Below are positions 1 to 64,000 of a stretch of 64,000 bases of DNA, piece by piece; within the stretch, counting starts at the first letter, position 1, and the number at the start of each line of letters is the position of its first letter. Source of the stretch: an uncultured Trueperaceae bacterium (lineage in GTDB: Bacteria > Deinococcota > Deinococci > Deinococcales > Trueperaceae); the NCBI GenBank assembly GCA_963799485.1, contig CAWCXJ010000013.1, positions 352,001 to 416,000 of the forward strand, in the 5' to 3' direction. Position numbers and translations under genes: made by a program. The notes under the pieces were generated by a model, which was not told where the DNA came from, ran no database searches, and was given only the letters and a program-made list of their open reading frames with translations.

Positions 1-783
1 GAGCTCGAGGCGCGCCCCGTACCGCAGCGATTCATGTCGGTCTTGACCTTTGTGCAGACCGTCCGCCACGTCGTAATTCGTTTCGTATATCTCAATAAGC
101 GTACCTATATCAGCGTCCGTTACGGCGTCAACGCGTTCGACCAAATCACCGACGCCGTAACCGTTGACCGAACACCCGAACCGGATTTCAGCGGCGACCT
201 TATCGCCTTCAGTTACGCCGACCTGCCGCATGTTATCGCCGAAACGGGCGAACCTCGCGCCCTGCAGGTCACTCCAGGCGTGCGCCACCCGCACCCACGC
301 CCCGAGTTGGGCTTGCGTTTCGGGGTCTGTGTAGTGCCCGACCACGACCTTGCGCCCGAGCCGCATCCGGGTGTGCATAAAGCCCGCTTCACGGTCGCCG
401 TGCGCGGCCTGGTTGAGGTTCATAAAGTCCATGTCGATCTCACTCCAGGGCAAATCGCGGTTGTACTGGGTGTGCAGGTGACAAAACGGTTTACTCAAAA
501 CCGACAGTCCGCCAATCCACATCCGCGAGGGGGAAAAGGTGTGCATCCACAGCACGAGTCCGGCACAGTCCGGGTTGCTGCCGGCTTCCAGGCAGAGCTT
601 CCGAATCTCGTCGGGGGTCGTGAGGAGCGCCTTGTAAACGAGTTTGAGCGGCAACCGACCCGACGCGTCCAGCGTTTCGGCGACCTCGCGGGCGTGGCGG
701 GCAACCTCCTCCAAGGGGCCGGGGCCGTAAAGATGCTGCGAACCGCAGACGAACCAGATTTCGGGGGTGGCGAGCTGTTGCAT
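1..783 (-). CDS. araA: L-arabinose isomerase (3' end runs off the window)
   Basis: Not in the ORF track. The minus strand from ATG at 783 reads [22 protein letters not shown]...[10 protein letters not shown], the AraA N-terminal signature. GGAG RBS; lies in the ara cluster. Confidence 0.93.
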
Positions 784-851
784 AGGGACTCCTAATAAGG
801 TGATGGTCTGACCGTGTAGGCTTTTTTAAGCAGGCCTGCTACATCAGACTG

Positions 852-909
852 ATGTGAACGTTCACATACTCTAGACTTCGATTGTAGGCTTCAGCTGTGG
901 GCGCGTCAA
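852..909 (-). promoter_or_regulatory. araA promoter with palindromic operator
   Basis: TTGACG(909-904)-17-TACAAT(886-881), with the perfect palindrome ATGTGAACGTTCACAT at 852-867 just downstream. Confidence 0.8.
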
Positions 910-971
910 GCTGACCGGGGCGAGCCGTGAAAAGAGCTGAGTAGCCCCTGAGCGGTATCAAATAGCGACCC

Positions 972-1953
972 TCAAGGCGCAGCCGCGACTACCGGCCACC
1001 CGTCGGCACGCCAGAGGAGCGCCTTGACCCGTAAGGTCGGTACCCCGGCGAACTCGGCGTCATAGGCATGGTAGAGAATTTTATCGCCCGTTTTTTCTTG
1101 TAGCACCGCGTTGTGTCCGGGGCCGCGCCAGCGCCCGGCACCTTCAATCAGCAATGTTCCACCGCCCGCCATCATCGGTACGCCGGCTTTGTCCAGATAA
1201 GGGCCGGTAATCTTTTGTGCCCGGCCTACCCGCACGTTGTAGGTACTCTCGCTTCCGGCGCAGCAGCGGTCGTAAGAGACGAACAGATAGTAGTAGCGGC
1301 GCGTGACGGACGATAAAAGGTGCTTCGACGGCGTAGGGCGCGTCAGGCCGGGTGGCGAGGTCGTAAAGCGGCGCGTTCGTAAGTGGTTTGCCGGTGGTAG
1401 GCTCGAGTTCTACAAGTTTAATCCCCGTCCAGTAGCTGCCGAAACTCAGCCACACCCGCCCCTCCCGGTCGGTCACGGCGTTCGGGTCGATGGCGTTGTA
1501 GGGGTCTTCGGGGTAGCTTTCGATCACCAGACCCCGGTCTTCCCAGCGGTAGTTCGGGCTGCCGGGCTCGAGCGTGGTGTTCGTCGCCAGACCGATCACC
1601 GAACGGTTGCTGCCGAAGGTCGAGGCCGCGTAGTAGAGGTAGTACACACCGCCTCGGTACGAGATGTCCGGTGCCCAGAGGTTGGTCAGTCCCGGAACAG
1701 CTTCCGCCAGCCACGCGGGTTCGGCAAAAAAGACCGCGCTACATAAGTCCCACACGCGCAGGTCTGCTGAACAGTGAACGGGTATCCCGTTGCCGGTCGC
1801 AAACAGGTAGTAGGTGTCACCCTGACGGATAATAGCGGGGTCATGGATGTTACGGCTCGAGTCGAGCGCCCTTTTCACCGAGGCGTCTTGCGCCCAAGTG
1901 CCCCCTAAAAGGCACAGCAGCAAAATGCCCAGCACGGTTCTGTAACCGCTCAT
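972..1953 (-). pseudogene. Secreted GH43 endo-1,5-alpha-L-arabinanase, split by a +1 frameshift near 1299 (real lesion or sequence error)
   Basis: Signal peptide plus HDPAI, WAPDI, NAIDP and EAPFI motifs in ORF 1144..2040. YYYLFVSYDRCC...GPGHNAV...YHAYD continues in the frame of ORF 972..1235. Confidence 0.85.
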
Positions 1954-1972
1954 GTTCCCCAAACCCCGAGCA

Positions 1973-3484
1973 TCAGGCGAGGTCGAAGACGAGTACCGTG
2001 ACCGAATGCGGTTCAAAGGTATAGGTTGCCGACGCCCCACTCGCTTGAACCGCGTCTTCTCGAGTCCTTACCCCGTCCGGCGAATCAAAGGTATTCGTCG
2101 TTTTCACGTCCGCCCCGTTGATGACAAACGCTTGCCCGGAACCGGCGAACTGCCCCTCGGAGAGCTTCACTTCCGTTTCAAGTTCCTTGTCCGGACTCCG
2201 GTTGACGACAAACACCGAAACCTTTTTCGCCTCCCTGTCCAGCGTCGCCGACACGTCCAAAAAGCGCACCGCGTCGTGTTCCGGCGTCGAAAAGGTGTCC
2301 CCCGACCAGAACACGTCCAGGGCCGTATCGCCAGCGGTGCGGCTGTAGACCTCGAACGGGTAAAAAATGGTTTGCAGCACCAGTCCGTCCGGGCGCGTCA
2401 GGATGGGCGCGATGACGTTGACGATCTGCGCGATGTTGGCGAATTTGACGCTATCCGCGTGCCGGATAAAGGCGTTGAGTTGCAGGCCGGTCATGAGGGC
2501 GTCCTCGAGGTTGTAAACTTCTTCCAACTTCTCTTCGTTGCCGGTGCGGTACCAGACGTTCCACTCGTCTACGGCGAGATAGACCGGATTTTTAAGCTTG
2601 TTGTCGAGTATCAGCGCCCGAATCAGCCCCTCATAACCGCTCAGACGGTCTTCTATAATTTCGGACACTGCCATATACGAGGCGAAGTCGTCGTTGCGGT
2701 AGCCGCGCAGCTCATCGTTGCCGACGTACCAGTGCAGCGCCATGTAATCGACCAGACTCCCGGCATCAGCCCCGCTGAACCTCGCCGCCGCCGCAACCTC
2801 CTCGAAAAGAAGTTGCGCCCGCTCGACGAGGTCGCGGTCCCAGACCGACACCGCCGAGGCGAACAGCTTAACCTTCGGGTCGGTCCATTTCATGACTTTG
2901 GCGTACTCGGTGTAGGCGCGGGCGTACGCTTCAGGGGACTTGAAACCGATCTGCCAGGGGCCGTCGATCTCGTTGCCGATGCCCCAGTATTTGACGCCAT
3001 GAGGGGCGTCGTAGCCATGTTTACGGCGGAGCTTGACGAGCGCCGTGTCTTGCGTGCCGTTGCAGTACTCGAGCCAGTCTCTCGCCTCCCGCATATCGCC
3101 GTCGCCGCAATTGACTGCCAGATACGGTTCGGTTCCCAGTTTACGGCAAAAGTCGATGAATTCGTTCGTGCCGAAGGTGTTGGGCTCGAGGTCAAACCAC
3201 GCCAGCTCCATCCGTGCCGGACGGTCTTCTTTGGGGCCGACCCCGTCGCGCCAGCGGTAGCCCGACACGAAGTTGCCGCCGGGATAACGCATGTTGGACA
3301 TTTGCAGCCGCCCAAGCGCTTCCAGCACATCTTTTCGCAAGCCGTTCTCGTCGGCGTGCGGCGAGTCCGGTTCATAAATGCCGCCGTAAATGCAGCGGCC
3401 CAGGTGCTCGGCAAAGCCGCCGAAGATGTTACGGTCGAGTGTGCCGAGGGTACGGTCCAGATCGAGTTTGATGGTGTTGGACAT
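1973..3484 (-). CDS. abfA: Alpha-L-arabinofuranosidase, GH51
   Basis: FAEHLGRCIYGGIY, RYPGGNF, WGIGNE, DEWNVW and AQIVNVI motifs. Confidence 0.93.
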   Translation of the reverse strand: MSNTIKLDLDRTLGTLDRNIFGGFAEHLGRCIYGGIYEPDSPHADENGLRKDVLEALGRLQMSNMRYPGGNFVSGYRWRDGVGPKEDRPARMELAWFDLEPNTFGTNEFIDFCRKLGTEPYLAVNCGDGDMREARDWLEYCNGTQDTALVKLRRKHGYDAPHGVKYWGIGNEIDGPWQIGFKSPEAYARAYTEYAKVMKWTDPKVKLFASAVSVWDRDLVERAQLLFEEVAAAARFSGADAGSLVDYMALHWYVGNDELRGYRNDDFASYMAVSEIIEDRLSGYEGLIRALILDNKLKNPVYLAVDEWNVWYRTGNEEKLEEVYNLEDALMTGLQLNAFIRHADSVKFANIAQIVNVIAPILTRPDGLVLQTIFYPFEVYSRTAGDTALDVFWSGDTFSTPEHDAVRFLDVSATLDREAKKVSVFVVNRSPDKELETEVKLSEGQFAGSGQAFVINGADVKTTNTFDSPDGVRTREDAVQASGASATYTFEPHSVTVLVFDLA

Positions 3485-3509
3485 GATTTTCTCCAGTTTG
3501 AGCTAGGGT

Positions 3510-4529
3510 TTAAGGCGTAGAAATGACCGGTACGGGTTGCGGGTTGGTACTCGGCCCCGCACCGCCGTTGACGGTGGGCCAGCCATCTTGCCAGGTCATT
3601 TTCTCGAGCAGCGCCGGACGGCGGTTGACGCCGTTGCTCAGGCGTGGATTGTCGCGCGGAATCGCATGGTAAAACAGCCAGTCCGTTCCGGCATCGTCTT
3701 GAATCACCGAGTTGTGACCCGGCCCGACCCAGGTTTCGTTCGCTGCCAGTACGATTTCGCCACCACCCCTCAGCAAGCTCTGCCCCTGGGCGTCTACATA
3801 AGGGCCGGTGAGGTTTTCCGAACGCCCGACGTAGAGAGTATAAGTGCTGTTCTCCCCGTCACAACACGAACCCGCCGAGACGAAAAGGTAGTAATAACCA
3901 TCTCGCTTTACGATATAGGGTGCTTCAAAACGGTCGTCGGCAAGTTGCGTGGTCTCCCCTACGGCCTGCGTACCATCGTCAGAAAGCGCGACCGCGTAAA
4001 TCCCGTAAAAACTCCCCCAAATCAGCGTGCGCGCCCCGCCGTCATTCCAGACAAACGGGTCGATAGAGTTTTCTACACCGATGTCTTCGGAACAAAACAC
4101 GGCGCGCCCCAAGTCCTCAAACGGCCCTGCGGGAGTTTCCGACGTGCCCAAACCGATACACGGGTTCGGGTCGCCCCACAACGACGCGGCGTAGTAGAGG
4201 TAATAGGTGTCCCCGTAAAACGAAATATCGGGAGCCCAGGTGAATCCGCCGGTTTCTTTCCAGGCGGGCGGCCCTGAAAATGCGTCGGCAACGAACGTCC
4301 AGTCCACCAGGTTGCTAGAGCTAAAAATCGGCAGGTAGTGGTTGCCTTGCCCGTCGGCCCAATCGTCCTGGGTAGCGTAGAGGTAAAAAGTGCCGTCCGG
4401 GGCGCGGATGATGCTCGGGTCGGCGGCGACGGGGGTGACGACCGGGTTGGTGTAGGTTTGCGCCGAGACGTGCGACGTCAACAACATAGCCGTCACAAAC
4501 AAGCTCAACGCGCCTTTGAGATAATTCAC
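3510..4529 (-). CDS. Secreted GH43 glycoside hydrolase (arabinanase/arabinofuranosidase-like)
   Basis: Signal peptide; ADPSI, WAPDI, SIDP, EAPYI, SAGSCC and GPGHNS motifs. Confidence 0.9.
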   Translation of the reverse strand: MNYLKGALSLFVTAMLLTSHVSAQTYTNPVVTPVAADPSIIRAPDGTFYLYATQDDWADGQGNHYLPIFSSSNLVDWTFVADAFSGPPAWKETGGFTWAPDISFYGDTYYLYYAASLWGDPNPCIGLGTSETPAGPFEDLGRAVFCSEDIGVENSIDPFVWNDGGARTLIWGSFYGIYAVALSDDGTQAVGETTQLADDRFEAPYIVKRDGYYYLFVSAGSCCDGENSTYTLYVGRSENLTGPYVDAQGQSLLRGGGEIVLAANETWVGPGHNSVIQDDAGTDWLFYHAIPRDNPRLSNGVNRRPALLEKMTWQDGWPTVNGGAGPSTNPQPVPVISTP

Positions 4530-4640
4530 TCGCGCCTCTCTTTGAAAGAATGCTGCCTACAGGACAAGTTGGATGACTCAAATTTGCGCTTCATAATCTC
4601 CTCGAGCCACACGCCGACCCAGCGTCAGCATCACGCCGAA

Positions 4641-7496
4641 CTAGCGCGCCTTGAACTGCAGCGCACCAACCCGTTCACCGATACAGCGCCCCTGCTCAAG
4701 TCCCTGCTCAATCGCGGCGCGGTAGTGGATACCGCCGTAAAGTCGGCTGAGGGCGGCCTCCTTAGCGGCGGCCCAAAAAGACGGGAATGTGCGCGGCGCA
4801 AATCCCAGCGCGTCGTTTGCGCGGTCGGTAAACGCAACGGGGCCAAACACCTCGGTCAGTACGGCTGCCGCCGCCGCCGACTGCACCGAATGACCCGACG
4901 GGTACTCGGGAAACGGCGGGGTGACTACCGGGTCGGTGCCTTCGAGCGTGTTCCACGACGCGTCGATGACTTTTTGAATATACGAGACGGGCCGCACCAC
5001 GTTGTACTGATACTTGTCGCGCCAGCCAACGATAAACGAATCTGCTAGCGCTACCTCGAGCTTCGCGTAGGCTGCGGCGGCCTGCTCCAGACTGTAGCCG
5101 CCCTCATTAAGCAGGCGTGTCAAGATCGCTGTCCAGTGACCGGGCGGGGTGGACGTTTCAGCAGGGTTGTCCGCCCAGTAACGGGCGATAGTGCGCCTTT
5201 CAGGGGAAAGGGTGGTGACCGTTTTGTAGACCTCGAGCGCCTCGGCGTAAAAGGCCGAGGCGGGGTCTTCCGAGTAGGCCAGGGGCGGCGTCACCGGGCA
5301 TTTAGCGCCGGTGGTAAAAGGCCGGTTTTCGCCCCAGGTCGGTTGCAGGGCGCTAGCGAACTCAGGCGGTGTGCTGACCCACAGGCCCGGCGCGCTCGGT
5401 GGTTTGTAGGTCGTAACACTCCGCGCGTAGCCCTCATGACCGCCGTCGGTCAACGACCAGGCGTAAATTGCCGCAGCAACACGCTGACCTTGCGTGACGG
5501 AGCGTGCGAACACGTCCGGGTCGATTTCAGCTTTGAAGCGGTTGCTGAGAGTGGCCTCGAGCGCTGCAATTTTTCCCCGATTCTCCCCCCATGCCGGCCC
5601 GAACATGTACTGAGTCATGCTGGCTAGCGCGCTGTTAGCGACCGTCGGCCAGTGATAGGTTTTTCCCGCAACGGGTTTAGGAAGCGCCGTCAGCCCGTTG
5701 AGTTGACCTGCGAGACTTCGGTAGTCCGCCATACCGGGTCGCACGGCTTCGTAAAGCGTCACGCCTAGATAGCCCAATGCGCGCGCGGCGACCGGCGGCG
5801 AAAAACCGGGGCTTTCCTGAACGAGCCGCGCTGCCAGACCGAACCAGCGCGTGGCAACACGCACATCGTCGCTGCCGTTTTGGTAGGTCAGCGTCCAGAA
5901 CTGATTGGTCGGTACCTCGTTAAAGGTCTGCTTGAGGCCACCCGGCCAGACGACCTCTACACGTTTTATCCGGGAGCGCCCGAGCCCGAAGTGAAGCCGG
6001 GGGTCGTGACCTGCGCCGAGGCTCGAGCCCAACCCAACCTCCTGCATCTGCGTCTGCCCGCCCGCGTCGGTAACGTAAACTCTGGCCCCCACCGCGTCAC
6101 GGTTGACCGACCCGCTGCCGACGAGCTGCACTGTGAGCCAGTTGTTACCCGCTGCTCCGCTGTTTTGAAAAAGCTGGTAGCCTTCGTTCCAGTTGCCCTT
6201 GACAAAGTCCACATCACCGTCGTTGTCATAGTCTGCGTAAGCGAGGCCCATCGTCGGTTTGTCGTCTTTTGGTAAAACCGCGCTTACGTCCGCGAAGGTG
6301 CCGTCACCGCTGTTGTGAAAAAGTGCGTCGGTGTAAGGGTAGTAAAAGTCTTCCATGTTGGGCGCGCTGCCGCCGTAAAAACCGGGCGGCCCGGAAGACA
6401 TACCGCTCGAGGCCAGGTAGATATCCAGCAGGCCGTCGTTGTCGAAGTCGAAAAAAGCCGTCCCCCAACCGACCGCGTTGCCGGGGGGGTTGACGCCTAC
6501 GCCCGTTTCTTGCGTCACATCGGTAAAATTCCCCAGACCTTCATTTTTTAAGAGCAGCATCGGACTCATCATGTTCGAAACGTATATGTCCAGGTCACCG
6601 TCGTTGTCGTAGTCGCCGCTCGCAACGCCCATGCTGTGAAGTTTGGCATTTGCGCCTGCCGCCTCGGAAACATCGGTAAAACACCAGCCGCCGCAACCGG
6701 GGCCGTCGTTGCGCCACAGCACGTTCCCGATAGGGTTCGCCATCTTGTCGTTGGCGACGAACAGATCGGGGTCGCCGTCGTTGTCGAAATCGCCGAACGT
6801 GGCAGCGAAACCTGCGCCGAGGGTTTTTTCCTCTACCAGCAAAGCGGTTACGTCCGTAAAGGTACCGTCGCCACCGTTATGAAAAAGCCGGTCACGGCTG
6901 AGGCTGACATTTTCCGGGTCGCATTCGGGCAGACACGACCAGTTGACGACGTAAAGGTCTAAAAAGCCGTCACCGTCGTAGTCGCCCCACGTCGCCGACT
7001 CGCCCTTACCGGTATCGCCGACGCCCGCTCGAGCGGTTACGTCGGTGAACCCTTCGCCTGCGTTATTTTTGAACAGCATGTTGGCCCCGGCGTTCAGAAC
7101 GTAGAGGTCGCGCCAGCCGTCGTTATCAAAATCGGCCCAGACCGCGCCGCCGCTCGTAGCCTCCGGCAAACTCACCTGCGTAGCAAAGGGCGAGACCGTA
7201 AACGTCCCGTCGCCAACATTGTGGTAAAGCACGTTGAGGTCTTGATTACCCGTCACGTAGAGGTCTAGGAAGCCGTCGTTGTCGTAATCACCCCAGGCTT
7301 GCCCGACGCCCAGATAGCCCTCGCCGCGCCCTTCGGGGTCCCAGATCGCACGGTGACTTGCGCGGATACCCGCCGCGCCACTTACATCGGTAAATCGTGT
7401 GGTGGATTGGGCGGGACTCGAGCCCCACGCTCCCGGTAAAACGCCGGCCAGCAGCAAGGTAAAGCCAAAAGCGCGTAAGTGGGACGCGGTGTTCAT
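4641..7496 (-). CDS. Secreted CRTAC1-like FG-GAP repeat + ASPIC/UnbV protein fused to a vanadium-dependent haloperoxidase (PAP2 superfamily) domain
   Basis: Signal peptide; about 7 xD(Y/F)D(N/G)DGxxD repeats; ASPIC-type DAVGARV...LHFGLG...VVWPGG; C-terminal KYQYNVVRP, PPFPEYPSGHS and SRLYGGIHY. Confidence 0.88.
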   Translation of the reverse strand: MNTASHLRAFGFTLLLAGVLPGAWGSSPAQSTTRFTDVSGAAGIRASHRAIWDPEGRGEGYLGVGQAWGDYDNDGFLDLYVTGNQDLNVLYHNVGDGTFTVSPFATQVSLPEATSGGAVWADFDNDGWRDLYVLNAGANMLFKNNAGEGFTDVTARAGVGDTGKGESATWGDYDGDGFLDLYVVNWSCLPECDPENVSLSRDRLFHNGGDGTFTDVTALLVEEKTLGAGFAATFGDFDNDGDPDLFVANDKMANPIGNVLWRNDGPGCGGWCFTDVSEAAGANAKLHSMGVASGDYDNDGDLDIYVSNMMSPMLLLKNEGLGNFTDVTQETGVGVNPPGNAVGWGTAFFDFDNDGLLDIYLASSGMSSGPPGFYGGSAPNMEDFYYPYTDALFHNSGDGTFADVSAVLPKDDKPTMGLAYADYDNDGDVDFVKGNWNEGYQLFQNSGAAGNNWLTVQLVGSGSVNRDAVGARVYVTDAGGQTQMQEVGLGSSLGAGHDPRLHFGLGRSRIKRVEVVWPGGLKQTFNEVPTNQFWTLTYQNGSDDVRVATRWFGLAARLVQESPGFSPPVAARALGYLGVTLYEAVRPGMADYRSLAGQLNGLTALPKPVAGKTYHWPTVANSALASMTQYMFGPAWGENRGKIAALEATLSNRFKAEIDPDVFARSVTQGQRVAAAIYAWSLTDGGHEGYARSVTTYKPPSAPGLWVSTPPEFASALQPTWGENRPFTTGAKCPVTPPLAYSEDPASAFYAEALEVYKTVTTLSPERRTIARYWADNPAETSTPPGHWTAILTRLLNEGGYSLEQAAAAYAKLEVALADSFIVGWRDKYQYNVVRPVSYIQKVIDASWNTLEGTDPVVTPPFPEYPSGHSVQSAAAAAVLTEVFGPVAFTDRANDALGFAPRTFPSFWAAAKEAALSRLYGGIHYRAAIEQGLEQGRCIGERVGALQFKAR

Positions 7497-7589
7497 ATCA
7501 CCGCCGCCAGACCTGCCACGAAACCTGTGAAAAGCGCACCCGTCACCCTAAGTACCCTGTCCAAGCTTGTTATCGACACCGTGCTCGAC

Positions 7590-8483
7590 TCACCCTTTAA
7601 GTCCGGCCGTCGCCATGATGCCCTCGGTAATACGGTTTTGAAACGCCAGATACGCCACGACCACCGGCAGACCGGCAAGTACCGCCACCGCCATCGTGCG
7701 GGCGTACTGCACACCGAACGCGTCGTTGACCTGGGTGATGCCAACCGGAATCGTCATCATGGACTCGGAGGTGGTGATGATAAACGGCCAAAAAAAGGCG
7801 TTCCAGGTCGCGATAAAGGTCGTAATCGCCAGCGCCCAGGTAATCCCCAAGTTGATCGGCAAGTAGACGCTAAAGAGGATACGCGCCTCGCTCGCCCCGT
7901 CGAGTACTGCCGCCTCGCGCAGCTCACGGGGTACCGCGTCGAAAAACCGTTTATAGATGATGATGGTGATCGGCGCGATAAGTTGCGGCAAGATGATACC
8001 CGCGTAAGAGTTCACAGCCCTAAAGTCGTTCATCAGAATAAATTGCGGGACTGTAAGTGCCTGACCCGGAATCATAAACCCTGCCAGCAGCGTCCAGTAG
8101 AGCAGATTTTTACCGGGAAACGAGAGCTGGGAGATCGCGTAGGCGCAGAGCAGGCAGAGAAGTACAACCAGGAAAGTAATCACGACACCGGTAAAGACGC
8201 TGTTCCAGTACCACCGCAACAACCCGCTCTGCCGCAGCGCCCCGATATAGGCGTCGAACGTAAGGGGTAGCGGCAACCAAGACGGTGGGTTGGCTAACAC
8301 ATCGGTTTCTCTTTTGAGTGACGTCACGACCGCCCAGTAAAGCGGGAACAGCCACAGCAGCGCCATAAAAAGAGTGAACAAGGTGCCGATCAGACCCGGA
8401 ACGTTCGGACGCTTTCCCCGGCGCGTCGTCCCAACCCGGCTTGGGGGGTCTGCGACAACCTGAACGCTAGCAGCCCGGCTCAC
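7590..8483 (-). CDS. Carbohydrate ABC transporter permease (MalG-like)
   Basis: TM helices, EAAVLDGAS loop, WNAFFWP. Confidence 0.93.
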   Translation of the reverse strand: MSRAASVQVVADPPSRVGTTRRGKRPNVPGLIGTLFTLFMALLWLFPLYWAVVTSLKRETDVLANPPSWLPLPLTFDAYIGALRQSGLLRWYWNSVFTGVVITFLVVLLCLLCAYAISQLSFPGKNLLYWTLLAGFMIPGQALTVPQFILMNDFRAVNSYAGIILPQLIAPITIIIYKRFFDAVPRELREAAVLDGASEARILFSVYLPINLGITWALAITTFIATWNAFFWPFIITTSESMMTIPVGITQVNDAFGVQYARTMAVAVLAGLPVVVAYLAFQNRITEGIMATAGLKG

Positions 8484-9388
8484 CTTGGCCCACTTTGCAA
8501 AACCCGAACAAGAAAAAGCGACACGATCAGGATGATGACAAACAGTGCGACGGCAATCGTCGAGGAGTAGCCCCCGTCAAAACCCTGGAACGCTTCGTTG
8601 TACATGTACTGCAAGGTGACGACCGTCGAGTTGAAGGGGCCGCCGCCGGTTAAAAGGTACACCTGGTCGAAAATTTTAAGCTGCGCGATGAGTTGCAAGG
8701 TCAAAACGAGCCCGGTAATCGGCCAGAGCAGCGGCCAGGTCACATAAAAAAAGATTTGTAGGCCGGTCGCGCCGTCGAGCGCGGCGGCTTCGTAATAATC
8801 TCTACCGATGCCCTGCAAGCCTGCAATAAAGAGCAGCATGTTAAAGCCTACCGTCCACCAGATGGTGATAAAAGCAACCATCGGCATGGCCCAGTTCGGA
8901 TCGCTAAATACCGCCAGCGGTTCTCCGGCAATGAGTGTCAGCGGGCCCCTGAAAATACCGAACTGGGTATTTAGGAGCCACTGCCAGATGAGCACGACCA
9001 CCCCTACCGTAAGCATATTCGGCAGAAAAAAAGCGGCCAGTACAAAACTTTTAAGCCGGTTGAGCCGCACCACCATGATGGCAAATACGAGCCCCAGGGC
9101 GGTATTGGGGATAACGGTCAGCGCGACGAAGTAAAAGGTGTGGCGAATAGACGCCCAAAACCGGGAGTCGGTCAAGAGATTGCGGTAGTTCTCGAGCCCG
9201 ATATACTCGCCCGCACCGATAAGCGGCGCGTCCATAAACGACAGTTGAAACATCCTGAAAGTAGGGAAGATAAACAAAACGAGATAGAGCAGCGTAAAGG
9301 GGGCGACAAGAAAAAAGGCGGCGCGCCACATCCGCCAGTTACGCCGTTTTCGAGATCGCTGCCGTGTCTGTACTTGCGTCTGCACCAT
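8480..9388 (-). CDS. Carbohydrate ABC transporter permease (MalF-like)
   Basis: EAAALDGA loop, FDQVYLLTGGGP. Start placed at ATG 9388 after a GGAG RBS. Confidence 0.92.
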   Translation of the reverse strand: MVQTQVQTRQRSRKRRNWRMWRAAFFLVAPFTLLYLVLFIFPTFRMFQLSFMDAPLIGAGEYIGLENYRNLLTDSRFWASIRHTFYFVALTVIPNTALGLVFAIMVVRLNRLKSFVLAAFFLPNMLTVGVVVLIWQWLLNTQFGIFRGPLTLIAGEPLAVFSDPNWAMPMVAFITIWWTVGFNMLLFIAGLQGIGRDYYEAAALDGATGLQIFFYVTWPLLWPITGLVLTLQLIAQLKIFDQVYLLTGGGPFNSTVVTLQYMYNEAFQGFDGGYSSTIAVALFVIILIVSLFLVRVLQSGPR

Positions 9389-9410
9389 ACTGACTCCAAA
9401 AGATAAAAGT

Positions 9411-9437
9411 GCTCTACTACCACGGTGGTAGTAGAGC
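9411..9437. other. Intercistronic stem-loop (mRNA stabiliser or partial terminator) after the binding-protein gene
   Basis: Perfect inverted repeat GCTCTACTACCAC-G-GTGGTAGTAGAGC between the SBP and permease genes. Confidence 0.7.
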
Positions 9438-9446
9438 AAGGTAAGA

Positions 9447-10694
9447 CTAGCGGAGCTGAGCCTCGAGTTCATCGCTAAACATCTGGACGGCTTGATCTGC
9501 CGGGAGCTGCCCGTTGACGGATGGTTCTAAAAAGTTACCCACTGCGTCGTAAATGGGTGACGCAACGCCCGCGATCGTCGAGCGGGGATCGAACACGGCG
9601 GTGTCGGCGAGTACCGCGTAGGTCGCGTTGGGCTCTAACTTTTGGTATTCAGGGCTAGCGACCACGGGTTTGTATGCAGGAATATGCCCAGCGCCCGCCC
9701 ACATAATGCTGTTTTTATTCATCCAGGCGATCACTTCTAAAACCGCGGCACGCTTCTCGGGGCTCATATCGCCGCTAGGAATAGCGAAGGTGTGCGAATC
9801 GGCCCAGGTCGCAGGTTGGTCGAAAAGGGTAGGAATAGCCACGGCACCCCAGTCGAAAAGCTGGTCTTTAGCGGCCAGGTCGACCATAGTCGGCACTTCC
9901 CAAACACCGTTGATCATAAAGGCCGCCTCGCCTTGCGTAAACAGCGCGACAGAATCCGCGTAAGCTACATTTTTTCTGGCGTAGCCTTGCGCTACCCAGT
10001 CGTCCATCGCGCTGAGCGCAGTCGTCGCCGGGTCACCTAATACAACCTCGTTGTTCTCGATAACCTTACCGCCCTGCTGCGAGAGCAGCGTGTAAAAGAC
10101 GCGCCAGACCGTTCCCGAATCAGCGGAATTCGACATCGACAGCGGCAACTTGCCCGTCTCTGCAATCTTTGCCAGAGCCGCGTTGAAGTTGTCGATACCG
10201 TCCAACCCTGTAGGCAAACCGTCATCACCCAACAGGCCCGCCTGACTCAAGATATCTTTGTTGTAATACAAGATGATCGAGTGAACATCGAGCGGAACAC
10301 CGTACATCTGACCGTCGAAGGTCGCTGCTTCGACCAGATTTTCCGGGTAATCGCTTTTGGAAAGCCCGACGCTCGCGAGTTCTTCATCGGTAATGGGGCT
10401 GAGGACGCCCTGCTCGAGCCCCAGCGGATAACGCGAGAGGTGGTACGTCATGATGTCCGGCCCCTGCCCGGTCGCCACCGAGGTCTGCACTTTGGTGTAG
10501 AAGGGAACGCCCCACTCGAGCGTCGTCGGGGTGATCTTGATGTCGGGACGGCTTTGATTAAAGCTGTCGATCATCGCCTTCATCCGCACGCCGTCACCAC
10601 CCGACAAAAAGTCCCACCAAACGACTTCGGTCTGGGCAAACGCCAAACCGAACGATCCCAAAAAAGCCCCAACAAGCCATAACTTTAAGCGCAT
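9447..10694 (-). CDS. Sugar ABC transporter substrate-binding protein (probably arabino-oligosaccharides)
   Basis: Signal peptide, GQGPDI, YGVPLD and INGVWE family-1 SBP features; operon context. Confidence 0.9.
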   Translation of the reverse strand: MRLKLWLVGAFLGSFGLAFAQTEVVWWDFLSGGDGVRMKAMIDSFNQSRPDIKITPTTLEWGVPFYTKVQTSVATGQGPDIMTYHLSRYPLGLEQGVLSPITDEELASVGLSKSDYPENLVEAATFDGQMYGVPLDVHSIILYYNKDILSQAGLLGDDGLPTGLDGIDNFNAALAKIAETGKLPLSMSNSADSGTVWRVFYTLLSQQGGKVIENNEVVLGDPATTALSAMDDWVAQGYARKNVAYADSVALFTQGEAAFMINGVWEVPTMVDLAAKDQLFDWGAVAIPTLFDQPATWADSHTFAIPSGDMSPEKRAAVLEVIAWMNKNSIMWAGAGHIPAYKPVVASPEYQKLEPNATYAVLADTAVFDPRSTIAGVASPIYDAVGNFLEPSVNGQLPADQAVQMFSDELEAQLR

Positions 10695-10925
10695 CTCGTC
10701 TCCTCGATTTTACGTAAACAGCCGCCATACAGCGCATATTCGTAAGGTTGTTTGTCCCGGTCGTCTACTTTTTTACTTCTTTCACCCCCTCACAGGCAGG
10801 TCGCCTGGGCTTGGAGTAGATGTAGTACGAGCGTCCGCAGAAATGAAGCGAGGCGCACCTCTGCGTCAATGTCGAGCTGGCGTATCGTCTACAGGTGGCC
10901 CCGCTACTTTGGGCGACCTCTTCTA

Positions 10926-10970
10926 GATGTGAACGATCACATCATAGGAGTCACCTGGCTGGTTTGTCAA
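10926..10970 (-). promoter_or_regulatory. Promoter of the ABC/GH operon with operator
   Basis: TTGACA(10970-10965)-18-TATGAT(10946-10941), overlapped by the palindrome GATGTGAACGATCACATC (10926-10943). Confidence 0.8.
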
Positions 10971-11234
10971 GTTTCGACGCTCTTCTTTGTCAGCAAAACG
11001 GTACTCGCATCACCAGGTACTCGCAGCCCGGCAGATAGCGAACACCTACCGGGACTTGTAACGCTCAGATGACGGCGCACGCGTTTCAAGCGATAAGCTG
11101 TACTCCGCAGCACCAATGCGTAAGTTCGGCAACTGATTTTGGACAAGCCGATTTGACAGGTCGGCACCCTGTTCAAACCGCTTAGCACACCCTCACCATC
11201 TTTAGCACCCCGACCAGCTGTAGCAAGCAGCTGT

Positions 11235-11885
11235 TCACTGCCCGTAAACCGTCGTATAACGCTGATGAAGCTTCGCAATATCGTCTTCGGTAAGCTGTAG
11301 CGGCGTCCCGAGTTGCAGGGCCAACCACGCGGTGCGCGCCACGTCCTCACACATGACCGCCGCCTTGACCGCTTCCCTGGGCGTTTTACCGATAGCAAAC
11401 ACGCCGTGGTTCTGCATGATAATCGCCGGAGATTTGTGATTTTTCAGTACCCGCACAACCTCCTCCCCGATCTCTTCACCGCCGATCAAAGCAAACCCGC
11501 CCAGCGGAATCGGCCCGCCGAACTCGTCGGCCATCGCCGTTAAAAAGCAGGGAATCTCCCGGCCTACTGCCGCAAACGCCGTCGCGTAGCGGCTGTGGGT
11601 GTGAACGACGCCGCCGACCTCGGGCAGATGGCGGTAGATGTAGGCGTGCGTCGCTGTGTCCGACGAAGGTTTGTAACGGCCCCCGAGGACGTTGGCCCCC
11701 AAGTCGGTCTGCACCATGCTCTCCGGCGTCAGTTCGTCAAAGGCCAGACCACTCGGTTTGATGAGCAGGGTGTTCGTTTCGGGGTCTCGAGCGCTGAGGT
11801 TGCCGCTCGTCCAGGCGACGAGTTCGTTGGCGGGCAAGAGCGCGTGCAGGTCGCAGACGGTTTTCCGGAGGGACTCGAGGCTCAC
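11235..11885 (-). CDS. araD: L-ribulose-5-phosphate 4-epimerase
   Basis: Class II aldolase motifs WTSGNLS, IKPSG, PSSDT, HTHS and NHG. Confidence 0.93.
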   Translation of the reverse strand: MSLESLRKTVCDLHALLPANELVAWTSGNLSARDPETNTLLIKPSGLAFDELTPESMVQTDLGANVLGGRYKPSSDTATHAYIYRHLPEVGGVVHTHSRYATAFAAVGREIPCFLTAMADEFGGPIPLGGFALIGGEEIGEEVVRVLKNHKSPAIIMQNHGVFAIGKTPREAVKAAVMCEDVARTAWLALQLGTPLQLTEDDIAKLHQRYTTVYGQ

Positions 11886-13612
11886 TTGCTCACCTCGTCG
11901 CGTACCCCGGTTTCGCGTACCCCGGCTTCGACCGAGTGTGCTTCGGTCGGCGTGGCAGCACCGCCCCGCAACTCACGCAAGCGTTTCATCACCCCACCCG
12001 GCTCCTCGGCGGTACTCCGACCGAACAGGTCGTGCAGGTAGCAGTAGTCGGTGTAAAGCCCGTTGTAAAGCGCGACATTTTCCGGGATGGGCCGGTACCT
12101 TACGTCGCTCAGCCCACCCATACGGGCGGCGGCCGCGGCAATGTCGGCGTAAGCTCCGGCAGCCACCGCCGCGTGCATGGCGCTGCCCAAAGCCGGCCCC
12201 TGCTGGCTACGTATCACATAAATCTCGCGCTGGCACACGTCGGCGTAGATTTGCATCATCAGCGGGTTTTTGTCGGGTAGCCCCCCGGCAGCGATGATCT
12301 TGGTGACGGGCACGCCGCTACGCTCAAACGTCTCGATGATGATGCGTTTGCTGTAGGCGGTGGCCTCGAGGAGCGCCCGGTAGATGTCCGGGGCGCGCGT
12401 CGCCAGGGTCATGCCGACAAGGAGTCCCGACAGCTCGGCATCGACCAGCACGCTGCGGTTGCCGTTGAACCAGTCGAGCGCCAGCAGGCCGTGTTCACCC
12501 GGACGCTGCGCGGCGGCTTCGTCGGCGAACAGGCGGTGAACATCTTTTCCGGCAGCGGCGGCTTTTTCGGTGTACTCGCACGGCACACACTGCTTGACGA
12601 ACCACGCGAAGACATCCCCGACGCCGCTCTGTCCCGCTTCGTAGCCGTAGTAACCGGGAACGATCCCACCATCGACGACGCCGCACATCCCTTCAGGCTC
12701 ATGAAGCTCCTCGGCAACCAGAACGTCACAGGTCGAGGTGCCCATAATCATCACGAAAGTACCCGGCGCGACCTCGCCGGTTGCAGGCAAGGTCACGTGC
12801 GCGTCCACGTTCGCTACAGCGACCGCCGTACCGGGATTCAGACCTGTCCAGCCTGCCGCTGCTTCGCTTAAAATCCCGGCTTTTGCGCCCAAAGGGACTA
12901 ATTCCCGTGACATCTTGGTAGCTACTACATCAGCAAAGTCGGGGTTCAGCGCCGCAAAATACGCGCGGGAGGGAAAAGTGCCGTCTTGATAGATGGCTTT
13001 GTAGCCGGCAGTGCAGGCGTTGCGCGTTTCGACGCCGGTTAGCTGCCAGACGAGCCAGTCCGCAGCCTCGATAAGCCGGTCGGCTCGAGCGTAAACCGCG
13101 GGCGCTTCTTCTAGAATCTGCAGGGCCTTGCTAAAAAACCACTCGCTGCTGATCTTGCCGCCGTAACGCGGCAACCAGGTCTCCCCCAATTTGCGGGCGG
13201 TCTCATTGATACGGTCGGCCTGCGGCTGCGCGGCGTGGTGTTTCCAGAGTTTGACCCATGCGTGCGGCTCGCTCCTCAACTCCGGCAAACGGCACAGCGG
13301 CGTCCCGTCTTTAAGCGTCGGCAGCATCGTACACGCCGTAAAATCAATCGCAACGCCGATCACTTCGTCCGGCGCGACGCCGCTTTGGGCGAGCACCGCC
13401 GGGACGGTCTGTTTAAGCACCTCGAGGTAATCGTCCGGGTTTTGCAGCGCCCAGTCGTTCGGCAGCTTTGTCCCGTCCGGCAAGGCGCGGTCCAGCACAC
13501 CGTCGCCGTAGGGGTGAACCGCCGTGGCGATTTCCGCACCGTCCGAAACGCGTACCAAGAGCGCGCGCCCCGACTCGGTACCGTAATCGATACCCACCGT
13601 GTATGTTGTCAA
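11882..13612 (-). CDS. araB: Ribulokinase
   Basis: GIDYGTESGR, DFTACT, KLWKHHAAQ, YGGKISSEW and DWFNGNRS; TTG start after GGAGG. Confidence 0.95.
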   Translation of the reverse strand: MTTYTVGIDYGTESGRALLVRVSDGAEIATAVHPYGDGVLDRALPDGTKLPNDWALQNPDDYLEVLKQTVPAVLAQSGVAPDEVIGVAIDFTACTMLPTLKDGTPLCRLPELRSEPHAWVKLWKHHAAQPQADRINETARKLGETWLPRYGGKISSEWFFSKALQILEEAPAVYARADRLIEAADWLVWQLTGVETRNACTAGYKAIYQDGTFPSRAYFAALNPDFADVVATKMSRELVPLGAKAGILSEAAAGWTGLNPGTAVAVANVDAHVTLPATGEVAPGTFVMIMGTSTCDVLVAEELHEPEGMCGVVDGGIVPGYYGYEAGQSGVGDVFAWFVKQCVPCEYTEKAAAAGKDVHRLFADEAAAQRPGEHGLLALDWFNGNRSVLVDAELSGLLVGMTLATRAPDIYRALLEATAYSKRIIIETFERSGVPVTKIIAAGGLPDKNPLMMQIYADVCQREIYVIRSQQGPALGSAMHAAVAAGAYADIAAAAARMGGLSDVRYRPIPENVALYNGLYTDYCYLHDLFGRSTAEEPGGVMKRLRELRGGAATPTEAHSVEAGVRETGVRDEVSK

Positions 13613-13702
13613 AAGAAGCCTCCGTTTCGCGTGTCCTCGAGCCCAACGCCAGCTACCTGCTCTATACGGTGAGCCGACCCCGGTACCACCTCACCCGAAA
13701 AC

Positions 13703-13746
13703 TTGTGAACGTTCACAATTTAGCACAAGGCGGAAGGAAGCGTCAA
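13703..13746 (-). promoter_or_regulatory. araBD promoter with operator
   Basis: TTGACG(13746-13741)-18-TAAATT with an extended TG; overlapping perfect palindrome TTGTGAACGTTCACAA at 13703-13718. Confidence 0.8.
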
Positions 13747-13995
13747 CGCGCCGGGCCAGAACTCTAGCTGATACGTTGAGCAGTCGTTACAAAAACCCCG
13801 AATCAGCGCCGTAAACGCTGTCACGGGTCGGCCCCGAGCTGAAACTTGCGACCCGCTGCTCGAGCCGCCCAGTCACGGGCTTGCCGACACGGGCTTGCCG
13901 GTACAAGGAGCCGCCCGGTGCCCTCGTTCACCCACCCTCAACCCTTAGTTATTAAGGTATACTGCCCCGATTTCCCCACGTCCGGGAGGGTGAAG

Positions 13996-16866
13996 ATGGC
14001 TGAAACGCGCATAACCGTCAAGGGTGCCAAGCACCACAACCTGAAAAATATCGACGTCACGATTCCCCGTGACAAGCTCGTGGTGATTACGGGCGTTTCG
14101 GGTTCGGGCAAGTCGAGTTTGGCCTTCGATACGATTTACGCCGAGGGTCAAAGGCGTTACGTCGAAAGTCTGTCGGCCTACGCGCGGCAATTTTTAGGCC
14201 AGATGGAAAAACCTAAAGTGGACTACATCGGCGGCCTGTCGCCCGCGATTGCCATCGAGCAGAAAACAGTCTCGAAAAACCCGCGTTCGACGGTGGCCAC
14301 CGTGACCGAAGTGATGGACTACCTGCGCGTGTTGTACGCCAATATCGGGACGCCGCACTGCCCGAATTGCGGGCGTGAGGTTCACGCCCAGAGCGCCGAG
14401 CAGATTGCCCAGCAACTTGCGGGGCTTCCTGTAGGCACCAAACTGCAACTGCTCGCGCCGGTCGTCCGTAACCGTAAAGGGACGCATGTCGAGGTCTTGG
14501 CTGAGGCCCGCTCGAGCGGCTTTGCTCGCGCCCGTATCAATGGCGATACAGTCAGCTTGAGCGGTGAGGTGAAGCTCGAGAAAAAGAACAAACACACGGT
14601 TGAAATCGTCGTTGACCGCCTCGTTATCCCGGAAAACGTCTCCAGCGACGAAGCCTTCTTGACCCGCCTGACCGATTCGGTTGAAACGACGCTCAAAACC
14701 GCCGACGGTCTCTTGCTGGCAAACTACGAAGGCACCGACCAGCTCATGAGCGAACACAACGCCTGCCCACACTGCGACATTTCATTTCCTGAGCTGAGTA
14801 CGCAGATGTTTTCGTTCAACTCGCCGCTCGGGATGTGCGAAACGTGTCACGGACTGGGTGCCAGCATGGACGTAGACCCGGCGCTGCTTGTGGCCGACGA
14901 AACCCTGAGCTTAAACGACGGGGCGCTCCGCTATTACGGCGAACTCCGTAAAAAAGAGGGCTGGACGGTCTCCACGGTTGAGAGTATCGCGCAGCATTAT
15001 GACTTTGACCTCGAGACCCCCTGGCGAGACCTGCCCGAAACGGGTCGGCACGCCCTCCTCTACGGGTCGGGCGGTAAACCCATCGAGTTCGTCAACCGCA
15101 CCGTAAAAGGCTATACCCGCCGCAGGAAGCGGCCCCTTTACGGCGTTGTCTACAACATCAAAAAGCAGTATCAGGAGACGCAAAACGAAGATGTGCGCGA
15201 GTGGTACGAGAGCTTTATGCGCGAGCTGCCGTGCGAGAGTTGCGGCGGGGCGCGGTTGGCCCCGGCTGGGCGGAGCGTTACTGTCGGCGGGACTTCGCTA
15301 CCCGACCTGAGCGCCCTCAGCATCGGTGAGGCGCACGCCTGGATTACCCGCTTGCCGGAGATTTTGGACGCGCACCAAAACGAAGTCGCCGAAGAGGTCA
15401 TCAAGGAGATTCGGGAACGGCTCGGGTTTATGCTCAACGTCGGCTTGCACTACCTCACACTTGCCCGCAAAGCCGGAACCCTTTCAGGTGGCGAAGGGCA
15501 GCGTATCCGGTTAGCGTCGCAGATCGGCTCGGGCTTGATGGGCGTGCTGTACATCTTGGATGAGCCGAGTATCGGGCTACATGCAAGGGACAACGAAGCG
15601 TTGATTCAAACCCTCGAGCGCCTCCGCGATATGGGCAACACCGTGCTGGTCGTCGAACACGACGAAGAGACGATGGCGCGGGCCGATTACATCCTCGATT
15701 TGGGGCCGGGTGCCGGGGTCAAAGGCGGCGCACTGGTCGCGGCTGGAACACCCAAACAACTCGCCAAAAACAAAAAGAGCCTGACGGGTAAGTATTTAAG
15801 TGGTGATTTGGTCATTCAACCGCCGCATCCTGAGAGAAGATTGGGGAAGGGGTGGCTCGAGCTTTCCGGCGCGACGCTCAACAATTTACGGGGCGTCAGT
15901 GCCCGCCTCCCCCTCGGCACCCTGACGTGCGTGACCGGCGTGTCCGGCTCCGGCAAATCGAGCCTCGTTACGGGAACGCTCTACCCGGCGCTGGCCCGGC
16001 TCTTAAACGGCGCAGTCGTGACGCCGGGGCCGTATAAGAAACTGGACGGCCTAGACGACCTCGACAAAATCATTCACATCACCCAAGACCCCATCGGACG
16101 CACCCCACGCAGCAACCCCGCGACCTACGCGGGCGTGTTCGACAACATCCGCGACGTGTTTGCGATGTTGCCCGAAGCCAAAAAACGCGGCTATCCGAAG
16201 GGGCGGTTTTCGTTTAACGTCAAGGGGGGCCGCTGCGAAACGTGCGGCGGGCACGGCTCGATTCAGATTGAGATGCACTTTTTAGCCGACGTGTGGGTGA
16301 CGTGCAAAGATTGCGGCGGCAAACGCTACAACCGCGAGACGCTGCAGGTGAAGTATAAAGGCAAAACGATTGCCGACGTACTCGATATGGACGTGCAGGA
16401 AGCCCTGACGTTCTTTGAAGCGCACCCTAAAATCAACCGGGTACTGCAGACGCTTTACGACGTGGGGCTCGAGTACATCAAGCTCGGTCAGTCGGCGCTG
16501 ACTTTTTCCGGCGGTGAAGCGCAGCGTATCAAGCTCGCCAAGGAACTGTCCAAACGTGCGACCGGCAAAACCGTCTATATTCTGGATGAACCGACAACCG
16601 GCCTGCACTTTGCCGATATTCAAAAACTCTTAGAAGTCCTGCACCGCCTTGTAGACCAGGGCAACACGGTGATTGTCATCGAACACAATCTGGACGTGAT
16701 TAAAACCTCGGATTATCTCGTTGACCTCGGGCCGGAAGGGGGCGACGGCGGCGGGGTGTTGGTGGCGCAGGGGACGCCGGAAGAGGTGGCGGCGGTAGAG
16801 GAGAGTCATACCGGGCGGTTTTTGCGGAAGGTGGTGACGCCGGTTAGGGAAGAGGTAGCGGCATAA
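13996..16866 (+). CDS. uvrA: Excinuclease ABC subunit A
   Basis: Two [11 protein letters not shown]alker A motifs, SGGE signatures, LDEP, zinc fingers; ATG at 13996 after GGAGG. Confidence 0.97.
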
Positions 16867-16879
16867 CCATATAGACCGC

Positions 16880-17269
16880 TCAAAGGCTATTCAGAAACCG
16901 GAAGTCGTAGCTGAACAGCCTTGAAAGCTGACGTAAAGCAAACATGCCAGCAAAAATAGCGTTAAAAAAGTTCTCTCGTACTGCTTTTTTCCACAGGTAT
17001 AGGCAGCGTAAATAGGTATAGGCAGCGTAATACAAAGGAATTATATGAACTAGGTAGCTGAGGAAAGCACCGAATCCGCCCAGCCACTTTAACGGCGGAT
17101 AGTAGGTTAAGCCTAAAGGAACGAGAAAAAGAAAGGCTATACCGCCTGCGATGCCTGGAAAAAATATGAAAGCAACAACGCAAGAGAGGATGACAAGAAC
17201 AAGTATCCACTGACCGCGAGAGAATTCAGGCACATGAGAGTTTAGACTACTAGCTCTGCTGTAGGTCAT
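16880..17269 (-). CDS. Hypothetical membrane protein (AT-rich)
   Basis: 129-aa hydrophobic ORF with lower GC than its neighbours; no motif recognised. Confidence 0.55.
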   Translation of the reverse strand: MTYSRASSLNSHVPEFSRGQWILVLVILSCVVAFIFFPGIAGGIAFLFLVPLGLTYYPPLKWLGGFGAFLSYLVHIIPLYYAAYTYLRCLYLWKKAVRENFFNAIFAGMFALRQLSRLFSYDFRFLNSL

Positions 17270-17480
17270 GAAATATCAGGCTTTACCAGCTAGGAAAAAA
17301 ATCCCCGATGAACAATTTTTTCTGCTGGTTTCATGTACTCGAGGACGAGCTTAACCACGATGGGCAGATCAAGATTTTGCGTAAAGAGATTGAACTTTCT
17401 ACAGTCTAGAAGTTGTCACCTTTGATACTGGACGCGAGCCTTCTAGAACACTCGAGTCGAACTAACGCCTAAAAGCCTTT

Positions 17481-17867
17481 TTACCACACGGTTTTTACGC
17501 TGTAGCGCCGCATATTCCCATCAGCACTCAGCAGCACCATACGCTCAGCGATAGCCTGCGAGATGAGCAGGCGGTCAAAAGGATCACCGTGATGCGGCGG
17601 CAGGTGGAGAATGCCCTGGCAGTGAGCCTTGTTGATCTCGAGCCACCCGATACTGTTGGCAGCGAGTTCGGTGTCCAGCGCTTCTTGCCAACCGTGCGCT
17701 AAGCCCAGCTTGCCCAAAGCCTGTTTGATGCAAATTTCCCAGTAGCTCGCCGCACTGAAAAAGAGTTCGTTTTCCGGCTCCAGAAAGATAGCGGTTGCCT
17801 CTTTGCTCACACGCTCGTCACCCTGAACCAACCACAAAAAGGCGTGGGTGTCGAGCAGAACCTTCAC
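17481..17867 (-). CDS. vapC: VapC-family PIN toxin
   Basis: LLDTHAFLW, SYWEI, HHGDPFDRLLISQA, SAD. Confidence 0.92.
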   Translation of the reverse strand: MKVLLDTHAFLWLVQGDERVSKEATAIFLEPENELFFSAASYWEICIKQALGKLGLAHGWQEALDTELAANSIGWLEINKAHCQGILHLPPHHGDPFDRLLISQAIAERMVLLSADGNMRRYSVKTVW

Positions 17868-18094
17868 GGCTGGTAGTCCCCAAATACCTCCAGCGGTTCG
17901 TCGAAATCTTCAGCCATGTATTCGACAAGTCCGCTCGCACCGCCGATTCGCCGCACCTTGCGTTGCCCCGGTAGGGGGACAAGCTTAACGAGTGGTTCCT
18001 TGCCCCTGGCGATGATGATTTCCTCCCCCGCCAGAGCTTGTTTAATGAGCCTGGAAAGCTGAGTTTTGGCTTCGTGGATAGTGACTCGAGTCAT
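17864..18094 (-). CDS. Phd/YefM-family antitoxin
   Basis: VTIHEAKTQLSRLI...GEEIIIAR...DFDEPL; overlaps the toxin start. Confidence 0.92.
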   Translation of the reverse strand: MTRVTIHEAKTQLSRLIKQALAGEEIIIARGKEPLVKLVPLPGQRKVRRIGGASGLVEYMAEDFDEPLEVFGDYQP

Positions 18095-18100
18095 ACCTTG

Positions 18101-18129
18101 ATACTAGCTAAGTCGCTGGGCTAAGTCAA
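18101..18129 (-). promoter_or_regulatory. Leaderless TA promoter with direct repeats
   Basis: TTGACT-17-TAGTAT-6-ATG; two GACTTAGC direct repeats (18107-18114 and 18120-18127), likely autoregulatory sites. Confidence 0.7.
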
Positions 18130-18215
18130 GATCCATGTTAGAACCTATAGGGAGTTTTTACGGCTCGCGCCTCTTGCGCTGGAGCCGAGCCTCGAGCCTG
18201 TTCAAAAACCGAAAC

Positions 18216-19049
18216 TCAACGCACCGACGCGGTGTACAAGCGCCTCGAGACCTCCGCGATCAGCATCATCCCCTCTTGCTCGACGTAAAAGCGTTTATCC
18301 GAAGACCCGCTTGTCATAACGACAAGTGCGTAAAGCGGCTGCCCGGCCCGAAACACAACCCCGGCGTCGTGCCACAAGCCGCTCAAACAACCGCTTTTCG
18401 AGGCCACTTCGACCAGTGGCGTATCGAGGTCGGCGTCGGTCGGCAGGTAACGGGCGAGGGCTTCGGTAAACTGCTGTTTTTTCAGGATGTTTAGGGCCAG
18501 CTCGGTTTCGGGCGGGGGCAAGAGGTCGCCGCGCACTAGACCCAGAAGTAGCCCCAGCATGTCGGCGGCGCAGGTCGTGTTGCGTTCACCGCGCCGCTGG
18601 GCTTCGTTGTGTTCGGCTTCGGGTAGTTGTAATTTGCCGACTAAAGTTGTAGCGCGAAACCCGTGTTGCCGGCAAAAGGTGTTGACTGCGCCCAGCCCGA
18701 CTCGCTCAATCAGCATATTCGTCGCGGTGTTGTCGCTGACGATAATCATCAGGGTCAAAAGGTCGCGCAGCGTCGGTTCCAAACCTGCCTGCAGGGTATG
18801 CAAGACGCCGGAACCCGCTACCTGGTCGGTTGTTTTTAGTGGGACACGTTCTTTTAAGTCAAGTTTTCTTTGGGCCACACGCTCCAAAACCGTCAGCAAA
18901 ATCGGCAGTTTGATCAGGCTCGCTGAGTGCATGGTTTCGGTGGCGCGGTAGGTGTACTTTTCAGGCCCGTCCAGCCGCGCGTAGGCGACGCTCACCCGAC
19001 CGGAAAATTCATCAAAAAGCGGGGTCAGTTCGGCAGCAAGATCACTCAC
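18216..19049 (-). CDS. Class A beta-lactamase-like serine hydrolase
   Basis: SLIK (SxxK), SDN and KSG motifs; no signal peptide. Confidence 0.85.
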   Translation of the reverse strand: MSDLAAELTPLFDEFSGRVSVAYARLDGPEKYTYRATETMHSASLIKLPILLTVLERVAQRKLDLKERVPLKTTDQVAGSGVLHTLQAGLEPTLRDLLTLMIIVSDNTATNMLIERVGLGAVNTFCRQHGFRATTLVGKLQLPEAEHNEAQRRGERNTTCAADMLGLLLGLVRGDLLPPPETELALNILKKQQFTEALARYLPTDADLDTPLVEVASKSGCLSGLWHDAGVVFRAGQPLYALVVMTSGSSDKRFYVEQEGMMLIAEVSRRLYTASVR

Positions 19050-20208
19050 GCTCGAGCCTCCACAAGTCTTCTATACGCTCACGTTCGGTCACGAGGCGCA
19101 CCCGACCCGCTTCCAGCACCGCTTCCGCCGGACGCAGCGACGAGGCGTAGTGTGAACTCATGCTCAACCCGTAAGCGCCCGCTTCGGACACTGCCAAAAA
19201 GTCACCGGGAAGAACTTCAGGGAGCAGCACATCACGCCCCAAACGGTCGGCGTTTTCGCACAGCGGGCCGTCCACGTCTACAGTTTCCAACGGGCTGTCT
19301 TTGCCTAACGCGCGAATCGGGTGACGTGCGCCGTAAAGGGCCGGTCGTAAAAGCTCAGCCATGCCCGCGTCGCAAATCACGTGTTTTACGGGGCCGTTTT
19401 TGACGTGCAAGACTTTCGTCAGCAGCGTGCCGCTGTCCGCGACGAGAAAACGACCGGGCTCGAGTAACAGCCTTTTCGTCCCCGTAAACGGCGTGACCTT
19501 CGCCGTAAACGCCGCCAGCGGAAAATCCGGCACCGCAAAACCGCCGCCCAGGTCGAGCGTCGTGACGTGCGGAAACCGCTCTATCAACCTGCCCAACTGC
19601 CTGAACACCTCGTCATAAGCTGCAATTTCAGAGATTTGCGACCCGATATGGACGTGAAACCCGGCGAGTCTTGCGCCCAGGTGCCCGGCAACGTCAACGG
19701 TTTCGTCAAACGTCATGCCGAACTTCGACGTGGCTGCGCCCGTCGCCAGGTGCTCGTGCGTGCGCGGGTCGAGCGCCGGGTTGAGACGAACGAGAAACTT
19801 CGCTTCAGCCGGGTTCTGTAACCAAGTTTCAGCCTGAGAAACGCTGTCCAAGCTGACCCAGCCGACCTCGGCCTCCCTCGCCGCTTCGATCAAACCTCTG
19901 TCTTGCCGGGGGCCGCCCAGCAAGATACGTCCGGGTTGAATCCCGGCGCGGAGCGCCCTCGCCAGCTCCCCCCGGCTGATGACCTCTGCGCCGAGGCCGA
20001 GCCGGGCGAGATGACGCAGCACCGCGCCGCAAGGATTGGCTTTTACGGCAAAAAATAGGTCGGTGGCAGGGAAGGCTTTTCGCACCCGCATGACCTGATG
20101 GGTGATGATGTCCAGGTCGTAGACGTAAAGTGGCGTCCCGAAGCGGGTGGCAGCGTCGGCGAGCCGGGCGTCGGCAGCAGTTGACGTAGTTGGCATGGCG
20201 CGGGTCAT
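19042..20208 (-). CDS. lysA: Diaminopimelate decarboxylase-like PLP enzyme
   Basis: FGTPLYVYD, FAVKAN, SKFG, HVHIGSQ, DLGGG, EPGR, GPLCE and GAYG. Start at 20208 has TACGAT-5-ATG. Confidence 0.85.
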   Translation of the reverse strand: MTRAMPTTSTAADARLADAATRFGTPLYVYDLDIITHQVMRVRKAFPATDLFFAVKANPCGAVLRHLARLGLGAEVISRGELARALRAGIQPGRILLGGPRQDRGLIEAAREAEVGWVSLDSVSQAETWLQNPAEAKFLVRLNPALDPRTHEHLATGAATSKFGMTFDETVDVAGHLGARLAGFHVHIGSQISEIAAYDEVFRQLGRLIERFPHVTTLDLGGGFAVPDFPLAAFTAKVTPFTGTKRLLLEPGRFLVADSGTLLTKVLHVKNGPVKHVICDAGMAELLRPALYGARHPIRALGKDSPLETVDVDGPLCENADRLGRDVLLPEVLPGDFLAVSEAGAYGLSMSSHYASSLRPAEAVLEAGRVRLVTERERIEDLWRLERE

Positions 20209-20301
20209 GCCACATCGTAAAACGCGCGCACGGGTTTGCGCTCGAGCGCAAACCCGTGCAGACGCGTGAAGAGAACCTCGCCAAGCCGGTAAGCTGGTCT
20301 C

Positions 20302-21642
20302 ATGAATCATAAAATCGTCGTTGTGGGCGGGGTTGCTGCCGGGATGAGCGCCGCCGCTAAAGCCGGGCGTACAAATCCCGAACTGGACATCACTGTTTTT
20401 GAAAAAAGTCATTACATCTCGTATGGTGCGTGTGGTCTCCCCTACGCCATTTCGGGTGTTGTCGAGAACTTAGACGACCTCATCGCCCGGACGCCTGCCG
20501 AGATGGCGAAGCGGGGCGTCGCGGTCGAGGTGCGGCACGAAGTCACGGAAATCGACCCGGACGCGAAAACGGTGACGGTCGAAAAGCTGGAGACCGGTAA
20601 GACTTTTTCCAAACCTTACGACAAGCTCGTCCTGGCAACCGGCGCGGTGCCCGTGCGCCCCGACCTGCCCGGCCTCGAGCTGAAGGGCGTTCACGTTTTA
20701 CGGCTCGTCGAGGACGCGGCGGCGATTCGAGAAACCATCCAGGACGGTGCCAAAGAAGCGGTCATTATCGGCGGGAGTTATATCGGCCTCGAGCTGGCCG
20801 AAGCGCTCGTTACGGCAGGTTTGCGGGTGCGGATACTCGAGCAGCAAGACGTACTTTTAGGCAACTTCGGGCCGTTGCCGTCGAAACTGGCGCTTGAAGA
20901 GGTACAAAAAAACGGCGTTACGGTGCAGCTGGGCGCGAAAGTGACGGGGCTCGAGGGGGACGCGCAGGTGCGGGAGGTCGTCACCGATTCGGCGCGCTTT
21001 CCCGCCGATCTGGTCGTCGTTGCGGTCGGGGCGCGGCCCAACAATGCGTTGGCTAAGGGGTTGGGACTAAAGCTCGGCCCCGCAGACGCTGTTTTGACCG
21101 ACGACCGCCTCCGCACCAGTCGCCCCGACATCTACGCCGCCGGTGACGTGACCGCCGTGCAGCACCTCGTCACGGGTCAACCCACGTGGCTCCCTTTAGG
21201 CGACACCGCCAACAAACAGGGCCGCGTACTAGGCAACCTTTTGGCAGGCCGCGAAGGACGTTTTCGGGGCGTCGTCGGCACGGCGATTACCAAAGTTTTC
21301 GACCGTGCGTTTGCCACTACCGGCCTCACCCTAAAGGCTGCCAAAGAAGCCGGCTTCGACGCCCTCATGAACGACGTCGAGACGACCGATCACGCCGGTT
21401 ACTACCCGGACAAACGGGCCCTCAACGTAACGCTCGTTTGGGAAAGCGGCTCAGGGCGGCTTTTAGGCGGTCAAGTCGTCGGTTACGGCGACGCTGCCAA
21501 ACGCACCGATGTGCTCGCGGCGCTCCTCCATCACAAGGCGACGCTGCAAGACCTCGCCGACCTGGACCTCGCTTACGCGCCGCCCTTTAGCAGCGTCTGG
21601 GATCCTCTGTTGGTCGCCGCCAACGTCGCCCTCGGTCGGTAA
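20302..21642 (+). CDS. CoA-disulfide reductase / NADH oxidase family flavoprotein
   Basis: GGVAAG, SYGACGLPY redox Cys, ATGA, GGSYIG and LAYAPPFS. Confidence 0.9.
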   Translation: MNHKIVVVGGVAAGMSAAAKAGRTNPELDITVFEKSHYISYGACGLPYAISGVVENLDDLIARTPAEMAKRGVAVEVRHEVTEIDPDAKTVTVEKLETGKTFSKPYDKLVLATGAVPVRPDLPGLELKGVHVLRLVEDAAAIRETIQDGAKEAVIIGGSYIGLELAEALVTAGLRVRILEQQDVLLGNFGPLPSKLALEEVQKNGVTVQLGAKVTGLEGDAQVREVVTDSARFPADLVVVAVGARPNNALAKGLGLKLGPADAVLTDDRLRTSRPDIYAAGDVTAVQHLVTGQPTWLPLGDTANKQGRVLGNLLAGREGRFRGVVGTAITKVFDRAFATTGLTLKAAKEAGFDALMNDVETTDHAGYYPDKRALNVTLVWESGSGRLLGGQVVGYGDAAKRTDVLAALLHHKATLQDLADLDLAYAPPFSSVWDPLLVAANVALGR

Positions 21643-21687
21643 TCTCGGTGAGTCGACCTAAACGGTCAAGTGCGGTAGGGTGAAGGG

Positions 21688-22248
21688 GTGAACAGGCAAC
21701 TTAAACGCGCCAACGAAAAGTCCGATAAACGCCGCGAACGTGAGCAGGAGCGGCGTAAAGAACAGCGCCGCGAAACCCGGGTACGCGCCGTGCAAGCCAA
21801 ACGCGCCGCACCGAAAAAAGCCGGAAACAGCGCGCCGCCCGGTAAAAACACACGTCCGGCACCCGGTATGGGCAACGCCCGCTTCGTCCTCGGGTATCTG
21901 ATCTTTACGGTTGTAGTGATCGTCTCCCAGGCGTTTATACCCCAGACGACCGACACCCTCTCGCTCGTTTCTCGAGCCTTTATCTACTTTGCGCTGGGTT
22001 ACGCGCTCGTCGTCTGGCTTTACCGCCGCGGCACCGAGCAGGCGCTCACCATCACCCTTATCGGCGGGATTGGGCTGGCTCTGGGGGTCGAGGGACTTAA
22101 GCTTATCTTGCCCCAGCTGGGTTTTCCGCAGGTGGCGGCAACCGCCGGCACGTCGGCTGCGCCCAACCTGCTGTTTGTCGCGCTGGCGGTACCGGGGTTA
22201 CTACTCGGCACCTTTCTAGGGCGCTACATCTTTCGCCGCACGCTCTAG
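21688..22248 (+). CDS. Hypothetical membrane protein with basic N-terminus
   Basis: K/R-rich N-terminus followed by about 4 TM helices; GTG start with a -10 box. Confidence 0.7.
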   Translation: MNRQLKRANEKSDKRREREQERRKEQRRETRVRAVQAKRAAPKKAGNSAPPGKNTRPAPGMGNARFVLGYLIFTVVVIVSQAFIPQTTDTLSLVSRAFIYFALGYALVVWLYRRGTEQALTITLIGGIGLALGVEGLKLILPQLGFPQVAATAGTSAAPNLLFVALAVPGLLLGTFLGRYIFRRTL

Positions 22249-22318
22249 ACAGCTTAAATACCGCGCCACTTCACCTCATCCTCTTTTTCTTGAAGTCGCA
22301 ACTGATCTACCTTAAGGT

Positions 22319-22960
22319 ATGAATACGCCCAGGCTTGTGACCGACACTGCCGCCGCAGACTTTTTGACCTCCCCCAACACGCGCTATTTGCTCGGCCCGT
22401 TTTTACAGGGTGAGGTTACAGTGAGCGAGGCAGCAACGATGCTGGGTGGCATAAAGCTGAGCACATTTTACCGGCGCGTCAAACAGATGTTGGCTTTGGA
22501 ACTGATTGAGGTGGTGCGAACGGAAAGTCGGAGCGGACACCGGGTTAAACTCTACCGCACGGTGCAACCGGAATTTATCGTCCCGCTAGAAGCTACCTCG
22601 AGCGTCAATCTGGGGTCTTACCTAGACGCGCTACTCCAGGGTTCTATAAGCACCGTAAGCCGGGGTATGACAAAAGAGATGCAGACACAGACACCGTATT
22701 GGGGTTTTAGAATATACCCCGCGAGCCGGGGCAGCGCTTGGCAAAAGATTGTTCCACTAGACGCACGTAGTGAGCTACGCCAGCTCGAAAGCGCTAGCGA
22801 ACGCAGCATGTATGGGGACTGCGGTGTGCGTCTCGACCACAACGACGCGCAAGCGTTCAAGCGCGAGCTAAAAGCACTTTATGACAAATATTTATCCCTC
22901 GCAAAAAACGAAGGAGAAGGCGAATGGTATTTCTTGGCATTAGGGTTTACCCCGACGTAG
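22319..22960 (+). CDS. Winged-helix (ArsR-like) DNA-binding protein
   Basis: TVSEAATML...YRRVKQMLALELIEVV...KLYRT HTH-wing pattern. Confidence 0.7.
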   Translation: MNTPRLVTDTAAADFLTSPNTRYLLGPFLQGEVTVSEAATMLGGIKLSTFYRRVKQMLALELIEVVRTESRSGHRVKLYRTVQPEFIVPLEATSSVNLGSYLDALLQGSISTVSRGMTKEMQTQTPYWGFRIYPASRGSAWQKIVPLDARSELRQLESASERSMYGDCGVRLDHNDAQAFKRELKALYDKYLSLAKNEGEGEWYFLALGFTPT

Positions 22961-23121
22961 CTCTGTACGTTTAGACATGCCATCCAAACAGGGTTTTGTC
23001 GTCGCTGCTTTAAGAGCTGTATCCCGCGCCACTGTTTACTCACATACTTTGGCAGATAGTCGAATACATCGCAGTGCAAGCCGGGGGGCAGCGCGAACCT
23101 CACCTCAAGGGAGTGTTTTAG

Positions 23122-23961
23122 ATGCCTTTTCTCAAGATCGAAGGACAAGAAACCGTCAGCCTCTACTTTGAAGACTACGGTCAGGGAAAACCGGTCGTGC
23201 TGATTCACGGCTGGCCGCTGAGCCACCGGATGTGGGAGTATCAGGTACCTGCGCTCGTCGGAGCGGGCTACCGCGTGATTTCTTACGACCGGCGCGGCTT
23301 CGGCGATTCGGATAAACCGTGGGACGGTTACGACTACGATACGATGACGGCGGATTTGCAGGCGCTGATGGGCGCGCTCGAGCTTTCCGACGCCACACTC
23401 GTCGGTTTTTCGATGGGCGGCGGCGAAGTCGCGCGCTATTTCGGGCAGTTCGGCAGCGAACGCGTTGCCAAAGCGGTGTTTGTCAGCGCCGTAACACCGT
23501 ATATGCTTAAAACCGACGACAACCCTACGGGAATCGACCAGAGCGTGTTTGATGAGTTCAAGCAAAACGTCAAAACAGACCGGGTGACGTTTTTAGAGGG
23601 TTTTAACAAGCTGTTCGTCAACCACGGTAAAGGGGTCGAACCAAACGGTACGCCCGTAAGCGACGCGGCGCTCGCTTATACCCAAACGATTGCCGCGTTC
23701 GCCTCACCCAAGGCCACTTTGGACTGCATCACCGCGTTCGGCGAAACCGACTTTCGTCAGGACATGACCAAAGTGGACGTTCCGACGTTGTTCGTCCACG
23801 GCGACGCCGACCAGATTGTGCCGCTCGAGGTCAGCGCACAAGAGGCGCATAAACTCGTCGCCGGGAGCCGTTTGGAAATTCTAGAAGGTGCGCCCCACGG
23901 CCTGATGTTTACGCACACCGACAAACTTAATTCGCTGTTGCTCGCGTTTCTGCAAGACTGA
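23122..23961 (+). CDS. Alpha/beta hydrolase, non-heme chloroperoxidase (perhydrolase) family
   Basis: IHGWPL, YDRRGFG, GFSMGGG, HGDADQIVP and GAPHG. Confidence 0.92.
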   Translation: MPFLKIEGQETVSLYFEDYGQGKPVVLIHGWPLSHRMWEYQVPALVGAGYRVISYDRRGFGDSDKPWDGYDYDTMTADLQALMGALELSDATLVGFSMGGGEVARYFGQFGSERVAKAVFVSAVTPYMLKTDDNPTGIDQSVFDEFKQNVKTDRVTFLEGFNKLFVNHGKGVEPNGTPVSDAALAYTQTIAAFASPKATLDCITAFGETDFRQDMTKVDVPTLFVHGDADQIVPLEVSAQEAHKLVAGSRLEILEGAPHGLMFTHTDKLNSLLLAFLQD

Positions 23962-23981
23962 ACCTGCATGAAACAACCCTT

Positions 23982-24010
23982 AAACGCTCGGCTAAACCCC
24001 GGGCGTTTTA
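23982..24010. terminator. Probable bidirectional intrinsic terminator
   Basis: AAACGCTCGG-loop-CCGGGCGTTT between convergent genes. Confidence 0.55.
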
Positions 24011-24018
24011 AGTTCGGG

Positions 24019-24768
24019 TTAGCCCCTTGCCCGCAATAAACGGTCTACCCGCGCCAGCTGTGCTTGGTCGTTGACACCCAGAATTTCGGTTTCATCTTTA
24101 CCCAAAACTGTTTGCACCGGATAGTGAGCGTTTAGGTAGAGGCCAACAAGGTCGGTAATATAGTACTCACCTGCCGCGTTGTCGTCTCTAAGTTCAGCCG
24201 CCAACGCAAACACATGGCGGTCAAAAACGTATAGGGCGGGATTGATTTCATGGATCGATTTTTCTGCCGGCGTCAAATCCTTCTCTTCAACGATGCGCGC
24301 AACGCTGCCGTCTTCACTGCGAACGATACGCCCCATGCCGTAAGGGTTTCTCATCGTGCAGGTCAAAAGCGTCATGCCGGCCTTTTGAGCAGCCTGAACT
24401 TGGACGAGCGCCCGGAGCGTTTCGGTATGAACCAGGGGAACGTCCCCGCTCAAAACCATGATGTTGCCCTCGAAACCGGCAAAGGCAGCTTCAGCCTGCC
24501 TAAGTGCCGCGCCGGTGCCGTAACCGAGGGAGAAGTCTTGCCGCACAAACTCTACCGGGCGGTCTTTAACCGAGTAATCCTCAAAACGTGCTTCGACCGC
24601 TTCGGCAGCGTGTCCGACGACGACGACGGTGCGTTCGGGCTCGAGCGGTGCAAGCGCGTTTAGAACATGCGCCAAGAGCGGTTGGCCCGCCGCTTCGTGC
24701 AGCGCTTTAGGCAGCGGGGACTGCATCCGCGTCCCCTGCCCCGCCGCCAGGATTACCGCCCCCAGCAC
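24019..24768 (-). CDS. Stand-alone GlmU-type sugar-1-phosphate uridyltransferase domain
   Basis: LAAGQGTRM, PK, GTG, GDVPL, GRIVR, VEEKD, EYYITD and GVND; the ORF stops before the acetyltransferase beta-helix. Confidence 0.85.
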   Translation of the reverse strand: MLGAVILAAGQGTRMQSPLPKALHEAAGQPLLAHVLNALAPLEPERTVVVVGHAAEAVEARFEDYSVKDRPVEFVRQDFSLGYGTGAALRQAEAAFAGFEGNIMVLSGDVPLVHTETLRALVQVQAAQKAGMTLLTCTMRNPYGMGRIVRSEDGSVARIVEEKDLTPAEKSIHEINPALYVFDRHVFALAAELRDDNAAGEYYITDLVGLYLNAHYPVQTVLGKDETEILGVNDQAQLARVDRLLRARG

Positions 24769-25688
24769 TAGCGCCCCCGCGCCTTCCGGGTCAGCGAGTT
24801 ACGCTTTACGGGTTGATCGGGGTTTAGCGTCAGCAGAAAGTAAAGCGCGATTAGCACCAGCGGGATACTGACAAGCTGCGTCAGGGTAAAAAGCCCGATT
24901 CCGGGCGCGTTGATCCCTTCACGCAAATACACCTCCCAGAAGAGCGGGTTATTGCGAAACGTCTCTTCGAATACCGAACGCAAAACCGAATACCACAAAA
25001 CAAACTGCCACCAGACAAACCCCGGGGCGCGGCTCCGCCGAAACGCCCACAACAAGATAAAAATCAGTGCAATCCCGATGAGTACGCCGTAGCCCTGGGT
25101 CAGGTGAACCGGGCCGTAAGCGACCTGACCGTTGACAACGACCTCCGGCGAGTTCGCCCAGAGGTCGTCCCCGAAGATAAACCGTCCAACCGCGCCAAAC
25201 GTCTGTGTCCCCGGCTCCGGCCAGGTAAACCCGACGGGCCACCCCGTCACGCGCCCGGTCGTATCCGTACCGTTCATAAAGTTGCCCATCCGACCGCCGA
25301 TGACCCCGAGCGCCCCGACCGGCGTCAACACGTCCAGGTACGCCCACATGTTGAGCCCGTGAAGCCGCGAGTAAAGCCAGACCGCCACGAAAATACCCAA
25401 CACGCCGCCGTGGATGCTGCCGCCGCCCTGCCAGATGGCCACTGCGCTCCACGGGTTCCCACCGGGGCCGAAGTACGCTGCCGGGCTCGTCAGGACGTAG
25501 ACGAGGCGTGCCCCGATAAGTCCGGCAAGCACCAGCCAGAGCGTCATATCGAGCAGCTTGTCGGGGTCTAAACCGCGTTTTTTGGCTTCATAAAGCGTCC
25601 AGTTCGAACCGATCAGCACGCCGAGTGCGATTAAAAAGCCGTACCAGCGCAGCGCCAGCGGCCCGAGTTGCAACATGATAGGGTCCAT
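24768..25688 (-). CDS. lgt: Prolipoprotein diacylglyceryl transferase
   Basis: RWYG, GARLVYV, IWQGGGSIHGG and GRMGNFMNG. Confidence 0.95.
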   Translation of the reverse strand: MDPIMLQLGPLALRWYGFLIALGVLIGSNWTLYEAKKRGLDPDKLLDMTLWLVLAGLIGARLVYVLTSPAAYFGPGGNPWSAVAIWQGGGSIHGGVLGIFVAVWLYSRLHGLNMWAYLDVLTPVGALGVIGGRMGNFMNGTDTTGRVTGWPVGFTWPEPGTQTFGAVGRFIFGDDLWANSPEVVVNGQVAYGPVHLTQGYGVLIGIALIFILLWAFRRSRAPGFVWWQFVLWYSVLRSVFEETFRNNPLFWEVYLREGINAPGIGLFTLTQLVSIPLVLIALYFLLTLNPDQPVKRNSLTRKARGR

Positions 25689-25763
25689 ACCTAACCTCTT
25701 TCAGACGGCGCACCGTTTTATATGGGTCAGCGCCAAAACAAACGATGCCCTCTAGTATAAACG

Positions 25764-26261
25764 CTAAAAAAACTTTGGGTACACCACAAACGCGATGCCG
25801 ACCAAAATCACGACCTTGGCGACGATACCTCCGAGCGTCCCGACGAACGCGCCGATCCCGGCCCGAAACGCCTCGGCGACGGGCCGCCCGACAAAGAGTT
25901 CGGCGACGACCGCGCCCACGAGCGCGCCCACGATAAACCCCAAGGGAGGGAAGAAAATCCCGACGATAGAGCCGATGATGCTGCCCCAGAGACCCGCGCG
26001 GCTCGAGCCGAACTGCCTGGCCCCGGCAGCCGCAGCCAGGTAATCGAGCAACCATGCGAGCGCGGCAAGCCCGGCGACAGTGAGCACCGTCGTCAGGGTC
26101 AGGGCGCTAAAGCCCGTGATCCACGCAGCCAACAGCGCGCCGACAGCGACGACCGGTACCCCCGGCAGCGCGGGTAGTACGACGCTCAAAACACCTACCA
26201 GATAAAACAGGGTAAAAACTACCCCGGCTAGAATCAGCATGGTCGTAGAGGCGTCGGTCAT
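25764..26261 (-). CDS. DUF456-type membrane protein
   Basis: VLPALPG, LDYLA...FGSSRAGLWGSIIG, GAVVAEL; start at TATGAT-6-ATG. Confidence 0.8.
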   Translation of the reverse strand: MTDASTTMLILAGVVFTLFYLVGVLSVVLPALPGVPVVAVGALLAAWITGFSALTLTTVLTVAGLAALAWLLDYLAAAAGARQFGSSRAGLWGSIIGSIVGIFFPPLGFIVGALVGAVVAELFVGRPVAEAFRAGIGAFVGTLGGIVAKVVILVGIAFVVYPKFF

Positions 26262-26416
26262 GGGGGTATCATACGGGTACCTCACGTCTGAAAAGCTTTG
26301 CCGAAGGGTACGCTTGCAAGCAAAGGGTACGCCCACAAGCTAGGCGTAACCGGCTCGAGCGTCGGCGAAGCCCGTAAAAAACCCGGAGAAGCCCTCACCG
26401 GGTGTTAACATCGGTT

Positions 26417-27931
26417 GTGCGGCTCCGCGACTTCATCATTTTAAGCCTGCTGTTCATGCTGTCGGCTTGTGCAGTGCCCGAAACACCGGGGCCGAACGTC
26501 GTTTTGATCATGACCGACGACCAACCCGCCGAGCTTACCGCTGTGATGCCCAACGTTCAGCGCCTCCTGGCAGGCGAAGGCGTTACCTTTAGCAGCGCTT
26601 TTGTTACCACCAGCCTCTGCTGCCCGGCCCGCACGACCGTGCTGCGCGGGCAGTATGCTCACAATCACACCGTTTTATCCAACGGCGGCCCGCGAGGCGG
26701 ATTTCCGAGGTTCTACGAGACAGGCTTCGAGGCTTCGACCTTGGCAACCTGGTTGCAAGGTGCGGGCTACCACACCGCCCTGATGGGCAAATATCTCAAC
26801 GCTTATCCCTTTGGGCCGCCGGCGGATAATCCAGCCGCTTACCGGGCACCGTGGCGCGGCTACATCCCACCCGGTTGGAACACGTGGTTCGGGTTTTTCG
26901 ATGTGCCCCGAGACCCCGACAATACCCCCTACGCGATGTACGACTACCGGGTCAACTACAACGGTCGCTCAGCCCGGTACGGGAGCCGCGCCGACGACTA
27001 CCAGACCGATGTGCTCGCCAAAGAGGCTACCAATTTCATTTTGCGGGAACGGCGCAGCGACGCGCCTTTTTTTCTCTTTTTGGCTCCTACTGCGCCGCAC
27101 CTGCCCACTGTGGTTGCCGAGCGGTACAAGGATAGGTTCATCGGGCTAAAGGCCCCGCGTTCACCTGCCTTTAACGAGCGGGACGTCTCGGATAAACCAC
27201 GCTGGGTACGGCGGATGCCGCCGCTGACAAGCGCCGAAATCGCCGAGGTCGACGATATTTACCGTAAACAAGCCGAGATGCTGTTAGCCGTCGACGAGCT
27301 GGTTGGTACGCTGATCGAAACGCTTAAGAAGACGGGCGAGTTGCAAAACACCTACATCGTGTTTACTTCCGACCAGGGGTTTCACGCGGGTGAACACCGC
27401 CTGACGAAGATGAAACTGTCACCCTACGCGGCCTCGAGCCAAATCCCGCTGATCATCCGGGGGCCGGGAATCCCCCGTCAAACCCGCGACCAGCTCGTTC
27501 TCAACACCGACCTCGCGCCGACGATTGCCGAGCTTGCAGGGGCGCAGGTTCCGGCGTTCGTCGATGGACGTTCACTAAGGCCGCTGTGGGAGAACCCACA
27601 AACCCCCTGGCGGCAAACCGTGCTGCTCGAGTTCTGGCCCCGGCGCGGTGCGGAGGCCTACGGTTTGGAGCACCTCAACCCTTCTGCCGAAGTCCCCGAG
27701 TACCGCGCGGTGCGGAGTAAGCGGTATCTTTTTGTCGAGTACAGCTATCAAGACGGCACTCAGGAAGGCGAACTTTACGACCTGAAAAACGACCCTTTTG
27801 AACTCGAGAACCTCTATAGCCGCACCGATCCGGGGTTGCTCGCGGCGTTTTCCGCCCACGCCAAAAGGTTGCAGGCGTGTGCAGCACGGACGTGCCGGGA
27901 AGCCGAGGACGCTTTACCGGAAGGTCTATAA
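26417..27931 (+). CDS. Sulfatase (GlcNAc-6-sulfatase-like) lipoprotein
   Basis: LSAC lipobox, PNVVLIMTDDQ, CCPAR (CxPxR), GKYLN, APH, SDQG and ELYDL. Confidence 0.9.
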   Translation: MRLRDFIILSLLFMLSACAVPETPGPNVVLIMTDDQPAELTAVMPNVQRLLAGEGVTFSSAFVTTSLCCPARTTVLRGQYAHNHTVLSNGGPRGGFPRFYETGFEASTLATWLQGAGYHTALMGKYLNAYPFGPPADNPAAYRAPWRGYIPPGWNTWFGFFDVPRDPDNTPYAMYDYRVNYNGRSARYGSRADDYQTDVLAKEATNFILRERRSDAPFFLFLAPTAPHLPTVVAERYKDRFIGLKAPRSPAFNERDVSDKPRWVRRMPPLTSAEIAEVDDIYRKQAEMLLAVDELVGTLIETLKKTGELQNTYIVFTSDQGFHAGEHRLTKMKLSPYAASSQIPLIIRGPGIPRQTRDQLVLNTDLAPTIAELAGAQVPAFVDGRSLRPLWENPQTPWRQTVLLEFWPRRGAEAYGLEHLNPSAEVPEYRAVRSKRYLFVEYSYQDGTQEGELYDLKNDPFELENLYSRTDPGLLAAFSAHAKRLQACAARTCREAEDALPEGL

Positions 27932-27955
27932 GGCGCGGCGCGCAGAGTCAACTCC

Positions 27956-30139
27956 TTACTTTTTGACAACCGCCTCATCGGTTATAAACGTGTCGAAAGC
28001 CGCACGTGAAACGACTTTGAAGGTGTCGTCGAGAACGACGATATTAAGACCGCGCTGGGGCTCGAGTAACTTTTCATCGTCCAAGAAGACGTTGGCTGCG
28101 CTCGCAGTCGGCGTCTCGACCGCATAGACCTTGAGACTTTTCGGGACACGAAACGCTGCGGTTCCCGTCCCTAGTACGTCTCCCGCCGACCACGTTTCTT
28201 GCACGGTTTTGTCCTGCGCCCAAGCTTCAAACGACACGTAGCCCTGGTGAATGACGGCGACGTAGGGGCCGTTGCGGGGTACGGGCGGGATACTTTCACC
28301 CCTGAAGAGTAAGCGGCTGGCGCGGCCTGACATATCGCCGATACCTTTTTTTGCTACGACCACCACAACGTTGTCCCGGTAGGTCTCGAGGTAATCGGCG
28401 AGCTCGACGCGTTTATACCCCGGCGGAACGTAGCGCGTAACGTCTATTTCCGGCCCCAGCCCGCTTACAACTTCGACTTTGTCGCTGTAGCAGGCGACGT
28501 AGGCGTCAAGTTCGTAGCAGCGTAGACCGGGAGCGAGTTCGGGTGCGTAGCGCTCGGCAAAGGCGACGGCGCTGAAAACGTACAATCTGCCGAGGTTTCT
28601 GGGGCCCAACACGATCTCCTGTCTCAACCTCTTACCGGCTCTGTACAGCTCCGTGGGAAGCCTTGCTACGGCCCCGGTCGTAACACGTTTTCCCTGACTC
28701 GCAGCAAGATAGGCGAGCGCGATGTAGTCCTCACGGTTCGCGGTCGTGCGCTCAAAGGCAGGAATCACGGCCAGCGTCTCAAACGGCCCCAGCAGCTGCG
28801 CCCACCTGTCGTCCTCGAGGTTTCTGGTAAACGTCTCGCGCCCGTTCGGGAACGGTAGATTGATCTTCAAGTCGCCTACTTGCAAAAGCAGGCCTGCGCC
28901 CAGGACGAGCGCCGCAACGTTGCGGGGCAGCCGCCGCACGAGATAAACCAGAACAGCGAGGTAGATAAGGTAGTAGGTAGGCCAAAAAAAGCGTCCGGGA
29001 GCGCGAAAGGTGCCGGTCAACGTTTTGAAGTTGGCAAAAAAACCGAACTCGAACAGCTTGGCGTCGCCGAGGGTTACGAATTTGCCGAGCGCGTAGAGGG
29101 CGAAGCCGAAGGCAACAAAAGCGAGTGGCAGATGACCGGACGCGCGGAGGCGTTTGAAAACGCGCTGAGGTGCGGTGCGCGCCGAGCGGCGAAACAGCAA
29201 AACGAGAGAAACGAGGCCGAGAACGATCATCCCGAGTCCCAGATAGGCGAGGCCTTCGTACTGCCCGCCACCCGCAGGCAGCGTCGGCAGCAACCGCGAA
29301 TGGGTAAGCGGGTTGATGAGCGCATTGAGGTTCATCGAGAAGTAGTCAAAACCCCATTTCCCCAACTCCTGCCCGGTTCCCAAAAGGCCCGACAACCACC
29401 ACTCGAGCGCCAACACGCCGCCCAGCCCCGAGAGCAGGCCAAGGGCAAAGACGAGCTTCAGGTTGTTACGGAGCCACTCGCGTAGCAGCGACACAAACGC
29501 GATAGGAAAAACCATCGCCGCCAGGTAGGGGTGAATAAGGCCGACGATGGCGACGATGAGCAGCCACACCCCGGCATAAGGGCGAAGCCGAAACGGCTCC
29601 CTAGCCGTTCTAAAGTAGTGCCAGAGGGCGAACAAAATAATCCAGTGGCTGGAGAGCGCAACGTGTCCGGCACGGAAGATCATGATAGGACTCACGAGAA
29701 AAAAGAGTCCGGCTAAGAGCGCCAGCCGGCGGCTCCGGCTGAATGTTCGCATCAGCAGGTAGCCGAACACGGCTTGAAGTGCGTAACCGGCAAATAGCCA
29801 CAGACCCAGATACTGAAAGTTGGGGGGTAAGGCGGCGCTAAAGAGCTTAAACGGGAAAGCAAACAGCGGCAGGGCGTCGGCGCTGCCGATACTTGTTCCG
29901 AGCGGTGCTAAAAGGCCGTCGATCCGACCGGGCGGAACCCCCCAGGGCTCGCGCCGGAAAAAGTGCCACGCCAAAAAGTATCCCACCGAATCGCCCCGAA
30001 ACCAAGAGATGTTCAGCGGGTTCAGGACGTGAAGGCCAAAGCGGTAGAAGGCGAAAGCAGCGCCTAGCAGTGAGGTCAAAACGAGCGGCAGGTAGGTGCG
30101 GCGCGGCGCGGCAGGCTTAACAGGTGATTTCGGACGCAT
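27956..30139 (-). CDS. Polytopic membrane protein, GT-C-like (DUF6311/YfhO-like), with C-terminal extracellular domain
   Basis: Many TMs; ADALPL, FQYLGLW, HPYL, YEGLAYLGLG and FRAPGRFFWP; divergent from a GT2 gene. Confidence 0.7.
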   Translation of the reverse strand: MRPKSPVKPAAPRRTYLPLVLTSLLGAAFAFYRFGLHVLNPLNISWFRGDSVGYFLAWHFFRREPWGVPPGRIDGLLAPLGTSIGSADALPLFAFPFKLFSAALPPNFQYLGLWLFAGYALQAVFGYLLMRTFSRSRRLALLAGLFFLVSPIMIFRAGHVALSSHWIILFALWHYFRTAREPFRLRPYAGVWLLIVAIVGLIHPYLAAMVFPIAFVSLLREWLRNNLKLVFALGLLSGLGGVLALEWWLSGLLGTGQELGKWGFDYFSMNLNALINPLTHSRLLPTLPAGGGQYEGLAYLGLGMIVLGLVSLVLLFRRSARTAPQRVFKRLRASGHLPLAFVAFGFALYALGKFVTLGDAKLFEFGFFANFKTLTGTFRAPGRFFWPTYYLIYLAVLVYLVRRLPRNVAALVLGAGLLLQVGDLKINLPFPNGRETFTRNLEDDRWAQLLGPFETLAVIPAFERTTANREDYIALAYLAASQGKRVTTGAVARLPTELYRAGKRLRQEIVLGPRNLGRLYVFSAVAFAERYAPELAPGLRCYELDAYVACYSDKVEVVSGLGPEIDVTRYVPPGYKRVELADYLETYRDNVVVVVAKKGIGDMSGRASRLLFRGESIPPVPRNGPYVAVIHQGYVSFEAWAQDKTVQETWSAGDVLGTGTAAFRVPKSLKVYAVETPTASAANVFLDDEKLLEPQRGLNIVVLDDTFKVVSRAAFDTFITDEAVVKK

Positions 30140-30476
30140 TGACGTGACCTCTTAAATACGGGTTCTTAAGACGGCAAAAAAACTCTGCCATGCTTATCTT
30201 TACATAAGCATACGGCAGCGTAAACGCGACCGGCCCGATTTCGCGGTGCTACCCGCCGCGCTTTTAGGCAAGTTCTGAGGCTTGTTGACGCCGTTTTAGA
30301 AGGGGCGGCCAGCTCTGGAATTACCGTCCGGCCTTGTGGTGAGCCCGGTTCCGCTACGCTTGTTAAGAGCGGTTTGGCCAACTTGTTGATACAACCCGGT
30401 ATAGCGCGTCGGTATACTGCAATGTCTAGCCTGATGCTTACGCCCGTAGAGTAACACCTTGTGATAAATTGAACAC

Positions 30477-31373
30477 GTGAAACGCACCTCTGCCGCTTCG
30501 CCGGTTTCCTTACGGCCTAAACCCACAGCTCGAGCCGGACCGCACCACTCTGAACACGGCAAGCCGGTCACGCGTGTTACGTGTACGCCCGCCGCCCCTA
30601 CCACGCGCGCGCTTTCTCTAATCGTGCCCGCCTTCAACGAGGCAAAGCGCTTGCCGGCCACGCTCGAGCGTATCGCTGAATATCGGTGCGCGCAGGGTCT
30701 CTCAGCCGAACTTTTAATCGTCGATGACGGCTCGCGCGACGCAACGCGCGAGGTTGCCAAGGCGTTTGCGCGGGACAAGGATTGGGTACGCGTCGTGTAT
30801 TACGACGACGGGGAAAACCGGCCCGTCAACCGGGGCAAAGGCTTCGCCGTGCGCCAAGGCGTTCTCGCATCGGTCGGGTGCGAGGTCATTTTTTCCGACG
30901 CCGACCTGAGTTATCCGGTTGAGGAGCTGGAAAAACTGTTGCCGCCTGTTACGCGCGGCGAATGCGATATCGCGCTCGCCTCACGCGCGCTGCCCGAGTC
31001 GGAGTCGGCGCATCAGCCGTGGTACCGGGAGTTGATGGGGCGCACTTTTAACAAACTCGTGCGAATCGTCATCCGTACCAATATCCGGGATACGCAGTGC
31101 GGTTTCAAGGCGTTTCACGGCGACGTTGCAAGGCACCTATTCGCGCTCGCCAAAATCGACGGGTTTGGTTTCGACACCGAAATCATCTACTTAGCCGGTA
31201 AATTCGGGTATCGGGTGCTCGAGGTAGGCGTCGTCTGTCGGCACAGCAGCGAAAGCCGCATCAATCCTCTGCTCTCGCCCCTGGCGATGACACGCGAGCT
31301 TTTTGAAATCCGGCTTAACGATCTGCGCGGCGTCTACGTTGGGCGCTACCCGGAAAAGGCCGGTGGGGATTAG
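30477..31373 (+). CDS. GT2 polyprenol-phosphate glycosyltransferase (dolichyl-P glucosyltransferase-like)
   Basis: PAFNE, VDDGSRD, NRGKG, DADLS, DTQCGFK and FDTE. Confidence 0.9.
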   Translation: MKRTSAASPVSLRPKPTARAGPHHSEHGKPVTRVTCTPAAPTTRALSLIVPAFNEAKRLPATLERIAEYRCAQGLSAELLIVDDGSRDATREVAKAFARDKDWVRVVYYDDGENRPVNRGKGFAVRQGVLASVGCEVIFSDADLSYPVEELEKLLPPVTRGECDIALASRALPESESAHQPWYRELMGRTFNKLVRIVIRTNIRDTQCGFKAFHGDVARHLFALAKIDGFGFDTEIIYLAGKFGYRVLEVGVVCRHSSESRINPLLSPLAMTRELFEIRLNDLRGVYVGRYPEKAGGD

Positions 31374-31599
31374 CGACTGCATGTTTTGCGTTTGGGCACC
31401 GCGTCAGCGCGTTTGGATAAAACTTGTGCCTAAAGATTGTTGCTGTTGGTGGGCTCGAGCCTTCTCTCATCACCGGTTTCGGCTACGGCCTCGCTACCGG
31501 TAGCTCAGGACTTAAACGCGCAGACGTACCCCAAGCGGCGCACAATTAGGCAGTCTTCAGGCGATCAGTCGTTGTCGCCGTCGCCAAGGTTGATCGCTT

Positions 31600-32097
31600 T
31601 TACTGATGCCAGTCTTCAGGCGCGTTTTCTTTTTTGGCCTTTACGGTGTCTACCGCGTGCGGGATGACCCCCAGAATCGCCGCCAACGACTCCCCGGCCC
31701 CTTTCGGACTCCCCGGCAAGTTGACGATTAGCGTCTCCCGGCGTGCGCCGACAAGCCCGCGCGACAACGCCGCCTTGGGGTTCTTTTTAACCCCTTCGGC
31801 GCGCATCACCTCGGCTAGGCCGGGAACTTCAAACTCCAAAACGGCTCGAGTCGCTTCGGGGGTGCGGTCTCTTGGCGCGAGTCCCGTGCCGCCCGTTGTC
31901 AAAATCAGCTCGACCTCCCCGGAATCCGCCCACGCTTCAAGCTGCGCCCGAATCTGCTCCGGCTCATCAGGGACGATTTTGTAGTCGGTTTCAGTAAAAC
32001 CGTCTGGTAGCAGCGCACGAATCTGGTCGACTGTCGTATCGTCGCGCTGACCCTTTGCACCCTTGTCGCTCACGGTTAAAATCACAGTCCGAATCAT
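31600..32097 (-). CDS. MogA/MoaB molybdopterin adenylyltransferase
   Basis: LTVSD, VPDE, TTGGTG, RDRTPEA and NLPGSPK. Confidence 0.9.
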   Translation of the reverse strand: MIRTVILTVSDKGAKGQRDDTTVDQIRALLPDGFTETDYKIVPDEPEQIRAQLEAWADSGEVELILTTGGTGLAPRDRTPEATRAVLEFEVPGLAEVMRAEGVKKNPKAALSRGLVGARRETLIVNLPGSPKGAGESLAAILGVIPHAVDTVKAKKENAPEDWHQ

Positions 32098-32257
32098 GCT
32101 TGACAGCATACCTGCAGCTCGAGCCTCAAGCTGCGGCGGCGTTTTGGTTTTTATGTGTACCCGGTTGAAGCCGGAGTGTAGCAGTCCCCCGTGCGACGCG
32201 GTAGGCTAGAGCGAATCAGAACAGGCTGCCGGAACTGCGGACAGCATAGGAGGCAAA

Positions 32258-33480
<1,223 letters not shown>

Positions 33481-33484
<4 letters not shown>

Positions 33485-34413
33485 GTATTCTCGTAGATAC
33501 GAACACCAAACTACTGGTTCAGGGCATCGGTAACTTCGGACGTTTTCACGCCGACCGCTCGGTCGCTTACGGCACCAACGTCGTCGGCGCGGTGCATCCG
33601 AGCCGTGCCGGACAGACCGAAGTCTTCGAGGGCGAAACCGACCACTCCGGCGTTCCCGGACGGCCCGACACCTACCACGTTGAAGTCCCCATCTTTTTTA
33701 CGGTGCAAGAAGCCGTGGAGCAGACCGGCGCAAACGCCACCGTCATCTTCGTACCGGGGCCGTTTGCCGGTGACGCCATCATGGAGGCCGCCGACGCCGG
33801 CATCCCGCTGATTGTCTGCATCACCGAAGGCATCGCTATTATGGATATGGTGCGGGTCAAGCGCTACTTGGAGGGCAAACCCACGCGCCTGGTCGGGCCG
33901 AACTGCCCCGGCGTCATCACCCCGCACGAATGCCGCATCGGGATTATGCCGGGATACATCCACCAAAAGGGCAAAATCGGCGTTATCTCGCGCTCGGGCA
34001 CCCTGACCTACGAAGCAGTGCATCAGCTGACCCAAAACGGCCTCGGGCAGACGACGGCTGTCGGTATCGGCGGCGACCCCGTAAACGGCACGAACTTTGT
34101 AGACGTTTTAGAGATGTTCAACGACGACCCGGAAACCGAAGGCGTGGTGATGATCGGCGAAATCGGCGGCACCGCTGAAGAGGAAGCCGCCGCCTGGATC
34201 AAGGCCAACATGACCAAACCCGTCGCGGGCTTTATCGCCGGGACGACGGCCCCACCGGGCAAACGCATGGGGCACGCCGGGGCGATTATCTCGGGCGGGA
34301 AAGGGACGGCTGCCGACAAGATGGCGGCCCTGAAAGACGCCGGGGTGGTGGTTGCGCCGACGCCGACGGATATGGGAGCGGCGATGATGGAGGCGATGGG
34401 AAAAAAGTCTTAA
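33481..34413 (+). CDS. sucD: Succinyl-CoA ligase alpha subunit
   Basis: [20 protein letters not shown] and RMGHAGA. Confidence 0.97.
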
Positions 34414-34433
34414 GATAAATCTCAAGAGCTTCT

Positions 34434-35255
34434 ATGGACGAGTCAAAAAGTGAAAAACTTGCAAATTTTATCTCTTCTATGGAAGCTCTGAGCAGTGCTT
34501 TAGACGAATTTTTTGGACTGGTTGAAAAAGCGGCGGAAGACTACAAGCAAGCATTAAAAGATGGTTCCGAGAGTGACATCGAGGATGCTCTTGAGAGTTT
34601 CATGTTTTCTCAGTATCAATATATGCGCTCTAAATTTAATGGCTTATGGTACGAGGATATCAATTTAGAGCGCGGAATTTATAGACATGTTCCTTCTATA
34701 AGCATGTTTGGGGCACTCGATTTTGAATTTCTGATTCAGTCCTTGCTCTATATTCTTCAGGACAAGTACTATACTTTGACAAGCACCAGTTATGACGGTG
34801 GCATAGACCTTGAGTTCAGAGAAAACTTTTATTTCGGAAACGATATTGTTGGCTTCGGAAATTACTATGCTCAATGTAAATTGTATAGAGGAAACGTTCC
34901 GGTTGCACACATTAGGGATTTCTTCGGAGTAATAACTAATCAAGCAGCAGAGGGTTATTTCTTCACTACGGGAATAATTTCATCTTCGGGTAAAAAATTT
35001 ATTGAGAGTGCAAACAAATCTTCTTATTCGAACAAGTTGTACTTTGCGGATAAGCAAACTCTAAAGGTGTTACTTGAGATGGCAGATGAGGTTGTTGCTG
35101 TCACTGAAGCGCTCATGGAGATTGATTACACCACAGGCAATGGTCAAGAAACTTTTGATACACTTTGGAAACAGATAAAAAGAATCAAGCTCAAGAGCAA
35201 AGAAGTTATGAGTCCAAAACAACCAACAAACTTTCAGCGGAAACTTTTTGAATAG
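34434..35255 (+). CDS. Mrr-like PD-(D/E)xK restriction endonuclease
   Basis: FEFLI...YDGGID...YAQCKLY...IRDFFG...GYFFTTG; markedly AT-rich. Confidence 0.8.
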   Translation: MDESKSEKLANFISSMEALSSALDEFFGLVEKAAEDYKQALKDGSESDIEDALESFMFSQYQYMRSKFNGLWYEDINLERGIYRHVPSISMFGALDFEFLIQSLLYILQDKYYTLTSTSYDGGIDLEFRENFYFGNDIVGFGNYYAQCKLYRGNVPVAHIRDFFGVITNQAAEGYFFTTGIISSSGKKFIESANKSSYSNKLYFADKQTLKVLLEMADEVVAVTEALMEIDYTTGNGQETFDTLWKQIKRIKLKSKEVMSPKQPTNFQRKLFE

Positions 35256-35260
35256 ACAAA

Positions 35261-36039
35261 GGTAATGGCCCACCGAAGAATGCTACGTTAAGGGATGGTC
35301 ACAAAGGTCATAAGTTGCTACCACTGCGGGAGTGAAAAGCTCAAGAAGAACGGTTTTGCGCCTAACGGCAAACAGAAGTACTGGTGTAAAGCTTGCGGCA
35401 AAGCGAGCCGCGATAGGCCAGCTGCTAAAGGTTACCGCGAAGCGCGCAAGGAAGAGATTCTAAGGGCTTATCAGGAGCGTTCAAGCTTGCGAGGTCTGAG
35501 TCGCACGTTTGGCGTGTCTAGAACTACAGTGACGAAGTGGCTCAAAAAAAACCAAGACATTAGCGCCACTCAAAGACACCCTGCTTCCCCCGGAGCGCCC
35601 TGAGCAAGTGATACTCGAACTCGATGAGCTTTGGTCTTTTGTAGGTTCTAAAAGCAACAAACGCTGGGTCTGGTTCGCTCTTTGCAAACGGACACGGCAA
35701 GTTGTCGCGTGCGTTGTGGGTGGACGCGGTGAGGCAACGTGCAAACAGTTATGGCGTTCGGTACCTAAATCTTACCAGCAGGGCAGCTGCTACAGCGATT
35801 TTTGCAAAGCCTACCAACTTGTTCTCCCCAAAGAGCGCCATCAGGCCGTTGGCAAAGGCACGGGTTTGACCAACCACCTTGAGCGTTTCAACTGTACTCT
35901 TAGGCAACGGCTTAGTCGCTTCGTTAGAAAAACCCTGTCTTTCTCCAAGTCCGATGCAATGCACCTCATTTGCTTACACCTCTTCTTGCACCGCTACAAC
36001 TTAGAGCGGGCTTCGAGCATTCGTTAATGGGCCACTACC
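35261..36039 (+). mobile_element. IS1-family insertion sequence, complete
   Basis: Imperfect 24-bp TIRs GGTA(A/G)TGGCCCA-N5-GAATGCT; 6-bp TSD GACAAA (35255-35260 and 36040-36045). InsA zinc ribbon/HTH at 35295-35603; InsB (ELDELWSFV, TNHLERFN) ends at 36027; A8 run at 35544-35551. Confidence 0.95.
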
Positions 36040-36110
36040 GACAAATTCCGAGTTCGCCGCCAGCTCGAGCCCCTCTTCGCTCTATACTGTTCTCTGAGGT
36101 TGGTGACGAC

Positions 36111-36344
36111 ATGTTGGACTGGTCAAGCTGCTCTGCGGTAGAACGTGACGCTCAAAAAGTCAGTGGGGCTTGGGTGTTTAAGGGCTCGAGGGTTCCGGTC
36201 AGGGCACTTCTTGAGAACTTGGAAGATGGTGCAACGGTAGACGAGTTTCTCGAGTGGTTTCCCGGAATGACCAAGAACGCAGGTTCAGGGGTACTCGAAC
36301 ACTCACCAGTCGTAGCTTATAACGCTGAGCCTAGCGGTACGTGA
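36111..36344 (+). CDS. DUF433-family antitoxin (C-terminus may be degenerate)
   Basis: VSGAWVFKGSRVPVRALLENLEDGATVDEFLEWFP. Confidence 0.8.
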   Translation: MLDWSSCSAVERDAQKVSGAWVFKGSRVPVRALLENLEDGATVDEFLEWFPGMTKNAGSGVLEHSPVVAYNAEPSGT

Positions 36345-36565
36345 TAATACTTTAGGATTAAGGTCACCATCGCCCCACTACAAAGCATCGGCGGTAGATA
36401 TAACGTACGGGGGCTTTCGAATTAGGATGGACAAATTCTCGATAACGGGCGTCCGCACTGACCGAAGCCGGAACAAGCCGGGTTTGAGACGTTAATCACC
36501 ACAGACTTCAGAAGCGTGCCTATCAGCAAAATTTGCCGGAGCGCGAGCGACGACTTGCAGTAGTT
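36341..36565 (+). pseudogene. Decayed PIN-like toxin partner of DUF433
   Basis: Fragments AFELGW, EQAGFETLITTD and YQQNLPER are spread over shifting frames. Confidence 0.6.
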
Positions 36566-36588
36566 CCTCCGGCAGCATAAAGCATAGA

Positions 36589-36915
36589 GTGAAGCTACTG
36601 TTTGACCAAAACCTTTCGCACCGACTTGCACAAACGCTCCGCGACCTTTCCCGGTTCGTTGCATGTGCGGAACGTAGGACTCAAGAAGCAGTTGACACTG
36701 TGATGTGGAACTATGCTAAAGAACACGGCTTCACAATCGTCTCAAAAGATATCGACTTTCGACCAAGGAGCTTTATTTTCGGAGCCCCGCCAAAGTGATT
36801 GGCATACGCTTGGGCAACTGTTCTGACGGCGAGGTTGAGTTGCACCTCCGGCACCATGCGCCAAGCAATTGAGGCTTTTGATGCAGACACAGGCTTGTCT
36901 TTCTCACATATCCGT
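36589..36915 (+). pseudogene. DUF5615-type PIN-like toxin, frameshifted
   Basis: MKLLFDQNLS...YAKEHGFTIVSKDIDF...GAPPK, then VIGIRLGNCS in another frame. Confidence 0.75.
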
Positions 36916-36942
36916 TGGGAGCCGAACTTAACGACTGAACCT

Positions 36943-37168
36943 TTACGGTACGAACTCATCATTTACTGGAGTGAAGAGGACAATGCCTTTATCGCTGAAG
37001 TCCCCGAGTTGCCGGGGTGTGCGGCAGGTACGAAGTTTGCGAAGCAACGGCGCGACTTACGCCGAAGCAGTAGCCAACGCTGAAATTGTGATTCAGGAGT
37101 GGCTCGAGACCGCCAAAGAGTTGGGCCGTGATATTCCGCAACCTAGAGGAAAACTCGTTTACGCTTAG
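36943..37168 (+). pseudogene. hicB: HicB-family antitoxin interrupted by a 19-bp insertion
   Basis: YELIIYWSEEDNAFIAEVPELPGCAA / GATYAEAVANAEIVIQEWLETAKELGRDIPQP. Removing 37028-37046 restores the frame (CAADGATY). Confidence 0.85.
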
Positions 37169-37194
37169 AACTTTCGGTAAATCTTATAGAGTAT

Positions 37195-37221
37195 TGATTC
37201 GCACATCAGTTTGTGCAATCA
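37195..37221. promoter_or_regulatory. Inverted repeat upstream of vapB (probable autorepression site)
   Basis: TGATTCGCACA-TCAGTT-TGTGCAATCA. Confidence 0.5.
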
Positions 37222-37225
37222 GAGC

Positions 37226-37426
37226 GTGGCAACGAATTTACAGTTAGATGACAACTTGATTCGTGAAGCCCTCGAGCTCGGCAAGCACCGCACCAAACGC
37301 GCCGTTATCGAGGAAACGTTACAGGAATACGTGCAGCGCCGTAAACAGCTCCGGGTGCTCGAGCTCTTCGGCACGGTCGAGTACGATAAAGATTACGACT
37401 ACAAGGTGCAGCGCCGCCGGGAGTGA
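37226..37426 (+). CDS. vapB: VapB-family antitoxin
   Basis: ATNLQLDDNLIREALELGKHRTKRAVIEETLQEYVQRRKQ. Confidence 0.85.
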   Translation: MATNLQLDDNLIREALELGKHRTKRAVIEETLQEYVQRRKQLRVLELFGTVEYDKDYDYKVQRRRE

Positions 37427-37787
37427 GGGTTCTAGTTGACACCTCGGTCTGGTCGCTGGCGTTCAGGCGTAACGAAAACGCCGATGACCCACACGTCATG
37501 CTTTTGCGCGAGCTTATCCGCGACGGGCGTGCGCTACTCCTCGGTGCAGTTAGGCAAGAGGTACTTTCAGGCATCCGCTACGAGGCACAGTTCGAGCGGC
37601 TCAAACTTTACCTGCAAGCTTTTCCTCATCTCGAGTTGAGCAGTAACGACTTTGGGCTGGCAGCAGCATTTTTTAATACCTGTTCTGTGCGGTTGCAGCG
37701 CGTAGGCAGTTTGAAATTTTAACAACAGACAAGGACTTCAGGGCATTTCAGACACTTTTACCTATCAAACTTTATGGTGCCGGATAA
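37423..37787 (+). pseudogene. vapC: VapC PIN toxin with internal deletion/frameshift
   Basis: VLVDTSVWS...RQEVLSG...FNTC, then CAVAARRQFEILTTDKDF in another frame; the intervening Asp-bearing segment is missing. Confidence 0.8.
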
Positions 37788-37991
37788 GGCTGCGAGAGCT
37801 TTACCTCGCGACCCTCGGATACTTTTCCGGCATCTCTAAAATGTCTAAGCTCAATACGTCCAGCGCCGGCCAGCAGAGATGGTTAGGCGACTCGAGCCAA
37901 GACTTTATCTCAACCGGGTTTGTTCAGCAAAACGCAGCCTAAACCTCAGGTGACCCCGTGCTTTTTTCCCAAACTCCTGTTATAACTGCGT

Positions 37992-38918
37992 ATGAAACTC
38001 TGGCTTACCTGTCTGCTCTTTCTCACCGCTTGCGCCCCCACCTTTACGCCACCCGCCGCGCGCGCGCCCGTCATTCCCGGCGCAACCCCGCAAACCGTCG
38101 CGTTCGGCCCCTACACCACCTACTACGAAACCCTTGGTGAGGGCGACGCGGTAGTTCTCGTGCACGGGATTGGAGGCGGCTCGAGCCTGTTCCAGTACCG
38201 TAAAAACGCCGCCGCCCTGGCAGCTGCCGGGCTCAAGGTCTACGCCCTCGATTTGCTCGGTTTTGGTCGGAGCAGTCGCCCGGACATCCGTTATACGCAG
38301 GATTTACTGACCGAACAGCTCACCGAATTTCTAGACCGGCTGCCGACGCCTGCCGCCGTCGTCGCCAACGGTCTCAGCGCGGCCTACGCGATCCGCATCG
38401 CCGCCGAACGTCCGGAGCTCATCAGCAAACTCGTGCTGATTAGTCCGACCGGCTACGAGCGGCTTGCCCGTCCGCAAAACGAAGACCGTATCGCCGGGTT
38501 CAACCGGTTTCGCGGGATTTTGGGCGGGATTTTTAACACCTTGCTGCTCGACCCCGGCACGCAGCGGTTTTTCTTACTCGACGCCTACGCAGGGCGCAAG
38601 AGCCTGACGCCCGAAGTTCTGGAAAGCTATGATGATAATTTGCGGGTTGAAAACGCCCGCTGGGTGATTTTTTCATTTGTCAGCGGCAACCTAGACCAGG
38701 ACGTCTCACGGCTCTGGCCCGAGGTGCAGCAGCCGGTGCTGATCCTGTGGGGCAGCGAGGCGACGACGACGCCTATCGGCGACGCACAGGACTTCATAGG
38801 GGCGAGGCCGCAGACGACGCTGCTACCGATTCGCGGCGTCAAGCTCTTGCCAAACGAGGACAGGCCGGGGGTGTTTAACCGGGTGGTGCGTTCCTTTTTA
38901 CGGGGCGGGCTGGAATAG
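37992..38918 (+). CDS. Alpha/beta-hydrolase-fold lipoprotein, canonical triad not evident
   Basis: LTAC lipobox, LVHGIG and DLLGFGRS; the elbow reads ANGLS and the His loop reads LLPNED. Confidence 0.8.
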   Translation: MKLWLTCLLFLTACAPTFTPPAARAPVIPGATPQTVAFGPYTTYYETLGEGDAVVLVHGIGGGSSLFQYRKNAAALAAAGLKVYALDLLGFGRSSRPDIRYTQDLLTEQLTEFLDRLPTPAAVVANGLSAAYAIRIAAERPELISKLVLISPTGYERLARPQNEDRIAGFNRFRGILGGIFNTLLLDPGTQRFFLLDAYAGRKSLTPEVLESYDDNLRVENARWVIFSFVSGNLDQDVSRLWPEVQQPVLILWGSEATTTPIGDAQDFIGARPQTTLLPIRGVKLLPNEDRPGVFNRVVRSFLRGGLE

Positions 38919-38923
38919 CGGGG

Positions 38924-40099
38924 ATGATTAAAGCTGCCTTACGTTCGAGCACGCGCGTCTCGAGCTTTGGTGAAACCGTTTTTGCGACCTATACCCGTCT
39001 CGCCGAGCAGCACGGAGCGGTCAATCTGGGGCAGGGCTTCCCCGACTTCGCGCCGCCGGACTTTGCTCTGGAAGCCTTGCGCGAAGCGGCCTCCGGCCCG
39101 CAGCAGTACGCGCCGCTGCCGGGGTTGCCCGCGCTACTCGGGGCCGTCGCCCAAAAGATGTCGGTGAGCTTGGGCCGAGAGGTGCGTGCGCCGGAAAACG
39201 TGCAGATTACCGTGGGCGCGACCGAGGCGCTTTTTGCCGTTATGCAGGCGTTTGTGAGTCCGGGTGATGAGGTGGTGGTACTCGAGCCCTTTTACGACGC
39301 CTACCCCGCCGACGTGGTGATGGCGGGCGGGGTACCCAAGTTTGTCGCCTTAGAACCGCAAGGAAACGACTGGATTTTGGACTTCGACGCGCTCGCAGCG
39401 GCGTTTACGGACAAAACCAAAGCCCTTATCTTAAACACGCCGCACAATCCGACGGGCAAGGTTTTTACGGCGGTCGAACTCGACCGCATCGTCGCGCTAG
39501 CCGAGCATTACGACGTACTTATCGTCAGCGATGAGGTGTACGAGCACCTCGCCTTTACGCCGCATGTGGGGATTACGAGCCGTCCGGGGGCGTGGGAGCG
39601 GACCTTGAGCGTCTCGAGCATCGGCAAAACATTTTCGGTGACAGGCTGGAAGGTCGGTTGGGTGGTCGGGCCGGAGGCGCTCATCACCCCGTTACGGCGA
39701 GCCCATCAGTGGATACCGTTCGCGGTGGCGACCCCGTTGCAAGCGGCGGCGGCGGAGCTTCTCAAAACAGCCGGGACAAACGGTTACTACGCCGAGTTTG
39801 AGCAAATGTTCAGGCACAAACGCGATCTACTTCTGGCGCAGCTCCGGGACACGCCGTTTCGGGCGCTCGAGCCTCAGGGCGGCTATTTCGTTATAGCAGA
39901 CAGCGCGGCTTTGGGTTACAAAGATGATGTTCAGCTCTGCAACGCGCTGCCCGAACGCGCGGGCGTCGTCGCCATTCCGCCGAGCGCGTTCTATTCGGAC
40001 GCGCACAAACCTCTGGCTAAAAACCTCGTGCGTTTTGCCTTTTGCAAGTCGGATGAGGCGATTTGGGAGGCCGGAAGACGGCTTCGGGGGCTCGCGTGA
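38924..40099 (+). CDS. Class I/II PLP aminotransferase (YbdL/kynurenine aminotransferase-like)
   Basis: NLGQGFPD, GATEA, NTPHNPTG, SDEVYE, GKTFSVTGWKVG and RFAFCK. Confidence 0.92.
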   Translation: MIKAALRSSTRVSSFGETVFATYTRLAEQHGAVNLGQGFPDFAPPDFALEALREAASGPQQYAPLPGLPALLGAVAQKMSVSLGREVRAPENVQITVGATEALFAVMQAFVSPGDEVVVLEPFYDAYPADVVMAGGVPKFVALEPQGNDWILDFDALAAAFTDKTKALILNTPHNPTGKVFTAVELDRIVALAEHYDVLIVSDEVYEHLAFTPHVGITSRPGAWERTLSVSSIGKTFSVTGWKVGWVVGPEALITPLRRAHQWIPFAVATPLQAAAAELLKTAGTNGYYAEFEQMFRHKRDLLLAQLRDTPFRALEPQGGYFVIADSAALGYKDDVQLCNALPERAGVVAIPPSAFYSDAHKPLAKNLVRFAFCKSDEAIWEAGRRLRGLA

Positions 40100-40806
40100 T
40101 GTTTTTACTCGGGCTTACGGGCGTGGGTAAAAGTACCGCCGTAAACGCCCTGCAAACGAGTGGCGTCCCCCTGACCCTGCTCCCTAACCGCCGCACCTTG
40201 ACCGACGAGCTGATTATTCCCGAGATGCAGCGGGCGGCGGGTAGCGCCGTAAAGCCCGTAAAAGATAGACTCGAGCGTTTTGAACTGACCCGGCACTACC
40301 GTAAAACGCATCCGGGCGGCGTCGTCCACGCGCTCTTGAAACATCTTGAAAGGCACCCTTACGGCGACGAAGAAACGCTGCTGTTCGACAACCTGCGTGC
40401 GCCGGACGAGGCTCGAGCCGCCGCCGAAACCTTTACGGGCGCACGGTTTATCGCTCTGGACGCACCTCCTTTGGTACGGCTGTTACGGCTCGTGGGCAGA
40501 CACGACGATTTCGACCAAGTTGCGGCGCAAATTAAAAGCACCTCTTTTACCGAACAACTCCTGGCCGTAGAAAACCTGAACGCGCTGTTCGACGCGAACA
40601 AGCTGGCACTGCTAGCAGCACAAGGCGTACCCAGACGCGACATTCTAAAAGCCGTTCATATCATCGTGGGCGAAGCGCAAAACTACGATATGAACGCTGC
40701 CGCCGCCTACTTGCACGAAACGCAGACTGCTGCAACCTTTTTGCACCTTGACACCGCCGACCTCTCCCCGGACACGGTGCGGGCGCGGATTCGGGCGTGG
40801 CTCTAG
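40099..40806 (+). CDS. P-loop NTPase / small-molecule kinase-like protein
   Basis: N-terminal GLTGVGKST, LLFDNLR and FIALDAP...RLLRLVGR (NMP-kinase-like layout). Confidence 0.7.
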   Translation: MFLLGLTGVGKSTAVNALQTSGVPLTLLPNRRTLTDELIIPEMQRAAGSAVKPVKDRLERFELTRHYRKTHPGGVVHALLKHLERHPYGDEETLLFDNLRAPDEARAAAETFTGARFIALDAPPLVRLLRLVGRHDDFDQVAAQIKSTSFTEQLLAVENLNALFDANKLALLAAQGVPRRDILKAVHIIVGEAQNYDMNAAAAYLHETQTAATFLHLDTADLSPDTVRARIRAWL

Positions 40807-41867
40807 TGCCCGTAACGTTTGTCGAGACGCGGCCCGTGCAGCTGACGCTTAAAGGCGCACTCCGCTGGGGCAAGGCGGGTGAACTGACGAAGCTCGAGCA
40901 CGTCCTCGTCTCGGTTTTCGACGACGCCGGCAACGTCGGCACCGCCGAAGCGCCCGTGCGCCCGACGATTTACGGCGAAACGGTCGCGAGCATCCGGGCA
41001 ATCATTCACGAAGAGTTGGAGCCGGGGCTGGTCGGCCTAAAAACCGCTGACGTCGCCGTGCAGGGGGAGGTTTTAGCGCGTATTCCGAACAACCACTGCG
41101 CCAAAGGCGCGCTCGACACGGCGCTCTGTGAACTGCGGGCAAAGGCGGCGGGCCGGAGCTTATTTGCGGCGGAGCGGGGTGACGCACAGCAAATTGAGGT
41201 CAGCTTTATTCTCGGTATCGCCGAACCGGACATCATGCTCGCCGAAGCCGAGCGGGTTTTTGAGCAGGGCGTGCGCGTTTTCAAGGTCAAGGTGGGCCGC
41301 AGCGCCGCGCACGACGCCCAAGTTTTGGGTGCGTTGCAGCACACCTTTGCCGGTGCGGGCGTGACACTCTACGCCGACGCGAACGAAAGTCTGAACCCGG
41401 ACACGGCCGCGCGTGAGCTGGAGGCTTTACGCAAGCTGGGCGTCGCCTACCTCGAGGAACCGCTCCCCGTTCATCTCCTCAAAGAGCGGGCCGCGCTTAA
41501 ACGAGCCGACATCTTGCCCCTCATCGCCGACGACTCGTGTTTTACGCTCCCTGAACTGGGGCGCGAGCTGGCTTTCGACACGTTCGACATCTTGAACATC
41601 AAAACGGCCCGTACCGGTTTTACGGTTTCACAAAAGATGCTGACGCTGGCACGAAGCGCGGGTAAGGGTGTGATGGTCGGGTCGCAAGCGTCGGCGGGAC
41701 TCGGGACGTTGCACGCCGCCATTTTTAGCAGCAAGGCGGGCGTGACGCATCCGTGCGAGCTGAGTTTTCCGCTCAAGCTGGAAACCGACGTTCTCAACGC
41801 ACCGCTGAGGTTTACGGCGGGCTATCTGGACGTTGCGCCGCTGGCAAAACTGCACCTCAACGCGTAG
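40797..41867 (+). CDS. Enolase superfamily enzyme, muconate-cycloisomerase subgroup
   Basis: FKVKVG, DAN, EEP, DDS, NIK and CEL. Confidence 0.85.
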   Translation: MALVPVTFVETRPVQLTLKGALRWGKAGELTKLEHVLVSVFDDAGNVGTAEAPVRPTIYGETVASIRAIIHEELEPGLVGLKTADVAVQGEVLARIPNNHCAKGALDTALCELRAKAAGRSLFAAERGDAQQIEVSFILGIAEPDIMLAEAERVFEQGVRVFKVKVGRSAAHDAQVLGALQHTFAGAGVTLYADANESLNPDTAARELEALRKLGVAYLEEPLPVHLLKERAALKRADILPLIADDSCFTLPELGRELAFDTFDILNIKTARTGFTVSQKMLTLARSAGKGVMVGSQASAGLGTLHAAIFSSKAGVTHPCELSFPLKLETDVLNAPLRFTAGYLDVAPLAKLHLNA

Positions 41868-41967
41868 TCTCGAAAGTAAGGGGCCCTTACAGCTCCGGGC
41901 CCCCGGTCTCGGTAAGGTAAACCATGATGTACAGCGCAGCTTACAGACCGGCCTGCAGGGAGGGCAG

Positions 41968-42159
41968 ATGAGCACAGCGCTCGGGATTTTCATCGGCGGC
42001 GCAGTGCTTTTCGTCGTCGTGCTGGCGGTGTGGCTCAACCCCGGCCTCGGTGTTTTAGCGCTGCTACTCGCCGTACTTGCGGGCATCTACGCGCTTAGAA
42101 GCGTGGTCGGCAAGGCTGCGCGGGCCCGCCGTAAACGCCGCCTGAACCGTAAACGCTAA
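41968..42159 (+). CDS. Small membrane protein
   Basis: GGAGG RBS, two hydrophobic helices and a basic tail. Confidence 0.55.
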   Translation: MSTALGIFIGGAVLFVVVLAVWLNPGLGVLALLLAVLAGIYALRSVVGKAARARRKRRLNRKR

Positions 42160-42191
42160 ACCGTCTATAGACTGCCGTATCAACTGCTGTA

Positions 42192-42413
42192 TCAACTATC
42201 GTGCAGCTGAAACACCAGGTTTCCCAGCGAACGCGCCTCTTCTTCACGCGCCCTCGAGACGGTATCGGCGAGTTCGCGCCAACGCAGATGGCGCTCGTAG
42301 GTGACGCCGTAAACCTCTTGCAGGGCGGCGTTGACGCCTGCTTGTACCGAATCCGGGTCGAGCTGCGGGTGTTCGCGCATGACGCGGGCGGCAATTGCCG
42401 TAAGTCTCCTCAT
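42192..42413 (-). CDS. Small hypothetical protein
   Basis: 73-aa ORF with an AAGGGG RBS; no motif recognised. Confidence 0.45.
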   Translation of the reverse strand: MRRLTAIAARVMREHPQLDPDSVQAGVNAALQEVYGVTYERHLRWRELADTVSRAREEEARSLGNLVFQLHDS

Positions 42414-42583
42414 TTAGCCCCTTTCCGCCTGTCTAGTTTATAAAAAAGCACGGGCTTTGCCATCAGACGTTCGTCCTAGACCGGTGGGGCGCTTTGGGGC
42501 TAGTACCTGTGCGGGCGACGCTTCAGGACGAACAGCGGCGTTAAAGGGGTATAAAGCCTCGTAAATATACCTGACAAACCCGT

Positions 42584-44035
42584 TTAGAAGAGCACATCGT
42601 GGCGCTTGGCCCAGACGACGAGTTCGGCGCGCGAGTGAACGCCGAGCTTTTTGTAGAGGCTCGAGACGTAGTTTCGCACCGTGTTGCCCGCGACGCCGAG
42701 GTTTTGAGCGATCTGCGCACTCGGCTCGCCCTGACAGATGAGCTCCAGCACCTGCCGTTCGCGCACGGTAAGCCGCGCGAGTTTAGCAGACGTTTCGGCT
42801 GAAGGGTGTTTGCCTCTTACGCTGAGCAATTTCTGGGCCAGCGTCTTGCCTAACCAGTCGGAGTCTTTGAGCACCAGATTAACGGCTTCGACAAGTTCGG
42901 CTTCAGTGCGTTTCCACTCGCTCACGTCGTGAAACATCCACAAGATGCAGCCTTGTTCGTTGATCTGCAGCGTTTCCGCCGAGACCAGCACCTCGCACGT
43001 GTCCCCGGTTTTGGTGTGGAGTTTAAGCTCGAGGTCGCGGTAGCCGCGCCGGGTACGGAGCAAATTGGCGACGACCCGTTCCCCTTCGCTTTTCCAGAGT
43101 CCGAGTTCGGCGGTCGTGCGCCCCGCCGCTTCGTTGGCACTGTAGCCGGTGAGTTGCTTGAAGGCGGCGTTGGTGTTCAAGATGCGCCCGTCGTGCGCGG
43201 CGCTGATAACTCCGGCAACCGGGGCCAGATTAAACGCTTTGGAAAACCGCTCTTCGCTCTGCGCGAGCGCGTCTTCGGCCCGTTTGCGCGCGTCGAGGTC
43301 GATAAATGTCAGGAGCATACACGGCTCGCTAGCGACCTCGAGCGGTTGCCCGCCGACCACCACGAACTTCTTTCCCCCGGTGCTCGTCGTCAGGTACGAC
43401 TCGAGCGCCCGGATGACCTCACCTGTATGAAACTTTTTAAGGGTCGTTTCACGGTCGCTCACCCCGGAAAAAATGTCGAACTCGTAAGCGGTGCGCCCGA
43501 TGATCTCTTCGCGCCGAAACCCGGTCATCTCCAGAAAGCCCCGGTTGACCTTGATAAAACGCAAGTCCGAAAGCCGGTTGATCAGCGCCGGGGCCGGATT
43601 TGCCGCAAACGTCTTCTCGAACCGCGCCTCGGCGTCGAACTGTTCGGTCTCGTCTTCTAAAAAGAGGGCGAAAAAAGCCGGCTCGCCTACCGCGTCCTTG
43701 ACGCTCACACCCCGGCACCGGTGAACCCGCACATCGCCTGCGACCGGCACTTGGACGATCAGATCGGTAAAAGTCTCGCCGTTTAGCAAGAGCTCGAGCG
43801 GATAAGCGTTCGGTGCGAGCGGCGTACCGGTCAAATCGAGGAGCCGAAAGGTGTTTTGGTAGCCTGTAACCGTTTCGCCGAGCGCGGCAAACTCGGAAAC
43901 CCCGTGCAACGTAAGCGCCGCGCGGTTCGCGTAGCGCAGGCTGCCGTCTTGCGCCAGCGTCACAATCCCTGTACTGAGGTCGGCGATAAGGGCCTCGAGC
44001 TGAAAATACTCATCTGCAGGAACGGACTTCACCAT
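42584..44035 (-). CDS. Multi-PAS LuxR-family transcriptional regulator
   Basis: Three PAS repeats (ANRAA, VNRGFLEMTGF, TNAAFKQLTGY); C-terminal LTVRERQVL...TVRNYVSSLYKKLGVHSR. Confidence 0.92.
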   Translation of the reverse strand: MVKSVPADEYFQLEALIADLSTGIVTLAQDGSLRYANRAALTLHGVSEFAALGETVTGYQNTFRLLDLTGTPLAPNAYPLELLLNGETFTDLIVQVPVAGDVRVHRCRGVSVKDAVGEPAFFALFLEDETEQFDAEARFEKTFAANPAPALINRLSDLRFIKVNRGFLEMTGFRREEIIGRTAYEFDIFSGVSDRETTLKKFHTGEVIRALESYLTTSTGGKKFVVVGGQPLEVASEPCMLLTFIDLDARKRAEDALAQSEERFSKAFNLAPVAGVISAAHDGRILNTNAAFKQLTGYSANEAAGRTTAELGLWKSEGERVVANLLRTRRGYRDLELKLHTKTGDTCEVLVSAETLQINEQGCILWMFHDVSEWKRTEAELVEAVNLVLKDSDWLGKTLAQKLLSVRGKHPSAETSAKLARLTVRERQVLELICQGEPSAQIAQNLGVAGNTVRNYVSSLYKKLGVHSRAELVVWAKRHDVLF

Positions 44036-44332
44036 CTACCTATCATGGCGGCAACACCCTCGGACGACTGTAGGATCGGCTCTGCTAGGTGCCCTGATAT
44101 TAGGTGCCCTGGTATCAAGTGCCTCGGCAGAGGTCGCCCCCGGGCATTGTGTTGGTAGGAGCGGCTCAGTCGGGTCTTTGGGAGCTAGCGGAACGTCAGG
44201 GTCGGGGATGCGCGGGTCGCCATGACGAACGATAACCTCTCGGCGCCTCTCGAGCTGACGCGGTGGAGGTTTTTAGCGTACCCTGCGTTCCGGCGCTCAA
44301 AGACACCTTTATGGCGTACCTGCGGGCGATGT

Positions 44333-44830
44333 TTAGTGGCTGCGCGGCAGATACTTCTCCCAAATCTTGTCGATAGTGGGCAAAATCCCGTAGGCCGACG
44401 AAAACATAAAGCGGGGTGCGTAAGGCCGACGTTTGAGGAGCATGGCGGCCTCTTCGGGGGTGCGGTCGCGTTTTTTGGCGTTACAGCGGCGACAGCACGC
44501 GACGACGTTTTCCCAGGTCGTGCCCCCACCCCGGCTCCGGGGCAGCACGTGGTCCAAAGTCAGGTCGCTCGTTTTGCTGAGGCAGTACTGACAGGTGTGG
44601 TCGTCGCGGCGAAAGACGTTTTTGCGGTTAAAGGCGACGCGGTGACGCGGCGGGCGCTTGACGAACTTTTTAAGGCGGATGACGCTCGGCACAGGAAAGA
44701 TCTGACTCGGCGAACGGAGCACCTTGTCCGAATCTTCGACCCGTTCGGCGATGTCGTGCATCAAGAGCGCGACGGCGCGTTTGACCGAGCAGACGTGCAG
44801 CGGTTCGTAAGACGCGTTGAGAATCAGCAC
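44333..44830 (-). CDS. HNH endonuclease (McrA-like); start uncertain
   Basis: LNASYEPL, PSVIRL, RDDHTCQYC, TLDHVLPRSRGG and WENVVACCRRCN. Confidence 0.9.
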   Translation of the reverse strand: MLILNASYEPLHVCSVKRAVALLMHDIAERVEDSDKVLRSPSQIFPVPSVIRLKKFVKRPPRHRVAFNRKNVFRRDDHTCQYCLSKTSDLTLDHVLPRSRGGGTTWENVVACCRRCNAKKRDRTPEEAAMLLKRRPYAPRFMFSSAYGILPTIDKIWEKYLPRSH

Positions 44831-45040
44831 CCGCGTCGCGTTGACGTTGGCAATCTGCGAATCAGTTGGCGATGCGGCTTCGTCGGAGAAGACGCTTTCT
44901 GCTTCGTCGGGGGTCAGGTAGTGGTCGGCGGCGACGCCTCCTTAGGGGTATAGCCTGAAGTATAACCTGTTTTGCGGCGGCTCAGGGTTACAGTTTGATG
45001 AAACGACCTTATGAGACGCCGATGGGATGACGACCGGGTA

Positions 45041-46069
45041 TCAGCGCGGCTCGCGCGCCAGTTCAACCAACCGTGCGACGAGTTCGGCGTAAGGAACACC
45101 CGACGCCTCCCAGAGTTTGGGATACATGCTCGTCGCCGTAAAACCGGGCATGGTGTTGATTTCGTTGAGGTAGAGCGCGCCTTCATGCAAAAAAAAGTCC
45201 ACGCGGGCGAGTCCGGCGGCGTCTACGGCCCGAAACGCCGCTAATGCCAATTCCCGGCAGCGTTTGGCAGTCTCCGGGGGCAGCTCTGCCGGAATCTGGA
45301 GTACCGCTTCGCCCGCGGTGTATTTGCGCTCATAGTCGTAAAATGCCCCCGTAAAACGAATCTCACCGACGACGCTGGCTTCGGGTGCGTCGTTGCCGAG
45401 CACACCGACCTCGAGTTCCCGTGCGCCCGTCAGCCCCTGCTCGACGATGAGGCGGCGGTCATAGCGGGCCGCCTCGTCTAGGGCAAGCCGGAGTGTCTGA
45501 ACGTCGTCGGCGCGGCTGATACCGACCGACGACCCTAGATTGGCGGGTTTGACGAAGACCGGCAAGGCGAGCGCGCTCAGCTCGTCTAAAACCCTTTCAG
45601 GTTGCCCTTGCCACGCCCGCCGCGTCACCACCCGGTACGGCACATTCGGCAGCCCGTGCGCGGCGAACACCGCTTTCATCATCCCCTTGTCCATCCCGAC
45701 GGCGCTGCCCAAAACGTCCGAACCGACAAACGGCAGCCCCATGATTTTAAGAAGCCCCTGCACGCTGCCGTCCTCCCCGAAAGGGCCGTGCAAAAGAGGC
45801 AAAACCACATCGAAGGCGGCGGGCTCGAGCCGTGCCAGACCACCTGCTTGTGCGTTTGTTTTACTCTCAACTATCTTACTCTCAGCGCCGTTTTCCAAAA
45901 CCTTGATTGACCCATCTGGCGATAAAAGCCGCCCGTCCCTGGCGATCACCAGAGGGGTCAGCTCGAGCTGCGCCCCTGCCGCCGCCAACACCGAACGCGC
46001 CGACGCGAGCGAAACCTCGTGTTCGTCCGAACGACCGCCGCAGAGAAGGAGGACACGGGGGCGAGTCAT
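45041..46069 (-). CDS. ddl: D-alanine--D-alanine ligase
   Basis: GGRSDEHEVS, LHGPFGEDG, GSSVG and NEINTMPGFT. Confidence 0.96.
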   Translation of the reverse strand: MTRPRVLLLCGGRSDEHEVSLASARSVLAAAGAQLELTPLVIARDGRLLSPDGSIKVLENGAESKIVESKTNAQAGGLARLEPAAFDVVLPLLHGPFGEDGSVQGLLKIMGLPFVGSDVLGSAVGMDKGMMKAVFAAHGLPNVPYRVVTRRAWQGQPERVLDELSALALPVFVKPANLGSSVGISRADDVQTLRLALDEAARYDRRLIVEQGLTGARELEVGVLGNDAPEASVVGEIRFTGAFYDYERKYTAGEAVLQIPAELPPETAKRCRELALAAFRAVDAAGLARVDFFLHEGALYLNEINTMPGFTATSMYPKLWEASGVPYAELVARLVELAREPR

Positions 46070-46084
46070 CTGTATACCACTGTA

Positions 46085-46101
46085 ATGTGTAACTTACACA
46101 T
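46085..46101. promoter_or_regulatory. Perfect palindrome just upstream of ddl
   Basis: ATGTGTAA-C-TTACACAT. Confidence 0.5.
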
Positions 46102-46172
46102 AGTTTAGCCTACGCGTTTTACGGCGGTTTTGGCAAGGGTTGAGAATCCGGAAAAATTGATAGTGGGCTTAA

Positions 46173-46210
46173 CGTAGGGTACCTGACAAATGTACCTTAC
46201 GGGCTATGCT
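46173..46210 (+). promoter_or_regulatory. Promoter of the osmoprotectant ABC operon, overlapped by an inverted repeat
   Basis: CTGACA-16-TATGCT; CGTAGGGTAC-N9-GTACCTTACG flanks the -35. Confidence 0.55.
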
Positions 46211-46320
46211 TTACTCATCTAACTTCGGGTTTCAGGCCTGACACATAGGCCGAGTGGCGACATCAACAGGCGAATCAAGCCGCCATCTCTAGAAGTCGTG
46301 TACCGCTTTAGGAGGCAGTT

Positions 46321-47244
46321 ATGCGTAAGGTTTTACGGAGTTCACTTGTAGCAGGTTTACTTTTAGCAGCGGCGTCTTTCGGGGCAGCCCAGGAAGGTCC
46401 GCTAACCATCGGCTCGAAAGTTGATACCGAAGGCACGGTTTTGGCGCAGATTATGCGGCTGATGCTCGAGCAAAACGGTTTTACGGTCAACGACCGCAGC
46501 GGGTTCGGTACGACTTCGGTGGTGCGCGAAGCGCTCCTCGCCGGCGAAATCGACATGTACCCGGAATATACCGGCTCGGCCCTGACCTTTTACCCGAACG
46601 CCGACGTACCCGAAGGCGTTTCGACGCAGCCCGAGGAACTCTACAACACCGTAAAAGAACTCGACGCCGAAGCGGGCGTGACCGACCTGGGCCGCTCACC
46701 GGCAAACAACACCTGGGCAATTGCCGTACCGCAAACCCTGGCTGAAGACAACGGCCTTACGACGATGGCCGACCTTGCCGAATACATCAACAACGGCGGC
46801 GCGTTCAAGCTGGCCGCTTCGCAGGAATTCGTCGACCGCCCCGACGCGCTCCCGGCATTCGAGGAAACTTACGGTTTCGACGTGACCAACGACCAGCTCG
46901 TCATTCTCGCGGGTGGCAACACCACGCAGACCGAAACGGCGGCAGCGAACGGTACCGACGGCGTCAACGCGGCGATGGCCTACGGTACCGACGGCACCAT
47001 TTCGGCGCTCGGCCTCGTTACCCTCACCGACCCTGAAAACGCAGTCGCCATCTATCAGCCCTTTCCGGCAGTGCGGACAGAAGTCGCCGAGCAGTACCCG
47101 CAACTCGCCGAGATTCTAGACCCGGTGTTTGCCGCACTCGACGAGGGCGTGTTGCAAGACCTCAACGGTCAGGTTGCCGTCGACGGCGCAAATCCTGCCG
47201 ACGTCGCGCAGACATTTTTAAGCGAAAACGGGTTTCTCAACTAA
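46321..47244 (+). CDS. Osmoprotectant ABC transporter substrate-binding protein (OsmF/YehZ-like)
   Basis: Signal peptide, IGSKVDTEG, DMYPEYTG, NNTWAIAV and AYGTDG. Confidence 0.92.
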   Translation: MRKVLRSSLVAGLLLAAASFGAAQEGPLTIGSKVDTEGTVLAQIMRLMLEQNGFTVNDRSGFGTTSVVREALLAGEIDMYPEYTGSALTFYPNADVPEGVSTQPEELYNTVKELDAEAGVTDLGRSPANNTWAIAVPQTLAEDNGLTTMADLAEYINNGGAFKLAASQEFVDRPDALPAFEETYGFDVTNDQLVILAGGNTTQTETAAANGTDGVNAAMAYGTDGTISALGLVTLTDPENAVAIYQPFPAVRTEVAEQYPQLAEILDPVFAALDEGVLQDLNGQVAVDGANPADVAQTFLSENGFLN

Positions 47245-47265
47245 GCCAACCAAGCACTAGAGAAC

Positions 47266-47297
47266 AGCGGGGTCGGTGAGTGAGCGGCCCCGCTTTT
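47266..47297 (+). terminator. Stem-loop/terminator after the SBP gene
   Basis: AGCGGGGTCG-loop-CGGCCCCGCT followed by TTT. Confidence 0.6.
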
Positions 47298-47395
47298 GCA
47301 CTAAGCTAGTACACCAGTCTAATTTGATGCTGGACTCTCAGTTTCGTTACAACACCGACTTTTGCACTAAGCTAGTACACCGATCTAACCGCAAC
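47293..47395. repeat. Two-unit direct repeat, 66-bp period, CRISPR-like geometry
   Basis: CTTTTGCACTAAGCTAGTACACC(AG/GA)TCTAA at 47293 and 47359 (28/30 identical); the second copy continues CCGCAAC. Confidence 0.8.
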
Positions 47396-47429
47396 GTGGG
47401 CAAAACGCTGGAAAACACGGGGAGACGAG

Positions 47430-48857
47430 ATGCTCGGGTCACCTGCTTATCGGGACAAGGTCAACCGTATTACAGTGCTGGCGGCGCTTTTGGGGGTCTT
47501 TGCCCTCTTGCCGGCGGTAGGGCCGAGCTGGTTACTCCTCAAGGCCAACCGTCTGGTCGCCGGGGACGTGTACGGTGCGTTCGCCTCGTCCCCCTACGCG
47601 TTTGCGCTTTCGGGTGCGTGGGCGCTGCTGCTGCTTGTCAGCTTCGTCCGGTTTCCGGGTCGTGCCTGGGTTTTGGCTCTGTTATGTGCAGCGGCGCTTA
47701 CGCTCGGGTTGCTGCTTGTGGGGGGGGGCTCGAGCACGCTCCTGAGTGACGCGTCCGACCCCGAACGCGCGCGTATTTCACTTCAGGGCGGCGTCTGGTT
47801 GACGCTGCTGGCGTACTACATCGGTATCTTCGGGTCGCTCGGAGACGCGCCGCAAACGAGCCGGACGCACCTTTTGATGGTCTTGCCGGGGCCGCTCATC
47901 GCCGCAGGGCTTGTTTTTACGGGAACCTTCGGGAGTGTCGGCCTGAGCCAAGAACTCGCCTCGCAAGGTGGCGATTTTACGGCTGAAGTCCTCCGGCACT
48001 TGGCGCTTGCCGGAACCTCGGTGCTGCTCGCGTGCGCCATCGGGATTCCGGCGGCAATTTGGGCGGCGCGGCGGGCAGAGGCGGCGCGGCTCGTGTTGCC
48101 GACCGCCAGCTTTTTGCAGACGATCCCCTCGCTGGCGCTCTTCGGCATCATGCTCTTGCCGCTTGCACGGCTCGGCAGCAACGTTACGGTCGGACAAGCC
48201 TTACTCTTTTGCCTCATTGGCGGGCTTTTAGCTGCGGGCGTCGGTTTTTTGGCACGCCGCGCTGCGGGCTGGCTTCAGGGCGTCCTGACGGTTATGACGC
48301 TGCTCGTCGCGCTGCTGCCGGTGCTGCTCCTGACGGTGATGATTGCGGTCGTCCTCAACGACCTGTTCGTTGCGGTGTTCAGTCTCAATTTTTCGCGGCT
48401 CAACTTCCCCAACAGCCTGGCTGCGCCGCTCTCGAGCCTCGGCGTCCGGGGTATCGGCACCGCGCCCGCGCTGATTGCCCTGACGCTCTACGCGTTTTTG
48501 CCGATTGTCCGCAACACCTACACCGGCATCAAAGAGGTGCCGCGCGCCGCGACCGAAGCGGGCCGCGGGATGGGGATGAGTCCGGGACAGATTTTACGGC
48601 GCGTCGAACTGCCGCTCGCGCTGCCGCTCATTATGGAAGGGGTGCGGGCTTCGGCGGTCTTGACGATCGGCATTGCGACGGTAGCCTTTTTGATCGGTGC
48701 CGGCGGCCTCGGCACCTTTATCGAACGCGGGATTTCGCAGCAGGTTCCCGACCTCATCTTGCTGGGGGCGCTGCCGATTATCGCTCTGGCGCTGCTTGCC
48801 GACGCCCTGTTGCGCGGGCTCGGGCAGCTTGTGACACCTCGCGGGATACGTTCATGA
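47430..48857 (+). CDS. Osmoprotectant ABC permease (long, YehY-like)
   Basis: QTIPSLAL, EAGRGMGMS, ELPLALP and IGAGGLG; exact start uncertain. Confidence 0.88.
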   Translation: MLGSPAYRDKVNRITVLAALLGVFALLPAVGPSWLLLKANRLVAGDVYGAFASSPYAFALSGAWALLLLVSFVRFPGRAWVLALLCAAALTLGLLLVGGGSSTLLSDASDPERARISLQGGVWLTLLAYYIGIFGSLGDAPQTSRTHLLMVLPGPLIAAGLVFTGTFGSVGLSQELASQGGDFTAEVLRHLALAGTSVLLACAIGIPAAIWAARRAEAARLVLPTASFLQTIPSLALFGIMLLPLARLGSNVTVGQALLFCLIGGLLAAGVGFLARRAAGWLQGVLTVMTLLVALLPVLLLTVMIAVVLNDLFVAVFSLNFSRLNFPNSLAAPLSSLGVRGIGTAPALIALTLYAFLPIVRNTYTGIKEVPRAATEAGRGMGMSPGQILRRVELPLALPLIMEGVRASAVLTIGIATVAFLIGAGGLGTFIERGISQQVPDLILLGALPIIALALLADALLRGLGQLVTPRGIRS

Positions 48858-48870
48858 CAGGAGAACGCGG

Positions 48871-49974
48871 ATGATTAAGCTCGAGGGCATCACCAAGCGC
48901 TACGGCGAGCAGGTCGCCGTAAAAGACGTCAACCTGACCTTCGGCGACGGCGAGCTGACGGTCTTGATCGGGCCGTCGGGCTGCGGCAAAACCACGACGC
49001 TAAAGATGATCAACCGGCTGATTGAACCCTCTTCCGGGCGCATCCTGATCGGCGACAAAGACGTCACCAAATCCGACCCGGAAAGGTTGCGGCGCGGGAT
49101 CGGCTACGTGATTCAGAGTATCGGTTTGTTTCCGCACATGAGCGTGCAGGAAAATATCGAAGTCGTCCCGAAATTGCTCGGTTGGGACAAGAAACGCAGT
49201 GCTGAGCGGGCGCATGAGCTGCTAGAGGTGATCGGCCTTGACCCGGCCCGCTACGCCTCGGCGTACCCGAAAGAGCTCTCCGGCGGTCAGGCGCAGCGTG
49301 TCGGGGTAGCGCGGGCGCTCGCGGTTGACCCACCCGTGTTGCTGATGGATGAGCCCTTCGGCGCGGTTGACCCCTTGACCCGTGAACGGTTGCAAGAGGA
49401 GTTTTTACGGCTTCAGGCTGAGCTGAAGAAAACGGTGGTGATGGTCACACACGACATCGACGAGGCGATTAAGCTCGGCGACCGTATCTGCGTGATGAAT
49501 ATCGGCGTGGTCGAGCAGTTCGGCACGCCCGAGGAGATTTTACAGGAACCTGCAAGCCGCTTTGTGCGGCAGTTCGTCGGGGCCGACCGCGCCTTGAAGC
49601 GCCTCAGCCGGGTGCGGGTGCGTGAGCTGATGAAGCCGGTCGTGTCGCTCGAGCTGAGCGCGTCCCCTAAAGAGGCCGAGGTCGCCCTGGCGCAACACGA
49701 GACGGTCTACATCACCCGTTCGGGCAAACTCGTCGGCTGGCTCGACCGCCGCGCCTTCGCCTTTGACACGAACATCGAACGCGCCTACACCGAAGTCGCC
49801 GGGAGTTACGCCGTCGGGGAAAACGACGACGTGCGCGGTGCGCTCGCCAAACAGCTCGGGCAGGGCGTCACCGAGCTACCGGTCGTAACGCAAAAAGGTG
49901 AACTCGTCGGGATTTTGGATTTGTCGGCGATCCTCGAGGTTACGAAAACGCGGCGAAACGCGGCGGCGGCGTGA
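48871..49974 (+). CDS. Osmoprotectant ABC ATPase with CBS-like C-terminus
   Basis: GPSGCGKT, LSGGQ, MDEPFGAVD and VTHD. Confidence 0.93.
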   Translation: MIKLEGITKRYGEQVAVKDVNLTFGDGELTVLIGPSGCGKTTTLKMINRLIEPSSGRILIGDKDVTKSDPERLRRGIGYVIQSIGLFPHMSVQENIEVVPKLLGWDKKRSAERAHELLEVIGLDPARYASAYPKELSGGQAQRVGVARALAVDPPVLLMDEPFGAVDPLTRERLQEEFLRLQAELKKTVVMVTHDIDEAIKLGDRICVMNIGVVEQFGTPEEILQEPASRFVRQFVGADRALKRLSRVRVRELMKPVVSLELSASPKEAEVALAQHETVYITRSGKLVGWLDRRAFAFDTNIERAYTEVAGSYAVGENDDVRGALAKQLGQGVTELPVVTQKGELVGILDLSAILEVTKTRRNAAAA

Positions 49975-50765
49975 GTACGGCGGCAGCTGCCACCGGTCGG
50001 CACGTCACGGGCAGAACGGCGAGAAATCGGGCGCTTTTACAACTTGCGCTGGCCTTCAGCGTTTTTGCGCTGCTCTTTTTGCTCTTCGCCCAGCAAGCGT
50101 GGTGGGGCGCGGCGCTGCAGTTTATCTTTCCGGAAAACCGCGCCGTCTTGTTCGGGCGGGCGACGCTGCTGGAGCTTTCCTTGCAACACCTGAGGCTCGT
50201 CGGGATTTCGCTCGGTATCGTGCTGCTCATCAGCTTGCCGCTGAGCGTGTGGCTGACGCGGCCTCAGGGTCGGGCGTTTTTGCCGCTGGTGTCGTCACTG
50301 CTCTCGGTCGGGCAGACGTTTCCGCCGATTGCAATTCTGGCGCTCGCGTTGCCGTCGTTCGGTTTCGGCCTCCGCCCGACGCTGATTGCGCTCGTGACCT
50401 ACGGGTTGTTGCCGGTGACGAGAAACGCGGTCGCAGGCCTCGAGGCCGTTCCTGCGACCCTCAAAGAAGCTGCGACGGGGATGGGGATGGGGCCGTGGGA
50501 GCGGGTCTTTAAGCTCGAGCTGCCCTTAGCAACCCGGGTGATTTTAGCGGGCGTTCGTACCAGTACGGTCTATACGATTGGGACGGCGACGGTCGCGCCG
50601 ATTATCGGGGCGGGCGGCCTCGGGGTGCCGATTATCGCCGGTCTGACGACGGGTAATCTGGCGTATGTGCTCGAGGGAGCCGTGCCGGTTGCGCTCCTGG
50701 CGCTCACGGCGGATTTCGCGCTGGGGAGGCTCGAGGTCGCGCTGACACCGGCGGGGTTGCGCTAG
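49971..50765 (+). CDS. Osmoprotectant ABC permease (YehW-like)
   Basis: GQTFPP, EAATGMGM and IGAGGLG. Confidence 0.9.
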   Translation: MSTAAAATGRHVTGRTARNRALLQLALAFSVFALLFLLFAQQAWWGAALQFIFPENRAVLFGRATLLELSLQHLRLVGISLGIVLLISLPLSVWLTRPQGRAFLPLVSSLLSVGQTFPPIAILALALPSFGFGLRPTLIALVTYGLLPVTRNAVAGLEAVPATLKEAATGMGMGPWERVFKLELPLATRVILAGVRTSTVYTIGTATVAPIIGAGGLGVPIIAGLTTGNLAYVLEGAVPVALLALTADFALGRLEVALTPAGLR

Positions 50766-50844
50766 GTTTTGTGGCCGGTAGGTGTTTCGGAGCAGGTTCA
50801 TCTCTTTTTTTCTCCAAAATTGGGTGTTGATTCGAGCTGGGCAT

Positions 50845-50926
50845 TTTGAGGATGCGTTGCCGCAGGTCTGGTGAACAGCTGCCCATACCTCAGCTTGTGC
50901 TGTGGTCGTGAAAACTGGAAGTGCTA
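50845..50926 (-). mobile_element. Short IS630-like left-end stub
   Basis: TAGCACTTCC end followed by MGSCSPDLRQRIL, resembling the IS630 N-terminus MxAYSxDLRxRI. Confidence 0.4.
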
Positions 50927-51112
50927 CTGTTTTTGCCACCTTTGCGACCTGGTGATTTGCTCTGCCCCGAACGCTACAGCAGGATTTCGGCGTGAAGCCG
51001 GCGACCGGCAACGGCTTTTGACGTGCGCGTGCAGCCGTGCGGCGTCTTTTTGTCAGCCACAAGCCGAGCTCGTAGTAGCCCGCCTCTCGGCGTCTATGCT
51101 AGCGTTACAGCT

Positions 51113-52030
51113 ATGAAAACCTTAGGACTTGACCTTGGCGGCACGAAGATTTTGGCCGCCGTGGTCGAAAACGGTCAGATTCTCGCGCGGCAGCAGTTGC
51201 CCACCCCGCGCACGGGTTACCCCGCTGTGCTGGGCGCGCTCGCTGAGGTGGCGGGAACACTCTTAAAAACGCATCCTGAAATTACCCGCATCGGTCTAGG
51301 GTCGCCTGGGCCACTCGATATGCGTGCTGGGAAGGTTGTCTTTGCGCCTAATATTCCGGGTATGGAGGACGTCCCTATCGCACGCGACCTGAGCGGGCGT
51401 CTGGGTCTCAGCGTCACGCTGGAAAACGACGCCAACGCCGCCGGTTACGCCGAACACCTTTACGGCGCGGCTAAAAGCTTGCAGAGCAGCATCTACATTA
51501 CGATTTCGACGGGTATCGGTGGCGGGCTTTTCGTCGGCGAACGGGTGGTGCGGGGCGCGTATGGCGTCGCCGGAGAGGTCGGGCACATGACCATTTTACC
51601 GGGCGGGCCACTCTGCGGCTGCGGACATTACGGTTGCCTGGAAGCCGTTGCCGCGGGCCGCGCCCTCGCCCGGGACGGGTCTCACGCCTACGGAATGCTC
51701 CTTACAACGAACGCGGTATTCGAGCGGGCGCGGGCCGGGGAGCGGTTAGCGCTGCGAGTCGTCGACCAGGCGGCGCTGTATACCGGGCTGGCGTTTTCCA
51801 ACCTGCTCAAAATCTTCGACCCCGACGCTTTCGTGCTGGGCGGCGGGATGATGCGGACGGGCAGCTTTTATCTGGACAAGGTTCAGGCCGCTGCCGACAC
51901 CTTTACAGAAGGTTTCCCCAATGCGAAACTACTGCTTGCCGAACTCGGTACCGACGCCGGGGTGATCGGGGCGGCGGCGGTTGCCGCGCACGAACTCTCG
52001 GCGGTCGAAGGGCCGTCGGTGCCTTCGTAG
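51113..52030 (+). CDS. glk: ROK-family glucokinase
   Basis: DLGGTK, ENDANAA, STGIGGG, GEVGH and CGCGHYGCLE. Confidence 0.88.
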   Translation: MKTLGLDLGGTKILAAVVENGQILARQQLPTPRTGYPAVLGALAEVAGTLLKTHPEITRIGLGSPGPLDMRAGKVVFAPNIPGMEDVPIARDLSGRLGLSVTLENDANAAGYAEHLYGAAKSLQSSIYITISTGIGGGLFVGERVVRGAYGVAGEVGHMTILPGGPLCGCGHYGCLEAVAAGRALARDGSHAYGMLLTTNAVFERARAGERLALRVVDQAALYTGLAFSNLLKIFDPDAFVLGGGMMRTGSFYLDKVQAAADTFTEGFPNAKLLLAELGTDAGVIGAAAVAAHELSAVEGPSVPS

Positions 52031-52033
52031 CGG

Positions 52034-52339
52034 GTGGAGGCAGTAACGGGGGCTGAGCTTGTCACGGGCGTTGCGGCGGGGGGCGTACTCTTCGACGTGC
52101 GGCCCTTACCGAAGCGGGTGTTCGGCCTCGAGCCCCACCCGCTCGAGCTGGACGCGCTGCAACGGGGCGAACTGCCCGATTTGCCCCACGACACGCCCGT
52201 TTATCTAGTCTGCGAACGGGGCCAGGTGTCTGAGCTTGCCGGGTTATACCTCGAGGCGGCAGGGTTTACCCGGGTTTACCACCTGGCAGGCGGCACGAAA
52301 GCGTGGTCAAACGGAGCTGGAGCTGTTCGGCGTGGGTAA
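52034..52339 (+). CDS. Single-domain rhodanese-like protein
   Basis: FDVR, VCERGQVS and HLAGGTKAW. Confidence 0.8.
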   Translation: MEAVTGAELVTGVAAGGVLFDVRPLPKRVFGLEPHPLELDALQRGELPDLPHDTPVYLVCERGQVSELAGLYLEAAGFTRVYHLAGGTKAWSNGAGAVRRG

Positions 52340-52360
52340 ACAGGCGTTTTTTCGGCGGTC

Positions 52361-53225
52361 TATAGCAATTACCGGAGTAATTGAGCTAAAGATAAAGTGA
52401 TGAAGGCTTATTGATTTGGATTTACGCGAACGTATCGTTGAGGCAAAAGCTGGCGGTCTGTCTATCAGACAGACCGCCAAACGCTTTAAGGTAAGTTGTG
52501 CAAGTGTCAAACGTTTTGTCAGGCTGGAGCGGGAAGCAGGAAGCTTAAAAGCAAAGCGGCGACCTGGTAAACAACCGCTCCTGAACGATGAAGCACTGAG
52601 TGTTTTAGAGAAGCAGGTCCGGGAACGAAACGATCTAAGCTTGGCTGAGCATTGCCGGGAACTTGAACAGCGCAGCGGTTTACGAGTAAGCGTCACAACG
52701 CTGCAGCGCAGCTTGGGGCGGCTAAGCATCACGAGAAAAAAAGACGAAACACCCGCGTGAGCGCGATGGACAAGCAAGGCGAACTAGGCTCACGAGGGCC
52801 GGCCGAAGGTTGCCCGTTCTAGATGGCTGGTCAGAGGTGATTCAGTCCATACCCAGACCTTTGGCACTTACCGCGAGCATATCCTGTACCCTACGCTGTT
52901 TTCAGGGCAGATCGTAATCCTCGGTCCGAGCGTAGCGAGAACACAACGTAACAACTACAGCATCCATACCGACAGCAGGATTCGTGAACTCATCGAAGCA
53001 AAAGGCTGCACACTGCTCTTTTTGCCAACTTAACCCACCTGACCTGACGCCTATCGAAAACGCCTTTTCTAAGATCAAGGCGCTGCTTAGGCGAGCGAAA
53101 GCTACAACTCGAGAGGTGCTATCCCAGGCTGTTAGAGCTGTCTGTGATGCTATTTCTCTTCAAGACATTCTCAGTTGGTTCGGTAACTGTGGCTACTTGG
53201 GTCATTATCTGTGAAAACTGCTATA
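52361..53225 (+). mobile_element. IS630-family element, internally deleted pseudogene
   Basis: Ends TATAGCA(A/G)TT with TA duplication; MKAY* then DLRERIV HTH; A7 run before a deletion; C-terminal PDLTPIENAFSKIK. Confidence 0.88.
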
Positions 53226-53508
53226 GCAGCTCGCACCAGCTCTGGTGAGCTTTCAGTAGCCGCAGTAACTGGCTACGTTCCGGCAAACCTGCAAAAAGGC
53301 CGTCATAATCTCGTTTGAGCCAACGGTAAAAAGTTCTAAAATGAGTCCCTTTAAGCGCAAACAAGATACCGATAGTCACCAGTTCACCCGGGTACAGCTT
53401 GGCTTGCGGGTGCTTGGACAAAGGTGGTAGTTGCTCATCAACTTGATAGAAGATATGGATGATAATGTCCTCGGTAGCCATGAACAGCCTCCATATGAGC
53501 TTGAACAC
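53221..53508 (-). mobile_element. IS982-like transposase N-terminal fragment, cut at the IS630 end
   Basis: IFYQVD...HPQAKLYPGELVTIGILFALKG...FYRWL...LPERS. Confidence 0.65.
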
Positions 53509-54000
53509 CTAATCTTGCCCCGTTTTCCCGGAAAGGTAGTTAAGCAGCTTGCATGAAGTGTACCCTTTCAAAATCGTGGGGGGATGAAAAGCCCAGAGCG
53601 GAGTGCCTGCGCTTGGCGTTGTAAAAGCCCTCGAGGTAGCTGAAGATGCCGGTTCTAGCCTGCTGACGGGTTTCATAATTTGCGGCAACCTCATCAGTGT
53701 TAAGCGTAGCGAGAACGACTCGACAACTGCATTCTCATAACAACTGCCCTTATCCGACATGCTTTGCTGGAAGCCGTTCACGTTTAATTCGGCTCTAAAG
53801 GCGCGGCTGGCGTACTGAGTGCCCTGATCCGAATGGTGTGAAAGTGCAGTGGTAGCAGTCCGCTGCCGGGTTGCCAGCGACAGCGCTGAAAGCGTTAGGT
53901 CATCTGTCAACCTCTCTGAGAACGCCCAGCCTACAACCCTGCGGCTAAATAGGTCGAGCGTCACGGCGAGGTAAAGCCAGCCCTCAGCTGTCGAGATATA
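53509..54000 (-). mobile_element. IS3-family remnant (integrase core and right IR)
   Basis: EGWLYLAVTLDLFSRRVVGW, HSDQGTQY and NAVVES; frameshifted FYNAKRRHSALG; IRR-like TCCGGGAAAACGGGGCAAGAT. Confidence 0.88.
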
Positions 54001-54062
54001 GAGGGTGTTTGAAAAATAACCCCCACTCGTGTTTGAGTGGGGGTTGATGATCAAACACCCTC
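54001..54062. mobile_element. 62-bp MITE with IS5-like terminal repeats
   Basis: Perfect TIR GAGGGTGTTTGA...TCAAACACCCTC, TA on both flanks, internal hairpin AACCCCCACTC-GTGTTT-GAGTGGGGGTT. Confidence 0.75.
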
Positions 54063-54289
54063 TAAGTGGATTGCACGCCGCCATCTGCGCCACCTTGCAA
54101 CCTCCGCTACCAATGATCCCCCACACGCACGCGTCAAACCCTAGCCCGAGACGGCGATCTTGCAGAAGTGTTTTATAAGGGCGCGTAAACTCTGCTAGGG
54201 CTGACGCTGAAACCGCTCTTTTCTGTTCCATCTGAGACTATACAGACTTTTGTCCGGGTTTCAGTTTTTTCGCTTGACTTTTAACACAG
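54063..54289 (-). mobile_element. Left end and N-terminus of another transposase (IS4-like)
   Basis: End CTGTGTTAAAAGTCAAG, TATAGT-5-ATG, then PYKTLLQDRRL...GIIGSG; family assignment tentative. Confidence 0.5.
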
Positions 54290-54300
54290 CATCTCTAGTG

Positions 54301-56346
54301 TTACTGCACCGCGACCGGCGCCGCTTCCGGCGCGAACAGTATCCAGCGCTTAAACGGCGTCAGATCGACCTCGATTCCGGTCGTGCTCACGAACGCAAAG
54401 CCGCCTTTGGGCGTCCAGCTGCCGGGGATTACTTTGCCGCGCAGGTAAAGCGTCGCTTCACCGCCGCTGTAGGGCAGGTAAAGACGCCCCTCGGGGTCGT
54501 CCGGGTAGGGAAACGCAACAACGCGGGCGACGACTACGGCGTCGGCGGTGACGGCTTCTTGCACCGCGTCGGTGGCTTCCGCGCCGCTCCTGACCCAGCG
54601 GTATCGGTCTAAGTCGGGCAGGTAGCGAAAGCCGCTCGAGTAGTCCGCCGAATAGTTTACGGTGACAGCAGCAGCGTTCGGCGCGTCTCCGGGCGGGGTG
54701 TAGAGCGTGCCGTTGACGCTGTTTTGCAGGCGACCTACCGCGTCCCGCAGGGCGGTTCCGGTAGAAAAGGTGCTGTGCGGCGCGGCGCGGTCGGGGGCTT
54801 GGGCGAACAGGTCACCTTGTTGCAAGGCGTCTAAAGTCGGCAGACCTTGCGAAGCGATACGCCCGACCGTACTTGGTGCGCCGCCGACGTGAACGAGGGT
54901 GCCGTTCATGGCTAGGGCGGCCTCGAGAAAATAGTCGCGGGCACTCCGAATGGGCCCGACCTGGGCGGGGTCGCCTTTGGTGTAGACGCTCATAAGCCGC
55001 GTTAGACCACCCTCGACGGGCATTTCAAAGACGCTCGAGGCCTCGACCAATCCTTGCTGCGGATAGGCGGCGTCGGCGTTGTCGAGAAGCACCGCGAGGG
55101 GTTTCTCGAGGGTGACTTCAAAGTTCTGGACGTTGGCGACGCCTGCGGGTGCCGTTCCTGCTCCGTCCGACGCTGCGCCCTGTCCGTCAGCAGCCGCCGC
55201 TGTACCTGTTTGGGCGTTGCGGGGACCGTCACCTGCGTCGGCAGCACCTGCGGCGGCTGCCGGGTCGGTTTCCGGCGTCGCGGCAGGGGCAGTCACGACC
55301 GCTTCCGCGTTCGGGGTAACGACCGAAACCGCGTCACCGACGGTAACACCGGGGGTTACGGCGAGCGGCTGCGCTCGACTCACCGAGACCTGGGCTTGCG
55401 GCTCGGGTACGTTCTCACCGGGCGCGACCTCACCGCGGACCGAGGGTTGCGGTACGGCGCGAGCCTGCGCCACGACCGCGCCCGCTTGCGGCTGCGGCAC
55501 GGGCCTCGAGGCAATTTGGGCCGTCGCCGCAGGTTGCGGCAAAGCCTGCGGCGCGCTGACCGCCGCACTCGCCTGCGGTGCAGGTACGTCTCTAGCAGCA
55601 AACTCGACCGCCACATCGGGCTCGGGAATCGCGTTCTCCGCGGTGACTTCGGCCTGGGCTTGCGGCAAGGTGATCGCTTGCAAGGCCAGTTCAGCGGTGA
55701 CCTCGGGGGTCGGCAGCGGTTCGCTCAGGGACACTTCAGCCTGCGGCGTTACGGCAATGCGGCGCTCAGAAGTCACGGCGATCTCGGGGTTGGGCGTGGG
55801 CAGCTCGAGCGCCGGTTGCAGGGGTTGCGGCGCGACCTCGACAGCTTCGATTTCCGGCAGCGTCGTAGCCGGGGGTTCTACGGGGAGCGGCGGCGTCGGC
55901 GCAACTTCCGGGACGCGCGCGGGCGGCGCTTGTTCGGACGGGGGCACGGCTTCGGCAAGTTCTGCCGGGTTTACGGGATTCACAGGTACGGGTACAGGGT
56001 CGGTAGTAGCGTCGGTAGCAACTTCAGGAACGGCTGCGCTTTGAGTCGCAGCGTCTTGGGCAGCGTTACCGGCAACCTGCGAGGTATCCGCTGGCGGGGC
56101 CGCTTCGCCGGTGGCGGCGGCAGGGGTCGCGGGTGCGCCGTTCTGGGGCGGGGTCAGCTCGAGCACCAGCAGTTGCGGCGTCTCCTGGGGCGGCAAGACG
56201 TAAAGCCACACCGCGCCGAGCAGAACGATCGCGTGAATAAGCAGCGACAAAAGAAGCGCACGCCGCCGCTCCCGGTCTCCCCAAAAACCGGCTGAACCGG
56301 AGCGCTCCGAGAGGCCTGAACGTCCGGCTGGTTGACGACCCGCCAA
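54301..56346 (-). CDS. TonB/TolA-like membrane-anchored Pro/Ala-rich protein with C-terminal DUF3048 (YerB-like) domain
   Basis: Single TM with SLLIH; about 350-aa P/A/V/Q/E linker; KPLAVLLDN...PQQGL...VFEMPVEGGLTRL...VGPIRSARDYF...HVGG. Confidence 0.85.
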   Translation of the reverse strand: MAGRQPAGRSGLSERSGSAGFWGDRERRRALLLSLLIHAIVLLGAVWLYVLPPQETPQLLVLELTPPQNGAPATPAAATGEAAPPADTSQVAGNAAQDAATQSAAVPEVATDATTDPVPVPVNPVNPAELAEAVPPSEQAPPARVPEVAPTPPLPVEPPATTLPEIEAVEVAPQPLQPALELPTPNPEIAVTSERRIAVTPQAEVSLSEPLPTPEVTAELALQAITLPQAQAEVTAENAIPEPDVAVEFAARDVPAPQASAAVSAPQALPQPAATAQIASRPVPQPQAGAVVAQARAVPQPSVRGEVAPGENVPEPQAQVSVSRAQPLAVTPGVTVGDAVSVVTPNAEAVVTAPAATPETDPAAAAGAADAGDGPRNAQTGTAAAADGQGAASDGAGTAPAGVANVQNFEVTLEKPLAVLLDNADAAYPQQGLVEASSVFEMPVEGGLTRLMSVYTKGDPAQVGPIRSARDYFLEAALAMNGTLVHVGGAPSTVGRIASQGLPTLDALQQGDLFAQAPDRAAPHSTFSTGTALRDAVGRLQNSVNGTLYTPPGDAPNAAAVTVNYSADYSSGFRYLPDLDRYRWVRSGAEATDAVQEAVTADAVVVARVVAFPYPDDPEGRLYLPYSGGEATLYLRGKVIPGSWTPKGGFAFVSTTGIEVDLTPFKRWILFAPEAAPVAVQ

Positions 56347-56757
56347 CTAGTTGCCTCCGGTAGCAATCGCCACGCGCTCGGCACCTGCTTGCTTAATCAA
56401 GTCCATCACCCGCACGGGCAGGCCGTATTCGATACTCTGGTCGGCGCGCATCACCACGGTCGTCGCGCCGCTCGTCTCTAAAATAGGTCTGAGCGACGTG
56501 ATGAGCGTCGCTTCGGTGACCTCGGCGCCAGCCAAATAGATACGCCCTTCGCCGGTGATCGTGACGGTCGGCAAGTCCGAGGTTTGCGCCTGGGTTTGCG
56601 CTTGCGGCAGGTCTACGGGCAGGCCCGACTCGAGCGAGATAAAGGTCGTCGAAACCATAAAAAAAATCACCAGCGTAAAGACCACATCGACCATCGGCGT
56701 GAGGTCTAGCAGCGGCCCCGTTTGGGCAACGGCGCGGTTACGGCGGGCGCGGCTCAT
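56347..56757 (-). CDS. exbD: ExbD/TolR-family protein
   Basis: DLTPMVDVVFTLVIFFMV (conserved TM Asp), VDLP, RAD and VMDLIKQAG. Confidence 0.92.
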   Translation of the reverse strand: MSRARRNRAVAQTGPLLDLTPMVDVVFTLVIFFMVSTTFISLESGLPVDLPQAQTQAQTSDLPTVTITGEGRIYLAGAEVTEATLITSLRPILETSGATTVVMRADQSIEYGLPVRVMDLIKQAGAERVAIATGGN

Positions 56758-56794
56758 ACTGTACTCAACCCTGACTCGTTCGTATCTAACTTGT

Positions 56795-57478
56795 TCATAC
56801 GGTGGGCTCGAAGGTATCGGCTTGCGTGGCTTCAGTCCGGCCCGTGCTGCTCCGCGCGGTCTCACGGCCTTTTAACGACACCGCCTGCGCCACGTTCCCC
56901 ATCAGCTCTTCACGGCGACGCTCGAGTTCGACCAAAATCCCCTCGACCCGGCTCGCCAGGTAGCTATGCCCTAAAACGGTCGGGATGGCGACGAAAAGTC
57001 CCGCCGCCGTCGTAATCAGCGCCTGACCGATACCGCCTGCGAGCGCTGCCGGGTCGCCCGTTCCCTGCGACGACACCACTGCAAACGCCTGAATCATCCC
57101 GGTCACGGTTCCCAACAGGCCCAAGAGCGTCGCCACCTGTGCGATAGTCGCCAGCGGACGCAAGCCGCGCGTAAGGTGCTGTTCTTCGCTCAAATACGCT
57201 TCTTGAAAGGCCGCCTCGACTGCCGGACGCCCGTAAGGAATCCGGGCGAGCGCCGCTTTGAGCACGCGCGCGACCGGGCCGCCGTGGTGATCGCAAGCGA
57301 TCATCGCCATCTCGAGGTTTCGGCCCAGCACCGCCGCGTTCACCCGCGCCATCAACCGGTCGGCGTCGGGGCGCTCACGCGAGAGCTTAAAAAGCCGGGT
57401 CAGAAATAAATAAAGGGCGTAAAGTGAGAGCAGTAAAATAACGAGCAGCACCGGGCCGCCACTCAAAAGCAAATCCAT
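56795..57478 (-). CDS. exbB: MotA/TolQ/ExbB proton-channel protein
   Basis: LLGLLGTVTGMI and LAGGIGQALITTAAGLFVAIP. Confidence 0.92.
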   Translation of the reverse strand: MDLLLSGGPVLLVILLLSLYALYLFLTRLFKLSRERPDADRLMARVNAAVLGRNLEMAMIACDHHGGPVARVLKAALARIPYGRPAVEAAFQEAYLSEEQHLTRGLRPLATIAQVATLLGLLGTVTGMIQAFAVVSSQGTGDPAALAGGIGQALITTAAGLFVAIPTVLGHSYLASRVEGILVELERRREELMGNVAQAVSLKGRETARSSTGRTEATQADTFEPTV

Positions 57479-57610
57479 AGTTCACCATCCTAAAAGCCGC
57501 TCGCCTTAAACGCGTGAGAGGGTGCGCGCACAGTTAACCCCCACCCTGAAGGTTCAGTTTACGCTTTTGTACGCGCCGCTACAGCAAATCTGACCTACAA
57601 GCCACGCGGG

Positions 57611-60358
<2,748 letters not shown>

Positions 60359-60505
60359 GGTGAACCATCATGTGCACGTAACAACCGGAGAAACCCGTGC
60401 GTTTTGGAGATTGGATAACATAAGACGATTGTAAAGCTTTTGGGCAGTGAGACGACGAGGCGTCTGTATTTTTCGGAAACTCTGAAAACAACGTCAGGTC
60501 GTCCT

Positions 60506-61279
60506 CTATTCCCCTTCGGGCGCACGCCACTGAATCCGCTCGATAGCCACGGCGCGGCCTCCGGAAAGTGTCAAGTTTACGGCGCACACCGTACCGGGCG
60601 CGTCGGCAGGTTTATAACGTTTAGGGAGTCCGGTGGTAAAGCGGTAGAGCACTTCGTCGAAACGCATCCCGATAGCCGAGTCCTGCACACCAGTCATTCC
60701 GACGTCCGTAAGGTAGGCCGTGCCGCGCTTTATCAGCTCGTCGGCGGTCTGCACGTGCGTGTGCGTGCCGATGACGGCGGCGACCCGGCCCGCCAAAAAC
60801 TCGCCCAGCGCCTTTTTCTCCGAGGTCGCTTCGGCGTGAAAATCGACAATTACGGTGGTGTTCGGCGGCGCGGTCTCCAAAAATTCGTCCAGCGCCCGAA
60901 ACGGGTCGTCTAGAGCGGGTAGGAAAATCCGGCCCATCGCCTGTACGACCGTGACGCGCTCGCCGGTGCGGGCGCTCAGGGTAGTGTATCCGAGCCCCGG
61001 CGCACCCGGCGGGTAGTTGAGCGGGCGGATGAGGCGCGGGGTTTCCTCCAACAGCTCAAACGCCTCGCGCCCGTCCCAGGTGTGGTTGCCGAGCGTCACT
61101 ACGTCCGCCCCGGCGTCTAGGAGGCCGTTGAAGTGTTTTCGGGTAATTCCGAAACCGCCCGCGATGTTTTCGCCGTTGACGATGATAAAATCAAAATCGT
61201 CCCGAACTTCCGCCAGGTAACGCTGCGTGACGGTGTAGCCGGGGGTGCTGAAGACGTCGCCGATAAAAAGAACGTGCAC
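60506..61279 (-). CDS. ymdB: YmdB/TIGR00282-type metallophosphoesterase
   Basis: FIGDV, NGEN, GNH, DFHAEATSEK, GTHTHVQTAD and DVGMTG. Confidence 0.92.
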   Translation of the reverse strand: MHVLFIGDVFSTPGYTVTQRYLAEVRDDFDFIIVNGENIAGGFGITRKHFNGLLDAGADVVTLGNHTWDGREAFELLEETPRLIRPLNYPPGAPGLGYTTLSARTGERVTVVQAMGRIFLPALDDPFRALDEFLETAPPNTTVIVDFHAEATSEKKALGEFLAGRVAAVIGTHTHVQTADELIKRGTAYLTDVGMTGVQDSAIGMRFDEVLYRFTTGLPKRYKPADAPGTVCAVNLTLSGGRAVAIERIQWRAPEGE

Positions 61280-61314
61280 AAACTCAAGCTACCACGCGGG
61301 TTTCGCTATGCCGC

Positions 61315-61677
61315 TTAACCGTTCGCCTTGGCAACCGCGTAAAGCTCACGCCACAGGGTTTCATTCCAGCCGATTTCAACCGTGTTACTGCTCCTTAAAA
61401 GCGGTTGTTTGAGCAGGGCCGGAGTTTCCAGCAGGCGCTCTAAAAGCTCATCATCGGACAAGCGGAGGTACCCCAAACCCGAATCTTCGTAAGCCTTTGA
61501 ATCCTTCTCAATCAAGCCGTCTACGCCGACACGCTGCACAAAGCGTTTAAGCTCGCCGGGCGCAGTTTTGCCCGTATTCAGGTCGATAAACTGCGGTTTA
61601 AGCCCGCGCTCCTTAAAAAACCGCAACGCTTTTTTGGTGTCCCTGGACTTTTGCGTACCGAAAACGATCACGTTCAT
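61315..61677 (-). CDS. ArsC/Spx-like thioredoxin-fold protein
   Basis: FGTQKSRDTKKALRFFKERG...GELKRF...PALLKQPL; no Cys in the sequence. Confidence 0.8.
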   Translation of the reverse strand: MNVIVFGTQKSRDTKKALRFFKERGLKPQFIDLNTGKTAPGELKRFVQRVGVDGLIEKDSKAYEDSGLGYLRLSDDELLERLLETPALLKQPLLRSSNTVEIGWNETLWRELYAVAKANG

Positions 61678-62002
61678 CTGCCTATAGTAGACGCTGAAGC
61701 GGCGGATGATTGAAGCCGGTAAATCTGTTGGAAGTCACCGGTGAAGACGCTCAACTTACCAAAGGTAAAGCGGGCGGGGTTCAAAGGCCAAGTGAACTTC
61801 GGCCCTCTTTACCCAGGTAGCAGTGGTGATGACAAAAGGTGGTAACAAAAGAGGCGCGTTTGGAGCAGCGCTCACAGACCTACCTGTAACCTTTCCACCG
61901 GTAGCACTCAAAGAGTAGCATTCAGAGCAGGCTCACGAAATCTGCTAAGGAAGCGGCTCGAGCAGGCTCGCAAAACCTTCCGCTAACCGTATTCCAAAGC
62001 CG

Positions 62003-62039
62003 GCCTGAGAAGAGCTTCTGTCTTTCTCAGGCACTTTTT
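62003..62039 (+). terminator. Intrinsic terminator-like hairpin with no ORF upstream on the same strand
   Basis: GCCTGAGAA-loop-TTCTCAGGC followed by ACTTTTT. Confidence 0.55.
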
Positions 62040-62163
62040 CTGCACTGTAACCGCTGCTGTGAAAGCTGTGAAGTAGCATGCTGTGAAATATCCCAGCGAC
62101 GCCTTTACCGGGGCGTTGCTAGACTTTCGGCGTGGCCATTCAGCCGGTAAAGCCAAAACGTAG

Positions 62164-64000
62164 ATGAACCGGCGCGTCGTCGGTGGGTTTGTCGTCCCGC
62201 TGCTCCTAGCTCTTTTTACCTCGCTGGTCGTTTTTCAGATTGTCCGGACGTATAACCGCAACGTCGCCAGCGTCACGGCGGCGAGCCGCACCGCCGGCAA
62301 CCTCAACATCCTGATTAAAACCGTTATCGACGCTGAAACGGGTCAGCGCGGGTTTGCCATTACCGGCAATGAAACGTTTTTAGAACCGTACCGCTCGAGT
62401 ACCGCAGGTTTCGGCGTCGCACTGTCGGCGCTGCGCCGGGCACTCCCCGACGAGCGCAGTCAAAAGACCTTGGGCGCGGTTGAAGCGCTTTTCGAGCGCT
62501 GGCAGCGGGAGGTTGCGGGCGTCGTGATTCAGGCGCGGCGGCGGACGCCGGTAGAGTTTAGCGGCGCGCTAGGAGACGCGGGCGCGGCGCTGACCGAGGC
62601 GCGCGTCGCCGCATTACGTTATGAACTTACCGGTAACCCGATCTTTGTAAGCCGCGCCGAAGTTCGGCTCGAGCGGGCGCAGAATCAGCTGCAGCGGGCG
62701 CTCTTGTCGGGTATTCGGGGTGAAAAGCTGACCGCCGTGCGTGCCGCTGCTGCCCGGCTAGATGAACTTGGCAGCGCGGGGGACGTAGCGGGGGACGTAG
62801 CGCGCACGAACGCTTTGGCGGGCGCGCAAGCGCTCGACGATACGCTCTCCCGGCTGGCGACCGAGGCTGAAACCGCTGAAGCGGGTGTGACCGCGCTGAT
62901 TCGGGCGGGCGCGGGCAAACAGCTTACCGACGAGATTCGCACGCGGGTCGGGGAGCTTTTAGGTGGGGTCAACAACACGCTGGCGCGTACCCTCGAGGCC
63001 GGCAGCACAGGCACCCAAAGAACGCAGTGGGTCGCCTTTTTCGGCCCGCTATTTGCCGCACTGATGAGTTTACTGGTGATTTTGCAGGGACAGCGGCAGC
63101 TCGAGCGTTCAGTCAGGCAGCTCGGCGCGGTCGTCGAGGCGGTCGCGGCGGGGCAGCTCGAGCGCCGCCTCACACTCCCGCCACGCGATGAGCTGTATTC
63201 CTTAGCCGAGAACTTCAACCGTATGGCCGACAGGCTGAGCGAACGCGAAGGGCAAAACGCACAGCTCGGCGAGTTTGGCAACACCTTGCAGACGTGTAAA
63301 ACAGCGGAAGAGGCGTACCGCGTCACTGAGGAGTTTGCGCCGAAGCTGTTCGGGCTGTTTTCCGGGACGCTCTACCGGGTCAGTGAACCGCGCAACGTGT
63401 TAGAGGAGGTCGCACACTGGGGTGGTAAAATAGCGGACGCTACAGCGCCGATCTATACCCTGTCCGACTGCTGGGCGCTGCGCCGGGGCAAGTTACAGGT
63501 TGTCGACGGCGAACGCGGGATCGTCTGCCTGCACGCGCCTGCGCCGACGACAAGCCTCTGCGCGCCCCTGGTAACCCAAAATGAAACCTTGGGCGTGCTT
63601 TACCTCTACGCGCACAACCCGGCAGCGCGGTTTAGCGAGGCAACCGAGCACTTTGTCGGCACGGTTGCCGAACAGCTGGCGCTGGCCCTGTCCAACCTGC
63701 GGCTACGCGAAAGTTTGTTGCAACAGTCCATCCGCGACCCGTTGACCGGCCTTTTTAACCGGCGGCATCTGGAAGAGACGCTGGACCTCGAGCTGCACCG
63801 CGCAGCCCGCAGAGAAGAACCCATCAGCGCCGTTATGTTCGACGTCGACCACTTCAAGCGTTACAACGACCTGCACGGACACGACGCTGGAGACGCCGTC
63901 CTTCGGGCCTTGGGCGGGCTGGTGCAGCGTTACATCCGTGCCGGAGACGTTGCCTGTCGCTACGGGGGTGAGGAGTTTTTACTGCTTCAACCGGGCATGT
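62164..64000 (+). CDS. Membrane sensor diguanylate cyclase CHASE3-HAMP-GAF-GGDEF (runs off the window)
   Basis: Not in the ORF track. From ATG 62164: TM, DAETGQRGFAITG..FLEPY, TM, DEL..LAENFNRMA, GAF, then DPLTGLFNRR, DVDHFKRYND, RAGD I-site and RYGGEEF. Confidence 0.93.
   Translation, partial: MNRRVVGGFVVPLLLALFTSLVVFQIVRTYNRNVASVTAASRTAGNLNILIKTVIDAETGQRGFAITGNETFLEPYRSSTAGFGVALSALRRALPDERSQKTLGAVEALFERWQREVAGVVIQARRRTPVEFSGALGDAGAALTEARVAALRYELTGNPIFVSRAEVRLERAQNQLQRALLSGIRGEKLTAVRAAAARLDELGSAGDVAGDVARTNALAGAQALDDTLSRLATEAETAEAGVTALIRAGAGKQLTDEIRTRVGELLGGVNNTLARTLEAGSTGTQRTQWVAFFGPLFAALMSLLVILQGQRQLERSVRQLGAVVEAVAAGQLERRLTLPPRDELYSLAENFNRMADRLSEREGQNAQLGEFGNTLQTCKTAEEAYRVTEEFAPKLFGLFSGTLYRVSEPRNVLEEVAHWGGKIADATAPIYTLSDCWALRRGKLQVVDGERGIVCLHAPAPTTSLCAPLVTQNETLGVLYLYAHNPAARFSEATEHFVGTVAEQLALALSNLRLRESLLQQSIRDPLTGLFNRRHLEETLDLELHRAARREEPISAVMFDVDHFKRYNDLHGHDAGDAVLRALGGLVQRYIRAGDVACRYGGEEFLLLQPGM

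Follow-up and report, generated by a model that had tools for sequence, protein, structure and literature searches.

What might a lone ExbB-ExbD motor do in an outer-membraned lineage that lacks TonB domains, TonB-dependent receptors and a Tol-Pal system alike? A possible job is suggested by a locus in the 64,000-nucleotide stretch of DNA analysed here (the window), which belongs to the genome of an uncultured Trueperaceae bacterium (99.99% complete, 4.63% contamination). At this locus the two stator genes are followed by a gene for a stalk protein, T3, which ends in a DUF3048/YerB domain. The block appears to be a variant, not previously described, of the machinery by which energy reaches the outer cell envelope.

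Gene order and features of the locus

The exbB-exbD-T3 block consists of three tightly packed tandem genes on the minus strand, as checked from the open reading frames in the sequence. Its features are as follows.

56795..57478, minus strand: exbB/tolQ-like stator subunit, 227 aa (PF01618 MotA_ExbB, E 8.6e-30)
56347..56757, minus strand: exbD/tolR-like stator subunit, 136 aa from the likely ATG at 56757 (PF02472, E 4e-27)
56344..56358, minus strand: exbD-T3 junction, with GGAGG at 56354-56358, the exbD stop TAG at 56347-56349 and the T3 start TTG at 56344-56346
54301..56346, minus strand: T3, 681 aa from a TTG start, stalk protein of the TonB/TolA type ending in a DUF3048/YerB tip
56194..56259, minus strand: T3 transmembrane (TM) helix, approximately residues 30-51, preceded by a basic RERRR cluster
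56233-56247, minus strand: S34-x3-H38 of T3 (SLLIH, residues 34-38), inside the TM helix
56146..56175, minus strand: post-TM motif of T3, a candidate "motor box", residues 58-67, family consensus YLVIDxGTP
55132..56145, minus strand: Ala/Pro/Val-rich linker of T3, approximately residues 68-405, roughly 340 residues
54733..55110, minus strand: DUF3048 N-terminal domain of T3, residues 413-538 (PF11258, 115.2 bits, E 3.7e-33)
54340..54666, minus strand: DUF3048_C domain of T3, residues 561-669 (PF17479, 33.7 bits, E 5.1e-08)

The reading frame of exbD (56347-56865) is longer than the likely gene and reaches a GTG at 56865. The TTG of T3 comes immediately after the exbD stop, with the GGAGG Shine-Dalgarno sequence 7 nt upstream, and is supported as the start because homologues open with the same MAG/MAS residues. 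Reading frames and junction sequence thus confirm the tandem arrangement described in an earlier, sequence-only reading of this DNA, including the abutting TTG. A scan of positions 54000-57800 for promoters and terminators gave counts no higher than the shuffle level. Seven DNA sequencing runs, and no RNA run, were found to contain the stretch or a part of it, none of the seven with half of its sequence words. An IS cluster sits downstream of T3. Shortening of T3 by this cluster was ruled out, as the alignment with homologues runs through to their C-terminal ends.

The tip of T3

The sequence-only reading had proposed that the C-terminus be scored against DUF3048 and TonB_C, and the outcome agrees with its DUF3048 assignment. 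Both DUF3048 domains exceed the Pfam cut-off of 25 bits, while TonB_C (PF03544) has no match in T3 at E <= 0.1. A model of residues 400-681 (AF2, pLDDT 96.1) superimposes on YerB, PDB entry 2psb, in both Foldseek (E 8.9e-24, TM 0.83) and VIA (Z 32.4, rmsd 2.4 over 266 residues), and residues 409-675 match the same entry by phmmer (E 2.8e-21). Fold neighbours other than 2psb were not found, the next values being E 0.086 in Foldseek and Z 3.0 in VIA. Pfam, Foldseek and VIA connected the tip with neither TolA_C nor TonB_C, in sequence or in fold, and there is no Pfam match to vWA. On the strength of the model, the tip is confidently predicted to have the YerB fold, distinct from TonB_C. YerB is the sole solved structure that resembles the tip, and the fold therefore yields no functional clue. 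All 10 invariant and all 21 near-invariant DUF3048 columns, defined on the window sequence in an alignment of 43 sequences, are present in the tip; the residues kept include Q, E, three R, S, Y, H and W.

The membrane anchor and linker of T3

Hydropathy and composition bear out the single TM helix with SLLIH and the Pro/Ala linker noted earlier. The sole strongly hydrophobic 19-residue window in T3 starts at residue 30, which is the hydropathy maximum, and includes SLLIH. Residues 53-405 are 23.5% Ala, 17.0% Pro and 11.6% Val, and the linker has no Pfam match.

The N-terminus is basic and the TM helix has the pattern RRAxLLS-x3-H. In an alignment of 59 T3 N-termini (A3), which are 27-73% identical to the N-terminal segment of the window protein, R7, R8, A9 and H17 never vary; conservation reaches at least 90% at S13 and, in the post-TM motif, at V40, G44 and P46. 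The SHLS spacing of E. coli TonB has Leu at H+7 and Ser at H+11. T3 has Ala and Tyr at these positions, and so the full spacing is missing and only the S-x3-H half is present.

When the profile of the T3 N-terminus was compared with the PDB, the sole matches were TolA TM helices, aligned over TolA residues 12-32 including the Ser and the His (9k49_H, 9ddm_F), at a non-significant E of 8.5. Pfam gave only noise on the N-terminal module, and no NCBIfam family matched T3. Prediction of a complex of two ExbD periplasmic domains with T3 residues 49-106, run without controls, gave a score of 0.04 (mark 0.32), which bears on contact in neither direction.

The stator and the rest of the genome

The two upstream proteins belong to the stator families by their MotA_ExbB and ExbD Pfam domains and by the TM Asp of ExbD, Asp24, which is invariant in 46 aligned homologues. 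In NCBIfam they come closest to TolQ and TolR, below the equivalog cut-off in both cases: ExbB scores 81 bits against TolQ (cut-off 221) and 61.3 against ExbB (206.2), and ExbD scores 70.5 bits against TolR (cut-off 127.3) and 55.8 against ExbD (216). As none of these cut-offs is reached, the stator can be assigned to neither Ton nor Tol.

In the genome of the window, MotA_ExbB, ExbD, DUF3048 and the T3-type N-terminus each occur once. TonB_C has no match in it; nor have the TonB-receptor barrel (PF00593) and Plug (PF07715), for which 3 of 14 genomes were positive, namely the controls E. coli, Caulobacter and Bacteroides. TolB_N and the OmpA family (Pal) gave no match each, with positive controls. 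The lack of TonB-dependent receptor, tolB and pal genes next to the locus, as first described, thus extends to the whole genome. A search of the genome with TonB_2 (PF13103) was also made, but for this profile no control genome matched. Omp85/BamA and three SLH proteins are present, and an outer membrane is therefore expected.

Conservation across Deinococcota

In the Trueperaceae, the family of the window, DUF3048 was found in 61 of 61 genomes and MotA_ExbB in 60. In 55 genomes the two share a contig and a strand at a distance of 1.5-3.2 kb, and in the other 6 they are separated by contig-end breaks. A further set comprised the 80 best matches to an alignment (A2), labelled Truepera, Trueperaceae, Deinococcales, Deinococci or Deinococcaceae, or without a taxon name. 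Among these 80 best Trueperaceae loci the order exbB-exbD-T3 is seen in 72; in 2 of the others a contig end leaves only exbD-T3, and in 6 the sequence breaks off within T3. Wherever upstream DNA is available exbD is present, and the gap between exbD and T3 is mostly -11 to +13 nt (74 loci with both genes). As every related locus with upstream DNA shows these three genes in this order, their conserved arrangement is far beyond chance. No conserved transporter gene was found near the Trueperaceae loci, and no conserved partner or TPR gene on the same strand.

The anchor motif is similarly constant in this set. Of the 72 loci whose N-terminus can be read, 71 have S-x3-H and the other one has T-x3-H; the longer pattern [KRQ]RRAxxx(S/T)xxxH is found in 71 of the best 80 loci, and RRRS...S-x3-H in one more.

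Four families were sampled: the Trueperaceae (f1), f4, and two (f2 and f3) that resemble Deinococcus and Thermus. The order exbB-exbD-T3 is found in 8 of 8 genomes of f4. In f2 and f3 a different tip follows exbD, in 79 of 82 and 10 of 48 genomes, and ExbD was counted in the same numbers. ExbD and a stalk tip therefore co-occur family by family, with DUF3048 in f1 and f4 and the other tip in f2 and f3. The latter is a small Cys-bracketed domain that resembles part of Treponema Tp0624. Nothing scored in a homologous-protein search with the Deinococcus-type tip, and the counts for f2 and f3 come from a genome search instead. The synteny that the sequence-only reading had proposed to survey across Deinococcota thus holds for f1 and f4, whereas f2 and f3 carry the other tip.

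Conservation of the motif is also partial. In the f4 stalks the His is absent in 8 of 8, replaced by T, E or S, and the Ser is mostly Ala. The T3 N-terminal profile recovers the f4 stalk (E 2.4e-7). With a limit of E <= 1 it does not recover the stalks of the Deinococcus or Thermus type, for which reason "same anchor, different tip" is a statement about architecture and motifs seen by eye.

DUF3048 outside Deinococcota

At E <= 0.001 the DUF3048 family numbers 7,406 cluster representatives. The domain also sits on lipoprotein, plain TM, PEGA and SLH N-termini, and thus needs no motor. It is common where the copies are lipoproteins or TM-anchored proteins with short tethers and an outer membrane is likely absent. 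These single-membraned copies, short-tethered lipoproteins or membrane-anchored, share the invariant polar residues of the T3 tip. A metagenome scan with a PEGA-type DUF3048 protein returned one ordinary Truepera-type locus only.

Proteins of the Atribacterota type, whose named sources include Atrimonas thermophila and Thermatribacter velox, have the same stalk plan and a DUF3048 tip, but are shorter than T3 (484-496 aa compared with 681). Clusters with Atribacterota-labelled members have S-x3-N in the N-terminal TM helix, and S-x3-H is found in two unlabelled representatives that group with this type. A tree uniting the Deinococcota and Atribacterota tips was not rejected (p-AU 0.894).

A proposed force transducer and its alternatives

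We suggest that T3 and ExbB-ExbD are probably a proton-powered force transducer of the TonB/TolA class with a new output domain. The three genes would form one operon, encoding a proton-motive-force (PMF) stator and its dedicated transducer. By analogy with TonB and TolA, T3 would be N-in, C-out in the cytoplasmic membrane. The RRAxLLS-x3-H helix and the conserved motif just outside the membrane would dock on the stator, and the Ala/Pro-rich linker of about 340 residues would take the two-domain YerB/DUF3048 tip across the periplasm. Binding to ExbBD, transmission of force and the target are what we infer for T3. The earlier suggestion of a Ton/Tol-type motor transducer is partly supported by the TonB/TolA-class N-terminus and by the coupling to the sole ExbB-ExbD, with the His-less f4 stalks as an exception.

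Because DUF3048 stands in for TonB_C, the output is expected to be something other than the opening of TonB-dependent receptors. Nutrient uptake, with T3 as a functional TonB and its tip opening outer-membrane transporters of a kind not yet recognised, is very improbable. The ExbB-ExbD-stalk layout is that of Ton systems and a divergent barrel would be compatible with the lack of Pfam receptor matches, but no barrel or Plug domain was found in a search that was positive for E. coli, Caulobacter and Bacteroides, the tip lacks the TonB_C fold, and no transporter gene is conserved nearby. It is also improbable, though less so, that T3 is a passive, membrane-anchored DUF3048 wall protein, with a generic TM helix and an adjacency to exbD that reflects co-regulation or co-localisation. 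The non-TonB anchors of DUF3048 elsewhere, the absence of the His from f4 and the non-significant similarity to the TolA helix would fit such a protein. It would, however, leave the stator without a client in a genome where TonB_C is absent and T3 has the only N-terminus of its type, and it does not agree with the presence of exbD at every locus with upstream DNA at a gap of mostly -11 to +13 nt. Against it are also the invariant R-R-A and H in 59 sequences otherwise only 27-73% identical to the window segment, the second conserved motif after the TM helix, and an ExbD that follows the stalk family by family.

The choice of target is less certain. It might be a cell-wall polymer or wall-tether layer, either peptidoglycan or the pyruvylated secondary polymer by which SLH proteins are held; this is our best guess, though more likely wrong than right, made because single-membraned bacteria have the same domain as a lipoprotein or membrane-anchored protein in the wall zone. 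A Tol-like role is the less likely candidate and on the whole doubtful. There the motor logic would be the same and T3 would substitute for the Tol-Pal system absent from the genome, but the tip would grip a protein, such as an SLH or beta-barrel tether of the outer membrane or S-layer, and stabilise the outer membrane or constrict it during division. The lack of TolB_N and OmpA/Pal domains despite Omp85 and three SLH proteins, the very long linker (about 340 residues), the TolQ and TolR rows as best NCBIfam matches, and the exchange of the tip for another small domain on an unchanged motor in sister families would all suit this role. It is difficult to reconcile with a domain that is widespread where an outer membrane is likely absent, with the lack of a conserved same-strand partner gene, and with a tip for which no resemblance to TolA_C or TonB_C was found in sequence or fold.

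A broader and somewhat unlikely extension of the wall-polymer target is that the Deinococcota stalk is modular, its tip having been swapped in evolution, and that DUF3048 is a wall-polymer module powered by PMF in Deinococcota and Atribacterota. With neither Tol-Pal nor TonB-dependent receptors, Deinococcota would then rely on a single energised stalk, tipped with YerB/DUF3048 in Trueperaceae and f4 and with the Cys-bracketed Tp0624-like domain in the Deinococcus- and Thermus-like families. Single-membraned bacteria would use DUF3048 unpowered and lipid-tethered, Deinococcota and Atribacterota being double-membraned. If true, this would be a third class of Ton/Tol-type output, and DUF3048, a family of thousands of members, would for the first time have a context that bears on function.

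The orphan DUF3048/YerB family in any case gains its first testable functional context from this locus. Truepera radiovictrix is a cultured species, and with cultured relatives at hand genetics and biochemistry are feasible.

Comparison with known systems

E. coli TonB has a single N-in TM helix with S-x3-H and a Pro-rich periplasmic spacer, and its partners are ExbB and ExbD. T3 is predicted to share the helix, the spacer and the pairing. It differs in lacking TonB_C as well as the L and second S of SHLS, in its linker of about 340 residues, and in a genome without TonB-dependent receptors. In E. coli, tolA is located after tolQ-tolR, and T3 similarly follows two motor genes; unlike TolA, it has no TolA_C-type tip and its genome has neither tolB nor pal. 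YerB is a stand-alone lipoprotein of the single-membraned Bacillus subtilis. Its structure, the structural-genomics entry 2psb, has the same two-domain fold as the T3 tip, which is carried on a TonB-like stalk. No functional study was found in the literature on DUF3048 and YerB, including the B. subtilis lipoprotein, and literature on ExbB/ExbD in Deinococcus and TonB in Truepera contained nothing on an exbB-exbD-DUF3048-stalk architecture.

The closest published parallel to T3 is the vWA-tipped, motor-driven force transducers published in 2025 (Williams-Jones et al., Mol Biol Evol msaf138, PMC12204202). As described there, these have a TM helix with a conserved His, a conserved post-TM strand for which the concept of a "motor box" was introduced, a disordered or Pro-rich linker, and a globular C-terminal domain unrelated to TonB_C or TolA_C; their genes adjoin tolQ/tolR-like motor genes. 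The terms DUF3048, YerB and Deinococc do not occur in the main text, nor do these or Truepera in one supplementary text file of that paper. A different output for a Ton/Tol motor, as first suggested for this locus, is supported by a C-terminus that is not TonB-like, and it has a precedent in this work. The two systems differ in the tip (YerB/DUF3048 in T3, vWA in the published transducers), in lineage (Deinococcota plus Atribacterota, compared with Proteobacteria, PVC and Bacteroidetes) and in the conserved same-strand TPR gene, which the Trueperaceae locus is without. They share the TM His, the linker, a non-TonB_C tip and adjacency to motor genes, and the post-TM motif of T3 is a candidate motor box in the sense of that paper. 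The exbB-exbD-T3 locus thereby widens the recent idea of TonB/TolA-type stalks that bear other output domains.

Gene block and neighbours

The exbB-exbD-T3 block, in which T3 is the 681-aa stalk gene that follows exbB and exbD, is a real and strongly conserved feature. All three genes are on the minus strand, one directly behind the other in the same orientation, and ppc, which lies 132 nt upstream of exbB, has the same orientation, as has a YmdB-like phosphoesterase that precedes ppc (together 57611-61279). The region immediately after the T3 stop is a low-GC patch with transposase fragments.

Features of the window around T3
57611-60358, minus strand: ppc (PEPcase, E 5.6e-282)
56795-57478, minus strand: exbB, 227 aa (PF01618, E 8.6e-30)
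56347-56865, minus strand: exbD ORF, likely ATG at 56757 giving 136 aa (PF02472, E 4e-27)
54301-56346, minus strand: T3, 681 aa, TTG start
52416-54231, both strands: low-GC patch with transposase fragments, about 51% GC against 61-69% nearby
53509-54231, minus strand: rve integrase-core ORF within the patch
53221-53508, minus strand: 95-aa ORF within the patch
52984-53214, plus strand: 76-aa ORF within the patch
52416-52760, plus strand: IS630-type HTH ORF within the patch

On reading the sequence, the TTG start of T3 directly abuts the TAG stop of exbD, with GGAGG 7 nt upstream, and T3 homologues begin with the same residues. Genes that normally follow T3 in related loci were not seen downstream of it in the window. 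T3 itself is intact, since it and its homologues align through to their C-terminal ends.

Anatomy of T3 and fold of the tip

T3 opens with a basic segment (residues 1-29) whose last residues are RERRR. The sole strongly hydrophobic stretch begins at residue 30 and includes S34-x3-H38, and residues 58-67 fit a short motif conserved in the family after the transmembrane (TM) helix (the post-TM motif, consensus YLVIDxGTP). The linker (residues 53-405) is rich in Ala (23.5%), Pro (17.0%) and Val (11.6%) and gave no match in a Pfam scan. The sequence-only reading of a DUF3048-type C-terminus was borne out: residues 413-538 match DUF3048 (E 3.7e-33), residues 561-669 match DUF3048_C (E 5.1e-08), and residues 409-675 align with Bacillus subtilis YerB (PDB 2psb) at E 2.8e-21. 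All invariant and near-invariant DUF3048 residues of a 43-sequence alignment that includes distant members are retained.

An AlphaFold2 model of residues 400-681 (pLDDT 96.1, pTM 0.93) matches 2psb with a Foldseek E of 8.9e-24 and a VIA-align Z of 32.4 (rmsd 2.4 over 266 residues). No other structural neighbour was convincing (next VIA-align Z 3.0), and thus the modelled tip is a YerB fold and not a TonB_C domain. The predicted fold carries no functional hint.

Conservation in the Trueperaceae

The closest loci carry the labels Truepera or Trueperaceae; identity reaches 90% in the best match. Across 61 genomes (36 genera) of the window's family, here f1, DUF3048 was found in all 61 and MotA_ExbB in 60; in 55 they share a contig and a strand, 1.5-3.2 kb apart, and the remaining 6 are breaks at contig ends. 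The unpublished genome G033, which belongs to the 6 with breaks, is included here; if it is left out, the counts are 60/60, 59/60 and 55/60. Among the best 80 public Trueperaceae loci, exbB-exbD-T3 lie on one strand in 72, two have exbD-T3 at a contig end and six are cut within T3; no locus with upstream DNA lacked exbD. The gap between exbD and T3 is mostly -11 to +13 nt. The arrangement of the window, with ppc directly upstream of exbB on the same strand and the YmdB-like phosphoesterase before it, is kept in 53 of the 80.

Of these 80 loci, 71 carry the pattern [KRQ]RRAxxx(S/T)xxxH (Ser in 70, Thr in one); the other nine comprise one RRRS...S-x3-H variant, two ORF-calling problems and the six truncated genes. 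A 59-sequence N-terminal alignment, with overall identities of just 27-73% to the window's segment, shows no variation in the R, R, A and H, and at least 90% conservation of the Ser and of three positions in the post-TM motif.

No additional conserved same-strand gene was found beside the exbB-exbD-T3 loci. Convergent neighbours are kept, namely a metallophosphoesterase (49/80 loci) and a protein with four LysM domains and Peptidase_M23 (48/80), which in loci L034-L113 lie about 0-2.1 kb downstream of T3 on the opposite strand. At locus L154, whose T3 tip is 83% identical to that of the window, a polysaccharide pyruvyl transferase and a DUF5693 membrane protein replace them.

Tips in other Deinococcota families

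The phylum sample comprised 151 genomes of four families, of which f2 and f3 were taken as Deinococcaceae-like and Thermaceae-like from named control genomes.

Genomes with each domain or tip, by family
f1: DUF3048 12/12; ExbD 12/12; alternative tip 0/13 (window genome included)
f4: DUF3048 8/8; ExbD 8/8; alternative tip 0/8
f2: DUF3048 0/82; ExbD 79/82; alternative tip 79/82
f3: DUF3048 0/48; ExbD 10/48; alternative tip 10/48

The stalk protein of 408-839 aa encoded after exbB-exbD in f2 and f3 begins with a basic segment and continues with a T/A-x3-H TM helix, a short hydrophobic motif and a long Pro/Ala linker; its C-terminal domain of about 120 residues differs from DUF3048 and is bracketed by two Cys. 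This protein has no Pfam match and no BLASTP similarity to T3. The alternative tip occurs in 89 of the 151 genomes, and its counts in f2 and f3 equal those of ExbD. In structural comparison, the modelled tip (pLDDT 84.6) comes closest to Treponema pallidum Tp0624, residues 179-319 (Z 10.7 against 3.0 for the next), with a Foldseek E of just 0.06.

Examples of the alternative-tip stalk, each the gene after exbD
L024, 2036-4411, plus strand
L025, 3794-5641, minus strand
L028, 2035-3525, plus strand
L030, 3833-5059, minus strand

These stalks occur in Deinococcus-like and some Thermus/Meiothermus-like genomes, and are followed by a gene whose product, about 231 aa long, is secreted and conserved.

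An N-terminal profile of f1 retrieves the f4 stalk (E 2.4e-7) and misses those of f2 and f3 at E <= 1, so that a reading as the same stalk with a swapped tip is based on architecture. On that basis, the phylum appears to display tip exchange, with DUF3048 in f1 and f4 and the other tip in f2 and f3. Of the four families, the exbB-exbD-DUF3048 synteny envisaged across Deinococcota held for f1 and f4 (8/8 genomes) and not for f2 or f3, whose sampled genomes lack DUF3048. The S-x3-H signature likewise persists in f1, whereas all 8 f4 stalks have T, E or S in place of the His and retain RRA and the post-TM motif.

Three loci (L085, L107, L110) from MAGs labelled Deinococcaceae bacterium carry the Trueperaceae-type DUF3048 stalk, in contrast to its absence from all 82 sampled genomes of the Deinococcus-like family; these labels may be imprecise.

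DUF3048 outside the Deinococcota

When 1.84 billion cluster representatives were searched with a profile, 7,406 DUF3048 proteins were found at E <= 0.001. Under a strict automatic rule, S/T-x3-H was present in the N-terminal TM helix of 28 of the best 150, with S-x3-N/Q in 3 and the f4-like pattern in 2; by eye, six further proteins have S-x3-H (P0057, P0130, P0132, P0139, P0146, P0148). The 117 without such a pattern include 85 of at most 420 aa, many of which start with a lipobox or a plain TM helix, and others with PEGA or coiled-coil N-termini. An SLH domain is present in one Acidimicrobiia-labelled protein, which came from the first homologue search. Members labelled Atrimonas thermophila, Thermatribacter velox or as Atribacterota MAGs occur in two of the TonB-like clusters.

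A quick maximum-likelihood tree, built from 77 tips, unites f1 and f4 with the PEGA variants in a starred clade (99) and places the four Atribacterota-type tips in a separate one (92); its deep branches are weak. Holding these groups together, a combination chosen after inspection of the tree, gave a log-likelihood 35.5 above that of the free quick search and a p-AU of 0.894. A single origin of the stalk-tip fusion is thus not rejected, and would be compatible with the tree.

Nine secreted proteins of 486-544 aa (P0014, P0018, P0019, P0021, P0023-P0026, P0030) have tips 63-78% identical to that of the window. PEGA was matched in the four scanned (P0014, P0019, P0024, P0030), and the rest have a similar N-terminus by eye. 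In the tree, three of four PEGA-type tips fall in a five-row set with the window tip (starred, 98) and the fourth in a seven-row set that surrounds it (starred, 95). Their amino-acid usage looks lower-GC, and the group suggests recent domain shuffling or transfer.

Further architectures, which differ from both the lipoprotein and the TonB-like types, have a signal or TM segment and then a long, helical-looking N-terminal region (P0180, P0193, P0200, P0208, P0226, P0229 and P0251, of 811-941 aa, and also P0171, P0197, P0219 and P0223).

Possible mechanism and target

At 3.66 Mb in 15 contigs, with 99.99% completeness and 4.63% contamination, the assembly holds a single match each to MotA_ExbB, ExbD, DUF3048 and the T3-type N-terminus. 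Genome-wide domain searches found no TonB_C, TonB-dependent receptor barrel or Plug, for which E. coli, Caulobacter and Bacteroides controls were positive, and no TolB_N or OmpA-family domain; the lack of a TonB-dependent receptor, tolB and pal noted near the block thus extends to the whole genome. With a single stator and these absences, T3 is the only visible client of the genome's only stator.

If T3 works as TonB and TolA do, its TM helix would keep it on the ExbB pentamer, the post-TM motif would engage the periplasmic domain of ExbD, and the stator would use proton flow to pull on the distal tip or to move it. The SHLS helix, the motor box and the tolerance of a disordered domain II are concepts taken from PMC12204202 and PMC10666116. 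Direct similarity of the T3 N-terminus to TolA is weak: TolA chains of Tol motor structures were the sole PDB matches of the N-terminal profile, at a non-significant E of 8.5, in an alignment that spans TolA residues 12-32 and includes its Ser and His.

A wall polymer or wall-tether layer is our favoured guess for the target of the tip, though a tentative one with the odds somewhat against it. It is favoured because DUF3048 with the same invariant polar residues occurs as a short-tethered wall-zone protein in lineages that presumably have a single membrane, because the domain is also fused to SLH and PEGA modules, and because wall-related genes lie nearby (LysM-M23 and, in the genus Truepera, pyruvyl transferase and DUF5693), though on the opposite strand. 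The main rival is a Tol-like outer-membrane role for T3. An outer membrane is expected, since Omp85/BamA and three SLH proteins are encoded; TolB_N and OmpA-family domains are missing from the same genome.

Comparison with known systems

T3 lacks TonB_C, the defining domain of TonB, and in contrast to Tol-Pal the system has neither tolB nor pal. The stator falls below every Ton and Tol equivalog cut-off, and for these reasons the system should not be filed as Ton or Tol, even if by analogy it may work like the TonB/TolA class. Literature searches on DUF3048/YerB, Deinococcus ExbB-ExbD and Truepera TonB found nothing on the architecture. DUF3048, YerB and Deinococc are not mentioned in the main text of PMC12204202, nor are these terms or Truepera in one of its supplementary files (others may exist). 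The vWA-tipped "motor-driven force transducers" of that 2025 paper share the plan of T3 and differ from it in their tip and phyla. The DUF3048-tipped version of this plan is now documented in the Trueperaceae and a second Deinococcota family, with an apparent exchange of tips across the phylum.
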